The notes beneath the pieces are model-generated. The model did not search any database. It was not told the origin of the DNA and saw only the letters and a program-made list of their open reading frames with translations. The position numbers and the translations under genes are program-made. This document shows positions 1-64,000 of a DNA stretch of 64,000 bases, piece by piece (the stretch's first letter is position 1; each line of letters starts with the position of its first letter). The DNA is from Patescibacteria group bacterium. Its GTDB lineage: Bacteria > Patescibacteriota > Patescibacteriia > JAHJFT01. The stretch is from NCBI GenBank assembly GCA_028710985.1, contig JAQTTB010000001.1, positions 359,397-423,396 of the forward strand, in the 5' to 3' direction.

Positions 1-778
1 GGTTGGCTCTATTCTTTGCCATGTCCGCTTCCACCTGGGGGCGGAGCTCGGCCACCTTTTCGGGCGGCAGAAGGGGCTCGCGCGGCGCGGCCTTGGGAGC
101 CTCGGGGGCGGGCATGGCCTCGGCCGGCGCGGCCTTGGGGGCCTTGGCAGCCTCCGCGTCGACTCGCGCCATCTCATCCTCGAACGATCCTCTCGAGATG
201 ACGCCGCCCTCGTAAAGGCCTCTGAGGACCGCCCTCTTCTCGTCCGGGGTGTTGGGGCACTTCTTGGTAGCGGGGGCTTCGGTCTTGGGAACCCTGCCCC
301 GGACTTCGGCCATGGTTACCAGGGCGTTGAACCCCAGCTTCACCGACTTGTCGCGGAGGGCTAGCAGCAGGTCGCGAAGCTCCATGGCCCGCTTGAGCAC
401 GTCGTCCGAGAGATAAAAAGTTATCTCCGGAGCGAGTGGCGTTCCGCTTTCATCGGGCGGGGCGTAGTGAGTCACTCTGGTTTCCTCGTCGGCTTCCTTG
501 TAGAGAACCTCGATCTTGCCGCCGTCCTTGGTGTTCACCGCGATCTTCTCCTTACCGCGGTAGGCGGCAAGGAGCAGGGCGAACGAGATGAATACCGAGC
601 GCGCCCGTATCTTCTCTCCCTCGGTCATGGGGTCCAGATTAACCTGGATCTGGAGCGCCTCGAGCACGGGCTCGAGGAGCGAGCGAAGCGCGAGCACGAC
701 CGTGTACCAGCAGCCGTCCGAAGCCTTGACCTCGCCGATCCTCATCTTTACTATGGTCCTTATGCTCTTTCCCTTCAT
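1..778 (-). CDS. hypothetical protein, C-terminus cut by the window edge (ATG at 778-776; at least 259 aa; Ala/Pro-rich distal part)
   Basis: Manual reverse-complement translation gives an uninterrupted frame from ATG 778 to position 1 (MKGKSIRTIVKMRIGEVKASDGCWYTVV...). A GGAGG/AAGGAG RBS lies 7-15 nt upstream. The ORF track lists only complete ORFs, so this one is missing from it. GC about 65%, against about 50-55% for the rest of the window. Confidence 0.5.
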   Translation of the reverse strand, partial: MKGKSIRTIVKMRIGEVKASDGCWYTVVLALRSLLEPVLEALQIQVNLDPMTEGEKIRARSVFISFALLLAAYRGKEKIAVNTKDGGKIEVLYKEADEETRVTHYAPPDESGTPLAPEITFYLSDDVLKRAMELRDLLLALRDKSVKLGFNALVTMAEVRGRVPKTEAPATKKCPNTPDEKRAVLRGLYEGGVISRGSFEDEMARVDAEAAKAPKAAPAEAMPAPEAPKAAPREPLLPPEKVAELRPQVEADMAKNRAN

Positions 779-943
779 GACTGAACTCCTTATTGCCTCC
801 CGCACTGCGGGGGGACTTGGCTTGGGTTTAAGGAACTAAGTTTCGCATCAGCCGCCAATTGTGATTCGCGGCTAGTGTGATGGCACGAAAGTTCGTGCCG
901 TGTGGTGTGAGAAAAGCGGATTGGAACTGTGAAAGGTGAGTGG

Positions 944-1333
944 CTACAGGATGCAGCCGTGCTTGCGAAGCAGTGCCTCGGCGGCGCGCTGGCGCTCCGA
1001 AGCGCGCTTCGCGGTCTCGATCGCGGCGAGGATCTCGGAGGCTGAACGGGCGCGGACCACAGCGATCGACGCCTTGGCGTAATCCGCCTTGGCCGCGGGA
1101 ATCTGCTCGAAGGTCCGGATGACCTCGGACGCTGCGCCCATCCGGCGGATGGCGGCGGAGACGGCCTGGGGTGTCGCGGCCTGGAGCAGGTCGCACTTGG
1201 CGGCGCGGCGGAGCACGATGCTCTGTCGGATGACCGCTACGCCCTCGCGGGTGATCGGCGTGCCGGCGGGCTCGGGCGCGGGGAGAACCGGAACGATCTG
1301 GATCAGACCGGGGGCCATGATGATGCTCGACAT
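944..1333 (-). CDS. hypothetical protein (129 aa)
   Basis: Complete ORF with an AGGAG RBS 8 nt upstream of the ATG. Same strand and same high GC as the 1-778 gene. No recognisable motif. Confidence 0.4.
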   Translation of the reverse strand: MSSIIMAPGLIQIVPVLPAPEPAGTPITREGVAVIRQSIVLRRAAKCDLLQAATPQAVSAAIRRMGAASEVIRTFEQIPAAKADYAKASIAVVRARSASEILAAIETAKRASERQRAAEALLRKHGCIL

Positions 1334-1879
1334 GCAGAGCTCCTTCTATATACCTCGACACTCGGTCGAGGATTTGCTTGGGGTTATATCACCGCTTCCC
1401 AGCTGGAGGAGAACCGTGGCACTAATTGGCGAGCTAAAATGCTCTTAATTATTTGAATGCCTGGTTAAACCCCCTCCATGTGGCAGGCGGTAATTTTTCC
1501 GGGAAAGAACTGGAGGCGTGTCTATTTGCGGGTTGCGCACGAGGCGCGCCGCAAATATAGGTTCTGCGAATGTACATGTTTTAGTAAACTCCTTGCGGAG
1601 ACCAAAACGGACATCCTTGGAACCGCCTCCGACTTGCTTTGTCCCAAAGGGACTGGGCTCGCCGTTGGTTGACCCCTCCATTTCTTTCTTGGAAAAAATC
1701 GCGGACGCGGAATTGGAGGCAGCGCCCGGGCATGGCCAATAAATTGGTCTTCCCGAGCAAATGGCATCCCTGTGACAAGGATTCACGAAGATTGCTCCTC
1801 GATTGATCCTTGAAGATGCCGCAGTTCGCATTGCCCGCTCCTCAACGGGCGGCGCGAAACAGTTGCTGTATATCCCGAT

Positions 1880-1898
1880 CTGCCTGCCGGTAGGCAGG
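1880..1898. repeat. copy of the 20-nt palindrome family (CTGCCTGCCGGTAGGCAGG), nested in the longer palindrome CCCGAT...ATCGGG (1874-1908)
   Basis: Direct read. It matches the perfect copies at 13248, 36130 and 36524 with 1-2 changes. Confidence 0.7.
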
Positions 1899-2366
1899 TG
1901 TTATCGGGACCTCCTCCAAATCTGCGTCCGCGATTGAATTGTGATGAACAAAAAAGAGATTATTTAGTCGCGGAGAGTATAATCTCAAAACAAATAATCT
2001 CTTTCTTGATCCCGAATAACAAAATGGTAATCGGGACCCTATTTTCTCTCTCCTCGTATTAAATTGTATGGTTCAAATACTTATTGATTTTTGATTTTTA
2101 ACAAGTAACTATACCATAGGCTAAGGGATTTGTCAAGACCTGCTGACAGATATTTTAGCTAAATTAAGCCTTTTATGCATAGATTAGCCAAAATATGTCA
2201 AAAACTAAAATATAAGGGCAAACAAGCGAATTTTAATGTGACTGTGGATAATCTTGGGGATAATTTTTTAAATATCCGGCTTGACGAAGCAAAAAATATT
2301 AAAAAATGGCTTATTTTAGCCATATTATCGCATCTCTTGACAAGCTCAAAGTTATACCCACAAAAC

Positions 2367-2395
2367 TTGACAGTTTTGAGAAGTCTTGTTAAAAT
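2367..2395 (+). promoter_or_regulatory. sigma70-like promoter (TTGACA-17-TAAAAT) upstream of rpoB
   Basis: Consensus -35 at 2367-2372, a 17-nt spacer, and TAAAAT at 2390-2395. It sits about 210 nt upstream of the rpoB start. Confidence 0.4.
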
Positions 2396-2606
2396 TAGGG
2401 CACGCTGTTTGATTTTTGGCTTATTTTCCGCTATAAAGTCATACTTTCTAAGAGTGGAACAAGTCTCAAACATGACACATCAGTAGCAAAATTTTTTTTG
2501 GCTGCCCTAGCCATTTATTGGCGCGGGGATTTTTTATTTTTAGACCCTAAAAATTTATCAAAATTTCTTAATAAAATAATTTCCGCAAGATATTTATTAA
2601 CACCCT

Positions 2607-5600
2607 ATGATATTTAAAAGAATGGCGCCGACCGAGCCGGGCAGAAAATATTTTACCCGCTTGCGCGAGGCGATTCCGCTCCCGAACCTAATTCAGGTCC
2701 AGCTGGACTCATATCGCTGGTTTCTTGAAAACGGTATTCGCGAGCTTTTTAACGAGATTTCGCCGATTAAGGATTTTATCGGCCGTGATCTTGAGTTATA
2801 TTTTGAAGATTATTATTTCGACGAGCCCAAGTTTGACGAGCCGACATCGCGCGAAAAAAATATTACTTACGAAGCGCCGCTCCGTGTGCGCGCCAAGCTC
2901 ATGAACCGCCGCACCGAAGAAGAGCGCGAGCAGGATATTTATCTCGGCGACTTGCCGGTAATGACTGACCGCGGCACTTTTATCATCAATGGTATCGAGC
3001 GCGCGGTTGTCACCCAGCTCGTGCGTTCGGCCGGCGCTTTTTTTACTTCCGAATTCAACCGCGGACGCAAGTATTACGGAGCGAAACTGATTCCCAACCG
3101 CGGCGCCTGGCTTGAATTTGAAACCGACGCGAGCAATGTCATCTGGGTGAAGATTGATCGTAAAAGAAAAGTCGTGGTTACGGCGCTCATGCGTTCGTTC
3201 GGATATTCCACGGATGAGGAAATTATCAAAGAGTTTAAGGACGTGGATATTCACCCGACCAATCGTTACATTGAATCAACCATCGCGAAAGATGTTTCGC
3301 ATGATCAGGACGGCGGCTTGATCGAGGTGTACAAAAGAATTCGTCCTGGCGATCTTGCAACTCCAGATAATGCCAAAAGCTTGATACACGCCATGTTTTT
3401 TAATTACGATCGTTATGATTTGGGTAAAGTCGGTCGTTATAAATTCAATCTGCGTTTCGGACTGGATACGGCAAAAAAACACGTTGAAGATGAAAAGAAT
3501 CGCATTCTCCGACCCGAAGACATTGTCATGATTGTCCGTGAAATTATCCGGCTGAATATTAGCCAGGGAGACGCCGATGATGTCGATCATCTCGGCAACC
3601 GCCGCGTTCGCGCGGTCGGAGAACTGGTGCAGGCGCGTTTCCGCGTCGGCCTCGCGCGCATGGAGCGCATTGTCAAAGACCGCATGAGCACCATTGATGT
3701 TTCGGCCCTGACTTCCGGAAAATTGGTCAACGCCCGCCCGGTTATCGGCGCGGTGCGCGAATTTTTTATGTCATCCCAGCTTTCGCAGTTCATGGATCAG
3801 ACCAATCCTCTGGCCGAACTTGAGCACAAGCGCCGGCTCTCGGCCATGGGCCCGGGCGGCTTATCGCGCGAACGCGCCGGATTTGAAGTCCGTGACGTCC
3901 ACCCGACTCACTACGGCCGCATCTGCCCGATTGCCACTCCCGAAGGACCGAACATCGGCTTGGTGGGCCATCTTTCCTGCTACGCGCTTGTTAATGAATA
4001 CGGTTTTATTGAATCTCCTTACCGTCGCGTGGTGCATGATGTGCCGAACGACGGCAAGTCCGCGGTCGGGGAATATGCCCGCCATGATTTGAAAGACGCT
4101 GAAGGCAAAATTGTTGTTTCCGCCGAAGAAAAGATTACCAAAGAAATCGCTGCGAAACTTATAGGCAACGGAACGGAAACCATTCCGCTCAAGCCGCGCG
4201 TCACCAATGATATTGAATATTTGAACGCGTTTCACGAAGAAAAATCAATCTGCGCTTCGGCCACCACTGCAATCGACGAAAAAGGATTCTTTCTGGAAAC
4301 GCAGGTCGGCGTCCGCAAACGCGGCGAGCCGAGCGTTGAAGACGTTCACTCCATTGATTACATGGACGTTGCTTCAAAGCAGATTGTGAGTATCGCCACT
4401 GCCTTGATCCCGTTCCTGGAACATGATGACACTGTCCGCGCCTTGATGGGCACGAACATGCAGCGCCAGGCAGTGCCGTGTGTTAAAGCCGATGCTCCGA
4501 TTGTTGGCACCGGCGTGGAGGAGCGCGCGGCGCGCGATTCCGGGCATATGATATCGGCCGAAGAAGACGGTGTGGTGAAATATATTGACGCCGCCCGCAT
4601 TATTATTGAGAAGAAAGACGGCGACGCGCATGAATATGTGATGAAAAAATTTCTGCGCTCCAATGCTTCCACCTGCATCAACCAGACTCCGGTTGTTTCA
4701 CCCGGCCAAAAAATTAAGATTGGAGATGTTCTCGCCGACGGTTCGGGCATCGATCAGGGCGAACTTGCCCTGGGCCAGAATGTTTTCGTGGCTTTCATGG
4801 CCTGGGAAGGGTACAACTACGAGGACGCGGTTATTATTTCCGAGCGCCTTGTGCAGGACGACCGTTATACATCAGTGAATATTGAACACTGCGTGGTTGA
4901 TGTGCGCGATACCAAACTCGGGCCGGAAGTGGTTACTTCGGATATTCCGAATATCGGCGAAGAAAAACTCCGCAATTTAGATGAGAACGGCATTGTACGC
5001 GTCGGCGCCGAAGTCACATCCGGCGATATTTTGGTCGGCAAAATTACTCCCAAGGGCGAAACCGAACTTTCGGCCGAAGAAAAACTCCTGCGTGCCATTT
5101 TCGGCGAGAAGGCCCGCGACGTGCGCGACAGTTCGCTTTATCTTGAGCACGGTGAACATGGCAAGGTAGTGGATATTAAAATTTTTTCACGCGAGGACGG
5201 CGACAAACTGCCGCCCGGCGTTATTAAATCAATTCAGGTTTCCGTGGCCGATCTCCGCAAGGTGCAGGTTGGCGACAAGCTCGCCGGCCGTCACGGCAAC
5301 AAAGGCGTTATTTCCAAGGTGGTTCCGATTGAAGACATGCCGTTTCTCGAAGACGGCACGCCGGTTGACATGATTCTTTCGCCGCTCGGCGTTGTCTCCC
5401 GCATGAACCTCGGCCAGATTCTGGAAACTCATCTTGGCCTTGCGGCCAACGCCCTTGGCTATCAGGTTGCGACTCCGGTTTTGGATGGCGTCTCGGAAGA
5501 AACTATTCACAGCGAACTCAAGCGCGCCGGTTTTCCGTCCGACGGAAAAATCAAGGTATTTGACGGCCGCACCGGCGACGCATTTGAAAACAAACCGACA

Positions 5601-6017
5601 GTTGGCTACATATATATGATGAAGCTCAACCATATGGTTGAAGATAAAATTCATCAGCGCTCCATTGGGCCATACTCGCTCATCACTCAGCAGCCCCTTG
5701 GGGGCAAAGCCCAGTTCGGCGGCCAGAGGTTCGGTGAAATGGAAGTCTGGGCGCTCGAGGCTTACGGCGCGGCGCATACCCTGCAGGAAATACTCACCAT
5801 CAAATCCGACGACGTGCCCGGCCGCAGCAAGGCATATGAATCAATTATCAAGGGTGAGGAAATCAAAAAACTCAATATTCCGGAATCATTCAATGTATTG
5901 GTGCGCGAGCTCAAGGGCCTTTGTCTGGATGTGGAACTCCTGAAAGACGGTGAGCGGGTTGACAGCATCATTGATTCTGGAGAAGTGACGAAACGGCCTG
6001 ACTCATTTCAAAAATAA
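2607..6017 (+). CDS. rpoB: DNA-directed RNA polymerase subunit beta (short form, 1136 aa)
   Basis: Conserved blocks are readable, for example GTFIINGIERAVVTQLVRS, rifampicin-cluster region, HGNKGVISKV and GGQRFGEMEVWALEAYGAA. The start could also be the Met at 2622. Confidence 0.95.
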   Translation: MIFKRMAPTEPGRKYFTRLREAIPLPNLIQVQLDSYRWFLENGIRELFNEISPIKDFIGRDLELYFEDYYFDEPKFDEPTSREKNITYEAPLRVRAKLMNRRTEEEREQDIYLGDLPVMTDRGTFIINGIERAVVTQLVRSAGAFFTSEFNRGRKYYGAKLIPNRGAWLEFETDASNVIWVKIDRKRKVVVTALMRSFGYSTDEEIIKEFKDVDIHPTNRYIESTIAKDVSHDQDGGLIEVYKRIRPGDLATPDNAKSLIHAMFFNYDRYDLGKVGRYKFNLRFGLDTAKKHVEDEKNRILRPEDIVMIVREIIRLNISQGDADDVDHLGNRRVRAVGELVQARFRVGLARMERIVKDRMSTIDVSALTSGKLVNARPVIGAVREFFMSSQLSQFMDQTNPLAELEHKRRLSAMGPGGLSRERAGFEVRDVHPTHYGRICPIATPEGPNIGLVGHLSCYALVNEYGFIESPYRRVVHDVPNDGKSAVGEYARHDLKDAEGKIVVSAEEKITKEIAAKLIGNGTETIPLKPRVTNDIEYLNAFHEEKSICASATTAIDEKGFFLETQVGVRKRGEPSVEDVHSIDYMDVASKQIVSIATALIPFLEHDDTVRALMGTNMQRQAVPCVKADAPIVGTGVEERAARDSGHMISAEEDGVVKYIDAARIIIEKKDGDAHEYVMKKFLRSNASTCINQTPVVSPGQKIKIGDVLADGSGIDQGELALGQNVFVAFMAWEGYNYEDAVIISERLVQDDRYTSVNIEHCVVDVRDTKLGPEVVTSDIPNIGEEKLRNLDENGIVRVGAEVTSGDILVGKITPKGETELSAEEKLLRAIFGEKARDVRDSSLYLEHGEHGKVVDIKIFSREDGDKLPPGVIKSIQVSVADLRKVQVGDKLAGRHGNKGVISKVVPIEDMPFLEDGTPVDMILSPLGVVSRMNLGQILETHLGLAANALGYQVATPVLDGVSEETIHSELKRAGFPSDGKIKVFDGRTGDAFENKPTVGYIYMMKLNHMVEDKIHQRSIGPYSLITQQPLGGKAQFGGQRFGEMEVWALEAYGAAHTLQEILTIKSDDVPGRSKAYESIIKGEEIKKLNIPESFNVLVRELKGLCLDVELLKDGERVDSIIDSGEVTKRPDSFQK

Positions 6018-6019
6018 TA

Positions 6020-9000
6020 TTGAAACATATGCCAGAACCAATCACGAAAATTGCCGACTTTGACGCCATGCGGCTTCGGCTCGCTTCTCCGGAAGCGATC
6101 CGCTCCTGGTCTTACGGCGAAGTTACAAAACCCGAGACCATTAATTACCGCACCCAGAAACCGGAAAAGAGCGGCCTTTTCGCCGAAGAAATTTTTGGGC
6201 CGTCCAAAGACTGGGAATGCTATTGCGGTAAGTATAAAAAAATCCGTTATAAAGGAATTGTCTGCGATAAATGCGGCGTTGAGGTCACGCATTCCATCGT
6301 GCGCCGCGAACGCATGGGCCACATTGAACTTGCTGCGCCGGTATCGCACATTTGGTTTTTACGCGGCGTGCCGTCCAAAATCGGCACCGTGCTTGATATG
6401 TCGGCGCAGGCGCTTGAAAAAGTAATTTATTTTGGATCATTTATCATAACCGGGGTTGATGAAGGAGCAAAGCGCGCCACTCTGGAACAGCTCAAATCCG
6501 AATACAAGAGCAAGCGCAAGATGATTGAAAACGAGCATAAGCGCGATTATGAACGCGCTCAGAAAAACGCCACCGAGAAAAATATCGGCGAAAAAGAACT
6601 GCAAACCGAATTGGAAAAACTTTACAGCATTAAAGAAAATAAACTCAAGGAACTTGATAAGGATTACAGCTCTACGGATAAGGAGCTCAAGGAGCTCAAG
6701 GTTTTAAAAATTATTTCCGAAGCCGAGTACCAGGATTATTCCCTAAAATTCGGCCACATCTTTAAGGCCGGCATCGGCGCCGAGGCGGTTCACTATCTCC
6801 TGTCCAAAATCGATCTTCCGGCGACCATCAAGGCGCTCGAAGAAGAGCTCGCGAATTCCAAGGCCGCAAAGCAGGACCGCATTGTCCGCCGCATCAAGCT
6901 CATGAAGAGTCTTGAAAAAAATGGGATCAAGCCCGACTGGATGATTCTCACGGTTGTTCCGGTCATTCCGCCGGATTTGCGCCCCATGGTCGCCCTGGAC
7001 GGCGGTCGGTTCGCTACCTCGGACTTGAATGATTTATATCGCCGTGTCATCAACCGCAATAACCGCCTCAAAAGGCTCAAGGAGCTGAACGCGCCGGAGG
7101 TTATCACGCGCAACGAGAAAAGAATGCTGCAGGAAGCCGCCGACGCCCTGATCGACAACAGCGCGCGCCATTCCAAAACCGTAATTGCCGCGACCGGCAA
7201 AAAGCGCCAGCTCAAGTCGCTCGCCGACACACTCAAGGGAAAGCAGGGACGCTTCCGCCAGAACCTGCTGGGTAAAAGAATCGATTACTCCGGCCGTTCG
7301 GTCATCGTAGTCGGCCCGTCGCTCAAGATCCACCAGTGCGGACTTCCGAAGAAAATGGCGCTTGAGCTCTTCAAGCCGTTTGTGATTTCCAAACTCATTG
7401 AGCGTGAATACGTTCATAATATAAGAAGCGCGAACCGTTTTATTGAATCCGATCGTCCCGAAGTCTGGGATATTCTTGAAGAAATTATCAAAGACGCCGT
7501 GGTTCTCCTAAACCGCGCGCCGACCCTGCACCGCCTCGGCATTCAGGCATTCTGCCCGATTTTGATTGAAGGAAAAGCGATTCAGGTTCATCCCATGGTC
7601 TGCTCGGCCTTTAATGCCGACTTTGACGGCGACCAAATGGCTGTGCACGTGCCGCTCACCGTTGAATCAAAGCGTGAAGCCCGCGAAATTATGCTTTCGT
7701 CAGTCAACCTCCTGAAGCCGGCCACCGGACATCCGGTCGCGACCGCGAATAAGGATGTTGCCTGGGGCTGTTATTATATGAGTACGCTGGTTGCTCCCGA
7801 GGGACGCGAGCCCAGGGCTTTGTATGGCATTGAAGAAGCGCTGTTCGCTTACAATTCCAAAAAAATCAGCATTCGTGAAAAAATCCGCGTTCCGTTAAGG
7901 CAAGGCGGTGAGCTTATTGAAACTAATGTCGGGCGGCTTCTCATTAATCGCTGCTTCCCGGAAAAGATCCCCTACATCAATGAGACAATGGGCGTAAAAA
8001 AACTTGGCGAAGTCGTTCGCCTGTGCCTTGAATATTACGGCAACGAGCGCACTGCCCAGCTTTTAGATGATTTGAAGGAACTCGGCTTTAAGCACATCAC
8101 ACTTTCCGGATATTCCTGGGGCATGAGCGATCTGCCGATTTTGGAAAAAAAGAAAGAACTTATTACCGAAGGAAACAATCAGGTTAATCTTATTCAGGGA
8201 CAATATGATCAGGGCTTACTCACGCAGGCGGAACGCCACAGCCAGATTATCAAAGTCTGGACGGATATTAAGGAACGGGTTACCAAGCTCTCTCGCGAAT
8301 CGTTGCCTAAAGACGGCTCGGTATTTTCCATGATTGAATCCGGCGCCCGCGGTTCCTGGGGCCAGCTCACCCAGATGGTCGGCATGAAAGGCCTGGTGTC
8401 CAATCCGGTTGGCGACATTATTGAGCTGCCGGTCAAGGCGAATTTTCGCGAAGGTTTTGACGTGCTTGAATTTTTTATCTCCACCCATGGCGCGAGAAAA
8501 GGTCTTTCCGATACCGCTCTTCGTACCGCGAGTGCGGGTTATCTTACTCGTCGCCTGGTTGATGTGGCGCAGGATATCGTTGTCACTCAAGAAGATTGCG
8601 GTGAATCGGAGGGCATTCTGATTACCAAAAAAGAACAGGAAGAAATTGGTGAAGCCGTCAATACCCGTATCCTCGGCCGATTTACTCTTTCGGATATTAA
8701 GAATCCAAAAACCGGCAAGGTTGTCATTAAACGCGATACCTTGATTACCGAAGAGCACCTTCGTAAACTCGAGGGCATTGAGATTGAAGAAGTGCGCGTC
8801 CGGAGCGTCGCGACCTGCAAATTGCACCGAGGTATCTGCCAGAAGTGCTATGGTTACGATCTCGCTTATAATAAACTGGTGGAATTCGGCACCGCGGTCG
8901 GCATTATGGCTGCGCAGTCAATCGGCGAGCCGGGTACCCAGCTTACTATGAGAACATTTCACACCGGCGGTGTGGCTGGTCAGGATATCACCCAGGGTTT

Positions 9001-9910
9001 GCCGCGCGTTGAAGAGCTCTTTGAGGCGCGTCCGCCCAAGCGCCGCGCTATCATCGCGGATTTCACCGGCAAGATTCGGATTGAAACCATTGAGCGCAAA
9101 ATTATTGAATCTCCGACCGGCCAGAAATATCTTGACCTGAATCAGCCCGGCCAGCGCATTATCAAAATTGAATACGAAGGCGTGGACGAAGAAAAATTCC
9201 GCGCCGACGAAGGCGATGAAATCAAGGTGAAGGATGGCACCAAGGTTTTTGAAGGCGATGAACTTATTGTGCGTAAAGACGGCGCCGCGATTCCGGCGCG
9301 CCGTGAAGGCACGGTAAAGGTGGAAAAAAATATTGTTCGGGTTGTCTTTTCAACAAAGAGCACTCACGAATACGTAATACCGCCTGGCGTTGTCATCTGG
9401 GTAAAGGATGGCGACGAAGTGCAGGCCGGCGACCAGCTCACCGAAGGCGACCTGGATCTCCAGCAGCTTTATACCCTCCGCGGCGGCGAATCGGTCAAGA
9501 AATATCTGCTCAAAGAAATTCTCTTTATTTACGCTTCGCAGGGACAGAAGCTCAATTCCAAACACATTGAGCTCATCATTCGCCAAATGTTCTCGCGCGT
9601 TTATGTCAAAGATGCCGGCGACACCGATCTCTTGCCCGGCGATATAGTGGAAAAAGCAAAATGGCTTGATGAAAACGAGAAGGCCGAAAAAACCAAGGGA
9701 CGTCCGGCCGAAGCCCATGAGCTTTTTCTCGGCGTGAGTAAGGTTTCGCTTTCCACCGAATCATTCCTCTCGGCCGCCTCCTTCCAAGAGACCGCCCGCG
9801 TCTTAATTAACGCCGCGGTCACCGGAAAGATTGATAAGCTTGAAGGCCTCAAGGAAAATGTTATCATCGGCCGCCTCATTCCGGCCGGCACCGGATTCCA
9901 CAAGCAATAG
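6020..9910 (+). CDS. rpoC: DNA-directed RNA polymerase subunit beta' (1296 aa), with a lineage-specific Lys/Glu-rich insertion around 6460-6900
   Basis: Zinc-binding CGKYKKIRYKGIVCDKCGV, NADFDGDQMAVHVP and FATSDLNDLYRRVINRNNRLKRL motifs. It starts 3 nt after the rpoB stop. Confidence 0.95.
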   Translation: MKHMPEPITKIADFDAMRLRLASPEAIRSWSYGEVTKPETINYRTQKPEKSGLFAEEIFGPSKDWECYCGKYKKIRYKGIVCDKCGVEVTHSIVRRERMGHIELAAPVSHIWFLRGVPSKIGTVLDMSAQALEKVIYFGSFIITGVDEGAKRATLEQLKSEYKSKRKMIENEHKRDYERAQKNATEKNIGEKELQTELEKLYSIKENKLKELDKDYSSTDKELKELKVLKIISEAEYQDYSLKFGHIFKAGIGAEAVHYLLSKIDLPATIKALEEELANSKAAKQDRIVRRIKLMKSLEKNGIKPDWMILTVVPVIPPDLRPMVALDGGRFATSDLNDLYRRVINRNNRLKRLKELNAPEVITRNEKRMLQEAADALIDNSARHSKTVIAATGKKRQLKSLADTLKGKQGRFRQNLLGKRIDYSGRSVIVVGPSLKIHQCGLPKKMALELFKPFVISKLIEREYVHNIRSANRFIESDRPEVWDILEEIIKDAVVLLNRAPTLHRLGIQAFCPILIEGKAIQVHPMVCSAFNADFDGDQMAVHVPLTVESKREAREIMLSSVNLLKPATGHPVATANKDVAWGCYYMSTLVAPEGREPRALYGIEEALFAYNSKKISIREKIRVPLRQGGELIETNVGRLLINRCFPEKIPYINETMGVKKLGEVVRLCLEYYGNERTAQLLDDLKELGFKHITLSGYSWGMSDLPILEKKKELITEGNNQVNLIQGQYDQGLLTQAERHSQIIKVWTDIKERVTKLSRESLPKDGSVFSMIESGARGSWGQLTQMVGMKGLVSNPVGDIIELPVKANFREGFDVLEFFISTHGARKGLSDTALRTASAGYLTRRLVDVAQDIVVTQEDCGESEGILITKKEQEEIGEAVNTRILGRFTLSDIKNPKTGKVVIKRDTLITEEHLRKLEGIEIEEVRVRSVATCKLHRGICQKCYGYDLAYNKLVEFGTAVGIMAAQSIGEPGTQLTMRTFHTGGVAGQDITQGLPRVEELFEARPPKRRAIIADFTGKIRIETIERKIIESPTGQKYLDLNQPGQRIIKIEYEGVDEEKFRADEGDEIKVKDGTKVFEGDELIVRKDGAAIPARREGTVKVEKNIVRVVFSTKSTHEYVIPPGVVIWVKDGDEVQAGDQLTEGDLDLQQLYTLRGGESVKKYLLKEILFIYASQGQKLNSKHIELIIRQMFSRVYVKDAGDTDLLPGDIVEKAKWLDENEKAEKTKGRPAEAHELFLGVSKVSLSTESFLSAASFQETARVLINAAVTGKIDKLEGLKENVIIGRLIPAGTGFHKQ

Positions 9911-9924
9911 AAAATCATAAAAAT

Positions 9925-9963
9925 CGTCCCGACGTTCACTTCGTTCAGTCGGGACGATTTTTT
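9925..9963 (+). terminator. rho-independent terminator after rpoC (GTCCCGAC-loop-GTCGGGAC hairpin plus a T-run)
   Basis: cgtcccgacgttcacttcgttcagtcgggacg followed by ttttttg. The same stem family recurs at tRNA scars (see findings). Confidence 0.7.
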
Positions 9964-10017
9964 GTTGAAAATTACCTGGATTTTTGATACTATTAAGTCA
10001 ATCCTAAACAATACTCT

Positions 10018-10725
10018 ATGTCCGGACACTCCAAGTGGGCAAACATAAAAAACCGAAAACAATCCGAGGACGCCAAAAAGGCCAAGGTTTTCACTAAAAT
10101 CGCGCGCACCATCACGGTCGCGGCGCGCGGCGGCGCCGATACGGCATCGAATTTTCAATTGCGCCTCGCGATTTCGCAGGCGCGCGCGGCCAACATGCCC
10201 CGCGAAAACGTTGACCGCGCCATTGCCCGCGCCACGGGTGAAGGCAAAGAACAGCTCGAAGAAGTGCTCTATGAGGCTTACGGCCCGTTCGGTATCGCGA
10301 TTTTGATTCAGGCATTGACCGATAACCGCAACCGCACGGTTTCCAATCTCAAACATATTTTTTCAAACTACGGCGGTTCGCTCGCCGGCGCCGGATCGGT
10401 AAAATACTTATTTGACCGCAAGGGCGTGGCGCGTGTCGCCTCGCTCGGTTCGGACCGCGAAGCCACGGAGCTCAAGCTCATTGATGGTGGGGCCGAAGAC
10501 ATTGCCGAGGAAGACGGGCTTTTCGTGATATATTCCGCGCCGGACAAACTCAAAAACATTCTCGCCGCGCTCGGCGATCTCGCGGTTGAATATTCGGGCC
10601 TGGAATGGATTGCCAAAGAGCGTATCGCGGTGAGCGACCCGGCGGTCAAGCAAAAACTTGAAGAATTGTATAATTCGCTCGATGAAGACGATGATGTCAA
10701 CGAATGGTACTCCAATGAAGCGTAA
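10018..10725 (+). CDS. yebC: YebC/PmpR family probable transcriptional regulator
   Basis: N-terminal MSGHSKWANIKNRK...NRNRTV is characteristic of the YebC family. It sits in the conserved yebC-ruvC arrangement. Confidence 0.9.
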   Translation: MSGHSKWANIKNRKQSEDAKKAKVFTKIARTITVAARGGADTASNFQLRLAISQARAANMPRENVDRAIARATGEGKEQLEEVLYEAYGPFGIAILIQALTDNRNRTVSNLKHIFSNYGGSLAGAGSVKYLFDRKGVARVASLGSDREATELKLIDGGAEDIAEEDGLFVIYSAPDKLKNILAALGDLAVEYSGLEWIAKERIAVSDPAVKQKLEELYNSLDEDDDVNEWYSNEA

Positions 10726-11203
10726 TTCAAAAATAATCCTGGGCATCGATCCGGGTTTTGCTCGCCTTGGCTGGGCCGTGATTGAGGACAGTGGTAAACT
10801 TGCGGCAATTGATTACGGCTGCATCGAAACATCCTCTCGGGACGAGCATGCCGGCCGGCTTCTAGAAATATCTCAAAGGCTCGATAAAATTATAAAAAAA
10901 TATAAGCCCGATATCGCGGGAATGGAAAAATTATTTTTTTCAAAAAACGTAAAAACCGCAATTCAGGTCGGCGAAGCGCGCGGCGCGATTTTGCTCACCC
11001 TCGCGAGCGCCGGAATTACACCGCTTGAATTCACGCCCGCGCAGATTAAACAGGCCGCCGCCGGATGGGGGAGCGCCGATAAGATTCAGATTCAGCGCAT
11101 GGTGAAAACCATTCTGAATCTCACCGAGATTCCGCGGCCCGATGATGCGGCCGACGCTCTGGCGATCGCGATTTGCGCCGCTACGACCAAGAAATTCAAT
11201 TAA
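10715..11203 (+). CDS. ruvC: crossover junction endodeoxyribonuclease RuvC
   Basis: ILGIDPGFARLGWAV... with acidic catalytic residues. The ATG at 10715 overlaps the yebC stop. The track's longer upstream start was rejected. Confidence 0.85.
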   Translation: MKRNSKIILGIDPGFARLGWAVIEDSGKLAAIDYGCIETSSRDEHAGRLLEISQRLDKIIKKYKPDIAGMEKLFFSKNVKTAIQVGEARGAILLTLASAGITPLEFTPAQIKQAAAGWGSADKIQIQRMVKTILNLTEIPRPDDAADALAIAICAATTKKFN

Positions 11204-11208
11204 AAAAT

Positions 11209-12132
11209 ATGAAACCAGAAATCCGCAAAGATTACATCCAGGAAAAATACGTGATTATCGCGCCGCGCCGCGGCAAGCGGCCGCACGAAATCGCGCCGCC
11301 CGAGTGTCTTTCCAGCCAGAAGAAAAAAACATGCGCTTTTTGTTCGCCGCGGATAGAGAAAGAAAAAGCTTTTCAGACGGTTGGCGGCCGGAAATGGAGG
11401 ATTAAAGTTCTGGAAAATAAATTTCCCGCGGTAACGCTCACGAATCCCCGCGCCTACGGCAAACAGGAGATTATCGTCGAAACGCCGGACCACGGACTTG
11501 AGCTTGAGGACTTGAGCGAACGCCAGATTGCCGATATTTTCCGGGTCTATTCCGACCGCACCGAGGCGATTTCCAAGAATAAAAAAATTGAATACATCCT
11601 GATTTTTAAAAATAACGGCGGTATAGCCGGCGCGTCGCTCGCGCACTCCCATTCGCAGATTTTTGCCACGCAATTTTTGCCGCCGCACCTCGGAGACAAA
11701 TGCCAAAAGGTCCAGGACTACAAGCTTCGCCATGGCCGGTGCGTCTTCTGTGACGTGATCCGCAAAGAATCGCGCGGACCGCGCCGCGTCTTCCATGGCC
11801 GGCACGTTGTCGCTTTTGCGCCGTACGCTTCAATGCACAATTACGAAGTCTGGATACTGCCCCGCCGCCACATTGATAACATTTCCGATCTAAACGACAA
11901 GGAGCGCCTTGAATGGGCGCGCGTCCTCAAGAAAATATTGCGCCAGATTTCCAAACTCGGCTTACCATATAATTTTTATTTTCATCAGGTTGTCTACGAC
12001 GAGGACCAGCATCTTTACATGAAGATTACGCCGCGGGGGAGCGTCTGGGCCGGCGTGGAAATCGGCTCCGGGCTCATCATCAATCCGGTCGCGCCTGAAG
12101 AAGCGGCTAAATTCTACCGAAAAGCATTCTAA
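11209..12132 (+). CDS. HIT-superfamily GalT-like nucleotidyltransferase (galactose-1-phosphate uridylyltransferase / ApA-phosphorylase-like)
   Basis: CxxC zinc motif (CAFCSP) and an HxHxQ-type active site (AHSHSQIF). Start chosen at the ATG at 11209, which gives a 5-nt gap after ruvC. Confidence 0.65.
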   Translation: MKPEIRKDYIQEKYVIIAPRRGKRPHEIAPPECLSSQKKKTCAFCSPRIEKEKAFQTVGGRKWRIKVLENKFPAVTLTNPRAYGKQEIIVETPDHGLELEDLSERQIADIFRVYSDRTEAISKNKKIEYILIFKNNGGIAGASLAHSHSQIFATQFLPPHLGDKCQKVQDYKLRHGRCVFCDVIRKESRGPRRVFHGRHVVAFAPYASMHNYEVWILPRRHIDNISDLNDKERLEWARVLKKILRQISKLGLPYNFYFHQVVYDEDQHLYMKITPRGSVWAGVEIGSGLIINPVAPEEAAKFYRKAF

Positions 12133-12145
12133 AATCAATTGAAAA

Positions 12146-12172
12146 ATCCTCCCGTTCGCGGGGGGATTTTTT
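12146..12172. terminator. rho-independent terminator (CCTCCCG-TTCG-CGGGGGG plus a T-run), possibly bidirectional
   Basis: atcctcccgttcgcggggggat followed by ttttttg. It lies between convergent genes. Confidence 0.6.
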
Positions 12173-12207
12173 GATATAGCGTAAACTGGATCGCCTCTGA
12201 TTAGGGT

Positions 12208-12897
12208 TTATTTTATAAGCAGTTTCGCGTACCTTCTCACTTCTCGCTTCCATGAATTCGAATCCGTGGTATCAATTTCAGCAAAAATCGGGAATGGAAA
12301 CTTTTTAATAATCCACTTACCGCCCTCTTGATTAACCCAACGATAATGATGGGGAGTGCGGCGCCACATCTCGCGAATCTTCACGGCAGCGCCCTTCGAT
12401 TGTTCGCTTCCTTGCCACCTGGACTTCGCGCCGCCAAAGAAGTCGTCAGCACTATCGTGGTAGGTTGCGGTAATTACGCGTCCAACTATGACATCAATGT
12501 CGCAATGAGTACGAACGAAAACAAGGCGAACGCCTGCTTTTTGCGCTTTTTCGCGAGCACTGGCGCGATTCTTCGCATCCACGAAGTCCGAATCGAGGAT
12601 AACATTACCGCCTCGTTTTAAAACTTCAAGCGCGGCATTTTCACCGATAGCACGGACTCGCTCATAGCATTCGTTTTGTTTGCGAAGTTCAATACGAATG
12701 TCGTCGCCCTTGATAATCGTCGCACCGATGTGCTTGGCAAGTTCTTGCGCCACCGTGCTCTTGCCAGAACCGACGAGGCCGATAATGGCCACGATGGTCG
12801 GCTTTTTAGACTTGCGTTTCTTGACGCTAAGCATTGACAAGAAAGATTCTTGGGCGCGTTGCTCTCTTTGTGTAAATTTTTTGTGTTCGTGAACCAT
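12208..12897 (-). CDS. P-loop NTPase / AAA_33-like kinase (zeta-toxin-like fold is possible)
   Basis: Walker A GLVGSGKST. Start placed at MVHEHKK (12897), so the ORF does not overlap the 12947 hairpin. Confidence 0.55.
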   Translation of the reverse strand: MVHEHKKFTQREQRAQESFLSMLSVKKRKSKKPTIVAIIGLVGSGKSTVAQELAKHIGATIIKGDDIRIELRKQNECYERVRAIGENAALEVLKRGGNVILDSDFVDAKNRASAREKAQKAGVRLVFVRTHCDIDVIVGRVITATYHDSADDFFGGAKSRWQGSEQSKGAAVKIREMWRRTPHHYRWVNQEGGKWIIKKFPFPIFAEIDTTDSNSWKREVRRYAKLLIK

Positions 12898-12964
12898 ACT
12901 GTAAATCTTAAGTAAAATATTTGAGTTGTCGATTTTAATTTGGAGCCCGCCAAAGGCGGACAAA

Positions 12965-12982
12965 AGCGGGCGACCGGAATCC
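12965..12982 (-). repeat. partial copy of the tRNA-Gly 3' end (T-loop through acceptor: agcgggcgaccggaatcc)
   Basis: Identical to 13076-13093 of the intact tRNA-Gly up to the T-loop. It lies 100 nt downstream of the gene. Confidence 0.7.
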
Positions 12983-13024
12983 CTGCCTTCGCCCCTCGAT
13001 AAGCTCGGGGCTACGGCAGGCAGG
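12982..13024. repeat. palindrome-family variant: CCTGCC + 27-nt internal segment + GGCAGGCAGG
   Basis: cctgcc-ttcgcccctcgataagctcggggctac-ggcaggcagg. The termini equal the arms of the 20-nt palindrome. Confidence 0.55.
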
Positions 13025-13075
13025 AAACCGGCATTCTATTTCGAGGATCCCGATCGGGTTGTTTAAAAAATTATC

Positions 13076-13147
13076 AGCGGGCGACCGGAATCGAACCGGC
13101 ATCTTCAGCTTGGAAGGCTAACATAATAGCCATTATACGACGCCCGC
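13076..13147 (-). tRNA. tRNA-Gly (anticodon TCC)
   Basis: Manual fold: GCGGGCG acceptor, anticodon loop CTTCCAA, T-arm GCCGG-TTCGATT-CCGGT, discriminator U, no encoded CCA. Leader and trailer form an extended inverted repeat (aaaaaattatca / tgataatttttt and ttcgaggatccc / gggatcctcgaa). Confidence 0.85.
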
Positions 13148-13222
13148 TGATAATTTTTTAAGGACTCTTACGGGCGGGATCCTCGAAAATTCAACCTCGC
13201 TTCGCTTCGGGAATTTTCGGGA

Positions 13223-13248
13223 GAAGGCTAACGTAATAGCCATTATAC
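13223..13248 (-). repeat. partial copy of tRNA-Gly positions about 10-35 (D-arm to anticodon loop), joined directly to the 20-nt palindrome
   Basis: gaaggctaacgtaatagccattatac matches 13113-13138 with 1 mismatch. The copy ends within the anticodon loop. Confidence 0.7.
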
Positions 13249-13267
13249 CTGCCTGCCGGCAGGCAGG
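13248..13267. repeat. 20-nt perfect palindrome CCTGCCTGCCGGCAGGCAGG
   Basis: Exact self-complementary 20-mer. Confidence 0.9.
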
Positions 13268-13279
13268 CGACACTCGCGA

Positions 13280-14269
13280 TTAAAATGCTGATCCAATAAT
13301 GCGATTAAGGATTTGCTTATATGATAATCCCTCATTGATTAACAGTCGTGGGAACATCGAAATGTCTGTAAAACCTGGAAGCGTGTTAATTTCATTTATA
13401 TAAACACGATTGTTATTTATAAAAAAATCGATTCGCGCAAAGCCGCGGCAGTCGCAAAGCCGATAAGCGCGTGAGGCGTAATTTAGAATTATGGAGGCTT
13501 GAGAGGTAGTCAATTTTGCTGGAATATTAATTTGCGTTTTATTGAGTTTATATTTGTCATCAAAATCGTAAAATTCATTTACCGGCACTATTTCGCCGGG
13601 TTTAGAAATCAGCGGGTCATGATTGCCTATAACCGCTACTTCAATTTCTTGCGGATTTTTAAGCCCCTGCTCAATCAATATTTTCTGATCATGCCGTCGG
13701 GCTTTGTTTATCGCCGCTGGCAGTTGAGAAAAACTATTAACTCTCGAAATTCCGATTGAAGATCCGGAGTTTGAAGGTTTTACAAAAATTGGCAAGTTAA
13801 AGGTTTTTTTAATTTTTTTTAATTTAATATCAATTTCTTTTTTTGAAAGAGTAGAATAATCAATTGATGCGAATCTGACTTGAGGGATACGATTATATTT
13901 AATAAAATTTTTAAAAAAAGATTTATCCATGCAAAGAGCCGAAGACAGAACGCGGCAGCCGCAATATTTGATGCCGCAATTTTCGAGCATGGCCTGCAAT
14001 ATCCCATCCTCGCCAAAACGGCCATGCGTTATGGGAAATGCAATATCAATAATTTTTTTAAAATCTTTTAATTCAATTTTTTTCAAACCAAGACGTGAAA
14101 GGTTATTGAAATTTTTTACAATATTGAATTCTCCATTTTTCCGCCAATACATTAACACCAGTGAGTATTTTTTAAAATCAAAGTTCTCGGCAATATTCTT
14201 CGCGGAAATTATGGATATATCCGATTCATTCCCCGGACCGCCAAGGATTAAACCTATTCTTTTTTTCAT
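13280..14269 (-). CDS. ddl: D-alanine--D-alanine ligase
   Basis: ATP-grasp Ddl layout: N-terminal GGxxxE..., a central ATP-grasp region and a C-terminal ...EINTLPGFT motif. GC is about 30%, far below its surroundings. Confidence 0.85.
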   Translation of the reverse strand: MKKRIGLILGGPGNESDISIISAKNIAENFDFKKYSLVLMYWRKNGEFNIVKNFNNLSRLGLKKIELKDFKKIIDIAFPITHGRFGEDGILQAMLENCGIKYCGCRVLSSALCMDKSFFKNFIKYNRIPQVRFASIDYSTLSKKEIDIKLKKIKKTFNLPIFVKPSNSGSSIGISRVNSFSQLPAAINKARRHDQKILIEQGLKNPQEIEVAVIGNHDPLISKPGEIVPVNEFYDFDDKYKLNKTQINIPAKLTTSQASIILNYASRAYRLCDCRGFARIDFFINNNRVYINEINTLPGFTDISMFPRLLINEGLSYKQILNRIIGSAF

Positions 14270-14277
14270 ATAAACTT

Positions 14278-14340
14278 TGGTCGGGGATGAGAGACTCGAA
14301 CTCTCGACCTTCCCGACCCAACGTCGGGACGCGCTACGAA
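14278..14340 (-). pseudogene. tRNA-Pro-derived fragment (D-stem 3' strand through CCA) with the anticodon arm replaced by a GTCCCGAC-GTTGG-GTCGGGA hairpin; no 5' acceptor strand
   Basis: TAGCGCG...AGGTCGAGAGTTCGAGTCTCTCATCCCCGACCA is identical to the intact tRNA-Pro. Upstream sequence cannot pair with the acceptor 3' strand. Confidence 0.7.
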
Positions 14341-14354
14341 TTATTTATTACAGA

Positions 14355-14395
14355 TGGTCGGGGCGGTGAGATTTGAACTCACGATCTCATGCTCC
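14355..14395 (-). pseudogene. 3' half of a split tRNA-Pro: GGA-GCATG-AGATC-GTGAG-TTCAAAT-CTCAC-CGCCCCG-A-CCA
   Basis: Pairs perfectly with the 5' half at 14510-14544 (see findings). Confidence 0.75.
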
Positions 14396-14509
14396 CCCGC
14401 CTGCCGTCGCCTTGGTCGGGGATGAGAGACTCGAACTCTCGACCTCCTGCTCCCAAAGCAGGCGCGCTACCAACTGCGCTAATCCCCGGCTCAGGCCATG
14501 GCGGGCAGG
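14396..14509 (-). mobile_element. 114-nt insertion splitting a tRNA-Pro in its anticodon loop; it carries a complete tRNA-Pro(TGG) and ends in CCCGCCTGCC...GGCGGGCAGG
   Basis: Boundaries defined by where the two tRNA halves stop pairing. Mobility is inferred. Confidence 0.45.
14413..14488 (-). tRNA. tRNA-Pro (anticodon TGG), CCA encoded
   Basis: CGGGGAT-TA-GCGC-AGTTGGTA-GCGC-G-CCTGC-TTTGGGA-GCAGG-AGGTC-GAGAG-TTCGAGT-CTCTC-ATCCCCG-A-CCA. C1:G72 and A73 are Pro identity elements. Confidence 0.9.
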
Positions 14510-14544
14510 CAAAGCATGCGCCTTAGCCGCTAGGCCACGCCCCG
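14510..14544 (-). pseudogene. 5' half of the split tRNA-Pro: CGGGGCG-TG-GCCT-AGCGGCTA-AGGC-G-CATGC-TTTG
   Basis: Acceptor, D-arm and anticodon-stem 5' strand. Complements 14355-14395. Confidence 0.75.
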
Positions 14545-14626
14545 GATAAATTTATTCTAATAATAGCAGAAATCACTAAATAAATCAAGATGCCCGGCTG
14601 GATTTTTTTGCTAAGATAAGCCATTT

Positions 14627-14662
14627 TAAAACCGTTCCGACAATTTGCCGGAACGGTTTTTT
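14627..14662. terminator. bidirectional rho-independent terminator downstream of tRNA-Phe
   Basis: aaaaccgttccg-acaatttgc-cggaacggtttttt: a 12-bp stem flanked by an A-run and a T-run. Confidence 0.65.
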
Positions 14663-14674
14663 GAAAATCCGTAA

Positions 14675-14746
14675 ATGCCTGGGGACAGAATTGAACTGTC
14701 GACACGTGGATTTTCAGTCCACTGCTCTACCACTGAGCTACCCAGG
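14675..14746 (-). tRNA. tRNA-Phe (anticodon GAA)
   Basis: GCCTGGG-TA-GCTC-AGTGGTA-GAGC-A-GTGGA-CTGAAAA-TCCAC-GTGTC-GACAG-TTCAATT-CTGTC-CCCAGGC-A. Confidence 0.9.
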
Positions 14747-14767
14747 CCCAGGGCTTTATAAAATTGA

Positions 14768-14844
14768 TGGTGGGCGCACGTGGACTCGAACCACGGACCT
14801 CGTCATTATCAGTGACGCGCTCTAACCAGCTGAGCTATGCGCCC
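14768..14844 (-). tRNA. tRNA-Ile (anticodon GAT), CCA encoded
   Basis: GGGCGCA-TA-GCTC-AGCTGGTTA-GAGC-G-CGTCA-CTGATAA-TGACG-AGGTC-CGTGG-TTCGAGT-CCACG-TGCGCCC-A-CCA. This is the classic tRNA that follows 16S in rrn operons. Confidence 0.9.
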
Positions 14845-15092
14845 AATATGTCATGGCTGATTCTTGCTTGTAAAAAGCGCCTCCCAAATCCGGTCTTAAA
14901 ATATTTTTCTCGCTTAAGGGCAAGTTCTTTGCTCAGGCAGGCTTCATAATATACCAGTTTCAATGGACGGCGTATTCGCGTTGAGTCCACTTTGCCCAAC
15001 GCATGCTCTTGGCAGCGTTTTTTTAAATCATCCGTAAAACCGATATAAAATTTCTTATCTTTTAAACTTAATAAAACGTAGGTAAAAAACAT
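14835..15092 (-). CDS. GIY-YIG nuclease family protein (85 aa)
   Basis: YVLLSLKDKKFYIGFTDDLKKRCQEH matches the GIY-YIG motif. Its 3' end overlaps the tRNA-Ile 5' end by about 10 nt. Confidence 0.7.
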   Translation of the reverse strand: MFFTYVLLSLKDKKFYIGFTDDLKKRCQEHALGKVDSTRIRRPLKLVYYEACLSKELALKREKYFKTGFGRRFLQARISHDILGA

Positions 15093-15107
15093 TATTCGCG
15101 AGTCCTC

Positions 15108-15488
15108 CTATGCACCCTTGGTTTCCAGGGTGACATTGATATTGGATGGATTGAATTTGTCCTGTATGTATTCTTTGATTTTATTCGGAGTATCCGAGCT
15201 GCCGCAGGTCAGAATGTCGATTGAGCAGTAGCCGTATTCTGGCCAGGTATAAATCGCGGCGTGGGATTCTTCCAGTATCGCGACTGCCGAGACCCCCTGG
15301 TGTTTAGTCAGCTCGCCGTTGAAAATTTTGTGATGGTAGTCAACAAAATTTACCAAATGTAAGCCGGCTTTGCTTATGGCAGATGTCAGAGTTTCTTTGA
15401 TTAGATTTCGGTCATTGAGCAATTGTTCGTTGACCCCATAGAACTCGGCGTAAAGATGATAGAGCCGAGGCGTATAGAGTTGTTCCAT
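15108..15488 (-). CDS. speH: S-adenosylmethionine decarboxylase proenzyme (class 1b, pyruvoyl)
   Basis: The self-cleavage motif ILEESHAAIYTWPEYGY is present. Size is about 126 aa. Confidence 0.85.
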   Translation of the reverse strand: MEQLYTPRLYHLYAEFYGVNEQLLNDRNLIKETLTSAISKAGLHLVNFVDYHHKIFNGELTKHQGVSAVAILEESHAAIYTWPEYGYCSIDILTCGSSDTPNKIKEYIQDKFNPSNINVTLETKGA

Positions 15489-15677
15489 TTCTTTATCCTC
15501 AATATTGGCGCGGCGGAAAGGCCCGTCAATATAAAAAAGACTATAAATTATGTAGCTACAGTATATTAATTTTCTGTAAGGATCGCAAGAGACTTTGTCC
15601 CTGTGGATACATAATTTAAAGCCTTCTCAACTTAGAAAGTGATAGGATTTCCTTCTTTGGGATATTTACTCCCTAGA

Positions 15678-17175
<1,498 letters not shown>

Positions 17176-17430
17176 TGTTGTTACTTTGAGCTTACGGGGA
17201 AATTCTCGTTGGGCTCAAAGTGATGATATTTTGTTGTGATGTGAATCTGCCGTCAGGCAGATTCGAGGAATCCTATCACTTTCTAAATTGGAAAAGAGCT
17301 AAACTTAGCTTTTTTTAATTGCTCCAATATGATATACCAAGCGCAATTGTATGTCAAGAGCTTAAAATGGTCAAGTCCAAGGCGTATTTTAGCCAAAAAA
17401 TGGTATGGGTCGCATATATGCGAGCCATGC

Positions 17431-17458
17431 AAAAAAAGTCCTCCGCGGGGCGGAGGAC
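17431..17458 (-). terminator. rho-independent terminator after the 17476-17955 gene (GTCCTCCGC-GGGG-CGGAGGAC plus a T-run in minus sense)
   Basis: Hairpin preceded by an A-run on the plus strand. Confidence 0.6.
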
Positions 17459-17475
17459 AGGGGGAGGGCGGAAGG

Positions 17476-17955
17476 TCAGATGAAGCGCGCTCCGAGTCCC
17501 GAGATGAGCCGAGTGCAGAACACCCTGAGTTCCGAGGGCGACTTGCGTTTCGCGCAGTCAATCTCGTAGGCTGAGAGGGCGCTGGCGTAGGCAGTTGGAC
17601 TGACGCGGTGGCTCGTGACGAGCTTCGCCGCCTGCGATGGCAGTCCGCCGTCAATCGCTGAAGCGATGGCGCGTTCGGCCCACTGATCCACGATCGATCC
17701 GAACTGCCAGCGATCGCCGAGCGCAACGAGGCGTCCCCAGTCTCCCGTTTTCTCGAGAACCCGGATATTCATTAGCAGAATATTGGTGAGTCCCAGAATA
17801 TTCCACCAGGTCATTTCATAGCGGTTGCGGTCGATGCCGAGGTGAAAGAGAAAGCGCTTGAACTCGAACCCGTTCGTCGGATGGCGCGTCCGCCACTTGA
17901 TCGCCTCTTGCTTGAAACCCTCGGTGTTTATTTCGCCTGTGAATTCTTCGCTCAT
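17476..17955 (-). CDS. hypothetical protein (159 aa); first gene of the GC-rich island
   Basis: GGAGGAGTG-ATG RBS and a terminator downstream. GC about 62%. Confidence 0.5.
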   Translation of the reverse strand: MSEEFTGEINTEGFKQEAIKWRTRHPTNGFEFKRFLFHLGIDRNRYEMTWWNILGLTNILLMNIRVLEKTGDWGRLVALGDRWQFGSIVDQWAERAIASAIDGGLPSQAAKLVTSHRVSPTAYASALSAYEIDCAKRKSPSELRVFCTRLISGLGARFI

Positions 17956-18135
17956 CACTCCTCCTTGCGAAATGTTTCCCCCCGAAAAGAACCAAGATGC
18001 CGAATAGTATAATATAATATTTTATTATTGTCAATGGAAAAATAAAACAGCCGCATTTGGCTGTTTTTCCGCATGAGCCGTGAATCATCTGTACCATCGG
18101 AATTACTTGTTCATCCAATACCGATAATTATTAAT

Positions 18136-18178
18136 TCGCGTCTCATGTGGAGGCACGATCAAGCGATCATGCCAGTGG
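18136..18178 (-). repeat. island-specific intergenic element, copy 1 (hairpin plus TCCACATGAGACGC); copy 2 is at 19021-19063
   Basis: gcgtctcatgtggaggca(c/t)ga...tcatgccagt is conserved between two intergenic spacers of the island. Confidence 0.55.
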
Positions 18179-18212
18179 GAAGGAGCTTGGGGTTGAGGTG
18201 GCGGGGAATGTC

Positions 18213-18686
18213 CTAGATATCGGAGACATCGACGAGCATGTCTTCGGACATGTCTTTGATGTGCATCTCTTTTTGCCAGTCCCTGTATGTGTCCTCCAGA
18301 ATGGACGTGTCACGGCCAGCAGAACGCAGGTACTCTTCGTATGCCAGGCACTCTTCGATCTTGTCCTTGTCCTCGTGGGGCTCCATGCTCTCGCACCACT
18401 CGTAGAAATCCTCATCCCCCTCGTCGCTCATCTGTTCCAGGGCCACGCGGCCAGTCATCTTGAGTTCCACGCGCGCGGACTGACGGTCGGCGCGGAAGTA
18501 GCGGTTTCGAATCGCGTGTAACTTTTTCCGCCCGGCGTTGCTCTTCTCTTCAGTGAAGAGATAGTTTCTCCGCTTCCACTCAGCGAAGAGATGGTCTATC
18601 TGCTTCCGCCGATTGCTGAGACGGTGTGGGCATCTTCTGACTTCGATATCCATGTTGTCCTCCTCGATACTTGCATTGGAGCGCAA
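18213..18686 (-). CDS. hypothetical acidic protein (about 146-157 aa)
   Basis: ORF only. Codon usage matches the island. Confidence 0.4.
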   Translation of the reverse strand: MRSNASIEEDNMDIEVRRCPHRLSNRRKQIDHLFAEWKRRNYLFTEEKSNAGRKKLHAIRNRYFRADRQSARVELKMTGRVALEQMSDEGDEDFYEWCESMEPHEDKDKIEECLAYEEYLRSAGRDTSILEDTYRDWQKEMHIKDMSEDMLVDVSDI

Positions 18687-18737
18687 TCAAGCAATCCTAG
18701 CACGAATTGCCAAATTGCACAAGGGCGCCGGGTTCGG

Positions 18738-18974
18738 TCAGGCTTCGGGCCTTGGCCGGCTCGCCAGGGCGATGCCGATGGAAATCGGCCAGAGCAGGGT
18801 GAACAGCATGGCCGCGCCCAGGCTCTTGAAGAACAGGTTGTCCTTCTTCGGCCGGTTCGGGAGATCGCGCAGCCGGATGCCGCCGACCTTGAGCTCCAGG
18901 CCGATGATGACCATGGCGCCGATCGTGTACCAGACCGAAAAGATCAGGATGGCAACGTAGATTACGAGCTCCAT
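18738..18974 (-). CDS. small membrane protein (78 aa, 2 predicted TM helices)
   Basis: AAGGAGG RBS 5 nt upstream and two hydrophobic segments. Confidence 0.45.
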   Translation of the reverse strand: MELVIYVAILIFSVWYTIGAMVIIGLELKVGGIRLRDLPNRPKKDNLFFKSLGAAMLFTLLWPISIGIALASRPRPEA

Positions 18975-19020
18975 GAAATCCTCCTTGTTATTATGTCCGC
19001 ATCAGCCGCCGATTTGCATC

Positions 19021-19063
19021 AGCGTCTCATGTGGAGGCATGACGTAAGAATGTCATGCCAGTT
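19021..19063 (-). repeat. island-specific intergenic element, copy 2
   Basis: See 18136-18178. Confidence 0.55.
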
Positions 19064-19087
19064 AGGTGGGTAGGAAAGAGCGGATTG

Positions 19088-21055
19088 TCAGAACGACAGG
19101 ATGCCCGTGGAGGTTCTCGTGACGCCGGTGAATGTCCAGCCGGAGTCATAGAGGTTGATCCACGCGCGATGCCGCGGTGTGCCGCGTGTGCCAATGGCGA
19201 AGACCAGGAACTCGTCATTCCAGTCCGGAATCCGGATGAAGTATGACGAGCTGTCGTTCGCATAGCTCGTGCACACTGGGAACGCGGGGTCGGTGTGGTA
19301 GGTGTCCGGATCCCAGACCTGGTCGTCCCAGTCTTCGGACCCGTAGGTCACGCAGAGCGCGCCGATTTCCTCTGTCCCTTCCAGGGCAAAGGGGTTGTCG
19401 CTGAACGCGGCCGCGTGATGAGCCTCGAGCGTGCCGCGGATCTCAATCTCGCGGTAGCCCGACATGGTCCGGCCGGTGATGCTGTACGTGCCCGAGGTCG
19501 TTGAGCTTGAACAGCCCTCGTCCACGGTACCGTCGCAGTCATCATCTGCCGAGTTGCAGGACTCGCCCGGCGGAACGCAGGTCCCCCAGCTGCACGAAGT
19601 ATCGCAGGTCTGGGTGCCGGTCGTTGAGCACGAACTCGTGCAGGTGCGGGTTGAGTAGCGGACGCAGGTGAACGTCTCGTCCGTGAGCCCGTCGGAATCG
19701 TTGTCGCTGCCGTCGCAGATTTCGGTTCCGGATATTGGAGGCGTTGCACCTCCGCAGGAGCCGAGTCCCCACGCCGTAAGCGCGGTGTTTGACGCGGTGC
19801 GGCAGAGATCGCCGGCGAGCACGAGCTGTGTCACATCCATCTTGAGGATTGCTCCCCAGGAGGTGATGACCGCGGGTTTCACCTGCGTGAACCCGCAGAG
19901 CGTGAAGCCCATGGGCTCGCCGTCGCCCGGGTAGTCGAGCGAGAAGCACGCGCTGTCCAGGCAGCCCGTTGTGGCGTCATGGTAGGCCGTGACCCGGTCG
20001 ATGTACTCGCCCGGATTCAAGGGCCGCACCAGCCCGTAGCCGTCGCGCGAGTCCAAGTAGAACGTGCCGGAGAAGTTGACGCATGACCCGATTGCGACCC
20101 CGGAGAGCCGGCTTATCTGGTCCGGCGTGGCCGGCGGCTCCCAGAACGTATCGCAGTCCGGGTCGTCGTCGTCCGTCACTCCGTCGTGATCGTTATCCGC
20201 ACCGTCGGTGCAGACATCCATCTCCGGGAGGGCCGGGCAGCGCAGTGCGAGCCGGGTCGTGCCGCCATCCGAGGCGGCCGCACGGTAGCAGGGCTCCGTG
20301 CTCACGAAGTCGAACTTGGAAAGATCGAGCTCGTACGTCGCCGAACCGAGCTGGAAGAACCAGCCCGTGTCGCCGCCCCGGGTGTACCAGAGGCTGCCCG
20401 GTGTGGCCGTTTCCGACCACGTCTTGCAGATCCGACCGGTCGTGGTTGACCAGCTGTTCCAGCTGCCGAAGGCGCAGAGCGCGCTCGGCCGGCCGGGGAG
20501 TGTGGCGAACGTTCCGGAGAGCATGTCTCCGTAGATTCGCGACTCCACCGCGTCGCCGGGGTTTGAAACCCAGTCGCGGAACTCGGCATAGATCGTGCCG
20601 ATTGGGGCAGGCGGGCCGGGGATTTCCCCGCCATGCGGGGAATCATCGGTCGCGGTGTCCACGGCCGTGTCCGGAGTTGTGTCCGGAACCGTGTCCGTGG
20701 TCGTATCGGTTGCCGTGTCAGTCGCCGTGTCGCAGGTCGTATCCGGCTCGGTGGCCGCATCGTCGGTCCCTGTGTCGGTCGTCGTGTCCGCGGCCGTGTC
20801 AGAATCAGTTGCCGCGTCCGTACCGCCGATGCAGTCCTCCTCGTCCACGAACCCGTCGATGTCGTCGTCCCAGCCGTTGCCGCAGATCTCGGGGGCGGGT
20901 GCGTCGGAATCGGTTCCGGCATCGCAGATCTCGTCCACGAGTCCGTTGCCGTCGTTGTCCACGCCGTCGCAGATCTCCGGGGGCCAGCCCATTGGCTCGT
21001 TGGTGCAGCCAGTGAGCATCCAGATCGTCGCGATCGTCCAAAGCGTCTTCTTCAT
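19088..21055 (-). CDS. secreted lipoprotein (lipobox LTGC) with repeated CxDGxDNDxDGxxDE metal-binding-type motifs and Thr/Asp-rich low-complexity segments
   Basis: Signal peptide MKKTLWTIATIWMLTGC and multiple EICDGVDNDGNGLVDE-type repeats (MopE-like putative metal-binding motif). The family assignment comes from motif recognition only. Confidence 0.7.
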   Translation of the reverse strand: MKKTLWTIATIWMLTGCTNEPMGWPPEICDGVDNDGNGLVDEICDAGTDSDAPAPEICGNGWDDDIDGFVDEEDCIGGTDAATDSDTAADTTTDTGTDDAATEPDTTCDTATDTATDTTTDTVPDTTPDTAVDTATDDSPHGGEIPGPPAPIGTIYAEFRDWVSNPGDAVESRIYGDMLSGTFATLPGRPSALCAFGSWNSWSTTTGRICKTWSETATPGSLWYTRGGDTGWFFQLGSATYELDLSKFDFVSTEPCYRAAASDGGTTRLALRCPALPEMDVCTDGADNDHDGVTDDDDPDCDTFWEPPATPDQISRLSGVAIGSCVNFSGTFYLDSRDGYGLVRPLNPGEYIDRVTAYHDATTGCLDSACFSLDYPGDGEPMGFTLCGFTQVKPAVITSWGAILKMDVTQLVLAGDLCRTASNTALTAWGLGSCGGATPPISGTEICDGSDNDSDGLTDETFTCVRYSTRTCTSSCSTTGTQTCDTSCSWGTCVPPGESCNSADDDCDGTVDEGCSSSTTSGTYSITGRTMSGYREIEIRGTLEAHHAAAFSDNPFALEGTEEIGALCVTYGSEDWDDQVWDPDTYHTDPAFPVCTSYANDSSSYFIRIPDWNDEFLVFAIGTRGTPRHRAWINLYDSGWTFTGVTRTSTGILSF

Positions 21056-21091
21056 GATCTTCTTTCTCCTATGTTGCTATCTTGCTGTTTC

Positions 21092-21195
21092 AATGTACTC
21101 TTCATGAACCCACCATCCCAATGATGGCGGACTCATGTGAGTGCGCGACTGATTCAGGGGATGAATCATTATGTCGCGCAAGTTGGTGTGAAAGA
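21092..21195 (-). promoter_or_regulatory. 104-nt conserved leader, copy B (upstream of the lipoprotein gene); contains a GCGCGAC...GTCGCGC hairpin and a short uORF whose stop overlaps the main ATG
   Basis: About 98% identical to 22342-22445. Each copy sits directly 5' of a minus-strand Cys-rich gene. Confidence 0.6.
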
Positions 21196-21200
21196 GCAAT

Positions 21201-22304
21201 CTATTTATTCTGTGCTGCCTTTTTCTTAGCACGGCGTTCACGCGCGTAGCAGGTGCCGCAGACAGGTCCTTGGTCATTCCGTATTTTCACCGGCCTTACC
21301 TTGTGGCAGCAAATGCATTCTTCCTCAGACCGCTTGTAGCAGTTTACGCAGACAGGTCCTTGGTCAGTCCGCTGATTAACCGGCCTTACCTTGTGGCAGC
21401 AAATGCATTCTTCCTCAGGCCGCTTGTAGCAGTTTACGCAGACAGGTCCTTGGTCAGTCCGCTGATTCACCGGCCTTACCTTGTGGCAGCAAATGCATTC
21501 TTCCTCAGGTGGTTGGTAGGCCTTATAATAGCAACTTGCGCATATGGGGCCGTCATCAGTACGTTTATGAACAGGCTGCTCTTTATGGCAACGAACGCAT
21601 TCTTCTTCAGGCGCTCGGTAGCATCTATCACAGACAGGGCCGTCATCTAAGCGCTTCCTAACTGTTCTTACCCGATGGCAGAGTATGCACTTTTCTTTAG
21701 GGCGTAGGTGAGTCTTTCTGTAGCAGGCATCACAGATTGGACCCTCGTCCGTGCGCTGAACCACGGGCCTTACCCTATGGCAACAAATGCATTCTTCTTC
21801 CGGGCATTTATAGCAACAGTCACAGATTGGACCCTCGTCCGTGCGCTGAACCACGGGCCTTACCCTATGGCAACAAATGCATTCTTCTTCCGGGCGTTGG
21901 TAGGTTTTATTGTAGCAGCTTGCGCAAATGGGGCCATCGCTCGTGCGCTGCAAAACCGGCCTTACACTGTGACAGCGAACGCATTCTTCAAGGGCCGTAT
22001 GGTAACACTTGCCGCAGACTAGGCCGCCGTCCATGCGTTGAAAATTAATTTCGCTCCTTTCGTTGCAGACGCAGCAAATATCAATTTTCCTGTGGGACTC
22101 CAGGCCGGCGCATTGCCGACAGACGAGCGCGCCGGTTTGATTGAAATATTTTAGCGCTCGCAGATTATTGCAGTCCGGACATTTGCTCCGGGGCTTTGGC
22201 TGGCCTTGGCCCTCGCGTCGTGTTGGCTCGTGCATGCGCACGCAGTCTTCGTCTCCACAAACCGGGCAAATATGCCCGTGCGTTTCAGTGTGATTCTCGC
22301 ACAC
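21201..22304 (-). CDS. tandem zinc-ribbon-like repeat protein (367 aa; about 10 repeats of C-x-C-C-H-x10-GP-x-C-x2-C-Y)
   Basis: The protein repeats EEECICCHKVRPVNQRTDQGPVCVNCYKRP. The underlying 99-bp DNA repeats at 21289-21486 are near-identical. Probable GTG start. Confidence 0.65.
   Translation of the reverse strand: MCENHTETHGHICPVCGDEDCVRMHEPTRREGQGQPKPRSKCPDCNNLRALKYFNQTGALVCRQCAGLESHRKIDICCVCNERSEINFQRMDGGLVCGKCYHTALEECVRCHSVRPVLQRTSDGPICASCYNKTYQRPEEECICCHRVRPVVQRTDEGPICDCCYKCPEEECICCHRVRPVVQRTDEGPICDACYRKTHLRPKEKCILCHRVRTVRKRLDDGPVCDRCYRAPEEECVRCHKEQPVHKRTDDGPICASCYYKAYQPPEEECICCHKVRPVNQRTDQGPVCVNCYKRPEEECICCHKVRPVNQRTDQGPVCVNCYKRSEEECICCHKVRPVKIRNDQGPVCGTCYARERRAKKKAAQNK
21289..21486 (-). 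repeat. two near-identical 99-bp tandem repeats (plus diverged copies up to about 22000) inside the Zn-ribbon repeat gene
   Basis: ccggccttaccttgtggcagcaaatgcattcttcctcag... repeated with 1-2 mismatches. Confidence 0.85.
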
Positions 22305-22341
22305 GGCATACCTACCTTTCTGTGGTTAGATTTTGTTGTCG

Positions 22342-22445
22342 AATGTACTCTTCATGAACCCACCATCCCAATGATGGCGGACTCGTGTGAGTGCGCGACT
22401 GATTCAGGGGATGAATCATTATGTCGCGCAAGTTGGTGTGAAAGA
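22342..22445 (-). promoter_or_regulatory. 104-nt conserved leader, copy A (upstream of the Zn-ribbon repeat gene)
   Basis: See 21092-21195. Confidence 0.6.
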
Positions 22446-22446
22446 A

Positions 22447-22797
22447 CTAGTCGTCTCCGCGGCGGAGACGGTCGTAGCGAATCCGGTTGTATGCCCACTG
22501 GACGTGCCGCTCGTCGTAGCTCTCGCCCGGGTTGGGCAATGGCCGACCGCCGGGGAAAAGGCCGGTCTCGGGGTCGAACTTCTTCGGCCTGGGAAGCTTG
22601 GGCCGGCGGGACTGTTTTACAATCCGGTTGTAGGCCATGACCGGCAATACGGCCGGGGCGAGGAACACGAGGAATATCCGGTCGAGGATGTCGGTCGTCT
22701 CGCGTCCCATGCAGAACGCGCCGATGGTCCAGCAGATGATGTTCCATGGTGGGGTGACGAGGGCGGCGATGGTGAGAATTCTATAGAAAGCGCGCAT
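22447..22797 (-). CDS. small membrane protein (116 aa)
   Basis: Two hydrophobic helices at the N-terminus. Last gene of the GC-rich island. Confidence 0.45.
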   Translation of the reverse strand: MRAFYRILTIAALVTPPWNIICWTIGAFCMGRETTDILDRIFLVFLAPAVLPVMAYNRIVKQSRRPKLPRPKKFDPETGLFPGGRPLPNPGESYDERHVQWAYNRIRYDRLRRGDD

Positions 22798-23195
22798 GCT
22801 CTTCCTTTCCTAGAGGCAATGCCTCCCTCTTTGGCAAATGGCTTGTAAAGAACGACTCTGGGAGAGAGTATTTTTTATTGCCATCGGCCAAAGGGGGAGA
22901 CCCGCCTCAAACAAAAAGGCGAAGTCAGCTTGGGAAGAGTATTTCCAGTCTAACTTCGCCCATATAGCCAAATCCGGCTATATTTTGCGATTATTTATGA
23001 TATTTCTCTCTCCCCGATATTTGATTGTTAACGGGGTATAATATCATATTTTTGCGATTTTGTCAAGAGTGGCCGCCGGCCGAGCCGGCGGCAATTTTAA
23101 GTTGTAAATTTTAAATTTTAACTCAAATCCCAATTTTAAATGATAAATTACTTAATGTCGGGTCGCTTCGCCATTAAAGCATTCAAAATTTTTCA

Positions 23196-23240
23196 TTTAA
23201 AATTGAATTAAAATTTAAAACTTAAAATTTAAAATTAAAA
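23196..23240. repeat. AT-rich 41-bp unit tttaaaattgaattaaaatt|taaaacttaaaatttaaaatt: the 'empty site' version of 36106-36170
   Basis: The same unit at 36106-36170 carries the 20-nt palindrome exactly at the marked junction. Confidence 0.8.
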
Positions 23241-23894
23241 TCACGCTGATTTTTCCCGCCATTTCTTGATTTTTGCGTGATCGCCGGAAAGCAGGATTTT
23301 GGGCACTTTTTTGCCCTTATAATTTTCCGGCCGGGTATATTGGGGAAACTCTTTATATCCTTTCTTGGAATAGGTTTCTCCTTCAAGCGATATCTCGCAT
23401 CCGATTGTCCCGGGAATGTGCCGGCCGACCGCATCGGCAATAATCATGGCAGCCAGCTCTCCGCCGGTAATAATATATTCGCCGACGCTAAGCTCTTCAT
23501 CCGCCACGAGTTCGCTGACCCGTTCATCGACCGATGAATAACGCCCGCACAAAAATATCAGCTGATCATAATTTATGAGCCGCGGCACATCTTTTTGCGA
23601 AAAAATATTACCCCGGGGAGAGAGCAATATTACGCGGGTTTTTTTACCGCGTTTTTTTACTGCTTTAACCGCCCGGTCAAACGGTTCAACCATCATTACC
23701 ATGCCGGCGCCGCCGCCGTAAGGCTGATCGTCAACCGACCGGTGCCTGTCACTGGTCCATTTTCTAAGATTGTGCACCTTGATTGTAATCAATTTATTCT
23801 TAACCGCCTTGCCCAAAACACCAACCTCGAAATAAGGCTCAAACACTTCGGGAAAAATCGATATAAAATCAAATTGTATTGTTTTTTTCTTCAT
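23241..23894 (-). CDS. trmD: tRNA (guanine37-N1)-methyltransferase
   Basis: SPOUT fold motifs (...GGGAGMVMM...LLCGRYSSVDERV...). It lies in an rpsP-KH-trmD operon. Confidence 0.9.
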   Translation of the reverse strand: MKKKTIQFDFISIFPEVFEPYFEVGVLGKAVKNKLITIKVHNLRKWTSDRHRSVDDQPYGGGAGMVMMVEPFDRAVKAVKKRGKKTRVILLSPRGNIFSQKDVPRLINYDQLIFLCGRYSSVDERVSELVADEELSVGEYIITGGELAAMIIADAVGRHIPGTIGCEISLEGETYSKKGYKEFPQYTRPENYKGKKVPKILLSGDHAKIKKWREKSA

Positions 23895-23966
23895 ATTTTT
23901 AACAAAAAACGCGGTATCTACATGATACCACGTTTTTGCCCCAATACTAAGGGGAAATGTTTGAAA

Positions 23967-24290
23967 TTATATGCTGAGGTCGTCAACAGCCGAAGTGTCG
24001 ATGTCGGCGTTTTCTGGCCTTGGTCTGGGTCCGCGGCCGCCTTCCGGCTCGTTGATCTTGAGGTTAACGCGAGCGTTGTTTTTCGCGCCAACGATCTTGA
24101 GGAGCGTGCGGATTGAGCGGGCGGTCTGGCCCTGCTTGCCAATAACATAGCCCATGTCGGCCGGATTCAGGAAAAGGGTGATTAAGACGCCGCGCTCGTC
24201 GACCGTGCGCTCGGTCTTAACATCCTTGGGGTTATTGACGATGCATCTTACAATTGTTTCAACAAATTCTTGATCGTCGTATTTCGCCAT
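23967..24290 (-). CDS. KH-domain RNA-binding protein (YlqC/KhpA-like)
   Basis: GYVIGKQGQTARSIRTLL matches the KH GxxG motif. Confidence 0.8.
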   Translation of the reverse strand: MAKYDDQEFVETIVRCIVNNPKDVKTERTVDERGVLITLFLNPADMGYVIGKQGQTARSIRTLLKIVGAKNNARVNLKINEPEGGRGPRPRPENADIDTSAVDDLSI

Positions 24291-24431
24291 ATCATTAATT
24301 TATGTGTAAGCATTTTAAGGTTCGAGACTTTCGACCGGTTTTTCCGCTATTTTGAGCGGAATCAAGCCCCGTTATAAAAAATATATCAAAAACCGGCCGC
24401 TGTGTCAATTGGCCGGTTTTGGTTTGTAATG

Positions 24432-24941
24432 TTACGCCTTTGGCTCCTCGGCGGGTGCTTCTGCCGGGGCCGGAGTTTCTGCCGGAGCGGGCGTTTCTGC
24501 AGCCGGAGTCGGAGTTTCCGGTACTGGTGCCGGGGTCTCTGCCGGAGCGGGCGGTTCGGGTTCCGGAGTCCCGACCGCTGTCGGGACTGCCGCGGCGGCG
24601 GCGGCTTCAGCCTTGGCTTTATCGGCTTCAGCCTTGGTTTTGGCTTCGGCAATTCGGGCGCGGCGCCGGTCCGATACTTTAACGCTCTTGCGTTTTTTGC
24701 CGGAAATAATTCCCTGGCTCACGAGCAAATTGTGCACCGTGTTTGAAGTCTGGGCGCCCCGCTCAATGTAATATTTGATGCGTTCAATATTGAAATTAAT
24801 GACTTTTTCTTTGGCGCGGGGATTATAGTTTCCCAGATTTTCAAGAACCCGGCCCCAGGGATCGCGGCTTTTTTCCGAAATAACCAGGCGGTAGGTCGGC
24901 TGTTTTACCTTGCCAACTCGCGCAAGTCGGATATGAAGCAT
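24432..24941 (-). CDS. rpsP: 30S ribosomal protein S16 with an Ala/Pro/Glu-rich C-terminal extension
   Basis: MLHIRLARVGKVKQPTYRLVISE... is a typical bS16 N-terminus. Confidence 0.9.
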   Translation of the reverse strand: MLHIRLARVGKVKQPTYRLVISEKSRDPWGRVLENLGNYNPRAKEKVINFNIERIKYYIERGAQTSNTVHNLLVSQGIISGKKRKSVKVSDRRRARIAEAKTKAEADKAKAEAAAAAAVPTAVGTPEPEPPAPAETPAPVPETPTPAAETPAPAETPAPAEAPAEEPKA

Positions 24942-25017
24942 AATTTAAGATGAAAATTTATTGATTATTTTGAGCACTTATGCAGCAGGGCTATTATAGA
25001 TAAAACCCGGTTTTTCG

Positions 25018-27261
25018 TCAAGCCTTGGCCGCGGCTTCCTCGAGCTTCACGGAAAGCATTTTTGAAACCCCGTCATCGCCCATGGTGACGCCGTAAAGAA
25101 CGCGCGCCACGTCCATGGTCGCGCGGTTATGCGAGATCACGATGAACTGGGTCTTCTTTGAAAGCTCATCAATGATTTTTGAGAATTTTATTGAGTTGGA
25201 CTCATCCAGCGCGGCGTCAACCTCGTCTAAGACGATAAACGGCGACGGATTGTTGGTCATTATCGCGCAAATCAGGGCAATCGAAGTAAGCGCGCGCTCG
25301 CCGCCGGAGAGCGCGTTGATGGATTTCAGGCGCTTGCCCGGGGGAGTGGCCTGAATCTCCACGCCGGTGATGATTTTTTTCTTGGCCGCGGGCTTTTCCT
25401 CAAACGGCATTTCTTCGGGCGCCTCTTCCCCGACGTTCCGCTCCGCGGAAGTCGGGGCCTCGGCCTCTTCCGGCTCCTCGTCGGTTATTTCTTCATTCAC
25501 CTGGATAAGTCGCGCTTCGCCGCCGCCGAATAGGAGTTTAAAATATTTTTCAAATTCGCGGTTCAGGTTGCGGAACGCGCTTTCGCTCTGGGCTTTTATT
25601 TTTTGGTCAAGCTCGCCGATGATTTGCTCGAGCGAATCAATCGCTCCGGAGAGATCCTTGGTTTGGCCTTCGAGATATGTAAATCGTTCCTGCGTCTCGT
25701 TGTATTCGGCGAGTGTCTCGGGATCAATCGCGCCGATGAGGTCAAGCTGATGTTTGAGCCGCGCCATCTCCGGATAGATCGCTTCGGGTGAAACCGATTC
25801 GGTCGGCACGTAAGATTTCATTTCTTCGGCGCGCTCGGCCAGATCCTGCCGCATTTCCTGTTCAAGCGATTCTCGTTTTGTCTCAAAGCGGGCTTGTTCT
25901 ATCTTCACGTCGTTCAGCCGCGACTCCAGATCGTGCACGCGTACGCCTTTTTCCTGCAGTTCGCGCTGAATGGAAAAAAATCGGCCGCGTTTTGCCTCTT
26001 CGTCTTTATTGAAATTGGTAATTTTTTGCTGGACCGCGGAAATTTTGTTGTCAATCGCAATGAGTCCCTTGGCAATCTCTTTTAGATCTTTTTCCATGCC
26101 CGGGTCGAGCGCCATCGCCTGGTCAGGCTGTTTTAGTTTGGCGAGCAGGTCTTTGATTTTTTTTGCCAGGGTCCGGATTTTTTCCGGCGCATCTCCGCCT
26201 GCTTCAATCGCGCGCATCGCCTCTTCGCCCAGGGCGTCAATCTCTTCAAGTTCGGACAGGATCATGGCCACGGGCACGGGCGGCGCCTTTTTTTCCTTGA
26301 GGCTCGCGAGTTCGATTTTTCTCTGCAGATCAAACTGCTTTTCGCGCAGAGCGGATTTCTCGTTCATGAGCTGCTGGTAGTCGTTCTGCAGGCCGGAGAA
26401 CACGTCGCCCCGCGGCTCTTCGCGCTCCATTTTGGAAAATTCGGACTGCAGGGTCTCAAGCCGGCTTTTGGCGTCAATGAGTTCCTCGTCAATCACTTTG
26501 TAATTCCGTTCCTGGATTACGATTTTTTCGGAAATATCTTTCCATAATGTGCCGTAATATTTTTTCTGGAGTTCGCCGAGCTCGGCCTCGGTTTCTTCGC
26601 GCCGTTCCAGCCTTTTCGCGAGCCGGGTGAGCGAGCGGAGCCGCGGCTCGATTTCCTGCATCACAAGCAATGCCTGGTTCAGATTTTCGCGGCTTGCTTC
26701 AAGTTTATTAACCGACGACTGTCTTTTTATTTGATATTGTTTGACCCCGGCCGCTTCATCAAAAAATTCTTTGCGCTCCTGCGGGGTAGCGACCAGGATA
26801 TGATCAACCATGCCCTGGCCGATGACCGCGTAGCTCCGCTGGCCGAAGTTTGCCTGCGCGAGCAAGAGCTGGATGTCCTGGAGACGCGCCTTGTTGTTGT
26901 TGAGGTAGTATTCGGTCACGCCGTCGCGGTAGAGCCGCCGCGTGATCACGAGTTCGGAATAATCAATATCCGCGGCGCGGTCTTCGTTATTGAGATACAG
27001 CGAAACCTCGGCAAAGCCGGCGCGGCTGCGCTTCGGCGTGCCCGAAAAAATCACGTCTTCGCTTTTCTTGCCGCGAAGAAGCTTGAGGCTCTGCTCGCCC
27101 ATTGCCCAGCGCACCGCGTCCGCGATGTTGGATTTGCCCGAGCCGTTCGGCCCGACAATCGCGGTGGTGCCCTTTTTGTCGCCGGCGGGCGCTAGGAATT
27201 CCAGGGTGGTTTTGAGCGCAAAGGTTTTAAAGCCTTGGAGCTCCAGTCTCTCTAAAAACAT
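25018..27261 (-). CDS. smc: SMC-family chromosome-segregation ATPase (short form, 747 aa)
   Basis: N-terminal Walker A GPNGSGKSN, C-terminal signature LSGGE and Walker B VLDEVDAALD, and long coiled coils. Confidence 0.8.
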   Translation of the reverse strand: MFLERLELQGFKTFALKTTLEFLAPAGDKKGTTAIVGPNGSGKSNIADAVRWAMGEQSLKLLRGKKSEDVIFSGTPKRSRAGFAEVSLYLNNEDRAADIDYSELVITRRLYRDGVTEYYLNNNKARLQDIQLLLAQANFGQRSYAVIGQGMVDHILVATPQERKEFFDEAAGVKQYQIKRQSSVNKLEASRENLNQALLVMQEIEPRLRSLTRLAKRLERREETEAELGELQKKYYGTLWKDISEKIVIQERNYKVIDEELIDAKSRLETLQSEFSKMEREEPRGDVFSGLQNDYQQLMNEKSALREKQFDLQRKIELASLKEKKAPPVPVAMILSELEEIDALGEEAMRAIEAGGDAPEKIRTLAKKIKDLLAKLKQPDQAMALDPGMEKDLKEIAKGLIAIDNKISAVQQKITNFNKDEEAKRGRFFSIQRELQEKGVRVHDLESRLNDVKIEQARFETKRESLEQEMRQDLAERAEEMKSYVPTESVSPEAIYPEMARLKHQLDLIGAIDPETLAEYNETQERFTYLEGQTKDLSGAIDSLEQIIGELDQKIKAQSESAFRNLNREFEKYFKLLFGGGEARLIQVNEEITDEEPEEAEAPTSAERNVGEEAPEEMPFEEKPAAKKKIITGVEIQATPPGKRLKSINALSGGERALTSIALICAIMTNNPSPFIVLDEVDAALDESNSIKFSKIIDELSKKTQFIVISHNRATMDVARVLYGVTMGDDGVSKMLSVKLEEAAAKA

Positions 27262-27291
27262 ATTGATAGATTATAGCGAAAATCCGCTCTA

Positions 27292-27320
27292 TTGACAAGG
27301 AAAATATCCAGCGTTATAAT
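27292..27320 (+). promoter_or_regulatory. consensus sigma70 promoter (TTGACA-17-TATAAT) for nrnA
   Basis: Perfect hexamers with a 17-nt spacer, about 25 nt upstream of the ATG at 27343. Confidence 0.6.
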
Positions 27321-27342
27321 GCCGGATTGAATATTCAGCCAT

Positions 27343-28305
27343 ATGACGCAAGAAATCACAAGCCAGCGCATTTTTAGCCGCATTATGGGGGCCAAAAGCC
27401 CGCTTTTTGTGATTCACAAAAAACCGGACGGCGATGCCATCGGTTCGGCGCTCGCGCTCGCGCACTGGCTGGAGGAATCGGGCCGGCCGGCGCCCGTGTT
27501 TTGCCGCGATCCTGCCCCCGGACATTATGATTTTTTGCCGCGTTTCGGAAATATTACCGCGGATGAGGAAATTTTTTTCCAGCCCGGCGTTGATCTCATT
27601 GTGGTCCTGGATTCCGGAGACGCCATGTACGCCGGCGTGCAGGAAATTTTCGCGCGCCTCTCGCCGGAGATTACGGTTATAAACATTGATCACCACCCGA
27701 CCAATCAGCATTACGGCGAGCTCAATCTGGTTGATGCCGGCGCTTCGTCAACCGCCGAAGTGATTTATAATTTTTTTGTGCATAACGGCGTGCGCGTTGA
27801 TAAGTACATGGCGACCGCCCTGCTTTCCGGCATTCTGACCGATACCACGAATTTCACCAATCCCGCCACCACGGTAAGTTCAATGAGCGCGGCTTCGGAT
27901 CTTGTGGGTTTGGGCGCGCGTGCAAACGATATTTCAAAATATCTGCTTAAGAACAAATCAATTGATGCGCTCCGCCTCTGGGGACGGGCGCTCGCGCGGC
28001 TTGAAGAAAACAAGCGGTTCAACATGGCGATTGCGGTCATCAAGCGCGAAGACCTTGCCGGCATTGAGGCCGAAGCCGAAGCGGTTGAAGGCGTGGCGAA
28101 TTTTTTGAACGCGCTTTTGAATGTCAAACTCGTCATGGTTCTCCGCGAAACCGAGGACGGATATGTCAAAGGCAGCATGCGCTCCACCGATGCCGATGTT
28201 TCGCTCCTTGCCAAAGCCATGGGCGGCGGCGGTCACAAAAAAGCCGCCGGTTTTTCGGTCCGCGGCCGGCTTGATAAAATTAATGGGCAATGGACAGTCG
28301 TATAA
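27343..28305 (+). CDS. nrnA: DHH/DHHA1 phosphoesterase (NrnA-like oligoribonuclease / pAp phosphatase)
   Basis: DHH motif VINIDHHPTN and a DHHA1 GGGH motif near the C-terminus. Confidence 0.8.
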   Translation: MTQEITSQRIFSRIMGAKSPLFVIHKKPDGDAIGSALALAHWLEESGRPAPVFCRDPAPGHYDFLPRFGNITADEEIFFQPGVDLIVVLDSGDAMYAGVQEIFARLSPEITVINIDHHPTNQHYGELNLVDAGASSTAEVIYNFFVHNGVRVDKYMATALLSGILTDTTNFTNPATTVSSMSAASDLVGLGARANDISKYLLKNKSIDALRLWGRALARLEENKRFNMAIAVIKREDLAGIEAEAEAVEGVANFLNALLNVKLVMVLRETEDGYVKGSMRSTDADVSLLAKAMGGGGHKKAAGFSVRGRLDKINGQWTVV

Positions 28306-28347
28306 AAAAATGCTACATTCTATATATAAAATATTAATAAATTTAGT

Positions 28348-28956
28348 ATGACAAAAAATAACCGTGAACCCGAATCCCAGATTCTGATACCGACCGTCAT
28401 CGAAAAAACAACCTATGGCGAGCGCGCCTATGATATTTATTCGCGCCTCCTCAAAGACCGGATTATCTTTTTAGGCATGCCGGTTGACGACAATGTCGCG
28501 AACATTATTATCGCCCAGCTTCTGTTTTTGGAATCACAGGATCCGAAAAAAGACATCAAGCTCTATATTAATTCTCCGGGCGGTTCGGTGACCGCCGGGC
28601 TTGCGGTCTACGACACCATGCAGCTTGTAAAACCCGATGTTTCCACCATCTGCGTCGGCATGGCCGCTTCAATGGCCGCGGTCTTGATGGCCGCCGGCGC
28701 CAAGGGCAAGCGCTTCGTATTGCCGAACTCGGAGATTATGATCCATCAGGTCATGGGCGGCATGGAAGGCCAGGCCGCGGACATCAAAATCCGCGCCGAA
28801 CGGATTCTGCGCATCAAAGACCGCCTGAATGAAATCCTTGCCGAGCACACCGGCCAGCCTATAGCCAAAGTTGAAAAAGACACGGACCGCGATTATTTTA
28901 TGACCCCGGAAGAGTCGGTAAAATATGGCATCGCGGATAAGGTGATTAAGAAATAA
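28348..28956 (+). CDS. clpP: ATP-dependent Clp protease proteolytic subunit
   Basis: [19 protein letters not shown]...[18 protein letters not shown]...IMIHQ covers the catalytic Ser/His/Asp regions. Confidence 0.9.
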
Positions 28957-28965
28957 TATATATTT

Positions 28966-29982
28966 ATGGAAAGTGAATCGCGCGGAGAATTACCAGTTGT
29001 TGAAAAAGAGGCTTCATCCGACGATGCCCGCGCACTTGAATTAATCACCAAATGGCAAACTGCGACAAATGAGGCGAAGGGCTATGGAGATCTCGGTCGG
29101 AGAAATTTTCGAAAATTGGGAGGGCAGCTCGAGGCGTTTGCGGATAGTAAAGACCGTACAACCTGGAATGAGGATGAAACGGAGCGAGCGCTCAGCGGTT
29201 TAGTTGCGTGGGAAAACGGGGATGAACCAAAAGATCTTTTGTCCGCGATAAAGGAAACAATGCAGTTCGCAATGCAGCATAATATGTTCAAAAGGGCGCG
29301 GGAGGTTGCGCAGCTGCTAGAGATGTGGGATGAGGAAGGAAAGATTAACCGCGCACATTTTGATAGTCTGGTAAGCAGGCTGGATAAAGAGGTAAAGAAT
29401 AATAACATTCTTGAAATATATGAAATAATCAAAGCTTATCTTGAGAAATCTGGTCAGCCAGATCTGGGAAAAGACTATGAAGGAAAAATTAAGGATTTCA
29501 ATGATCAATTATTCGAAATTCTGATCAAGGAATTCGCGAGCGAAAAAAGTGTCGAAATGAAAGGATATATTGTCCGCCCTTACGCCACTGAATTGGCGAA
29601 GATAAGCGGAGATGATGCCAAGATGCAAAAAGTAGAGGAGCTCAAACACGATCTTTTGCTTTATGAATTGCGAAATTGTTTCATTGGTCGAGTTAAGAAA
29701 TCAAAAATCGAAGAGGCTTTTTATAGTGCCATGAACATCTTGTCCGAGCATCCGATTGATTTAAAAACAGCCGATGCTGAACTTTGGGCTAGCATGCACG
29801 AAGGTGCAAGAGTGCGTATTAAAAAAATGATCGATGAAGCAAAAGAGCGATCGGGAACCATCCACGGTACCCTCCACCGTTATGTATGGTCGAAATTGAA
29901 TCAAACCCTAGAAAGCTATTTAGCCTTGGGGATAATGGATTTCGAAGAAGATGCTGACTTGATTGATGAAGTGACGGGATAA
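28966..29982 (+). CDS. hypothetical protein (338 aa, acidic, predicted all-alpha), in the position usually held by clpX
   Basis: Starts 10 nt after clpP. It has no Walker motifs and no zinc ribbon, so it is not ClpX. Confidence 0.55.
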   Translation: MESESRGELPVVEKEASSDDARALELITKWQTATNEAKGYGDLGRRNFRKLGGQLEAFADSKDRTTWNEDETERALSGLVAWENGDEPKDLLSAIKETMQFAMQHNMFKRAREVAQLLEMWDEEGKINRAHFDSLVSRLDKEVKNNNILEIYEIIKAYLEKSGQPDLGKDYEGKIKDFNDQLFEILIKEFASEKSVEMKGYIVRPYATELAKISGDDAKMQKVEELKHDLLLYELRNCFIGRVKKSKIEEAFYSAMNILSEHPIDLKTADAELWASMHEGARVRIKKMIDEAKERSGTIHGTLHRYVWSKLNQTLESYLALGIMDFEEDADLIDEVTG

Positions 29983-30027
29983 TTATGCCAGGCATCGCTA
30001 AACATAGCACGATTATTAAAAAATAAT

Positions 30028-30327
30028 ATGGAAAAAGAAACCTGGCGCGAGCCTCCCGAAGAAAAAGAAGAAGACGCCGAAGATGTCAGCCTTAGTCCGG
30101 AGTTGGAAAAGGCTTTACAGCAGCATCTGAATGACAACAAGTACGACTATATAATTGAAAAATTTGGAATCACCTTGCTGCAAAAGGCCGGTCTGACTAA
30201 GGAAGTTTTCAATGAATTGAACCAAGAAGATCCGGATCGGCTTGATGAATATCTTAGAGAAATCGGTGCGGCGCCGGATAGCAAGAGCGTCAAGAAAATA
30301 ATCAATGAATTGCTGGCTAAGGAATAG
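30028..30327 (+). CDS. hypothetical acidic protein (99 aa)
   Basis: ORF followed by a terminator. Confidence 0.45.
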   Translation: MEKETWREPPEEKEEDAEDVSLSPELEKALQQHLNDNKYDYIIEKFGITLLQKAGLTKEVFNELNQEDPDRLDEYLREIGAAPDSKSVKKIINELLAKE

Positions 30328-30351
30328 CCGGTTATCGATTAAATTTAAAAA

Positions 30352-30385
30352 ACAGGTGATACTTTTGATGGTCGCCTGTTTTTTC
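30352..30385 (+). terminator. rho-independent terminator
   Basis: acaggtgat...tcgcctgt stem plus ttttttc. Confidence 0.55.
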
Positions 30386-30474
30386 TTGCCGTTATCCTTA
30401 GCTTGACACGCCTTTGGCCCGGGTGTATAAAGGAGAGTCCGGAAGAGGGGTGGAAAAATGAATTTGTCAGCCCC

Positions 30475-30503
30475 TTGACAAGAGTTACAGACTCTGTTAT
30501 TAT
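30475..30503 (+). promoter_or_regulatory. near-consensus sigma70 promoter (TTGACA-17-TATTAT) driving a short transcript
   Basis: Hexamers at 30475-30480 and 30498-30503. Confidence 0.55.
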
Positions 30504-30509
30504 ATAGAG

Positions 30510-30791
30510 TTAATGAAGGAGGGAAAATGCTTTTTCCTCTTGTTTTATACAAAAAAACGCCCATTTGGGTAATCCGCTCTCACGACAAGCATGGGGATCT
30601 TTCCAAGGCAGCTTCTGGCGCAAGCTCGAACTCGCCTTAATAAGATCTTCTTGAGCGCGGATTACTTTTGCGGGTGTTTTTTATTTTGTATTTCAGCCAA
30701 TTGATGTTCCCCCTCCTTTGTAAAGGAGGGGGACAGAGCCCGCCCGCCACGCCTGAGGCGTAGCCGATAGCGGGCGGGGGTGTCTTTTTTT
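30510..30791 (+). ncRNA. candidate about 280-nt transcript: either an sRNA or the mRNA of a 37-aa ORF (30527-30640, RBS AAGGAGGG), ending in a strong terminator
   Basis: Promoter, RBS, ORF, two GC hairpins (ccccctcc-tttgtaa-aggaggggg; gcccgcccgc...gcgggcgggg) and a T8 run. Confidence 0.35.
30738..30791 (+). terminator. rho-independent terminator (10-bp GC stem with a nested hairpin, T8 run)
   Basis: gcccgcccgc-cacgcctgaggcgtagccgata-gcgggcgggg-gtgtctttttttt. Confidence 0.7.
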
Positions 30792-30793
30792 TA

Positions 30794-31150
30794 CTATTTA
30801 TTCTTTGGTTCTTGTTTAAATTCGATTGGAAGAAACGCGGATACATCGCTCGGCGAGTAACCTTGTTCCTTGAAGAAATCAAGAATTTTGGTCGTCGCCG
30901 CTTCGCTCGCCTTCGCGTCTCGAAAAGCAAGAACATCATCCATGATCTGCGCACTGAAGTTATCCCATAGCTCTTCCTCGAAATGTAGTTCGCCCATCCC
31001 TTCTTTTTTTTCGACGGCGTCGATAGCGTTAAAAAGATCGGCGAATGTCGTGTCCTTAGAAATGGACACTCTCAAATTCCGTTCCTTTTTTTCTGTCTCT
31101 TTTGCCCCCGGAAAGCCGGGGAATCCCCCCATTCGTTCAGGTGATTTCAT
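30794..31150 (-). CDS. hypothetical protein (118 aa)
   Basis: ORF only. Confidence 0.4.
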   Translation of the reverse strand: MKSPERMGGFPGFPGAKETEKKERNLRVSISKDTTFADLFNAIDAVEKKEGMGELHFEEELWDNFSAQIMDDVLAFRDAKASEAATTKILDFFKEQGYSPSDVSAFLPIEFKQEPKNK

Positions 31151-31179
31151 AATATAAATTATTAATTAATTATAATTTT

Positions 31180-31872
31180 TTATTCAAAAAATTCTTTTAT
31201 CTCCCCTCCGAGTGTAATAATCAGTGAAAGCAATAATTTTACCGAAAATACTTTTCTATCAAACGAAGACATCACAGACATTATAACTGGATCGGTTGGA
31301 TTAACTAAGTAATTAACATCTGTACAGCCAACACCAATGCCACGAATGACATCGTCATTTTCTTTCCAAAGCTTATTAAAATTTTTTAGGGTTGCCCGAA
31401 CATGAAAACTCCTAACTTTAATACTTGACAAAGAAGTATTCCTCATGTATTCACTATTCTCCGCCCATTCGTAAAAACTATTGATTTCAAAATGTTCCGG
31501 TTCCAGACTTACCGCAGCGATGCCGGCACCTAAAGGGTCATCGGGAGGCTCGGAATAAACCCGGATGCTTTCTTTATGTCTGTAGTCATGTTCCCGATCA
31601 GGAATAATGAATTCATAATCCTTGGTCATTGACACGAATCGTTCAACTGGCATATCGTCCTTAAGAAAGATATGCCCATTTTCAACTAAATCTGGGTTAC
31701 TCCCGGATATTCTTTCAAGGTTGGCTCGCATCAAGGCGATGTTTTCCTCAGTTGTGTTTTTATTATGGGGCCACGGGCAGGTTTGGTTATTCGGGTATTT
31801 CAATGACGCCAATATGCCTAAAATCACTATGAGCAAAACAAATGGCATTATAATCATTAACGGCTTTTTCAT
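31180..31872 (-). CDS. hypothetical membrane-anchored protein (230 aa)
   Basis: N-terminal TM helix MIIMPFVLLIVILGILASL. Confidence 0.5.
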   Translation of the reverse strand: MKKPLMIIMPFVLLIVILGILASLKYPNNQTCPWPHNKNTTEENIALMRANLERISGSNPDLVENGHIFLKDDMPVERFVSMTKDYEFIIPDREHDYRHKESIRVYSEPPDDPLGAGIAAVSLEPEHFEINSFYEWAENSEYMRNTSLSSIKVRSFHVRATLKNFNKLWKENDDVIRGIGVGCTDVNYLVNPTDPVIMSVMSSFDRKVFSVKLLLSLIITLGGEIKEFFE

Positions 31873-31891
31873 AAAATAACAAATTAGTTAC

Positions 31892-33832
31892 TCATTCCGG
31901 AATGACTGGTTCGGCCGGATTGTCGCCCGGCGTGCTCGCTTCATCAACCGGCGGGGTGGAGAGCTCGGCCACGCCGATAAGGCACACCGCGCCCCAGGGG
32001 CGGTAATGGGAGGTAAACGTGGTTTCTTTCACTTTGCCGTCCGGATAGGTTACTTTGTAATCAAATTCCGCATCGGCTCCGGCATGGGCGCTTTCGGTGC
32101 ACTTTTTTTCGCCCGGCGCGAGATCTAAAGTTTCCACCTCTTTAAGTGCCGGAGGAGAAGTGATATTAGTGATGCGCGAATCGGACTGATAAATCTCGCG
32201 GTTGTCGGGTGTGCCCCAAAATTCAAAAACCAATTCATCGCCCTCAATGCGCGTCTGGATTAAAATATAATTTTCCGTATCGTTTAAAAATCTCAAGTCC
32301 GGATGCATTTCATAGACTGCCGCGTCTTTTCCCGCGGGTTCGTAATAAACCACGCGGTATGAATGTGGATTGCGTTCGGTAATTGGCAGGCCGGCCGAAA
32401 TTGCGACGCGGAACATGGTCGTGCCGATCTGACAAAGGCCGCCGCCGTATTCGGGTAGGGTTTTATTTTCTTTAATTACAAGTTCAGGCAAATAGCCGTT
32501 TTCCGCGTTGACCGGGGCGAGATTCGTGATGGTTGAGAATTCCTCATCCGCCGGTACCAAGAGTCCGTTCAGTTTTTCGCTGCCCACGCGGATATTGTGG
32601 CGCCGGTTGACCGGCGAGCCCTTGAAATTGGAACGGCCGACGCCGATGAGCTCTTTGATGCCCAAATCATTTAAGTCCGCGATTTTAATTTCCGGTTCGG
32701 TAATTTTTACAATGATTGCGGCGTCCTTTTGTTTGTCGGTGAGCAGTAATTGCTCAAAATTTGCGATTGTCGCCGGCCAATCGATGGTGATTCCGTCGTT
32801 ACTGCCGGCAAATTCAATAACGCGGTTGTTTTCCATTTTAAATTTTGCATTCTGCGGTTCAACCTCAATCAAATTCGCGGCCTCGGCGAGGGTTGTTTTA
32901 ACCCCTTCTTCCAAAAAGCCGATCAGGATATTTCCGTCAGCCGCTTTTTTGAGAGTGAGCCACGCGGCAAAATCCTCGGACGCGATGTTCCAGCTGAAAT
33001 TTTCAAAATCAGTCGAGTATTTTATTTTGACCGGCGCGAGCGCCATGGCCTGGCTTATCGCAGGGAGCATCTCTTCGGCTTCCGCGGCACTAATCTCCGG
33101 CTCATCGGCCACGGATTCAAGTTCAATCGGCGCGGACTCAATAAGCAAGAGCTGTTTTTCAATTTCCGAAAGCGCGGCTGCATAATCAAGGGTCTGGCCC
33201 GAATGTTCGGGTTCAACCGTGAGAATCGGATTCGTGGAATTATCAGCCATGGTGATCATAATGCGCGCGTTCGCGGCCGGGGAATCGTATTCCTTGAAGA
33301 TGTTTTTCATAAATGCGACAACCGAATTTTCTTCAATGCCGAATTCTGCCGCAAGCTCAACGCCAAGCGTTCGGGCGCGTGCCTGGCTGCTTATTCTACT
33401 GAGCCAGGATGCTTCACGGCCCAGATTCCAGGCCGCGGAAATCATGCTGTCAATATTATAATTTACCAGTTCGCGGCTTGCTTCCGGATTCTGCTCATTA
33501 ATCTCGTTTGTCATAAGCGCGACCTGTTTGTCCGCGTGCTTGAGAGTGAAGCCATTGTCCAGAAAATCTTGGATCGCCTGCGACAGTTTTTCGGACGCCT
33601 GATCGCGGGTTAAACCGCCGATATCAACTGATCCGATTTTTACGCCCGGAAAAATTTTATTTTCATAATTTTTGGCGTATGCCCAGGACGTGCCGTAGAT
33701 AATTCCGCAAATCAAAACCGCGGCCAGCGCGCCGAGCACGGCCCAATGCGAAAAAATCCTTGCTAAAGCCGGGGGCAGCAAGGATTTATTGCGCTTTATT
33801 TCCGGTTTGTTTTTCTTATTCGTTTTCCCCAT
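31892..33832 (-). CDS. VanW-family protein with an N-terminal TM anchor (646 aa)
   Basis: VanW-like core ...GGGLCQIGTTMFRVAISAGLPITER.... Confidence 0.75.
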   Translation of the reverse strand: MGKTNKKNKPEIKRNKSLLPPALARIFSHWAVLGALAAVLICGIIYGTSWAYAKNYENKIFPGVKIGSVDIGGLTRDQASEKLSQAIQDFLDNGFTLKHADKQVALMTNEINEQNPEASRELVNYNIDSMISAAWNLGREASWLSRISSQARARTLGVELAAEFGIEENSVVAFMKNIFKEYDSPAANARIMITMADNSTNPILTVEPEHSGQTLDYAAALSEIEKQLLLIESAPIELESVADEPEISAAEAEEMLPAISQAMALAPVKIKYSTDFENFSWNIASEDFAAWLTLKKAADGNILIGFLEEGVKTTLAEAANLIEVEPQNAKFKMENNRVIEFAGSNDGITIDWPATIANFEQLLLTDKQKDAAIIVKITEPEIKIADLNDLGIKELIGVGRSNFKGSPVNRRHNIRVGSEKLNGLLVPADEEFSTITNLAPVNAENGYLPELVIKENKTLPEYGGGLCQIGTTMFRVAISAGLPITERNPHSYRVVYYEPAGKDAAVYEMHPDLRFLNDTENYILIQTRIEGDELVFEFWGTPDNREIYQSDSRITNITSPPALKEVETLDLAPGEKKCTESAHAGADAEFDYKVTYPDGKVKETTFTSHYRPWGAVCLIGVAELSTPPVDEASTPGDNPAEPVIPE

Positions 33833-34052
33833 CTTTTAAAATTTCATTGAGAATTGTTTTGGCGAGTTTCTCGCGCTCGGCTTCGTCGGTTTCGCTCGTG
33901 TAGAGCACGAGCCGCACGGCCGCGCCTTCGGCTAAGCCCTCCGGCAGGTCGGAAACCGGCCAGATAATATTCTGTCCGTCATCGAGCCGGATGACGGCCT
34001 TGTCGCCTTCAAACCGGTCAATCACGCCTTTTCTGAAAAGCTCTTTATTCAT
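33816..34052 (-). CDS. small hypothetical protein (DUF3006-like, about 79 aa)
   Basis: Start trimmed to MNKELFRKGVIDRFEG to avoid a 68-nt overlap with hsp20. Confidence 0.45.
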   Translation of the reverse strand: MNKELFRKGVIDRFEGDKAVIRLDDGQNIIWPVSDLPEGLAEGAAVRLVLYTSETDEAEREKLAKTILNEILKDGENE

Positions 34053-34452
34053 ATACCTCATCAAGCCCCTGCACCGCCACGCGCGCGGTTTTGTGCGCCC
34101 TGGGTATGACAATGGTCAGAACGCCGTTTTTTAAAATCGCTTCGGCTTCATCTCCCTTGATATGCACCGGCAGGATGATGGTGCGGGAAAAACTTCCCCA
34201 GTAGCATTCCTGAAAAAAATAATTCCGTCCGCGGGCCATGTCTTCTTCGTGGCGGCGGCCGCGGATGGTAATCATGTCGTTTTCAACGGAAATGTCCAGA
34301 TCCTCGGGCTTAACCCCGGCGATGGTTGAGCGGATGATGATATTGTCGCCCTGCTCAAAAACATCAACCGCAAGCTGGCCCTCCTCGGTCGGGGTAAAGT
34401 ATGTTTCCTGTTCGTTCGGCGTTCCGAATTGTTGGATAATCGGCGTTGGCAT
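34045..34452 (-). CDS. Hsp20/alpha-crystallin family small heat-shock protein
   Basis: ACD-domain signature ...ENDMITIRGRR...AILKNGVLTIVIPR. Confidence 0.85.
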   Translation of the reverse strand: MPTPIIQQFGTPNEQETYFTPTEEGQLAVDVFEQGDNIIIRSTIAGVKPEDLDISVENDMITIRGRRHEEDMARGRNYFFQECYWGSFSRTIILPVHIKGDEAEAILKNGVLTIVIPRAHKTARVAVQGLDEVYE

Positions 34453-34505
34453 AATTTTATTTAATTATAGAGGTAATTTACCGGGCTGTAAAGAGATGAT
34501 ATTGA

Positions 34506-34540
34506 CAAAAAAACCTCAGAACGTTTTTGTTGCTCTGAGG
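34506..34540 (-). terminator. rho-independent terminator, paralogous to the tRNA-Glu terminator, followed by a tRNA-3'-end-like scar (tttcttggtagcgcg, 34541-34556)
   Basis: CCTCAGA...TCTGAGG stem plus a T-run in minus sense. Compare 36325-36350. Confidence 0.55.
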
Positions 34541-34563
34541 TTTCTTGGTAGCGCGTGAAAAGC

Positions 34564-34594
34564 AAAAAAACTCCTACTCATAATAAGTAGGAGC
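34564..34594 (-). terminator. rho-independent terminator after the 34609-35376 gene
   Basis: gctcctact-tattatg-agtaggag plus ttttttt in minus sense. Confidence 0.6.
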
Positions 34595-34608
34595 CGCGTG
34601 TGCACGAT

Positions 34609-35376
34609 TTAAGTGAAGAGCTGAAGAGCTTTGATGAGGTATGCCTCGGCCATATGCCAGTCGATTGGATCCAAAGCGTTACCGCTTGGACGAAGTCGTG
34701 CCTGTGCGTCAATGCTCAAATCGGGAAATACTTTGATGAGCGGTTCGACCAAATGAATGGTTTCCGGCCCAAGTCCGCCCGCAGCCCCGATGCCAAACAT
34801 CGGAAAGCGTTCCCTGATCGCTCGAGCGAATGGTATTAGATCAACGGCATTCATGCCGAGACCCTTTCCCATACTCTTGTCGAGTAGAACGCGGTGTATC
34901 GCACCTTTGTAGTCGCCAAGTTTCTTGATAACAGCTTGCGGATTATTATTGACTTCCTTCAAAGCATTTTTTCCAATCTGGAGGACGACTTCGATGTGCT
35001 TGCGTGAGGCATGGACACCATCTATGATCTGATTCGGATCGGGCCAAGTCATGTCGAGTTGCAGAGCGTGCAGGCCGGCACCACCGCAAGAGATGGCGTC
35101 GGCAAGGCTTTTCCAGAGGCCGGAGTTGTTGCCATAGTCCACGTAGTGCAGGCAGTTGTATGCTTCATCCGAAGAGAAGATGTCGGCGACTGTTTCCTTC
35201 GGCGGAAAAGTATTCTGCCACTTGCTCGGAATGCCGTGAAGCGTCTTGTAGCTCATCATAACGCCGACATGCAACTTGCGCGTTGATCCAATTGGCAGAT
35301 GAGCGGCGAATATCCTGGACATGCTTTGAACTTGCTCGAATTTTGTAAAATCAGTAATGCCGATGTATGGGTTCAT
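34609..35376 (-). CDS. hypothetical enzyme (255 aa), possibly a TIM-barrel/FMN-binding fold
   Basis: Only weak resemblance (a Gly-rich IGAAGGLG segment near the C-terminus). The family is unresolved. Confidence 0.5.
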   Translation of the reverse strand: MNPYIGITDFTKFEQVQSMSRIFAAHLPIGSTRKLHVGVMMSYKTLHGIPSKWQNTFPPKETVADIFSSDEAYNCLHYVDYGNNSGLWKSLADAISCGGAGLHALQLDMTWPDPNQIIDGVHASRKHIEVVLQIGKNALKEVNNNPQAVIKKLGDYKGAIHRVLLDKSMGKGLGMNAVDLIPFARAIRERFPMFGIGAAGGLGPETIHLVEPLIKVFPDLSIDAQARLRPSGNALDPIDWHMAEAYLIKALQLFT

Positions 35377-35510
35377 TGCGTACCCCTTTCGTTTAAAAGG
35401 ACATTTTGTATTAAAAAATCCTATCCTATTTATGCTAAAAAGTCAAGGAAAAAGCCTTTATAATAAAAAAAGAGCAGTTTTAAGACTTGCTCGGGTCATA
35501 AGTCATTAAA

Positions 35511-36002
35511 CTATATATCATCCTCTTCCACGTATTGGGGGCGCAGAGAGCAAACTTCCTCCTCCCTCTCTCGCCTTTCCGCTTCATACCATGCCTGCGC
35601 CGCCGGATGGTTGGGGAAGATATCTTCGGACCCGCATGTTGGGCAAACATGCGCCTCGGCATCGGCCACGGGGATTGTCTTTCGGTCCCTGTAAGCAAAT
35701 TCGCACTTACAACTTTCGCACACCCACGGCGCATCCGGCTCGTGAGAGCGGGGATCGGAGTCAGGATGTATCCACTCCTGTGCCTCTTTTTCCCGCGCCC
35801 GGACACGGGCTTCATTGATTTCGTTTTGCTGCGCCTCGAGCCGCGACTTCTCCCGGCGCAGCTCCTCGAGCTTGTTCTCGGGAATGCCCGGCTCTTTGAG
35901 GATAATCGGGATTTCCTTGAGCCGCGAATCAATGAGTGTAAGTTCAAATGCAAGGTCCTGTTCCGAGGGCTGACCTTCGGGTTCCTTATTCTCAGCCGAC
36001 AT
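35511..36002 (-). CDS. hypothetical coiled-coil protein with a C-terminal CxxC...CxxC zinc ribbon (163 aa)
   Basis: WVCESCKC...HVCPTCG. Confidence 0.55.
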   Translation of the reverse strand: MSAENKEPEGQPSEQDLAFELTLIDSRLKEIPIILKEPGIPENKLEELRREKSRLEAQQNEINEARVRAREKEAQEWIHPDSDPRSHEPDAPWVCESCKCEFAYRDRKTIPVADAEAHVCPTCGSEDIFPNHPAAQAWYEAERREREEEVCSLRPQYVEEDDI

Positions 36003-36026
36003 GTTTTCCTCCTTTTAAGTATCTGC

Positions 36027-36054
36027 ATTTTACTGAATATTGCTAGAATGTCAA
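36027..36054 (-). promoter_or_regulatory. sigma70-like promoter (TTGACA-16-TAAAAT, minus sense) for the 35511-36002 gene
   Basis: Reverse complement of tgtcaa at 36049-36054 and atttta at 36027-36032. A GGAGG RBS follows. Confidence 0.5.
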
Positions 36055-36105
36055 TAAACAAAAAATCCCCCGGTTCTCGTGGGGAATTCCGTAATTGCTC
36101 AAATT

Positions 36106-36170
36106 TAAATTTAAAATTGAATTAAAATTCCTGCCTGCCGGCAGGCAGGTAAAACTTAAAATTTAAAATT
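36106..36170. repeat. AT-rich 41-bp unit (as at 23196-23240) carrying the 20-nt palindrome at 36130-36149: the 'filled site'
   Basis: tttaaaattgaattaaaatt-CCTGCCTGCCGGCAGGCAGG-taaaacttaaaatttaaaatt. Confidence 0.85.
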
Positions 36171-36181
36171 GCCCGAAGGGC

Positions 36182-36232
36182 TGGTAGCCCGTAGGGGAAT
36201 CGCCCCGACGTTTCGCTTCGCGAAAGTCGGGG
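36182..36232 (-). repeat. tRNA-Glu 3'-end copy (T-loop to CCA, 36182-36202) fused to a 30-nt hairpin CCCCGACGTTTCGCTTCGCGAAAGTCGGGG (36203-36232)
   Basis: tggtagcccgtaggggaatcg equals the 3' end of the intact tRNA-Glu. The hairpin core is identical (reverse orientation) to 52339-52366. Confidence 0.75.
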
Positions 36233-36353
36233 TACCGGGGCGCGGAGTTTATCTCGATGTATATCGGGACCTCTCGCGCCCGTTCGATTCCCTAAATTTA
36301 ATATTATTAAACATACAAAAAATCTCAGACATTTATCCGCGTCTGAGGTTTCT

Positions 36354-36428
36354 TGGTAGCCCGTAGGGGAATCGAACCCCTATTACCACATTGAAAGCGT
36401 GGTGTCCTAGCCATTAGACGAACGGGCC
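36354..36428 (-). tRNA. tRNA-Glu (anticodon TTC), CCA encoded, followed by its own terminator (36321-36350)
   Basis: GGCCCGT-TC-GTCT-AATGGCTA-GGAC-A-CCACG-CTTTCAA-TGTGG-TAAT-AGGGG-TTCGATT-CCCCT-ACGGGCT-A-CCA. Confidence 0.85.
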
Positions 36429-36510
36429 ATGAAATATGTTTTTAAATATGTTACCACATTGTCCGCCAAAGGCGGATGCGCCTCGCCTGTCCGCCTCTGG
36501 CGGAGGCGCA

Positions 36511-36565
36511 AAAGCGTGGTGTCCCTGCCTACCGGCAGGCAGGCTAGCCATTAGACGAACGGGCC
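36511..36565 (-). repeat. copy of the tRNA-Glu 5' half (positions 1-35, ending in the anticodon loop), interrupted after position 21 by the palindrome (36524-36543)
   Basis: GGCCCGTTCGTCTAATGGCTA-[CCTGCCTGCCGGTAGGCAGG]-GGACACCACGCTTT compared with the intact gene. Confidence 0.8.
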
Positions 36566-36659
36566 GTAAATTTATGGCCATATTATCAGGAAATTGAATA
36601 AAAGTCAAGATTCATGAACCGGGCTTTTTTATTTTAGGCTATAATGATAGAATAATCTC

Positions 36660-37706
36660 ATGAAAATTCTGGGCATTGAAACTTCTTGCGACGAAACCGC
36701 GCTCGCGGTCGTGGAGACCGACGGCCGGGATTTTAAGGTTATTAAAAACCTGGTTTATTCGCAGATCCCGATTCATGAGAAATACGGCGGCGTGGTGCCC
36801 GAGGTAGCGGCGCGGGCGCACGTGGAAAAAATGCCCGAGCTATTGATGTCTCTCGGAAGCCGCGATGGGAAGGGAATTGACGCCATTGCCGTCACTCACG
36901 GTCCGGGACTCGTTACTTCGCTCCGCGTGGGCGTGGAAACCGCCAAAACGCTCGCCTGGCTCTGGAAAAAACCACTTGTCGGGATCAACCACATTGAGGG
37001 CCACATCATGGCGAATTGGCTGGCGCCAATTCGCAAAATCCAAAATCCAAATAACAAATTCCAAAATATTAGATTTCCGGCGATTGCGCTCGTGGTATCC
37101 GGCGGGCATACCGAGCTTTTTCTTATGCCCCGCCTTGGGGAGTATAAAAAAATCGGCCAGACACTGGACGACGCGGCCGGCGAAGCCTTTGACAAGGTCG
37201 CGAAGATTTTAGACATCGGCTATCCCGGCGGACCGGCGGTCGCGCGGTGGGCTGAATCCGGAAGAACGGATGCATTTGACTTTCCGCGGCCCATGCTTGA
37301 CCGTCCGGATTTCAATTTTTCATTTTCCGGACTCAAGACCGCGGTGCTTTACCAAGTCATGAAAAATAAATCTAAAACCAAGAATCAAAAATATATGGCC
37401 GATGTCTGCGCCTCGTTTCAGGAGGCGGTTGTTGATACCCTGGTCGGAAAAACCATCAAAGCCGCGCAAGCGTCCGGCGTCAAGATTATTATGCTCGGCG
37501 GCGGCGTTTCGGCAAATGCGTGGCTCCGGCGCGAGCTCGAGATGGGAGTGACAAAATTTTTGCCTAACGTCGGTCTCGTACTTCCGGAAATCAAATATAC
37601 CGGCGACAACGCGGCCATGATCGCGGCCGCCGGATATCTCCATGCGATTAAGAAAGATTTTATTGATTGGCGGAAGATTGAGGTAGATCCCAATCTGTCT
37701 CTATGA
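36660..37706 (+). CDS. tsaD: tRNA N6-adenosine threonylcarbamoyltransferase
   Basis: MKILGIETSCDETALAVV...GHIMANWL...VSGGHTELF. It contains an in-frame AAAATCC-repeat insertion (KIQNPNN). Confidence 0.9.
   Translation: MKILGIETSCDETALAVVETDGRDFKVIKNLVYSQIPIHEKYGGVVPEVAARAHVEKMPELLMSLGSRDGKGIDAIAVTHGPGLVTSLRVGVETAKTLAWLWKKPLVGINHIEGHIMANWLAPIRKIQNPNNKFQNIRFPAIALVVSGGHTELFLMPRLGEYKKIGQTLDDAAGEAFDKVAKILDIGYPGGPAVARWAESGRTDAFDFPRPMLDRPDFNFSFSGLKTAVLYQVMKNKSKTKNQKYMADVCASFQEAVVDTLVGKTIKAAQASGVKIIMLGGGVSANAWLRRELEMGVTKFLPNVGLVLPEIKYTGDNAAMIAAAGYLHAIKKDFIDWRKIEVDPNLSL
37035..37070 (+). repeat. heptanucleotide (AAAATCC)n-like tract inside tsaD
   Basis: aaaatccaaaatccaaataacaaattccaaaatatt. Confidence 0.8.
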
Positions 37707-38143
37707 AAAAAATAATTAATTCCGAACAAGAGATGCACGCTTTCGCGGGCAATATCGCCAAAAAATTAAGAGCCGGCGATGTTTTGGCATTGGCCGGCGA
37801 TCTGGGCTCCGGAAAAACCACATTCGTGAAAGGCCTGGCGCGGGCGCTCGGCGTTAAAGAAACCGTGACCAGCCCGACTTTTGTTTTGCTCAAGCCATAC
37901 CAGACAAAAATCCAAAATCCAAAATCCAAAATCCAAAATTTAATCCACGTTGATGCGTATCGGATAGAGAAAGGCGAGGAGCTTATTTTCGTTGGGCTCG
38001 ATGAATTTTTTGAGAGTCCGGACACAGTCACGGTGATTGAGTGGGCGGACAAAGTTAAAAAAATTCTGCCTCGCGGCAGAACCAAATGGATTAAATTTTC
38101 TCTGGGCGCAAATCCAAACCAGCGGATTGTTGTTATTCCGTAA
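37703..38143 (+). CDS. tsaE: tRNA threonylcarbamoyladenosine biosynthesis protein TsaE (P-loop)
   Basis: Walker A GDLGSGKTTFVKG. Its start overlaps the tsaD stop. It contains KIQNPKSKIQN from the same DNA repeat. Confidence 0.85.
   Translation: MKKIINSEQEMHAFAGNIAKKLRAGDVLALAGDLGSGKTTFVKGLARALGVKETVTSPTFVLLKPYQTKIQNPKSKIQNLIHVDAYRIEKGEELIFVGLDEFFESPDTVTVIEWADKVKKILPRGRTKWIKFSLGANPNQRIVVIP
37906..37935 (+). repeat. (AAAATCC)x4 tract inside tsaE
   Basis: aaaaatccaaaatccaaaatccaaaattta. Confidence 0.85.
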
Positions 38144-39845
38144 CCCGAAACACTTCGTCAACCGAAGTCATGCCGTCCAGGGCTTTGAGGACGCCGTCCT
38201 GCACCATGGTAATCATGCCCTGCGCGGCGGCGAGTTCCTCCATCTTGTATTCAGCCACCTCTTCGGCGAGGATGGCTTTTTCTATATCCTTATTCATGGT
38301 GAAAATTTCATAAATGCCGACCCGCCCCTTGTAGCCGAGTCCGTTGCATGCGTCGCAGCCCGCACCTTTCCAGAATTTTAAATTTTTCATATCAACCTTG
38401 ACGCCGCTTTTCTCCGGAATCTTAGAGATGACTTCCAGGATGCGCGTTTGCGTTGCTGCGTCGAGTTTGATTTCCGCTTTGCATTTTGAACAAATTTTCC
38501 GGCAAAGGCGCTGGCCGATGACCGCGTTTAAGGCCGGCGCGAGCAAAAACCCCTTGGCGCCCATGGCAAGGAACCGGGGAATCGCGCCTGCCGCGTTATT
38601 CGTGTGGATGGTGGAAATCACCAGGTGCCCGGTGAGTGCCGCGTTGATGGCGATATCCGCGGTTTCCAGATCCCGGATTTCGCCGACCATGATGATATCC
38701 GGGTCCTGGCGCAGAATTGACCGCAGGCCCTTGGCAAATGTGTAATCATGGGACGGATCAATCTGGCTCTGGCTGATTCCCTCAAGCCGGTACTCAATCG
38801 GATCCTCAAGAGTGATGATTTTGAGTTCCGGATTTTTTATTTTTTTCAAAATCGCGTAAAGCGTGGTGGTTTTGCCGGATCCGGTCGGGCCGGTGGTGAG
38901 GATCATGCCGTTCGGCCGCGTGATCTGGGCCGAAAGAATCTCAAGCGCCCGTCCGCGGATGCCGAGCGCGTCAAACTCAAGGGCAATGGCTTTTTTGGAG
39001 AGTATTCTCATGACCACCGACTCGCCGTAATTCGTGGGAATCGCGGAGACGCGCACGTCAACCTCTTCGTCTTTCATGAAAATGGTAAATCTCCCGTCTT
39101 GCGGCTTGTCGGTTACGTTAATCTTGAGCCCGGCCACGAGTTTGATGCGTGAAATAATTTGTTTCCATTTTTTCTGGTCAATGTCGGCCGCATCCTGGAG
39201 CACGCCGTCGATTCTGAGACGCAGTTTTATGGCATGTTCTTCGGCTTCAACATGGATGTCGGAGGCGCCGAGCCGGAGCGCGGCCGCGATGGCGAGGGCG
39301 AGTATTTCGGTGGTGGAGACTTTGTTGATTTGCGCCTGAAGAGATTTAAAATCAGCCACCGTCTCCTGGAATTTTAAGAGGTCATCCGCCGAAATTTCCA
39401 CGCCTTTGATGATTTTCCGCGGTTCGGGCAATACATCGTAAAGCTTCATCGACCGGTTCAGGCTCTGCTCGGTGACCAGATAAATTTTTCCGTCCGTGTG
39501 CAGGCGTTCTTCAAGCTGGAAGAGAACCTCTTTGATTTTTTCGTCTGCCGGTTCAAGCGCGGCGAGCCGGAGCTCGGGTCCGGTGTAGAGAAAACATAAA
39601 ATCTTGAGCTTCTCCGCCTGCTCGCGGGGAATGAGCGCCAGCGCCTCCGGGCTTATGGCAAAGCCCTTGAGGTTGATATACGGAACGCCCAAAGACTGGG
39701 CCTTGCTCTCGGCAAGGCGCTCCAATTCCGCCTCGCGGACCTCGCCCATCTTTTCCTTGAGTTTTTCTCCGGTCGCCGAAGTCGCCCCCTTCTTTTGCCT
39801 TGAAGGAATGAGGTCTTCGATTGATTGTGGGCCCTGATTGGCCAT
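38133..39845 (-). CDS. pilB: type IV pilus assembly ATPase PilB / GspE family
   Basis: Walker A GPTGSGKTTTL, Asp/His boxes and a C-terminal tetracysteine CRKICSKC...CDAC. Confidence 0.9.
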   Translation of the reverse strand: MANQGPQSIEDLIPSRQKKGATSATGEKLKEKMGEVREAELERLAESKAQSLGVPYINLKGFAISPEALALIPREQAEKLKILCFLYTGPELRLAALEPADEKIKEVLFQLEERLHTDGKIYLVTEQSLNRSMKLYDVLPEPRKIIKGVEISADDLLKFQETVADFKSLQAQINKVSTTEILALAIAAALRLGASDIHVEAEEHAIKLRLRIDGVLQDAADIDQKKWKQIISRIKLVAGLKINVTDKPQDGRFTIFMKDEEVDVRVSAIPTNYGESVVMRILSKKAIALEFDALGIRGRALEILSAQITRPNGMILTTGPTGSGKTTTLYAILKKIKNPELKIITLEDPIEYRLEGISQSQIDPSHDYTFAKGLRSILRQDPDIIMVGEIRDLETADIAINAALTGHLVISTIHTNNAAGAIPRFLAMGAKGFLLAPALNAVIGQRLCRKICSKCKAEIKLDAATQTRILEVISKIPEKSGVKVDMKNLKFWKGAGCDACNGLGYKGRVGIYEIFTMNKDIEKAILAEEVAEYKMEELAAAQGMITMVQDGVLKALDGMTSVDEVFRVTE

Positions 39846-39847
39846 AA

Positions 39848-40876
39848 TTATTTTTTTCGTTTACTGATTTTTTTATGTTCGTGCAAATTCGCGAGTCCGT
39901 GGACCCAGCGGGCAAGTCGCGAAAGTCCGCCACGCGACGCGAGCCGCTCAAAAAGCATGACCCACGCCGTGTACTGGAAGGTGACCGTAAACGCACTTCC
40001 GAAAATCATGACTCCCGCAAAAATCAGCACCGAGAGGATGAGTATCACGAGGAATGCTGCGTTTGAGGCGAGTGCTACAGCCGCGAGAACGAGCAGCATA
40101 ATGGGGAGTGAGATCACGAGGAAGATAAGCACGATCGCAAGTCCAATGAGAAAAGAGATAACGAAAAGCAAAAATCCAAGTTCCATGCAGATGAGCCAGT
40201 GGCGTTTGAAAAGTTCCCAGGCATGGTACAGGGCCGAGCCGTAACCCTTGTTGCGGAGCATCACATAGCATGAAGCGAGCATGGCGATAAAATAAACGAT
40301 TACCGCCGCCGGTATAAATATCAGAAATGATACAAGATAAAGCGCGGCATTCAGGGCGATATTCGCGGAGAGCAGCAGGAACAGGGGAAATGTGGTGAAC
40401 ATCACGAGAAGCGCGATCGCAACCTTGAGTGACACATTGATGCCGAGAAGCGGCCAGAATTTATGCATCCCCAGCGTGAACGCGTCGCCGGCCGGCATTA
40501 ACTTATTTTTTGCCTTTCCGGCGGCCGCCGTAATGAGCGCGCCCTGTGAAGCGACTGAAAGCCAGATGAGCCCGAGTCCGATGGCAAGAGCCACGAGGAC
40601 CGCGGTAATCAGCCAAACGTTTTCCAGAGTGAATAATTGCTTTATGCCGCTCAATTTATCCGGCAATCCAAGAGCGGATTCAAATGGCATGCCCTGGCTA
40701 ACCGCCTGCCACGCCGAACCGAGATTGGTAACGCGGCCGAACATTTTAACACCCAGGTCGTAGATTCCGCCGCTCATCATGAGTCCGGCAAAAAATCCGA
40801 AGACCCAGAGTACTTTATTGCGCCAGGCGAAGAACCAGGCTTCACGAAGCACTTCACGGTATATTGGTTGATGCAT
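39848..40876 (-). CDS. polytopic membrane protein (342 aa, at least 8 TM helices), co-transcribed upstream of pilB; not PilC-like
   Basis: Continuous hydrophobic helices and a 2-nt gap to pilB. Confidence 0.55.
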   Translation of the reverse strand: MHQPIYREVLREAWFFAWRNKVLWVFGFFAGLMMSGGIYDLGVKMFGRVTNLGSAWQAVSQGMPFESALGLPDKLSGIKQLFTLENVWLITAVLVALAIGLGLIWLSVASQGALITAAAGKAKNKLMPAGDAFTLGMHKFWPLLGINVSLKVAIALLVMFTTFPLFLLLSANIALNAALYLVSFLIFIPAAVIVYFIAMLASCYVMLRNKGYGSALYHAWELFKRHWLICMELGFLLFVISFLIGLAIVLIFLVISLPIMLLVLAAVALASNAAFLVILILSVLIFAGVMIFGSAFTVTFQYTAWVMLFERLASRGGLSRLARWVHGLANLHEHKKISKRKK

Positions 40877-40930
40877 ATTCCTCCCTGTCTTGCCGAAGCC
40901 CCGACCGCAGTCGGGACGAAGGCAGACTCC

Positions 40931-42778
40931 TTATTTTTTAATTTTTTTGTTTTGTTGGTGGGATTTTTTCGGAACCTCGATATCCCGGAACAGCGCTTCG
41001 AATTCCTCCTGCTCCAGGGTTTCTTTTTCCATGAGATTTTTGACGATGAGTTCTAGTTTGTCTTTATGCTCGGTCAGAATTTTTTCCGCCAGGCCGCGCG
41101 CGTCTTCAATTAACGCGGCCATTTCCTTGTCGATTTTTTCCGCGGTTTTTTCGCTATAATCCTTTTCTTCGTGGAAATCGCGGCCAAGAAACACGAGCTC
41201 GTCTTTTCGTCCGAAGGTTCTGAGATCAGAACCCATTGCATAGGTTTTGACCATTTGCTCGGCGAGTTTGGTCGCTTGTTTCAGGTCATTGGAGGCGCCG
41301 GTCGTGACATCGCCAAAAATCATTTTTTCTGTGAGATATCCGGCCACCATTACCGCGATGTCGGCGGAAAATTCAGCCTTGGTATGCAGATATTTGTCTT
41401 CGGTCGGGAGCTTGAGGGTGTATCCGGCTGCCGGTCCGCGTGAAATTATTGAAACTTTGTGAACCGGATCCGCGTCCGGGAGCATTTCGGCAGTAAGCGC
41501 GTGCCCGGCTTCATGGTACGCCGTGACGCGGCGTTCGCGGTCGCTCAAAATATGGCTCCGGCGCTCCGGTCCGAGCATAACTTTTTCAATGCTTTCAAAC
41601 ACTTCGTCCAGGCCGATTTTATTTTTATTGCGCCGCGCCGTGAGAATCGCCGCCTCGTTCAGGAGGTTGGCGAGATCGGCTCCGGAAAATCCCGGAGTGC
41701 GCTCGGCAACGCGTCGGAGGTCAATGCCCGCCTCAAGTGGTTTATTGCGCGCATGAATTTTTAAAATTGCTTCGCGGTCGCGGATGTCCGGAAGATCCAG
41801 GATCACTCGCCGGTCGAAACGTCCCGGCCGCAGAAGCGCCGGATCAAGCACGTCCGGCCGGTTTGTCGCCGCGATCACGATGACGCCGATGTGCGGATCG
41901 AATCCGTCCATTTCAACGAGTATCTGGTTCAGCGTCTGTTCGCGCTCGTCATGCGAGCCGCCCAAGCCCGCGCCGCGCTGGCGCCCGACCGCGTCGATTT
42001 CATCCACGAACACGATGCAGGGCGCGTTCTTTTTCGCTTTTTGGAACAGATCACGGACGCGCGCCGCGCCCACGCCCACGAACATCTCCACGAACTCACT
42101 GCCCGAAATATGGAAAAACGGCACATTGGCCTCTCCGGCCACGGCGCGCGCGAGCAGGGTTTTGCCCGTGCCCGGGGCGCCCATGAGGAGAACGCCTTTG
42201 GGAATCTTGGCGCCGAGGGCGACGAATTTTTTCGGATTTTTCAAAAATTCAACAATTTCCTGCAATTCGTCTTTGGCTTCGGTGACTCCGGCCACATCCT
42301 TGAATGTGATTTTGTTTTTCGCGTTTTTGCCGGTTTCGCGCACGCGCGATTCGCCGAAAGATATCGCCTTGGCGTTCTGGCCCTGGACCTGGCGAAAAAA
42401 GAAATAAATGATAACGCCAAAAATGATAAGCGGCAGCAGGCTGGGGAGAAGCAGGGCGAGCCAGTCACTTTGCGGTTCGCTGACTTTTACATTAATTGCC
42501 GCGAGTCGTTCGGCCGGAACATCGTAATTTTTAAGCATTTCAGAAAACGATTCGCCGGATTCTTTATAAATCTCCGCGGTGCTCTGATCCTGGAATGTCG
42601 CGATAAGCTCCTGGCCCTTAACCTCAACGCCCGTAATTTCACCGGCCTTGATCTTGGCGACAAATTCAGAAATATCCATTTTCTTCGCGGATTCAAAATT
42701 GATATTGCTCATCACGAGCGCGATAATCAAAGCGGCGAGTGCCAGCCACAGCAGATTTTTTGTTAGAATTTTTTTCAT
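40931..42778 (-). CDS. ftsH: ATP-dependent zinc metalloprotease FtsH
   Basis: AAA+ [21 protein letters not shown] motif and HEAGHAL zinc site. Confidence 0.95.
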
Positions 42779-42860
42779 ATATACCTTATATTATAGTTGT
42801 TTTCGCGGAAAAATGAAATGGGGACGGATTAAACCGTCCCCATCTGTGTTTTTTCATTCC

Positions 42861-44051
42861 CTACTCGGCCACGGCCTCTTTTTTTTCTTCTTTTTTCTCT
42901 TCCTGTTTTTCATCCTGCTTCTCATCTTTTTTCTTTTCTTCTTTTGCCGGTTTGGCTGAGCGTTTCAGGCTCAAGCCCAGGCGATGATGTTCCGGTTCGA
43001 TTGAGATAATGGTGAATTCCAGGGTGTCGCCGACTTTTGCGAGCTCGCTGGTATCCTTTACCGGTTTGTCCGAAAGTTCGGAAATATGGGCCAGGCCGTG
43101 GATGTCCGGGTCAAGCTCCACGAAGAGCCCGAACGGATTGATTTTCAAGACCTTGCCCTTGACCTTCTGGCCGAGAGCGTATTTTTCCTTAACATTGCTC
43201 CACGGATCCGCCAGGAGTTTTCTCATGGATAAGAATATTTTTGAACCCTCGACTGAAATGATTTCCGCCTTGACATTGTCGCCGACTTTCACGAAGTCGC
43301 GCGGATTATCGATGCGCTGCCAGGCGATTTCCGAAATATGGACCAGGCCCTCGAGGTTGTCGAATTTCACGAACGCGCCGAAATCGGCAACCGCCGTGAT
43401 CGTTCCCTCAACCACATCGCCGATTTTGTAGCGGTCAATCAGCCCTTTCTGCTGCTCTTCCCAGACTGCCTTTTCGGAGACGATGAGCTTTTCGGTTTTT
43501 TTATCAACGTCAATGACGCGCACCTCGGATTCTTTGCCGATAAATTCTTTGAGTTTTTCCAGAATCTTGGCTTTGTCTCCGCCCGCGACGCGCGGATAAT
43601 TCTCCGGAGAAAGCTGGGAAACCGGCAAAAAGCCGATTACGCCCGCGTGCTTTATGATCAATCCGCCCTTGTTGGCGTCAAGTACTTTCACATGGATGAT
43701 TTCGCGGCTCGAGAGCAGATCAGCGAGTGTCTGCCAGGCCTTTTGATGGCCGGCGGAACGGAATGAGAGTTCTACCTCGCCATTCTCGTTTTCGAGGTCA
43801 ATGACCGTGGCTTCCACTTCCGCGCCCGGAACCAGTTTTTCAAATTCCGCCGCGTCCTCAAAAAGTTCGCGGCCGCGCACCACGCCGATGTTATATCCCG
43901 GGATATCGATTTTAACTTCGTTTTTTGAGGCCGAAATTACGGTGCCGCGCACCACGTCGCCGGGTTTTGGTATATTTAAAAATTGCTTCTCGGAGAGAAG
44001 TTTATTGAGTTCGCCGTCTTTTGGTTCGGCAATTTTCTTCTTTTTTGCCAT
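42861..44051 (-). CDS. rpsA: 30S ribosomal protein S1 (4 S1 domains) with a Lys/Glu-rich tail
   Basis: Repeated S1-fold blocks (GxV.G.V..I...G.FV). Confidence 0.8.
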   Translation of the reverse strand: MAKKKKIAEPKDGELNKLLSEKQFLNIPKPGDVVRGTVISASKNEVKIDIPGYNIGVVRGRELFEDAAEFEKLVPGAEVEATVIDLENENGEVELSFRSAGHQKAWQTLADLLSSREIIHVKVLDANKGGLIIKHAGVIGFLPVSQLSPENYPRVAGGDKAKILEKLKEFIGKESEVRVIDVDKKTEKLIVSEKAVWEEQQKGLIDRYKIGDVVEGTITAVADFGAFVKFDNLEGLVHISEIAWQRIDNPRDFVKVGDNVKAEIISVEGSKIFLSMRKLLADPWSNVKEKYALGQKVKGKVLKINPFGLFVELDPDIHGLAHISELSDKPVKDTSELAKVGDTLEFTIISIEPEHHRLGLSLKRSAKPAKEEKKKDEKQDEKQEEKKEEKKEAVAE

Positions 44052-44192
44052 ATTATTAATTAGCTTAGCTCATTTTGGCTGGGATGAGCCCCCGTCGCCC
44101 GGGACGGGGATATTAAATAAGTAAAAAAAGTATATACTATATTAAATATCTTGGCAAGAGGCGGCCGCGTTGATATAATATATATAGAATAT

Positions 44193-44867
44193 ATGCCGCA
44201 AAAATACCAAAACGAACTTAATCTCCTCAGAATAGCGATTGAAAAGACGCCGTTCTCTTTTTCGCGCGATGAACGCTCGAAATTTGAAACCCGCCTGGCC
44301 GCGCTTGAGGCTAATCCAGAAACAAAACGCGACGAGATTGAAACCGTGATTGTTGAAGTCGGCAAGGCGACCTGGCCGCATCGCAAGGCCTACGAGGGCA
44401 TGTTTGCCGCTTATGCCAAAGAAAAATACGAAGAGCAGTTTATCAACAATCTGGATGATGATCTTCGCGTCAAATATGAAAATTTTACCCGCGCCGGCGG
44501 CAGCCTGCACGATTACCGCCGCACCCGTGAAATGGAACAGGCCTTTACGCCGGAAGAGTATACTCGGCTAGAAGATGCGATTTTTGAAGCGCGCAAATTT
44601 CTGGATTCATACATGGAAACCGTGATCGCCGAAAACTCCGACGAATACAATGAATCCGTCAAACGGTACGAGTCCAAACAGCGCGACTGCGCCAATATGA
44701 TTGAGAGCCTGAAGGAAATCGCTCGCACCTCGGAAAAATGGGCACCAGAAATCATGGCCAAGGTGCGAAAATTTGAAGAGGGCTGGAGTGCGATTGAACG
44801 CGACTTTGATGAAGACCAATTGAAACATGAGATAGAGTATTGGCAGGGAGTGATCGGACTTGAGTAA
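44193..44867 (+). CDS. hypothetical protein (224 aa)
   Basis: ATG at 44193 with a TATAAT-like box immediately upstream and no clear RBS, so the mRNA may be leaderless. Confidence 0.5.
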   Translation: MPQKYQNELNLLRIAIEKTPFSFSRDERSKFETRLAALEANPETKRDEIETVIVEVGKATWPHRKAYEGMFAAYAKEKYEEQFINNLDDDLRVKYENFTRAGGSLHDYRRTREMEQAFTPEEYTRLEDAIFEARKFLDSYMETVIAENSDEYNESVKRYESKQRDCANMIESLKEIARTSEKWAPEIMAKVRKFEEGWSAIERDFDEDQLKHEIEYWQGVIGLE

Positions 44868-44953
44868 TCGGGCGTTTTTGTGGCTGATTTTCTCTTTACA
44901 CGCCCGTTTTTTTATGGTAAAATTATTCCATTAAATAAGGTCAATTTTAAGTT

Positions 44954-45607
44954 ATGCAAATCTCTTGGCACGGCTTGGCCTGCTTTGAAATCACGGCTAA
45001 GATCGGCGGTGAGGATGTTACCCTGGTTACCGACCCCTATCAAAATTCTACCGGATTGCGTTTCCCACGAACCCTGTCGGCGGATACTGTGCTCGTTTCC
45101 GAAAACCGTCCCGAACAGAATAACGTGGAATCCATTGCCGGCAATCCATTTATCATCAAGCACCCGGGTGAATATGAAATCGGGGGCGTTTTTATTTACG
45201 GAATAAACATCTTCAAAAACGATAATGGAGTAAAAGAGGGCCGGCGCCCGCTCATTTACCGCATCGAAATGGAAGGCATTACCATTGCCCATCTCGGCAC
45301 CATGTATCGCGAGCTTTCGGACGATGAATTGGCCAAGCTCCGGCAAATCGATATTCTTACCTTGCCGGTCGGCGGCGGTCCAGTAATCTCACCCGAACAG
45401 GCCGATAATCTCGTGAGCCAGATTGAGCCGCGCATTGTGCTGCCCATGTATTATGGCTCGCCTAACCTCAAAGAAAAATTGGAAAAGATTGACAAGTTTT
45501 GTAAAGAAATCGGCGTCTGTCAGACCGAACGGCCGAATAAATTTAAAATTTCAAAAAAAGATCTGCCCCAGGAAGACATGCGGGTAATTATATTGGAAAA
45601 AGCTTAA
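44954..45607 (+). CDS. MBL-fold metal-dependent hydrolase (UPF0173 family)
   Basis: MQISWHGLACFEI...VTLVTDPY... matches the UPF0173 N-terminus. Confidence 0.75.
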   Translation: MQISWHGLACFEITAKIGGEDVTLVTDPYQNSTGLRFPRTLSADTVLVSENRPEQNNVESIAGNPFIIKHPGEYEIGGVFIYGINIFKNDNGVKEGRRPLIYRIEMEGITIAHLGTMYRELSDDELAKLRQIDILTLPVGGGPVISPEQADNLVSQIEPRIVLPMYYGSPNLKEKLEKIDKFCKEIGVCQTERPNKFKISKKDLPQEDMRVIILEKA

Positions 45608-45608
45608 T

Positions 45609-46283
45609 ATGCCCAAGAAAGAAAAAGCAAAATCAATAAAGATCGTTGCCGAGGCAAAGCCCGCGGCAAAACCCCGGCCAAAAAAACGCATTTTGAAAGT
45701 CCGGAAAGCCGCGTCCGAGAAACTGGCGCCGCTTGCCGAAGTTGCGAATTTTCCGGTTGAGAGCGGGGAGGCCGGCCGCGCTGAACTCGATCGCCTCATT
45801 GTCCAGGAGGCGGTAAAAGACCAGCCTGTTTTTTCGATGGGCGAAGAAACAAAACCCGAGGAAAGCATTTTTAATACCATTGAAGAGCCGGCTGAGTTTG
45901 AGCCGGATGAAGATGGCACGATTTTTGTCAGCCCGGGCGAACCAGTGAGCCTTTACCGCCGGGTCCTGCTCTGGTCTTCGGTCAGCCTTTGCGCCGCGGT
46001 CATCGGTTTTGGTTGGATTCTAACCATCGGCGGCAGTTTGGGGCTTAAATCCCAGTCCAGCGCGGCTGAATATGAACCCATGACCATGGAAGAAATAAAT
46101 CGCGAAGTCAATTCCAATCTCGAAGATATAAAGGCCGCGGTGGATGAAGATGCTGCTAAGGCTATGATCGAGGACAATACTCTTGAAAAGATCATTGAAG
46201 AAGTAAAAAATTCTTCAAGTACCGGCGAAGTCGCGACCGGGGAGCGCGATATATTTTCACCCCCGTCCAGCACAACGGAATAA
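45609..46283 (+). CDS. hypothetical protein with a Lys-rich N-terminus and one TM helix
   Basis: ORF only. Confidence 0.5.
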   Translation: MPKKEKAKSIKIVAEAKPAAKPRPKKRILKVRKAASEKLAPLAEVANFPVESGEAGRAELDRLIVQEAVKDQPVFSMGEETKPEESIFNTIEEPAEFEPDEDGTIFVSPGEPVSLYRRVLLWSSVSLCAAVIGFGWILTIGGSLGLKSQSSAAEYEPMTMEEINREVNSNLEDIKAAVDEDAAKAMIEDNTLEKIIEEVKNSSSTGEVATGERDIFSPPSSTTE

Positions 46284-46319
46284 TTTTTAATTTTGCATTT
46301 TTAATTTTTAATTGTTGAG

Positions 46320-48785
46320 ATGCCTGACAAAGAAAAAAATTTGAATCCAATCGGCAAAGTCGAGAATCTCCCCATCGTCGAGGAGATGGAGACTTCGTAT
46401 TTGGATTACGCCATGAGCGTAATTATTTCCCGCGCCCTGCCGGATGTGCGCGACGGCTTAAAGCCGGTTCATCGTCGCATTCTATACGCCATGTGGAATG
46501 TGGGTTTGAAATCAAGCGGTAAATTCCGCAAATCCGCGACCGTAGTCGGTGAAGTTTTGGGCAAATACCATCCGCACGGCGATGCCGCGGTCTATGATTC
46601 CATGGTGCGTCTGGCGCAAGATTTTGCTTCGCGCTATCCGCTGATTGCCGGTCAGGGCAACTTTGGCTCCATGGACGGCGACTCGGCGGCCGCCATGCGC
46701 TACACCGAGGCCAAGCTCTCGGCCATCTCCGAAGAAATGCTCACTGATATTGAAAAAGAAACCGTTGATTTCATGCCGAATTATGACGGTACGCAGAAAG
46801 AACCCAAAGTTCTTCCGGCCCGGCTCCCGAACCTGCTCTTGAACGGCACGCTCGGCATCGCGGTCGGCATGGCGACCAATATTCCGCCCCACAATCTTAC
46901 CGAGCTCTGCGACGGTATTGCTCTTCTTATTGATAATCCCGATGTCTCGGTCGACGAACTCTGCGAGCACGTGAAGGGTCCGGATTTTCCGACCGGCGGA
47001 CTTATCTATGATGTCAAAGAAATAAAGCAGGCTTATGCCACCGGCAAGGGTCATATCGTGATGCGCGCCCAGACCGAAATCATTGAGGAAAAGAGCGGCT
47101 ATTTCCGCATCATCGTCCACGAAGTTCCGTTTCAGGTGAACAAGGCCACGCTTCTTGAGAAAATCGCCGAATTGGTTCAGGAAAAGAAAATTGATGGCAT
47201 CAAGGATATCCGCGACGAATCTTCCAAAGAAGGCGTTCGGATCGTGATTGAACTCAAACGAGAAGCTTTCCCCAAAAAAGTTTTAAATCGCCTTTTTAAA
47301 CTCACTCAACTGCAGGAAACATTCCATGTGAACATGCTTGCCCTGGTTGACGGCATCCAGCCTCGCGTTCTCACTCTGAAGATGATTCTTGAAGAGTACA
47401 TCAAACACCGTGAGCAGGTGGTGCGCCGCCGCGCCGAATTTGATCTGGCGCGCGCCCGCGAACGCGCTCATATTTTGGAGGGCCTAAAAATTGCCCTTGC
47501 GAAAATTGACCAGGTTATTGCCACCATCAAAAAATCAAAAGACCGCGAAGAGGCCAAGGTCAATCTCATAAAAAAATTCCGCCTCACCGAAGTCCAGGCG
47601 CTCGCGATTCTGGAAATGAAGCTCCAGCAGCTTGCCGGTTTGGAACGCCTCAAGGTTGAGCAGGAGCTCAAAGAAAAGCAAAAGATTATCAAAGAGCTGG
47701 AAGAACTTTTGAAATCAAAAAAGAAAGTTATGGCGCTCATTAAGAGCGAGCTTTTGGCAATAAAAGAAAAATACGGCGATGAACGCCGCACGAAGATCGT
47801 GCCCCACGGCGTTGAAGAATTCAAAGTGGAGGATCTGATTCCCAAAGAGCCGACGCTGGTCATGATTACGCGCGACGGCTATATCAAGCGCCTGCCCCCG
47901 GAGACCTTCCGCACCCAGGGGCGCGGCGGCAAGGGCATCATCGGCCTCACCACCAAAGAGGAAGACGAGGTTGAGCTTTTCTTTACCACCACTACTCATT
48001 CGGATTTGCTTTTCTTTACCACCAAAGGCCGCGTGTTCCAGCTTAAGGCCTACGATGTCCCGGCGGCGACGCGCACGGCCAAGGGCCAGGCATTGGTGAA
48101 TTTCCTTCAGCTCGCGCCCGGAGAGCTTGTCTCGGTCTGCCTGCCGCTTGATAATCTCGGCGACGCGAAATTCCTGGTCATGGTGACAAGCAAGGGCCTC
48201 GTCAAAAAAACCGATATCAAAGAATTTGAAAAGGTCCGCCGTTCCGGTCTCATTGCTTTAAAAATCAAGCCCGACGACAATCTCAAGTGGGTCAAGCCTT
48301 CAACCGGTAAAGATAACATCGTTATCATTACCGCGAACGGCCAATCCATTCAGTTCCCGGAGAAGCACGTGCGCGCCATGGGCCGCAATGCCGCCGGCGT
48401 GCGCGGCATCCGCCTCAAAAAAGCGGACGAGGTTCGCGGCATGGATATTGTTAATGCCGAACTTGTGCGCAAGGGCAAGCTTGAAATCGCGACCATCATG
48501 GAGCAGGGTTACGGCAAGCGCAGCAATCTTAAGGAATACCGCGTTCAGAGTCGCGGCGGTTCGGGCGTCAAAACCGCGAAAATTACTCCCAAAAACGGCA
48601 AAATCGTGAGCGGCTTTATTTCAGAAAGCGATGAAGAAAAAGACTTGATTGTTATTTCCGCCAAGGGCCAGGTCATCCGCCTGCCGTTCGCGAGCGTGCC
48701 GGCAATCGGCCGCGCCACCCAAGGGGTGCACATCATGCGCTTTAAAGAAGCCAAAGACCGGGTCGCGAATGTGAGCCTGATCTAA
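46320..48785 (+). CDS. gyrA: DNA gyrase subunit A
   Basis: [29 protein letters not shown], the catalytic Tyr region and C-terminal beta-pinwheel repeats. Confidence 0.95.
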
Positions 48786-48902
48786 AAAATATGATATTTC
48801 AAAGAGGCGGACCGCATCCGCCTCTTTTTCTTGCCTAATTTACGCTCTTTTGTTATAATTTCCACAAGTTTGATATAATTATAAATAAGAAAAGAATTTC
48901 AT

Positions 48903-49169
48903 ATGGTGCAAATGAAACGGAGGACAAGGTCCCAGAAAAGAAGGAGAGCGTCGCACTTCGCCCTGAAGCGCACGAGTTTTACCAAATGCAGCCACTGCGG
49001 CAAGGCAGTGCTTCCGCATCGCGCCTGTCAGTATTGCGGATATTACCGTGGACGCGTGGTTTTGGAAGTTGAAGCCAAGCTCCTCAAGAAAATGGAAAAA
49101 GAAAAAGCCAAGCGCGAGAAAGAAGAAAAGAAGGAAGAGAAAAAAGAGGAGAAAAAAGAAAAAAAATAA
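48903..49169 (+). CDS. rpmF: 50S ribosomal protein L32 with a Lys/Glu-rich C-terminal extension
   Basis: KRRTRSQKRRRASHFAL...CSHCGK...CQYCGYY zinc ribbon. Confidence 0.8.
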   Translation: MVQMKRRTRSQKRRRASHFALKRTSFTKCSHCGKAVLPHRACQYCGYYRGRVVLEVEAKLLKKMEKEKAKREKEEKKEEKKEEKKEKK

Positions 49170-49190
49170 TATTTTAATAAATAGCTCTTT

Positions 49191-49679
49191 ATGTCAAATC
49201 GTCATCTCGCCCGTGCCATCGCCATGCAGTCACTTTATCAGTGGGATTTTCTGAAAGCCGCTGGCCAGGAAAAAAATATTCAGGAAATAACCGGTCATAA
49301 TCGTGAGGAATTCGCGCCGAATTTTGATGATAAGGGATTTATTGATGAACTCATTGAAGGCGTGGTTAAGCATGTGGACGAAATAAACACGCTTATTACC
49401 AAATACGCGCCCGAGTGGCCGCTCGAACAGATTACCACTGTCGATCGGAATATCTTGCGGCTCGGGGTGTTTGAGCTGAAGTTTTCTCCGAATATTCCGT
49501 CAAAAGTAGCGATCAATGAAGCAATCGAACTCGCCAAATCATTTGGCGGCGAATCGTCGGGCAAATTTGTAAACGGCGTACTCGGCGCGATTTACCGCGA
49601 CATGGTGGCCCGGGGCGAACTGAAAGAAATTGATACCGCAAAACCCGAAGAAAAAAAGTCCGAGGAGGCGGTCCAATAA
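49191..49679 (+). CDS. nusB: transcription antitermination factor NusB
   Basis: RHLARAIAMQSLYQWDF... Confidence 0.85.
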   Translation: MSNRHLARAIAMQSLYQWDFLKAAGQEKNIQEITGHNREEFAPNFDDKGFIDELIEGVVKHVDEINTLITKYAPEWPLEQITTVDRNILRLGVFELKFSPNIPSKVAINEAIELAKSFGGESSGKFVNGVLGAIYRDMVARGELKEIDTAKPEEKKSEEAVQ

Positions 49680-49698
49680 TTAATTGAATGTCTGTGTT

Positions 49699-50394
49699 AT
49701 GAATGAGAATTTATCGGAATTGCAGGAGCGTCTGGGGATAAAGTTTAAAAACGAAGATTTTTTGCGCCAGGCCATGGTGCATCGTTCATATTTAAATGAG
49801 CATCCGGATTTTCCGCTTGGCCACAACGAGCGTCTTGAGTTTTTAGGAGACGCGGTTCTTGAACTCGTGGTTACAAAACATCTTTACGAATCATATCAAA
49901 ATCCCGAGGGGGAGCTTACCAATTGGCGGGCTGCACTGGTGAACGCGCATATGCTCGCGACTCTGGCGCGTGAACTCAATATCGAAGAGTTTCTTTATCT
50001 TTCGCGCGGTGAGGAAAAAGACAACGAGTCAAAGGCTCGGCAGTATATTTTGGCGAACGCTTTTGAGGCTTTGATCGGCGCGATTTATCTCGATCAAGGC
50101 TGGGACGCTTCGGACGAATTTATCATGAAGAGCCTGATGATTAAGCTTCCGGAAATATTAAAATTAAAATTATATCTTGATCCAAAGAGCCGTTTTCAGG
50201 AAGCGGCGCAGGAGCAATTCGGCACTACGCCGACCTACCGAGTCGTTTCCGAAACCGGTCCGGACCACGACAAGCATTTTCGCATTGCCGTGCTGATTGG
50301 CGAAGATATTGTCGCCGAAGGCGACGGCTCTTCAAAGCAGGAGGCGCAGATTGAAGCCGCGAGAAACGCTCTTGAGGAAAAAGGCTGGTCGTAA
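49699..50394 (+). CDS. rnc: ribonuclease III
   Basis: ERLEFLGDAVLELVV signature and a C-terminal dsRBD. Confidence 0.9.
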   Translation: MNENLSELQERLGIKFKNEDFLRQAMVHRSYLNEHPDFPLGHNERLEFLGDAVLELVVTKHLYESYQNPEGELTNWRAALVNAHMLATLARELNIEEFLYLSRGEEKDNESKARQYILANAFEALIGAIYLDQGWDASDEFIMKSLMIKLPEILKLKLYLDPKSRFQEAAQEQFGTTPTYRVVSETGPDHDKHFRIAVLIGEDIVAEGDGSSKQEAQIEAARNALEEKGWS

Positions 50395-50418
50395 AAATTA
50401 AAATTCAAAATTAATTAT

Positions 50419-51468
50419 ATGGCTGAAGAAGGAACAGGAATAAAAAAATGGCTTAAATTCGTGATTTCCGAGAGCGCCTCGGATCTGCATCTCGTCGCCA
50501 ATAATCCGCCAGTCATCCGAGTTGACGGAGCTTTGCGGAAAATTGAAGGCGAACCAGTACTTACACCCGCGGATGTGGCTAGCGAAACATATTCAATTCT
50601 TACAAAAGAGCAGAAGGATTATTTTGAAACCAATAAAGATTTGGATTTTGCTTATCAGATTGATTCCGCGCGTTTCAGAATGAATCTACATTATGAACGC
50701 GGCAACGTGGCGCTTGCGGCGCGCGCCATTCCGGAGCAGATTCCGACCATGGAGGATGTGGCGCTTCCGGAGATTGCCTATGAACTCACGCGTCTGCCGC
50801 ACGGCATTATTCTTGTCACTGGTCCGACCGGCTCGGGAAAATCAACTACCCTAGCGGCCATGCTCAATCTCATTAACGAGGAGCGCACCGGCCACGTGAT
50901 TACGCTTGAAGATCCGATTGAATTTTTGTTTGAATCCAAAAACTGCGTCGTCGAGCAGCGCCAGCTTCACTCTGATATGGTGAGTTTTAGCGAAGGTCTG
51001 AAGCACGTTTTGCGCCAGGACCCGAACGTGGTCATGGTCGGCGAAATGCGCGACCTTGAGTCCATCGCCACGGCCCTGACACTCGCCGAGACCGGCCATC
51101 TTGTGCTTGCCACTCTCCATACCTATTCGGCCGCGCAGACCGTTGACCGCCTGATTGATGTTTTTCCACCACACCAGCAGATGCAGATTCGTCTGCAGGT
51201 CGCTCTCACGCTTCGCGGCGTAATTTCCCAGCAGCTCCTGCCGCGCATCGGCGGCGGTCGCGTCGCGGCGCGCGAAATTATGATCATGAATCCGGCCATT
51301 GCCAATCTTGTTCGTGAAAACAAAGTACCGCAGATAAAATCCGTGATTCAAACTAGCGCGGCGCAGGGCATGGTTACTCTGGTCCAGGATCTGAAAAGAT
51401 TGATTCAGGAAAAAGCCATTACTCAGGAGATTGCCGAAACATACGTGCTGGAAGAAAGTTTGAAGTAA
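50419..51468 (+). CDS. pilT: type IV pilus retraction ATPase PilT
   Basis: Walker A GPTGSGKSTTLAAM and HTYSAAQTVDRLIDVFP. Confidence 0.9.
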   Translation: MAEEGTGIKKWLKFVISESASDLHLVANNPPVIRVDGALRKIEGEPVLTPADVASETYSILTKEQKDYFETNKDLDFAYQIDSARFRMNLHYERGNVALAARAIPEQIPTMEDVALPEIAYELTRLPHGIILVTGPTGSGKSTTLAAMLNLINEERTGHVITLEDPIEFLFESKNCVVEQRQLHSDMVSFSEGLKHVLRQDPNVVMVGEMRDLESIATALTLAETGHLVLATLHTYSAAQTVDRLIDVFPPHQQMQIRLQVALTLRGVISQQLLPRIGGGRVAAREIMIMNPAIANLVRENKVPQIKSVIQTSAAQGMVTLVQDLKRLIQEKAITQEIAETYVLEESLK

Positions 51469-51527
51469 GGGCGATTCATGAATCGCCCTTACGTACGGCC
51501 GCAATATTTTGCGGCCGTACTTTTTTT
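51469..51527 (+). terminator. tandem-hairpin rho-independent terminator after pilT
   Basis: gggcgattcatgaatcgccc and gtacggccgcaatattttgcggccgtac, followed by ttttttt. Confidence 0.7.
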
Positions 51528-51588
51528 ATATAAAAAAAGGTCCCGACCTGCCAGTTGGTAGGTGGGACAGGGTTGGGACGAGACAAGG

Positions 51589-52023
51589 TCAGGTTTGGGC
51601 AATTTCTTCCGCAGATTCACGCCGTTCGCGTTTCCGGAGCACGAGAATGAAGACAGCCGCGGGGATCGGAAGAACGAGCAGGCTCCACCAGCGCAGCGCA
51701 TAGAATACGCTGCCGATTACTTCATGGCCGAGTAGTGTGCAGAGCCTGGAAGTGCCGTTCAGTATGACCGGCAGACTGACGAGTATGAGTGCCGCCGCGT
51801 TGAGCGCAATGACTTTCGGCAATCTGCCCGGGATAGAGTGCCGATCATGGATGCTCACCATGATGGAAATGATAATTATTCCCGCGACGATCGGAGCGAC
51901 GAGCGTCAGCGGCGCCGCGACCCAGAGTGGTCCGCCGGCGCAGCATGCGTAGCATACTGCGAGAACCGCGCCGATCAGTAAATAGTAGAATGCCTCCGCG
52001 AGGTCCAGACGGAAGTTACTCAT
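51589..52023 (-). CDS. hypothetical membrane protein (144 aa)
   Basis: GGAGGAGG RBS 4 nt upstream and 4 hydrophobic helices. Confidence 0.5.
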   Translation of the reverse strand: MSNFRLDLAEAFYYLLIGAVLAVCYACCAGGPLWVAAPLTLVAPIVAGIIIISIMVSIHDRHSIPGRLPKVIALNAAALILVSLPVILNGTSRLCTLLGHEVIGSVFYALRWWSLLVLPIPAAVFILVLRKRERRESAEEIAQT

Positions 52024-52142
52024 GCGCCTCCTCCTTTGTAAAAAAACGATTTTTCTCTATCTTACTTCTCGCAAAGTATATTGTCAATGCCTTGAATATT
52101 TGATTTATTTATGCTATTATACGTCAAAACATCCAGGCTCGT

Positions 52143-52214
52143 GCCCCTGTAGTGAAATGGACATCACGGCAGTCTTCGGAACTGCAATTTCAGGTTCGAA
52201 TCCTGGCGGGGGCA
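52143..52214 (+). tRNA. tRNA-Arg (anticodon TCG)
   Basis: GCCCCTG-TA-GTGA-AATGGACA-TCAC-G-GCAGT-CTTCGGA-ACTGC-AATT-TCAGG-TTCGAAT-CCTGG-CGGGGGC-A. Confidence 0.85.
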
Positions 52215-52336
52215 AGAGCGCGGGTGTTTTTTAATATTTTGGGTTCTGCGCCCGAGGCGCACTCGCCTTCGGCGAGGATTCCCTCTGGGCGCATTTTGTA
52301 ATTGACGTGGTTCGCCCCGACGCTTCGGTCGGGGGC

Positions 52337-52403
52337 GTCCCGACTTTCGCGAAGCGAAACGTCGGGACGAATCCTGGCGGGGCAAGAGCGCGGATGTTTT
52401 TTA
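52337..52403 (+). repeat. hairpin GTCCCGACTTTCGCGAAGCGAAACGTCGGGAC (52337-52368) fused to a 35-nt copy of the tRNA-Arg 3' end plus downstream flank (52369-52403, matching 52198-52233)
   Basis: gaatcctggcggggcaagagcgcggatgtttttta versus gaatcctggcgggggcaagagcgcgggtgtttttta. Confidence 0.8.
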
Positions 52404-52478
52404 TTTACATTCCGCTCCGGCTATGCTAATATGTCCGCAAAACGTTCCTTGGAAATAATAAGAAAAAAGGAGGTCGCG

Positions 52479-52727
52479 ATGCCGGAGCATGCAGTCACAG
52501 GCATGCAGTGGGTGCACATGAGTATCGTAATCGTCGTGACTTTAATTGTCTGGGCAATCGTTATTTTTATTTTCCTTCCGCGCTTGGAAAAGCGAGTTGA
52601 ACAGCGCAAGAAGATGAAAGACATTCGCCGTATTCCCGGACCGGAGGAACGGATGACGATCGAGGCACTCAACAGGGTCATTGAGAAGATTGGGTCGCCA
52701 TCCGACGAACCACCGACTGACCCCTGA
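52479..52727 (+). CDS. small membrane protein (82 aa)
   Basis: AGGAGG RBS, one TM helix, and a terminator at 52733-52762. Confidence 0.5.
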   Translation: MPEHAVTGMQWVHMSIVIVVTLIVWAIVIFIFLPRLEKRVEQRKKMKDIRRIPGPEERMTIEALNRVIEKIGSPSDEPPTDP

Positions 52728-52732
52728 TCCCT

Positions 52733-52762
52733 GGCTGGCGGCTCTTAGCCGCCAGCTTTTTT
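52733..52762 (+). terminator. rho-independent terminator
   Basis: gctggcggc-tctta-gccgccagc plus tttttt. Confidence 0.65.
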
Positions 52763-52835
52763 ATTGCATTTTTTATATAAAAAAAACGACCACCGTTAAG
52801 TCTCGGTAGTCGTAGGGGTGCACCAAGGGTTGGTG

Positions 52836-53132
52836 CTACATTATCTCCTCTTCCCTGTCGGAGTGCGACGGGGCATCGGGGTGCTCACGGCGCTCCTCTT
52901 CGGCCGCCTTCCAGTGCCCCTCGAACTCGGCGGAGAGTGCGGCTTCATCTTGCGGCACCCCGTTCTTGCCAGAGAACGGGTACATGGAGATGTAGGGATT
53001 CTTGTGGAAACTGACCGGACCGGCTCGCTCTAGAAAGCGGCGTTCGGCGGGGCTCATATCTTCTAGGGGAGAGAGCGGACGGCGCAGTTCTTCTTCGGTC
53101 GGCCGATAGCGTTTCTCTTGGTCGTTCGGCAC
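52836..53132 (-). CDS. hypothetical protein (98 aa), paralogous N-terminus MPNDQEK
   Basis: Shares an about 35-nt RBS-start region with the next gene. Confidence 0.4.
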   Translation of the reverse strand: MPNDQEKRYRPTEEELRRPLSPLEDMSPAERRFLERAGPVSFHKNPYISMYPFSGKNGVPQDEAALSAEFEGHWKAAEEERREHPDAPSHSDREEEIM

Positions 53133-53153
53133 GGTTTCCTCCTCCTTAATTTA

Positions 53154-53357
53154 TCAGCGGCGGTTACGCCTCAGAATCAATTCGGCGTCATGCATGGAAA
53201 TCTTTCCGCGCTTGAAACGCAGGTCGTGATAAACTTCCGGACCCAGTTCTCGGAGCAGGAACTCATTGGCTTCGCGGTGATCATGACCCGCTCGATCCAT
53301 CCCTGCTTCAAGTGGCTGACAGTGCAGCTCGCCCGTTTTCTCTTGGTCGTTCGGCAC
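53154..53357 (-). CDS. hypothetical protein (67 aa), paralogous N-terminus MPNDQEK
   Basis: See 52836-53132. Confidence 0.35.
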   Translation of the reverse strand: MPNDQEKTGELHCQPLEAGMDRAGHDHREANEFLLRELGPEVYHDLRFKRGKISMHDAELILRRNRR

Positions 53358-53412
53358 GGTTTCCTCCTTTGTAAGTTACGAAAACTTAATAGGTAAAGCG
53401 CAAAAAGTCAAG

Positions 53413-55383
53413 CTACTCTCCGGCCACGACCACGCCTTTGCCGCGGGCCGTTTCATCTTCCGGAATGTCCGTGGAAATCGGATCGGTCGTAATTATTAGC
53501 GTGTCGGTTGTTTTTTGATCAAGCGCCTCAAGCTTGCTTTCGGTCGCGAGTTTTATAAATGTGCCGACATCTTCCTCGCGCGGCTTGACGCTTACTTCAA
53601 AGCTTGCCGAAATTTGCTTCATTGAGGTTGGTAGGCGGTTGATTGTCCAGGTCACCATATTTGTCGATTCGTTAAAAGTAATGTCACCGGCTTCCACATT
53701 TTTGCGACCCGTCCAGGTAACATTCTGCGGCAGAGTGGCGGTGGCGCGGATATCTTGGATTTCGTGCAAAGAATTCGTAATCGTCCAAAAGACATGATAG
53801 CCCGTGGTCTCATTGACGCGCGGCGGAATCGGGCCAAACCCCAGAGTCTCTCCATCTGGATTAAAATACCGGCCGCTTGCCGTAAAGTCAAGGTCGGTAT
53901 TTATGGCGATTACGACTGGCGTTGTCTGAATCAGGCGGTTGGTTTCGAGATCGCCGATTTTCGCCACCTTTGATTCCGCCCAGATTTTCACCTCGTATTT
54001 TCCGGAAAGGGAAGAAAGCGGTTCGGCGACGAGCGGAATAGAAAAATCAATTGCTTCCCCGGCGTCTTTTTCGATTTTACCCAGGGCATCATAGTTTTCT
54101 TTTTTCCAAACGATGGTCTGATCTCTTACTTCCCCGGTTTTATCATCCGGCATGTTCAAATCCTTCCAGATTACCAAAGTTTCATTGTTTATTTTTGGAT
54201 CAGATTCAACATGAACCGTAAACTCAACATTTTCCATTGTTTCGCCACTCTTATTGTCGTACGAGAGTGAGAGTCGCAGATTTTCGCCAAAATTAAGATT
54301 CTGGCTGGCTTCGGTGCCATTTATAAAAAGATGGGTGACCAGATCGCCGGCCAGCACCTCGGTCTGAACCCTTGCTTCTTTTTGCAGGCGGAATTCATTA
54401 TTGTTGATAAATCCGAATTTAAAAACCATATCTTGGAGTCCCTGGCCCTGGGCGGTGAAATTGCCCTTTATTTTAATAATTCCTTCGGTACCGCTCGCGA
54501 GTTCCGTGATTCGCCAGCGGTCACCGCCATCCGATGTCGCGGCGGGTTCACTGCTTGCAAAAATAAAATTTTCTGGGAATACGGCCGCAATCTCGGTCTC
54601 GCCATAGGCAAATTCACTCGTATTTTTGTATTTAACGGTATATTCAACCTCGTCGCCGGGCACTGCCTTGGCCGGCCCCTCGGCCGCCATATCAACGCGG
54701 CTGTCGCTCAAGAGAACGGAAAGAGTTTTTATATCCTGGAAATCCGAACTGAAGTTCGCCGGCCGGTAGGTGATGATAGCTTGGATATTGAGCGAAGTCT
54801 TAACTTCATCGCGAAAATATCCTTCAAATTTTATTGTCCCTTTGCCGCCGACGTCCATACTGCCGAGCTGCCAGACATTTCCCTCGTCCGTGGGCGCCGG
54901 TTCGGTTGAAATAACCATGAAACCGGACGGTAGATTTGTCTGAACCTCCACCGCGGCGAGCGGAACCGTATTCCGGTTTTCATATTCAATTTGGTAAATC
55001 ACGCGTTCGCCGTTTATTACCTGACTCGGGCCGGCAATTTCAAGCCCGACGCCGCCCCTGTCTGGTCGTTCCCACGGTTTCCAAAAAACCCAGCCTGCAT
55101 AAATTGCCGCCGCCACGGCTCCCAAGAATAGCAAAACAAAAAGACCGGCAAGCCATAATCGCCTTGGCCGGCGTTCAAGCCGGCTCATGTCCGGCATATC
55201 ACCTTCGGCTTCGTAGATTTCCTTGAGCTCTGCGGTGATTTTGTCGGTTTTTACCGCCGAGCGCTTTATGGATTTTTTTATAATACGCTCTTCTTTCGGC
55301 TCGGGAATTTTTACAATTTCAATTTCTTTCGGCTCCTCAACCGGTCCGGCGATCTTCTTTTCTTTTTTATTTTTATTCTTCAT
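53413..55383 (-). CDS. large membrane-anchored surface protein with repeated beta-domain (DUF11-like) segments
   Basis: N-terminal TM helix LWLAGLFVLLFLGAVAAAIYA, then repetitive Thr/Asn/Gly-rich beta-like segments. The start lies 1 nt after the upstream gene's stop. Confidence 0.6.
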   Translation of the reverse strand: MKNKNKKEKKIAGPVEEPKEIEIVKIPEPKEERIIKKSIKRSAVKTDKITAELKEIYEAEGDMPDMSRLERRPRRLWLAGLFVLLFLGAVAAAIYAGWVFWKPWERPDRGGVGLEIAGPSQVINGERVIYQIEYENRNTVPLAAVEVQTNLPSGFMVISTEPAPTDEGNVWQLGSMDVGGKGTIKFEGYFRDEVKTSLNIQAIITYRPANFSSDFQDIKTLSVLLSDSRVDMAAEGPAKAVPGDEVEYTVKYKNTSEFAYGETEIAAVFPENFIFASSEPAATSDGGDRWRITELASGTEGIIKIKGNFTAQGQGLQDMVFKFGFINNNEFRLQKEARVQTEVLAGDLVTHLFINGTEASQNLNFGENLRLSLSYDNKSGETMENVEFTVHVESDPKINNETLVIWKDLNMPDDKTGEVRDQTIVWKKENYDALGKIEKDAGEAIDFSIPLVAEPLSSLSGKYEVKIWAESKVAKIGDLETNRLIQTTPVVIAINTDLDFTASGRYFNPDGETLGFGPIPPRVNETTGYHVFWTITNSLHEIQDIRATATLPQNVTWTGRKNVEAGDITFNESTNMVTWTINRLPTSMKQISASFEVSVKPREEDVGTFIKLATESKLEALDQKTTDTLIITTDPISTDIPEDETARGKGVVVAGE

Positions 55384-55384
55384 C

Positions 55385-58039
55385 TCAGAATTTTTTTTCG
55401 AGAAGAATTGCAAAAAAAGCATCGGTTGTCAGTTTCTGTTCAAGCTTTCCCATCATCAGTTCCGGAACATTGGACCAGAGCGCCTGATAACGCGCTGGAT
55501 AAATAATCGACTGGCTGAAATCAATTTTTTCGGCGCCCGGTTGTCTCTGCAAAAGCATGGAGTAAGTTTGCGTGATTGGAAAACCAAGCTTTTCTTTAGC
55601 CGTGGCCAAAAGTCCGGTTGGTTCCGCGGATGAGATGCGGAACGGCAGGCGGTATTTAAAGGTAATTAGGGTTGATTCGCCGGGCTTGGTTTGTGTCCAA
55701 CCGCCAAAAACCGTTTTACCAAATTCGTTATTGATCTTGGCGCCGGAATTATGAAAGCTCCATGTTCCCTCAATTTCGGCAAGATCCGAATCAACCCCCG
55801 CGCCCTTTCGCGGTTCGTCAAAAAGTTCTGGTGCCGGTGGATTGAACCCCGATGCGTTAAGAAGCTCGGCGCCTTGCGGTACATAGACCCGTAGATAATT
55901 TACATTGTTCACGCCGGAAAATCCCTGATTTTTTATTCCATCATGCGCTCTTGCCACCGTCAGTGTATTGACGATGTCGCCGTTTTCCGAAATTTCGGTT
56001 TTTAAATCAACGTTCTGCGAAATGACGCCGTCGGTTTTGCCTCCGGCAATATTTGCGTTCACGAGCATAAGATAATCCTGATCCGCTTTTTTGATTTCGC
56101 CGGTCCAGCCATGCTCCGAAAGGCCCCGCTCAATCGCCGCGTTCTGGTGATAAATCATAATCTGCCGTTCGGTGAGGCTCGAACCCAGAGCCTCGAGGGT
56201 TTCAATGAATTGTTCGCGGTTTGCGTGCATCATGCGGTCAAGAAGGATTGGCGCGAGATCGCCGATGACTTTCTTGGGCTTGTTTTCAGTTTTGTCATAT
56301 TCAAGTTCAACGATTTTTTGGGTTTCTTCAATAAAATTTTCCGCGGTAAACGTTCGGCCGTAGGCCGGCATTTCAATGGGCCCGTAAATTTCAAGGAGCC
56401 GCTCCATCACCGTGGCCGTAATGACCACCACGCCGTCCGGCGTCGGGCCGCCTGAATGCTCATAGAACCAGATTATTTTTTTGGCCGAGGTCGGAAAATC
56501 GGCAAACCAATTCGCGTCCTGAAATTCCCAGCGGTCGGCAATCAGGCGCAGGGGTTCGGGCGGAATGACATCCGTGTCCAGGCTGCCTTGCATATCGTAG
56601 GTGCCGCCGCCCGGAACCTCGATGTTTTTAATTTCGCCGCGGTCCATGTCGATAAGAGCGAAGGATCCCATGAATCCGCCGGTCGGCCGGATCTCGGTAT
56701 TATTTTCAAAAATAAATAAATATCGCTGGTTTTGTTCCTTTCCAAGAAAGAGTTCCATGGTTTCGCCGAGATTTATAAAGTCGTTCAGGCTTTGTTGGAT
56801 AAGGGTAAGATTGCCGTAGGCGAGTGAGAAATTTTTTTGATATTCTTCCGGAAGCGCGCCGAGGTCCACGGCCCGGGCCTGTTCTTCGGCCAGTGTTATG
56901 AGCGGTTCGGCCTGACGGACATAAGCAAGCATTGCGTCAAGTTTTGTCACGAGATTAATGCTGTCTTCGGCGAGAAGCCCCTGCGCTCCTTTGGCGAGAA
57001 GCACCGCCGCGGCGGTCAGATTATCCCCCATGGCGATAAGCGCTTCTCCGGTCTGGACTTTTTTTCCGGCGCTCGGGGTAAGTTCCGCGATTTCAATGAG
57101 CAGGCGATTCACGCGGCTGAGTTCTTGCCCGGCTTCGCGGAAAGAGCGGTTTGCCTGTTCGATAGAAAACAGCGCGCGCGTCAGATCTTCTCCGCCTTTG
57201 GCTGCGGCCGAGAGCTCGGCCACGGCATCACGGCCATAACGCTCGATCGTATCTTTTGTGTCGCGGACGTTTTTATAATAAGCATATCCCTCGAACGGGA
57301 GCACGACGACAAGCACGAGCCCGGCGAGCGATACGATGGCCCGCATCCAGCCCTGGGGCGGCTCAAAAATAATCGGCGCGGCAAGATGCTCAAGGGGAGT
57401 TTCGATAAAATCTTCGCGGAAGCGATCCGCCGCCGGCCGCAGGAATGAAAATGGCCAATTGAGCCCGCGTTCCAGCTTGCAGAGGACAAGCCCGGCGATT
57501 TCCGCCACGCCAAAAAGCGCGAGTTCGCCGACTGGTGTGGCATCTTCTTTTTTAAAATCATCCATCAGCTCTTCGATATTGATTTCTGAGTCAGTGATAT
57601 TGAGTCCGGCATTCGGGCCGCCGTCCCGAAGTTCGGCGAACGTCTGTTCAACCGTGAGCGCCGATTCGGGCGAGGTCAAATCCATGCGCTCGAGCCGGGG
57701 TGGCCGTTCATCTTCGTAATACAAATCAACCACAAAAGGCGATCTTGCGGTTTTTTCGAGTTTCACGGGGATTATTTTATGCGTTGGTTTTTTTGCGGTT
57801 ATGCGGACGGTTTCGGCTTGAGGCGTGGCCGCCTTAACTTCAATATTCATTCGGGCGGCTGGTCTTCGGGTCGTTTTTTTTCGGCGTGATATTTTTTTTG
57901 CCGCCTTTTTTGACCGAATCGGCAAAATCCGCTTTTTCTTAAGCGGTTTTTTCAGAGTCTTTTTCACCGGTTTTTTTGTCTTTTTTGCGGATTTTTTGCC
58001 GGCCAATGTTTTCTTGATTTTTTTCCTCTCTTGAGCCAT
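55385..58039 (-). CDS. large hypothetical membrane/extracellular protein (884 aa), Lys-rich N-terminus
   Basis: ORF. The middle carries a hydrophobic anchor AIVSLAGLVLVVVLPF. Confidence 0.6.
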   Translation of the reverse strand: MAQERKKIKKTLAGKKSAKKTKKPVKKTLKKPLKKKRILPIRSKKAAKKISRRKKTTRRPAARMNIEVKAATPQAETVRITAKKPTHKIIPVKLEKTARSPFVVDLYYEDERPPRLERMDLTSPESALTVEQTFAELRDGGPNAGLNITDSEINIEELMDDFKKEDATPVGELALFGVAEIAGLVLCKLERGLNWPFSFLRPAADRFREDFIETPLEHLAAPIIFEPPQGWMRAIVSLAGLVLVVVLPFEGYAYYKNVRDTKDTIERYGRDAVAELSAAAKGGEDLTRALFSIEQANRSFREAGQELSRVNRLLIEIAELTPSAGKKVQTGEALIAMGDNLTAAAVLLAKGAQGLLAEDSINLVTKLDAMLAYVRQAEPLITLAEEQARAVDLGALPEEYQKNFSLAYGNLTLIQQSLNDFINLGETMELFLGKEQNQRYLFIFENNTEIRPTGGFMGSFALIDMDRGEIKNIEVPGGGTYDMQGSLDTDVIPPEPLRLIADRWEFQDANWFADFPTSAKKIIWFYEHSGGPTPDGVVVITATVMERLLEIYGPIEMPAYGRTFTAENFIEETQKIVELEYDKTENKPKKVIGDLAPILLDRMMHANREQFIETLEALGSSLTERQIMIYHQNAAIERGLSEHGWTGEIKKADQDYLMLVNANIAGGKTDGVISQNVDLKTEISENGDIVNTLTVARAHDGIKNQGFSGVNNVNYLRVYVPQGAELLNASGFNPPAPELFDEPRKGAGVDSDLAEIEGTWSFHNSGAKINNEFGKTVFGGWTQTKPGESTLITFKYRLPFRISSAEPTGLLATAKEKLGFPITQTYSMLLQRQPGAEKIDFSQSIIYPARYQALWSNVPELMMGKLEQKLTTDAFFAILLEKKF

Positions 58040-58158
58040 GATATTGCAATAAAATGTTCTTGAATTATATCATTTTTAGGGCATTAAAACAAAACTTTTT
58101 AACCACAATTTAAAAACCGGGCCAACGGGCCCGGCGAATGCGACAAGGCGTTAATTGT

Positions 58159-58635
58159 TTAAGCCATTTCGTAATGAAATTCGTCGTCATCTGTGTTCGG
58201 ACTGGTCGCGATTACTAGGAGAACCGCGCCGGCCTTTTTTGCGGTTACGCGATGGCTGATGAGCGAAGGCACGAAAAACACCGCACCTTCAGCCGAGCGC
58301 AAATCGAGTTGGACGCGTTCTTTTGTGTCAATGTCTTCCAGGGTGACGGTAAAACTTCCGCAGATCGGAATAAAGAGCTCTTTTTTCTTTTGATGATAGT
58401 GGTTGCCGGCCGAATTGCCGTCTTCCAGAAATCGGACATAGTAAGAATAGTGCGCCTTAAAGCTCGGAATTATTGGAAATCGGTCATCGAAATTTACCAC
58501 AAGCTCACGGCCAGGCTTCGCCGGATTTCGTCGCGGCGTCATATAAAATAACGTTCCGAGTTTATAATCCTTTTTATCTGTCGGATGAGAGAATTGATCC
58601 ATGGGATCTTCCTGGCGGGGGATAATATTTTCCAT
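58159..58635 (-). CDS. cupin-fold sugar isomerase-like protein (WxcM/FdtA-like)
   Basis: AGNHYHQKKKELF resembles the FdtA HxH...Q metal site. It sits in a glycosyltransferase cluster. Confidence 0.5.
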   Translation of the reverse strand: MENIIPRQEDPMDQFSHPTDKKDYKLGTLFYMTPRRNPAKPGRELVVNFDDRFPIIPSFKAHYSYYVRFLEDGNSAGNHYHQKKKELFIPICGSFTVTLEDIDTKERVQLDLRSAEGAVFFVPSLISHRVTAKKAGAVLLVIATSPNTDDDEFHYEMA

Positions 58636-58637
58636 GC

Positions 58638-59780
58638 TTAGAGTGCTTTAGAATAAATTTCTAATATTTCTCTTGCCATTTTTTGCCAGTCGTATTTTTG
58701 CATATGCAATTTTCCGGCGTTCAGGATGGTCCGGCGCAATATCTTGTTGTCCAGGCCTTCGGCAATGGCGCGGGCCATGTCATCTGGGTCGCGCGGATTA
58801 AAATAGATCGCGCCCGGACCGAGAATCTCGGGGAGACACGACGCGTTCGAGCTCGCGACCGGCAGATTGAAGCTCGCGGCCTCGAGCGGCGGCAGGCCGA
58901 ATCCCTCGGAGAGCGAAGGAAATACATAAAGGCTCGCTCGCCGGTAGAGCCGCGGCAGGTCGCGGTCGTCAATGAATCCGGTAAAATTTACTTCTTCGGG
59001 CACTTTAATTCCCCGGCCGCGGGTTTCGCGCTCCAGACGTTCGTAAAAAAAGTTTTTTTGCCCGGCGAGCACGAGCTGGAGTTCGGGCTTGGTTTCGCGG
59101 AGCCGTAAAAAAGCTTGGATGAGCATTTCCAGATTCTTGTGCGGATAAGCGTTGCCAAGATACAGGATAAACGGCTCACGGATTTTGCGTTCCGCTAAAA
59201 ATGCGGCGTCCTGCTCCAGTCCGAGGCTGGCTTCATCGAGCCGCGTCATGCCTTCGTAAACAACTTTGATTTTTTGCGCCACGGTTTTGGGAAAATATTT
59301 CAATATGCTCGCTTTTACATATTCTGACGGCACAATAATACTCTGCGAGCGCGAAACCGCGTGGCCGAGTATTTGTCGGTACGCCGCATATTTAATTCCG
59401 TAGATGAGCGGACCGAGCGTGGTCGCGCGCGTGCTCGGATGTTCAAGCAGGATCAGGTCGTGGATTGTCACCACGAACGGGGTTTTGTCAAAAAGCGGAA
59501 CATTAAAATGCGGATAATGCACAAGCTCGCAGCCAGTCTCTCGGACGAGCCGCGGCATCTCGGTTTGTTCTTTGAATGAGTACCAGGGGATATCGGCCAG
59601 TATCTTATGGAAGTTCGCGGTTTCTGACGCCTCGTGCCAGTTGCTTTTACGCAAAAATAAAAAATAGTCATTCTCGCGGTCAATCCGCTGAAGATTGATG
59701 ACCAGCTCTTTGATATAGCGGCCCAGTCCGCCGCCGGCGGTTTTTGGCCCCAAAAGCCTTGCGTCAATGCCGATTTTCAT
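58638..59780 (-). CDS. glycosyltransferase family 4
   Basis: C-terminal EGFGLPPLEA...P motif of GT4/GT1. Confidence 0.85.
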   Translation of the reverse strand: MKIGIDARLLGPKTAGGGLGRYIKELVINLQRIDRENDYFLFLRKSNWHEASETANFHKILADIPWYSFKEQTEMPRLVRETGCELVHYPHFNVPLFDKTPFVVTIHDLILLEHPSTRATTLGPLIYGIKYAAYRQILGHAVSRSQSIIVPSEYVKASILKYFPKTVAQKIKVVYEGMTRLDEASLGLEQDAAFLAERKIREPFILYLGNAYPHKNLEMLIQAFLRLRETKPELQLVLAGQKNFFYERLERETRGRGIKVPEEVNFTGFIDDRDLPRLYRRASLYVFPSLSEGFGLPPLEAASFNLPVASSNASCLPEILGPGAIYFNPRDPDDMARAIAEGLDNKILRRTILNAGKLHMQKYDWQKMAREILEIYSKAL

Positions 59781-59810
59781 ACGCGGCTATTTTAACTAAA
59801 AATTCGTCCC

Positions 59811-59839
59811 TTGACAAACCGTCCTCTCCGTGTTAAGCT
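59811..59839 (+). promoter_or_regulatory. sigma70-like promoter (TTGACA-17-TAAGCT)
   Basis: Upstream of 59866. An AGGAGG RBS follows. Confidence 0.45.
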
Positions 59840-59865
59840 TTCATGATTCATGATAGGAGGATGTT

Positions 59866-60330
59866 ATGTCGTCTGATGAGTCATCCACTTCCATTCCCGA
59901 TGGTTCTTTCATTGAGATTTTGGGCGTAAAATTCAGGCGTTCCGCCAATTTGGCCGGTCGCGCCGATTTCCAGATCAGAGAAGATACCGGCAACCCCGCC
60001 TATCGGATGCTTGAACCATGTTTCCGGATGGAAATATTGGTGCGTCCAAACGTTGGTGAACGGGTGCGCCGAGCACTCCAAGAGAACACTTACGTAGACA
60101 AGGAGTCGATTCAGCCAAGGTCACCGGATAAGGGCTGGATGCGCTGGAAGGCGATTGTCCGTTTTAAGACCGCCGGCGATCCCCGGACCGAGGACGGTCT
60201 GCACATGCGCGAGGAGTCCATCGAGTTCGTCTGGCAGCGTCTTGTTGCCATATTGACCGAGGCAGTTCTGGTCGCGTCGTCGCCACGCCGCGAACGTCCG
60301 CTATCCTACATCTGCTCCCGGCAAAACTGA
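59866..60330 (+). CDS. hypothetical protein (154 aa), opposite strand within the glycosyltransferase cluster
   Basis: Promoter, RBS, and a terminator at 60329-60362. Confidence 0.5.
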   Translation: MSSDESSTSIPDGSFIEILGVKFRRSANLAGRADFQIREDTGNPAYRMLEPCFRMEILVRPNVGERVRRALQENTYVDKESIQPRSPDKGWMRWKAIVRFKTAGDPRTEDGLHMREESIEFVWQRLVAILTEAVLVASSPRRERPLSYICSRQN

Positions 60331-60362
60331 TCCGTCTGTCTCATGCAGCGGATCGTTTTTTT
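60329..60362 (+). terminator. rho-independent terminator (GATCCG...CGGATC plus T7)
   Basis: Direct read. Confidence 0.6.
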
Positions 60363-61438
60363 ATAAGCGCGAGCATTTCCTGCCCGGCTTTGTCCCAGGA
60401 ATATTTTTTGAGAATCTCTGCGCTGCGGTTCCGGAGATTCTGTCGCAGTGTCTCGTCGGTGAGCGCCGTTTCCATCGCCGCGGCGAGTTCAGCCGGATTG
60501 TCCGGATTCGCAAAAACGGCCGCGTCTTCGAGCACCTCGGGAAGAGAACCGGCGTGACTTGCCACCACTGGCGTTCCGGCGGACATTGCTTCAAGCGGCG
60601 GAAAACCGAAGCCTTCGTAAAAGCTCGGATAGGCAAAAAGTCCGGCAAGCGCGTAGAGCGCGGCTTTGTCGTTCGGATCCACGTAGTCAATTGTGCGGAT
60701 TTTATCCGCTCCCCAGCCGCGCGGCCCGGCAACCACGAGCTCGTGAGTCAGGCCGGAATTTTTTTTCATTATTTTAAAAGCCCGGATCAGGGCCGGAAGG
60801 TTCTTGCGCGATTCAACCGCGCCGAGATAGAGAATAAATTTTTCCGGCAGGTTGTATTTTTCGCGCACGCGATCAAGCGACGCCCGGTCGTATACCATGC
60901 GCGCCACGCCCGGATAGATTACGGAAATTTTTTCCTCCGGTATGCCAAAAATACTGATTAAATCCCGCTTGGTGTTCTCCGAAACCGCGGTAATCGCGTC
61001 GGCGGCGTGGCACATTTTTTTGGCATTTACCGCCCAGTGCCAGGCCCGGCTCTTTGGTGAAAAAAACCCCGGATTAATCGAAAAGCTTAAATCATGGACC
61101 ACGAGTATTTTTTTGATCCCCGCGGAAAGCGCATAAAAATTCAGATTTGGAAAAATGAACGCGTCCAATTTTTCGCCGATCAGGCTGTCAATTCGCGGCG
61201 CGCAAAAAGATTTGAAATACAAATTGAGAGTCTTGTTCGGAAAACGAAAATGCTTGTCGTGAATATTGCTGCCGCCCTCGGGCAGGGGGACGGCAGCAAG
61301 ATTTTTCGCATTGGAGAAAATGTAATAATCGTTTTCCCGATCAATCTTAAAAATGGCGTCCAAGAGATGCCAGGTGTATTCTCCGACGCCGCTTCTCTTC
61401 CGTTCCTGGAGTGGCCGCGCATCAATACCGATTTTCAT
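60341..61438 (-). CDS. glycosyltransferase family 4
   Basis: EGFGFPPLEAMSAGTPVVAS motif. Confidence 0.85.
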   Translation of the reverse strand: MKIGIDARPLQERKRSGVGEYTWHLLDAIFKIDRENDYYIFSNAKNLAAVPLPEGGSNIHDKHFRFPNKTLNLYFKSFCAPRIDSLIGEKLDAFIFPNLNFYALSAGIKKILVVHDLSFSINPGFFSPKSRAWHWAVNAKKMCHAADAITAVSENTKRDLISIFGIPEEKISVIYPGVARMVYDRASLDRVREKYNLPEKFILYLGAVESRKNLPALIRAFKIMKKNSGLTHELVVAGPRGWGADKIRTIDYVDPNDKAALYALAGLFAYPSFYEGFGFPPLEAMSAGTPVVASHAGSLPEVLEDAAVFANPDNPAELAAAMETALTDETLRQNLRNRSAEILKKYSWDKAGQEMLALIKKRSAA

Positions 61439-62540
61439 AAAATCTTTTTTGGCCGAATTCGGTCCATTTATTATTCACGTAATCTCGGATTTGCGCCTTA
61501 AATCTCTCTTCGTCGAACTGCGCCGCGTATTCTTTAATGGTTTGGGGATTGTATTTTTCCGGCTGGAAGCGGATGATGAGCGCGCCAAGCTCTTCCCAGG
61601 ACTGTTCATCCATGAATTCCCCGGTTTGTCCGGGCACCACGGTTTCCATGGCGCCGCCGGCCGCGTATGCGATAACCGGCCGGCCTGAGGCCATTGCCTC
61701 CACGGCTGTAATGCCAAAATCTTCAATCTGCGGATGAATGTAGGCGATGCATTTTGAATAAAGCCCGGCCCTCTCTTCGTCCGAAACGTGGCCCAAAAAT
61801 TCAATGTTCGACTTTGCAAGAGCGCGGAGTTTGTTCATCGCTGGTCCGACGCCAAAAATTTTGAGTGGTATGCCGAGTTTATTGAAGGCGCGGATGGCGA
61901 TGTCAAACCTTTTGTATCCGACCAGCCGACCGCCCGCCAGGAAATAATTTTCCGGACGCGAAATTGAAAAGAGTTTTGTTTCCACGGGTGGATAGATGAT
62001 ATCGCTGGGCCGGCGGTAGTATTTTTGGATGCGGTCACGCACGGTTGCCGAATTTGCCACGAACCGGTCGACGCGGCCGGCGGCCATCATGTCCCACTGA
62101 CGCAGGCTTTTTAAGACGAACGGAATAATTTTTTTTATAAAACGATTATAGTTCAGATCCTCGATGTACTGATGCATGTCGCTCCAGAGGAAGCGCGTCG
62201 GCGTATGACAGTAGCAGACGTGGAGGGTGCGCGGATTGGTAATCGCGCCTTTGGAAAATGCGGACGAACTTGAGAGTACGATGTCGTAATCCTCTAGATT
62301 ATGCTGTTCGGTGGCGAGGGGCATGAGCGGAAGATACCACTGATATTTTTTTATGCCCGCCGGCATGTTTTGCAAAAAAGAAGTGCGGATATCTTTATTC
62401 AAAAACACCGGGTTTGATTTTTCCCGGTCGTGCAGCAGCACGTATGTGGGGGATTCTGGCCAGACTTGCTGGAATGATTTTAATACTTTCTCCGCCCCCC
62501 CGTCTTGGATCAAGTAGTCATGAACTAATGCAATCTTCAT
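61422..62540 (-). CDS. glycosyltransferase family 4
   Basis: EDFGITAVEAMASGRPVIA motif. Confidence 0.85.
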   Translation of the reverse strand: MKIALVHDYLIQDGGAEKVLKSFQQVWPESPTYVLLHDREKSNPVFLNKDIRTSFLQNMPAGIKKYQWYLPLMPLATEQHNLEDYDIVLSSSSAFSKGAITNPRTLHVCYCHTPTRFLWSDMHQYIEDLNYNRFIKKIIPFVLKSLRQWDMMAAGRVDRFVANSATVRDRIQKYYRRPSDIIYPPVETKLFSISRPENYFLAGGRLVGYKRFDIAIRAFNKLGIPLKIFGVGPAMNKLRALAKSNIEFLGHVSDEERAGLYSKCIAYIHPQIEDFGITAVEAMASGRPVIAYAAGGAMETVVPGQTGEFMDEQSWEELGALIIRFQPEKYNPQTIKEYAAQFDEERFKAQIRDYVNNKWTEFGQKRFYENRY

Positions 62541-62567
62541 GTTTGAAATTTGGTATCTGGATTTTAT

Positions 62568-63995
62568 TTAGTAGACGCCTTTTCTTTGTATTACCACAAA
62601 AGGAGTCTTTAGTAAAATCCAGATATCGAGCCAGAGAGACCAGTGCTCGATGTAATATATGTCCAGTCGCGCTTCTTCTTCAAATTCAAGGTCAGAACGG
62701 CCGGAAATCTGGGCAAGGCCGGTGACGCCCGGACGGATGAAGTGAATCTGCTTCTGTTCGGCCGCGTAATTTTCTACCTCGCGGGGCTGGTGCGGCCGTG
62801 GTCCGACAAGCGACATACTGCCCGCCAGAACGTTGAAAAATTGCGGCAGCTCGTCAATGCTGAAGCGCCGGATAAAACGGCCGACACGCGTGACGCGCGG
62901 GTCGTCGGCGATTTTGTAGACCGGACCCTCCTTAATACTGCGTTCTTTAATTAGTCTTTGTTCCAATTCCAAGGCTTTATTCTGGTTTTTGAACTGTGCG
63001 CCGATGCAGTATTCTTTATACATGGACCGGAATTTATATGTGAAAAATTTTTTTCCGAATACACCGACCCGTTCGTTTTTAAAAATTATCGGCCCCCTTG
63101 ATTCTAAGCGAATAATAATGGCAGTTAGAGTAAGGAGCGGTGAAGTTATGACAATGAGAAAGAGAGACCCGGTGATGTCAAACGCGCGTTTCAGTATCCG
63201 GCCCCAGCCCCGGAGCGGCGTGCGCGCCATTTCAATAATCGGAATGCCGGCCAGGGTTTCAAACGTGATGTTTGTCGCTTGCGTGGCAAAAAGATCGGCC
63301 GTATATTTAAAAATAATGTGGTGCTCGTCGGCAAAGCTCAGGATTTTAAGTGCGAGTCCTTTTGCGGCCCTGGGGTCAGAAAGAAGAATTTCGTCAATGC
63401 GTTCGCGGCCGTGGATTTTAAGTATTTCCCTTTCAATCGTCGTGTCAAAACTGTTAAAATTCGCGACCACCGCAAAACCCAGGCCCGGATTGGCGCGCAA
63501 GAGATGGATGATATTATCCGTGATTTTATCCGAACCGATGACGATCACGCGGTTAAGCCCGACTCCGGCGCGGTAGAGTGTATGCTGGATTACCCGGACG
63601 ATGAGGCGGGCAAGCGCCACGAACAGGATGCTAAAAATCCACGCGGCGATAACCAAAAAACGCGAAGAAAAAAGTTCGCGCTGGAAAAATATAAGCACAA
63701 TCACCGCGAGTATTCCGGTTGAGCAGGCGAGGAGTATTCTGACGAATTCGTTTGAGACCTTGCGGCGTTTTATTTGATACAGGCCGGCGGCGGCGAAAAT
63801 CAAAAGCCAGGCCGTGGCAATGATCATGCTCGCTCCGAAATAATCGCGGAACGGCAGTTCATAAATCACCGGCCGGAGTTCGGTCACGGCCGCGGATTGA
63901 AAGCGCAGAAAATAGGCGGTTGCCGCCGCGAGGGCGAGCATCAAAAAATCAAGCGGCAAAAGCAGGGCGGAGAAGAATAGCTGGAATTTTTTCAT
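62568..63995 (-). CDS. polyprenyl-phosphate sugar-phosphotransferase (bacterial sugar transferase, WbaP/CpsE-like)
   Basis: C-terminal KFRSM...[21 protein letters not shown] signature and an N-terminal TM bundle. Confidence 0.85.
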
Positions 63996-64000
63996 ACTGA

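Follow-up and report, generated by a model that had tools for sequence, protein, structure and literature searches.

In the stretch of Patescibacteria DNA analysed here (64,000 nucleotides; the window), one and the same GC-rich hairpin is joined to a copy of a tRNA 3' end at two places, next to tRNA-Glu and next to tRNA-Arg. What is such a "hairpin + T loop + acceptor + CCA" unit, and where does the hairpin come from? A preliminary description of this DNA had offered two answers, a mimic of a tRNA end or a mobile hairpin that targets tRNA stem-loops. The reading that we regard as reasonably probable is a form of the second, in which the hairpins are small mobile palindromes colonising the remnants of displaced tRNA genes.

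A family of GC-rich hairpins

The 28-nt core CCCGACTTTCGCGAAGCGAAACGTCGGG occurs exactly at 36204–36231 on the reverse strand and at 52339–52366 on the forward strand, which bears out the earlier observation of an identical core at two tRNA scars, and together with its closing pair it forms a 30-nt unit that is likewise identical at 36203–36232 (−) and 52338–52367 (+). Identity at 28 of 28 positions compares with 0 expected in shuffled sequence, and 0 is also expected for a third copy of the core, with three mismatches, at 25429–25456. The hairpin at the tRNA-Glu remnant reads CCCCGACTTTCGCGAAGCGAAACGTCGGGG on the reverse strand and, as DNA, folds alone with −12.5 kcal/mol (z −4), while the palindrome at the tRNA-Arg remnant reaches from 52336 to 52369. 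In this hairpin, which we call A, the outer stem is (T/C)CCCGAC/GTCGGG(A/G) and contains a single bulged C; the 3-bp inner stem varies, and the apex reads CGC-GNA-GCG. The pattern CCCGAC-N3-24-GTCGGG is matched eight times in the window (from 9928, 14312, 24570, 25429, 36204, 40900, 52316 and 52339) versus 0.04 expected. In an alignment of low-GC matches 98.6% of cells are paired, so that pairing is kept despite sequence change; four stem pairs are changed on both sides, and none of 500 shuffles reaches such covariation.

The list of members given earlier stands for the copies after rpoC, in tRNA-Pro, at the Glu and Arg remnants and at 40896–40918; the site at 44083–44105 has a different stem (CCCCGTC/GACGGGG) and was rejected. 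Three members were missing from that list, at 24567–24588 and 25428–25457, both in coding sequence, and at 52315–52334. The last of these is a short relative on the forward strand (CCCCGACGCTTCGGTCGGGG) that lies directly 5' of the Arg copy and is preceded by GGTTCG, which reads as the 5' half of the T loop of an old tRNA-Arg copy. After rpoC (9926–9955, +) the hairpin stands between an A run and a T run and is terminator-like, and at 40887–40927 (+), between two genes of the same direction, the loop of GTCTTGCCGAAG...CGAAGGCAGAC encloses a short hairpin A. The copy in the SMC gene (25428–25457, −) is in frame and encodes APTSAERNVG; two of its three changes are compensatory, and the closest SMC homologue (P0121, 74% identity) is without the hairpin-encoded segment of about 11 residues. 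A short relative in the gene of ribosomal protein S16 (24567–24588, −) encodes VPTAVGT in a low-complexity C-terminal tail, in the reading frame that the SMC copy also uses. No consistent strand was found when the strand of the GNA apex was compared with the positive GC skew of the window, copies being on both.

Hairpin A is one of several palindrome families in Patescibacteria that can be told apart by their stems: A CCCGAC, X CCCGAT, B CCTGCC, E TCCGCC and F CCCGCC. Among GC-rich 6-bp stems, those of A and B alone are over-represented in the window. A hairpin B (CCTGCCTGCCGGCAGGCAGG) lies at 36130–36149, downstream of the Glu remnant, and a hairpin X (TCCCGAT...ATCGGGA; 1873–1909, +) holds a hairpin B in its loop with no tRNA nearby. 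Such nesting of hairpins in other hairpins is seen at 1873–1909, 12982–13024, 36462–36510 and 40887–40927.

The sites are concentrated near tRNA genes. Within 300 nt of a tRNA gene, a zone that makes up 4.8% of the window, lie four of the eight family-A sites (P=3e-4) and eight of the 13 sites of A and B together (P=3e-8). The preliminary description had allowed that the hairpins might be common GC-rich terminators with no enrichment next to tRNA fragments; enrichment is seen, so that this objection fails. Short GC-rich hairpins are indeed common after bacterial genes, and 16 of the 19 pattern matches in public genomes, like 14 of the 21 in metagenomes, lie in GC-rich DNA (GC 0.65–0.72) and look like chance in coding DNA, their inner triplets being non-complementary except in L026. 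Still, the identity at two loci, the excess of matches, compensatory variation among the low-GC matches only and the strong enrichment at tRNA loci leave a chance resemblance among ordinary terminator hairpins, with no family behind it, hardly credible.

The tRNA-Glu and tRNA-Arg loci

In the coordinates of the window the two identical hairpins have opposite orientations, as had been noted, because tRNA-Glu is on the reverse strand and tRNA-Arg on the forward strand; relative to their own tRNAs both point the same way. At both loci the hairpin lies directly 5' of the tRNA 3'-end copy, as described earlier, and the junction is at T-loop C56. The copy of tRNA-Glu runs from C56 to CCA (36182–36202, −; CGATTCCCCTACGGGCTACCA) and is identical to 36354–36374. 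That of tRNA-Arg comprises CGAATCCTGGCGGGG and downstream CAAGAGCGCGG (52368–52393), within a 37-nt copy of the gene from T loop to 3' end with trailer and T run (52368–52404, +); pairing with the tRNA leader is better for this second Arg end than for the first. Direct repeats that start at C56, 22 nt long at Glu and 37 nt at Arg (past the tRNA end), flank inserts of 130–150 nt made of hairpins and spacer. The Glu and Arg inserts have only the 28–30-nt hairpin in common.

The Glu locus contains further pieces. A 5' pseudo-copy of tRNA-Glu, positions 1–46, lies at 36451–36565 (−) just downstream of a promoter-like site and holds a hairpin B at 22/23 (36524–36543) and a 49-nt block of nested hairpins at 35/36 (36462–36510). 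A third copy of the tRNA-Glu end, with the start of the terminator, is found at 34535–34552 (−; GCTACCAAGAAACCTCAG); together with 36343–36360 it brackets a 1.8-kb segment with two ORFs that are absent in relatives and gave no informative Pfam match. The Glu hairpin lies beyond the terminator of tRNA-Glu itself, and the DNA 5' of it is not recognisably tRNA; this hairpin marks a junction, not a simple insertion.

Hairpin A is absent from the orthologous locus: in L048, one of the loci compared from outside the window, the same module lies downstream of tRNA-Glu and a 19-nt non-palindrome takes the place of the hairpin. The module from tRNA-Glu to the remnant is conserved there, with a 3' remnant that matches the tRNA of L048 itself, and this conservation may point to a function or to a mobile unit of larger size. 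L046 has the architecture of the window with different hairpins at different positions, and the tRNA-Glu of L043 is clean. Because even the nearest relatives share only about 70% TsaD identity, gains and losses cannot be dated.

The proposed tRNA-end mimic found no support. Terminal GGGG of the Glu hairpin had been suggested to pair with CCCCT in the manner of a T arm; this pairing is absent from the predicted fold, in which GGGG sits in the stem of the hairpin, and for RNA as well as DNA the fold consists of the hairpin alone and an unstructured tail, with neither a T-arm mimic nor an acceptor 5' strand. Only the intact tRNAs match Rfam, even at E<=1, and ARAGORN finds nothing at the scars. 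A role in transcripts, whether as terminator, in processing or stability, or as a tRNA-like 3' module for tRNA enzymes, could draw on the rpoC copy between its A and T runs, on the copy between two cistrons at 40887–40927, on the compensatory changes that preserve pairing and on the conserved module downstream of tRNA-Glu in L048. But an intrinsic terminator, whose hairpin closes a transcription unit and leads straight into a T run, is matched by the rpoC copy only. The Glu and Arg copies lack such a run, and the terminator scan called neither; the scan found nothing terminator-like in the Arg region, and at Glu the tRNA has its own terminator ahead of the hairpin. With copies in both orientations, in coding sequence and in pseudogenes, we consider such a role improbable.

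The direct repeats invite another comparison. The T loop is said, in the sublocation classes that Williams drew up in 2002, to be a classic crossover position of tRNA-targeting integrases. The remnants might accordingly be attL/attR-type scars of small integrative elements, left by a tyrosine integrase acting in trans at the T loop, and the hairpin an element arm beside the core site. The scars resemble those of integrases in that tRNA 3' segments from the T or anticodon loop are duplicated downstream of an intact gene. Both junctions are T-loop junctions, direct repeats surround the Glu and Arg inserts, and GGGG-CGATT-CCCC looks like a core copy of the T arm. The Glu insert is conserved in L048 while the remnant fits the tRNA of each lineage, as an attR would, and the third repeat encloses 1.8 kb with two ORFs not found in relatives. 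However, neither an integrase nor an element body was found: about 60 window ORFs scanned with Pfam include no integrase, transposase or recombinase, the inserts are of only about 100–250 nt, and the pattern has no match in the viral contigs scanned, so that an origin from a prophage or integrative element was rejected. Two inserts that share nothing beyond the hairpin also speak against this reading, and it leaves unexplained the 5' pseudo-copies upstream, the insertions at 10/11 in the D stem with both flanks intact (see below), the nesting, the in-frame SMC copy and the occurrence of both orientations. We regard it as unlikely, if clearly less so than a role in transcripts.

Apparently displaced tRNA genes and the sites of insertion

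The other tRNA loci of the window suggest how the remnants arose. A partial copy of tRNA-Pro from about position 19 to CCA (14278–14337, −) carries a hairpin (14311–14329) in which TCCCGAC/GTCGGGA replaces the anticodon stem, so that the earlier report of a hairpin in place of the anticodon arm is correct. Next to it, an older tRNA-Pro(TGG) at 14355–14544 (−) is split at anticodon position 35/36 into halves (14510–14544 and 14355–14395) by an inverted-repeat cassette with an intact tRNA-Pro (14413–14488); ARAGORN recognises the joined halves as tRNA-Pro(tgg). At tRNA-Gly, a 3' remnant from T-loop G57 (12965–12981) adjoins a compound B-type hairpin (12982–13024), together 12965–13024 (−), and in a 5' pseudo-copy of positions ~10–35 (13223–13267, −) hairpin B (13248–13267) replaces the acceptor 5' strand. 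Intact tRNA-Gly and tRNA-Arg are flanked by inverted repeats of 21–22 nt, and a like arrangement of an intact tRNA displacing an older copy is found in L022, L035 and L058. The tRNA "scars" appear to be fragments of older genes that were pushed aside by an intact tRNA lying between inverted repeats.

A small nuclease gene lies in the same region. An ORF of 85 aa at 14835–15092 (−), whose stop codon is U8-A9-G10 of tRNA-Ile, matches the GIY-YIG nuclease domain (Pfam PF01541, E 3e-14, above gathering score). GIY-YIG genes adjoin tRNAs in 10 of the 11 loci examined, with old tRNA 5' fragments upstream of the ORF in L020, L058 and L067. In the sample of hairpin-bearing loci, a local HMM search detected GIY-YIG ORFs in the window and L020 alone, and in the window none lies beside Glu or Arg, so that the nuclease link is not universal. 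The Pfam scan of about 60 window ORFs found neither RAYT (Y1 HUH transposase) nor TnpA. RNase III is encoded in the window.

Outside the window, pattern scans found the hairpin in Patescibacteria MAGs, in metagenome contigs and in two Bacteroidia contigs of one lineage. Six of the nine low-GC public loci, chosen by the hairpin pattern alone, have it inside or adjoining tRNA-derived sequence (eight of 11 with the Bacteroidia contigs), an association that could be inflated if hairpin A were one subfamily with that habit. The insertion points cluster at 10/11 and 22/23 in the D stem, at 32–36 in the anticodon loop and at 55–58 in the T loop. A module at 10/11 is present in tRNA-Ile (L022), His (L030), Ala (L035) and Asn (L042), and insertions there are seen in both orientations; insertions or junctions in the T loop are present at Glu, Arg and Gly of the window and in L039, L042, L046, L058 and L006. 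The hairpins occur singly or as two-hairpin modules and their insertions are precise, with no target duplication visible; an uninterrupted paralogue in L035 provides the empty site TTAG|CTCAGC. A fixed target tetranucleotide was rejected: TAG precedes many of the D-stem insertions, but T-loop and anticodon-loop sites differ, and the 5' bases vary between TAG, GGTTA, CTTT, GGTT and TTCG. These clustered sites, the enrichment in the window, the public loci and in-silico excision support the earlier suggestion of a mobile hairpin that targets tRNA stem-loops.

Excision of the inserts in silico gives perfect tRNAs for Pro, Ala, Asn, Ile and Val (recognised by ARAGORN), and some of the interrupted genes might for this reason be functional, with the hairpin modules as intervening sequences removed after transcription. 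The RNase III gene of the window and a full-length tRNA-Asn with two insertions in L042, with no intact copy on its 3.5-kb contig, would fit, as would the short non-intron insertions at tops and bases of stem-loops in CPR rRNA genes (PMC11270868). Against this, an intact copy of the same tRNA adjoins the interrupted one in the window and in L022, L030, L035, L039, L046 and L058, most interrupted copies are truncated or substituted, and cleavage without ligation would destroy the tRNA. Group I and group II introns were rejected, as the Rfam scan of the window contains no intron family and the inserts are hairpins of 20–60 nt. Intervening sequences are thus a quite improbable explanation, slightly more so than a role in transcripts.

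A proposed mechanism and its relation to known systems

Under mobile palindromes in displaced tRNA remnants, the reading that we favour, the 30-nt hairpin would be one copy of a minute DNA element that is GC-rich and palindromic. Such palindromes would behave like non-autonomous insertion elements, landing precisely, one at a time or as two-hairpin modules and in both orientations, at the top or the foot of a stem-loop, that is, in hairpin loops and in the D, anticodon and T arms of tRNAs, and occasionally in frame in tolerant protein loops. Insertion into the sole working copy of a tRNA would be lethal, and palindromes would therefore be seen only in redundant copies. A second process may make these: an incoming intact tRNA, bracketed by inverted repeats and in related loci accompanied by a small GIY-YIG nuclease gene, would split or displace the resident gene, leaving its old 5' part upstream and, downstream, the old 3' part that begins at the anticodon or T loop. 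From displacement and insertion together it would follow that the "hairpin + T loop + acceptor + CCA" unit is the displaced older 3' end of tRNA-Glu or tRNA-Arg, with a palindrome at the former T loop. A copy that happens to be followed by a T run, as after rpoC, can double as a terminator. We infer that the hairpins are mobile; neither an intermediate of mobilisation nor an empty site at the population level was observed. They may move as single-stranded DNA stem-loops or be copied in during break repair, the breaks perhaps made by the GIY-YIG nuclease, and the tRNA remnants are probably without function.

A bolder and more tentative proposal, which we consider possible but doubtful, is that these sequences represent an undescribed, structure-seeking class of mobile DNA. 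Any DNA enclosed by a stable stem could be copied, with no target duplication, into other stem-loops where these are single-stranded, at the top or the foot; this would hold for GC hairpins of 20–60 nt whose apex is GC-GNA-GC as well as for entire tRNA genes whose acceptor stems are extended. The breaks would come from small GIY-YIG nucleases situated at the 5' ends of tRNA genes, and tRNAs would be serially overwritten by nuclease-plus-tRNA cassettes, the displaced arms filling with nano-palindromes. If true, such a process could also explain the short non-intron insertions in CPR rRNA genes.

Patescibacteria are ultra-small bacteria whose genomes, tiny and compact, are usually called streamlined, although many insertions are known in their rRNA genes. 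The present results suggest that their tRNA loci are another insertion hotspot. Incoming copies seem to take the place of resident tRNA genes, in some cases together with a GIY-YIG nuclease gene, and the arms left behind appear to gather very small palindromes, which are found in protein-coding genes as well. If confirmed, this would provide a testable model of tRNA gene turnover and horizontal spread in the group, explain why assemblies often break and odd "pseudo-tRNA" calls turn up in CPR metagenome-assembled genomes, and extend selfish palindromes of the mitochondrial GC-cluster or REP type to a new lineage, with a target preference defined by structure. For annotation, units of a hairpin and a tRNA 3' end should not be labelled tRNA-like genes.

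The literature searched for CPR palindromic repeats, tRNA-targeted hairpins and GIY-YIG genes with tRNAs in CPR contained nothing specific, and no description of the hairpin family or of the surrounding tRNA-gene turnover was found in it. Several known systems are nevertheless comparable. Free-standing GIY-YIG homing endonucleases adjoin their target genes, as phage T4 SegB does in a tRNA cluster; here, too, a small ORF is directly beside tRNAs and the adjoining tRNA copy seems to replace the resident, whereas the predicted ORFs are of 78–93 aa (the nuclease domain alone), chromosomal, and apparently carry a whole replacement tRNA. Miniature elements derived from IS200/IS605, which have a hairpin at each end and insert 3' of one fixed tetra- or pentanucleotide, share the lack of target duplication and two-hairpin modules; they were rejected, with variable bases 5' of the insertions and no TnpA in the window. 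Fungal mitochondria have GC clusters alongside mobile endonuclease ORFs, which duplicate the ends of genes. Rickettsia palindromic elements are about 100–150 nt long and confined to Rickettsia, and we know of no report of a preference for tRNA arms among them. Two of these, RPE-4 and RPE-6, are listed among the CGTC REPs (PMC3733652).

REPs and REPINs are dispersed, GC-rich imperfect palindromes of 20–40 nt, often paired, sometimes within genes and sometimes terminators, with compensatory change that keeps their stems (PMC3733652). The hairpins described here have the size and the palindrome, with eight copies in 64 kb, two of them coding, and CGTC occurs in hairpin A (bulged C plus GTC; CGTCCCGAC in the Arg copy). 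Unlike in REPs, GTAG is absent, CGTC is found only inside the stem with no unpaired tag at one end, and the stem-loops of tRNA gene remnants are preferred over the generic extragenic space. Genomes with REPs of this kind have a RAYT gene, usually with REPs on its flanks, and none was found among the roughly 60 window ORFs. Membership of the CGTC families, with 8–9-bp stems starting with A/T pairs and 4–5-nt loops (PMC3733652), was rejected, since the stems of hairpin A start with C/G pairs and show no such stem or loop.

The CPR rRNA insertions are from the same bacterial group as the hairpins and include insertions that encode GIY-YIG as well as short ones that have no ORF, are not introns and sit at the base or top of stem-loops (PMC11270868); the 16S and 23S genes that carry them stay functional, and nothing is said there of tRNA genes. 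Mitochondrial GC clusters, double-hairpin elements and the repetitive hairpin-forming elements of sponges, in the parts of the two accounts consulted (PMC4478555, PMC2800124), are likewise tiny GC-rich palindromes in an AT-richer compact genome, sporadic among relatives, able to merge or nest into compound hairpins, tolerated in rRNA and variable coding regions, and with no dedicated transposase known. They differ in being organellar and in the putative target duplications reported for GC clusters, none of which are visible for the Patescibacteria hairpins; a preference for tRNA stem-loops and tRNA-carrying cassettes are not noted in those parts (PMC4478555, PMC2800124). The Patescibacteria hairpins represent a new form of the type of element to which REPs, RPEs and mitochondrial GC clusters belong.

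Hairpin families in the window

A blind count of all 6-bp stems returned only two over-represented GC-rich stems in the window, CCCGAC/GTCGGG (hairpin A) and CCTGCC/GGCAGG (hairpin B). The pattern CCCGAC-N3-24-GTCGGG has eight matches against 0.04 expected, so that the family listed in the preliminary description is real, although three members had been missed (24567-24588, 25428-25457 and 52315-52334) and the hairpin at 44083-44105, which has a different stem, was removed. The 28-nt core CCCGACTTTCGCGAAGCGAAACGTCGGG is indeed identical at two tRNA loci, with exact copies at 52339-52366 on the forward strand and 36204-36231 on the reverse strand, and a third copy with 3 mismatches lies at 25429-25456, where 0 are expected in shuffles. 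Including the closing pair, the hairpin spans 30 nt (36203-36232 and 52338-52367). The two exact copies were described as opposite in orientation, and this holds in window coordinates only; since tRNA-Glu is on the reverse strand and tRNA-Arg on the forward strand, each is oriented alike relative to its own tRNA.

The window contains six tRNA genes and one 16S rRNA gene. Of its length, 4.8% lies within 300 nt of a tRNA; 4 of the 8 A sites (P=3e-4) fall there, as do 8 of the 13 A and B sites taken together (P=3e-8), contrary to the possibility that the hairpins show no enrichment next to tRNAs. Away from the tRNAs, hairpins are nested inside one another at 1873-1909 and 40887-40927, and the hairpin downstream of rpoC has a T run. 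Two further copies are in coding sequence and share a common reading frame, one in SMC (APTSAERNVG) and the other in the S16 tail (VPTAVGT). The copy in SMC matches a stretch of about 11 residues, in a variable acidic loop, that the closest homologue (74% identity) does not have.

Other repeats were also seen in the window. A 104-nt direct repeat (21092-21195 and 22342-22445, 99% identical) flanks an ORF at 21201-22304 that has internal repeats of about 192 nt (21245-22018, 64-70% identity) and no Pfam match. A 42-nt direct repeat (53112-53153 and 53337-53378, 90% identical, 225 nt apart) ends in a ribosome-binding-site-like CCTCC on the forward strand, upstream of small unannotated ORFs.

tRNA remnants and inverted repeats

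Partial copies of the resident tRNA bearing GC-rich hairpins surround every tRNA locus in the window except those for Phe and Ile. The tRNA-Glu locus reads, on the reverse strand, promoter-like site (36608-36580), 5' pseudo-copy, intact gene (36354-36428), terminator, a spacer of about 110 nt, hairpin A and 3' remnant (CGATTCCCCTACGGGCTACCA, 36182-36202). The pseudo-copy covers tRNA positions 1-46 in three blocks 100% identical to the intact gene, broken up by hairpin B at 22/23 and, at 35/36, by a nested hairpin block of 49 nt; its place between promoter and intact gene would be expected if a promoter-less tRNA segment had landed in an older gene. The 3' remnant begins at T-loop C56, as does the tRNA-Arg 3'-part copy (CGAATCCTGGCGGGG plus trailer, 37 nt, ending at 52404 on the forward strand), and hairpin A directly precedes both, just as the preliminary description had it.

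That description also proposed that the hairpin and tRNA end form a tRNA-end mimic, which the analysis did not support. A role of the hairpins as functional RNA elements fits the rpoC copy but no other, and we regard it as improbable, given that the Glu copy lies past a terminator, the predicted fold lacks the T-arm mimic and the Rfam search gave no match.

A third copy of the tRNA-Glu end and terminator start is found at 34535-34552. The 1.8-kb segment 34553-36342, situated between 18-nt direct repeats of this sequence, holds two ORFs, one with no Pfam match (34609-35376) and one with a weak zinc-ribbon match (35511-36002). It is missing from the syntenic HSP20-tRNA-Glu-tsaD region of relatives and has the appearance of a small island that entered at the tRNA-Glu end.

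The tRNA-Gly 3' remnant begins at T-loop G57 and is fused to a compound B-type hairpin, and the 5' pseudo-copy of this tRNA is cut off at 35/36 and capped by hairpin B. The intact tRNA-Pro is enclosed by an imperfect inverted repeat (CCTGCC..CGCC / GGCG..GGCAGG) placed between G35 and G36 of an older tRNA-Pro(TGG), the outer halves of which, when joined, give 76 nt called as tRNA-Pro(tgg) by ARAGORN. A further partial tRNA-Pro copy (14278-14337) has TCCCGAC/GTCGGGA in place of the anticodon stem. Inverted repeats extend the acceptor stems of the intact tRNA-Gly (13039-13188; 21 nt, 100% complementary, with a second, outer pair of 14 nt that is perfect), tRNA-Arg (52126-52230 and 52379-52400; 22 nt, 82-86%) and tRNA-Pro (14396-14509; 31 nt, 74%), and intact tRNAs are bracketed likewise in two of the public loci retrieved for comparison (L022 and L035). 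These repeats raise the question of processing by RNase III (encoded at 49684-50394) or of a role in mobility.

Related loci in other genomes

The nearest relatives of the source organism have about 70% TsaD identity, and their orthologous tRNA-Glu locus is flanked by HSP20 and tsaD. In L043 the gene is clean, with a simple terminator and neither fragments nor hairpins. L046 has the architecture of the window, from 5' pseudo-copy through intact gene, terminator and hairpins to a 3' remnant starting in the T loop, with hairpins of different type and position (for example at 10/11). L048 and the window have in common the terminator, an inverted T-loop piece AGGGGAATCGAAC and blocks CGGGYGCGAGAGG and GCGCCCCGGTACC; the remnant in L048 matches its own tRNA-Glu, and a 19-nt non-palindromic stretch occupies the position of hairpin A. 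The three loci together indicate that such events have happened repeatedly at this gene in different lineages, and L048 that the insert, or some of it at least, predates the hairpin copy or exceeds it in size. The gene is on the same strand as tsaD in L043 and L046 and on the opposite strand in L048, and the inverted T-loop piece (window 36282-36293) lies 3' of the terminator in the window, L046 and L048, which hints at inversions with breakpoints in T loops.

Public collections were scanned with a degenerate hairpin pattern. Matches in GC-rich genomes, used as a negative control, fall in coding DNA and have non-complementary inner triplets with one exception (L026). The low-GC matches come from Patescibacteria (Komeilibacteria, Magasanikiibacteriota and other MAGs or contigs) and two Bacteroidia contigs, the majority in tRNA-derived sequence, and the viral contigs scanned gave no match. 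Eleven copies align without gaps with 98.6% of cells paired, and show compensated variation at three inner pairs and the closing pair (TTT/AAA, TTC/GAA, CTC/GAG, ACT/AGT, TCC/GGA) to an extent reached by 0 of 500 shuffles. All aligned copies have the apex GC-GNA-GC, which we take to be an exceptionally stable DNA mini-hairpin.

A two-hairpin module occurs at tRNA position 10/11, in both orientations. It separates G10 from C11 in a tRNA-His 5' fragment with the intact gene downstream (L030), and interrupts a full-length tRNA-Ala(CGC) gene whose paralogue, tRNA-Ala(GGC), presents the empty site TTAG|CTCAGC (L035). An old tRNA-Ile carrying it is also split at 32/33 by a 19-bp inverted-repeat cassette with intact tRNA-Ile (L022), and a full-length tRNA-Asn has a 90-nt T-loop insertion in addition (L042). 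In L039 the module is at C56 of a tRNA-Pro 3' remnant and a second T arm is split by two hairpins. With inserts removed in silico, ARAGORN recognises the restored tRNAs in five cases; no target duplication is visible at the hairpin insertions in tRNA sequences. The tRNA-Asn case would be compatible with intron-like intervening sequences, an explanation we consider highly improbable because in the other cases an intact copy lies next door.

Hairpin A cores are also found within the T loop of tRNA-Leu 3' remnants of Bacteroidia (L006 4130-4157 and L040 11492-11519), so the element or process is not confined to Patescibacteria. In a Komeilibacteria locus with no tRNA (L008 7395-7422), hairpin A falls precisely where a truncated and diverged second copy of the 5' end of a heavy-metal-binding (HMA) gene breaks off, with the intact gene just downstream, and partial gene duplicates ending at a hairpin are thus not limited to tRNAs.

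Scars left by integrases in tRNA genes would account for the junctions in the T loop, the repeats of 22 and 37 nt and the insert conserved in L048, but leave unexplained the D-stem insertions with intact flanks, the nesting of hairpins and the coding copy, and there is no integrase among about 60 ORFs scanned in the window; we consider this origin unlikely.

In L020, two pseudo-tRNA-Pro copies, one broken at the anticodon loop and the other with a hairpin replacing the T arm, are each followed by an ORF of about 84 aa and then by intact tRNA-Pro, the stop codon of each ORF falling within the 5' end of the adjoining tRNA. An ORF arranged likewise at tRNA-Ile in the window (14835-15092, reverse strand) has U8-A9-G10 of the tRNA as its stop codon. 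All three, which stop inside the first 10-15 nt of a tRNA, are GIY-YIG nucleases by PF01541 (E about 1e-14). In 10 of 11 loci examined (including L020, L050, L058, L059, L062 and L067), such an ORF directly adjoins a tRNA gene. The ORF begins at the anticodon-loop break of an old tRNA-Val in L058, followed by intact tRNA-Val and the remainder of the old gene, and in L067 it follows positions 1-19 of an old tRNA-Lys, which carry a hairpin at 10/11, and precedes intact tRNA-Lys. These ORFs (78-93 aa) are much better conserved than TsaD: homologues from several CPR phyla share 65-79% identity, and most are on short contigs, a pattern to be expected of a mobile gene present in multiple copies. Their connection with the hairpins is circumstantial, since a local HMM search of the other hairpin-bearing loci turned up no GIY-YIG ORF and none is next to the Glu or Arg loci of the window.

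Two strong intergenic hairpins are present at 30708-30780 in the window; the family of the second (CCCGCCCGCCACGCC...GGCGGGCGGG) flanks the GIY-YIG ORFs and occupies pseudo-tRNA D loops in L050, L058, L059, L062 and L067. The 16S rRNA-tRNA-Ile spacer (14845-15676, about 830 nt) contains, besides the GIY-YIG ORF, a 126-aa ORF with a motif that we assume from the translation to be S-adenosylmethionine decarboxylase-like. There is no 23S rRNA gene downstream of the tRNAs, and the rRNA genes are therefore unlinked in this region.

Proposed origin of the hairpins and relation to known elements

The hairpins are a real sequence family, precisely placed within recognisable tRNA sequences and within other hairpins, and they differ between related loci while their stems are maintained. 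The precise sites and the enrichment near tRNAs support the earlier proposal of a mobile hairpin targeting tRNA stem-loops, in which the mobility and its mechanism are what we infer from 64 kb of the source genome and distant relatives. The hairpins are probably small non-autonomous mobile palindromes that insert at the single-stranded tops or feet of stem-loops, in the form either of folded single-stranded DNA or of filler templated during break repair. The tRNA fragments would result from resident tRNA genes being displaced, time and again, by incoming intact copies with inverted repeats on either side, in some cases together with a GIY-YIG nuclease gene. Under such displacement and insertion, the unit of hairpin, T loop and CCA would be the 3' end of a displaced tRNA gene, its former T loop now holding a palindrome.

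Membership of the GTAG or CGTC REP super-families was considered and rejected, as the hairpins do not have the defining tag and stem features. Neither these hairpins nor cassettes of GIY-YIG and tRNA were found described in the literature on CPR, within a coverage that is incomplete and no proof of novelty. The closest kinds of element are REP elements, Rickettsia palindromic elements, and mitochondrial GC clusters and hairpin elements (PMC3733652, PMC4478555, PMC2800124). The nearest parallel in the same organisms is provided by the insertions in CPR rRNA genes, reported in a study that does not mention tRNA genes, which comprise short ORF-less non-intron insertions at the top or base of stem-loops and insertions encoding GIY-YIG (PMC11270868).
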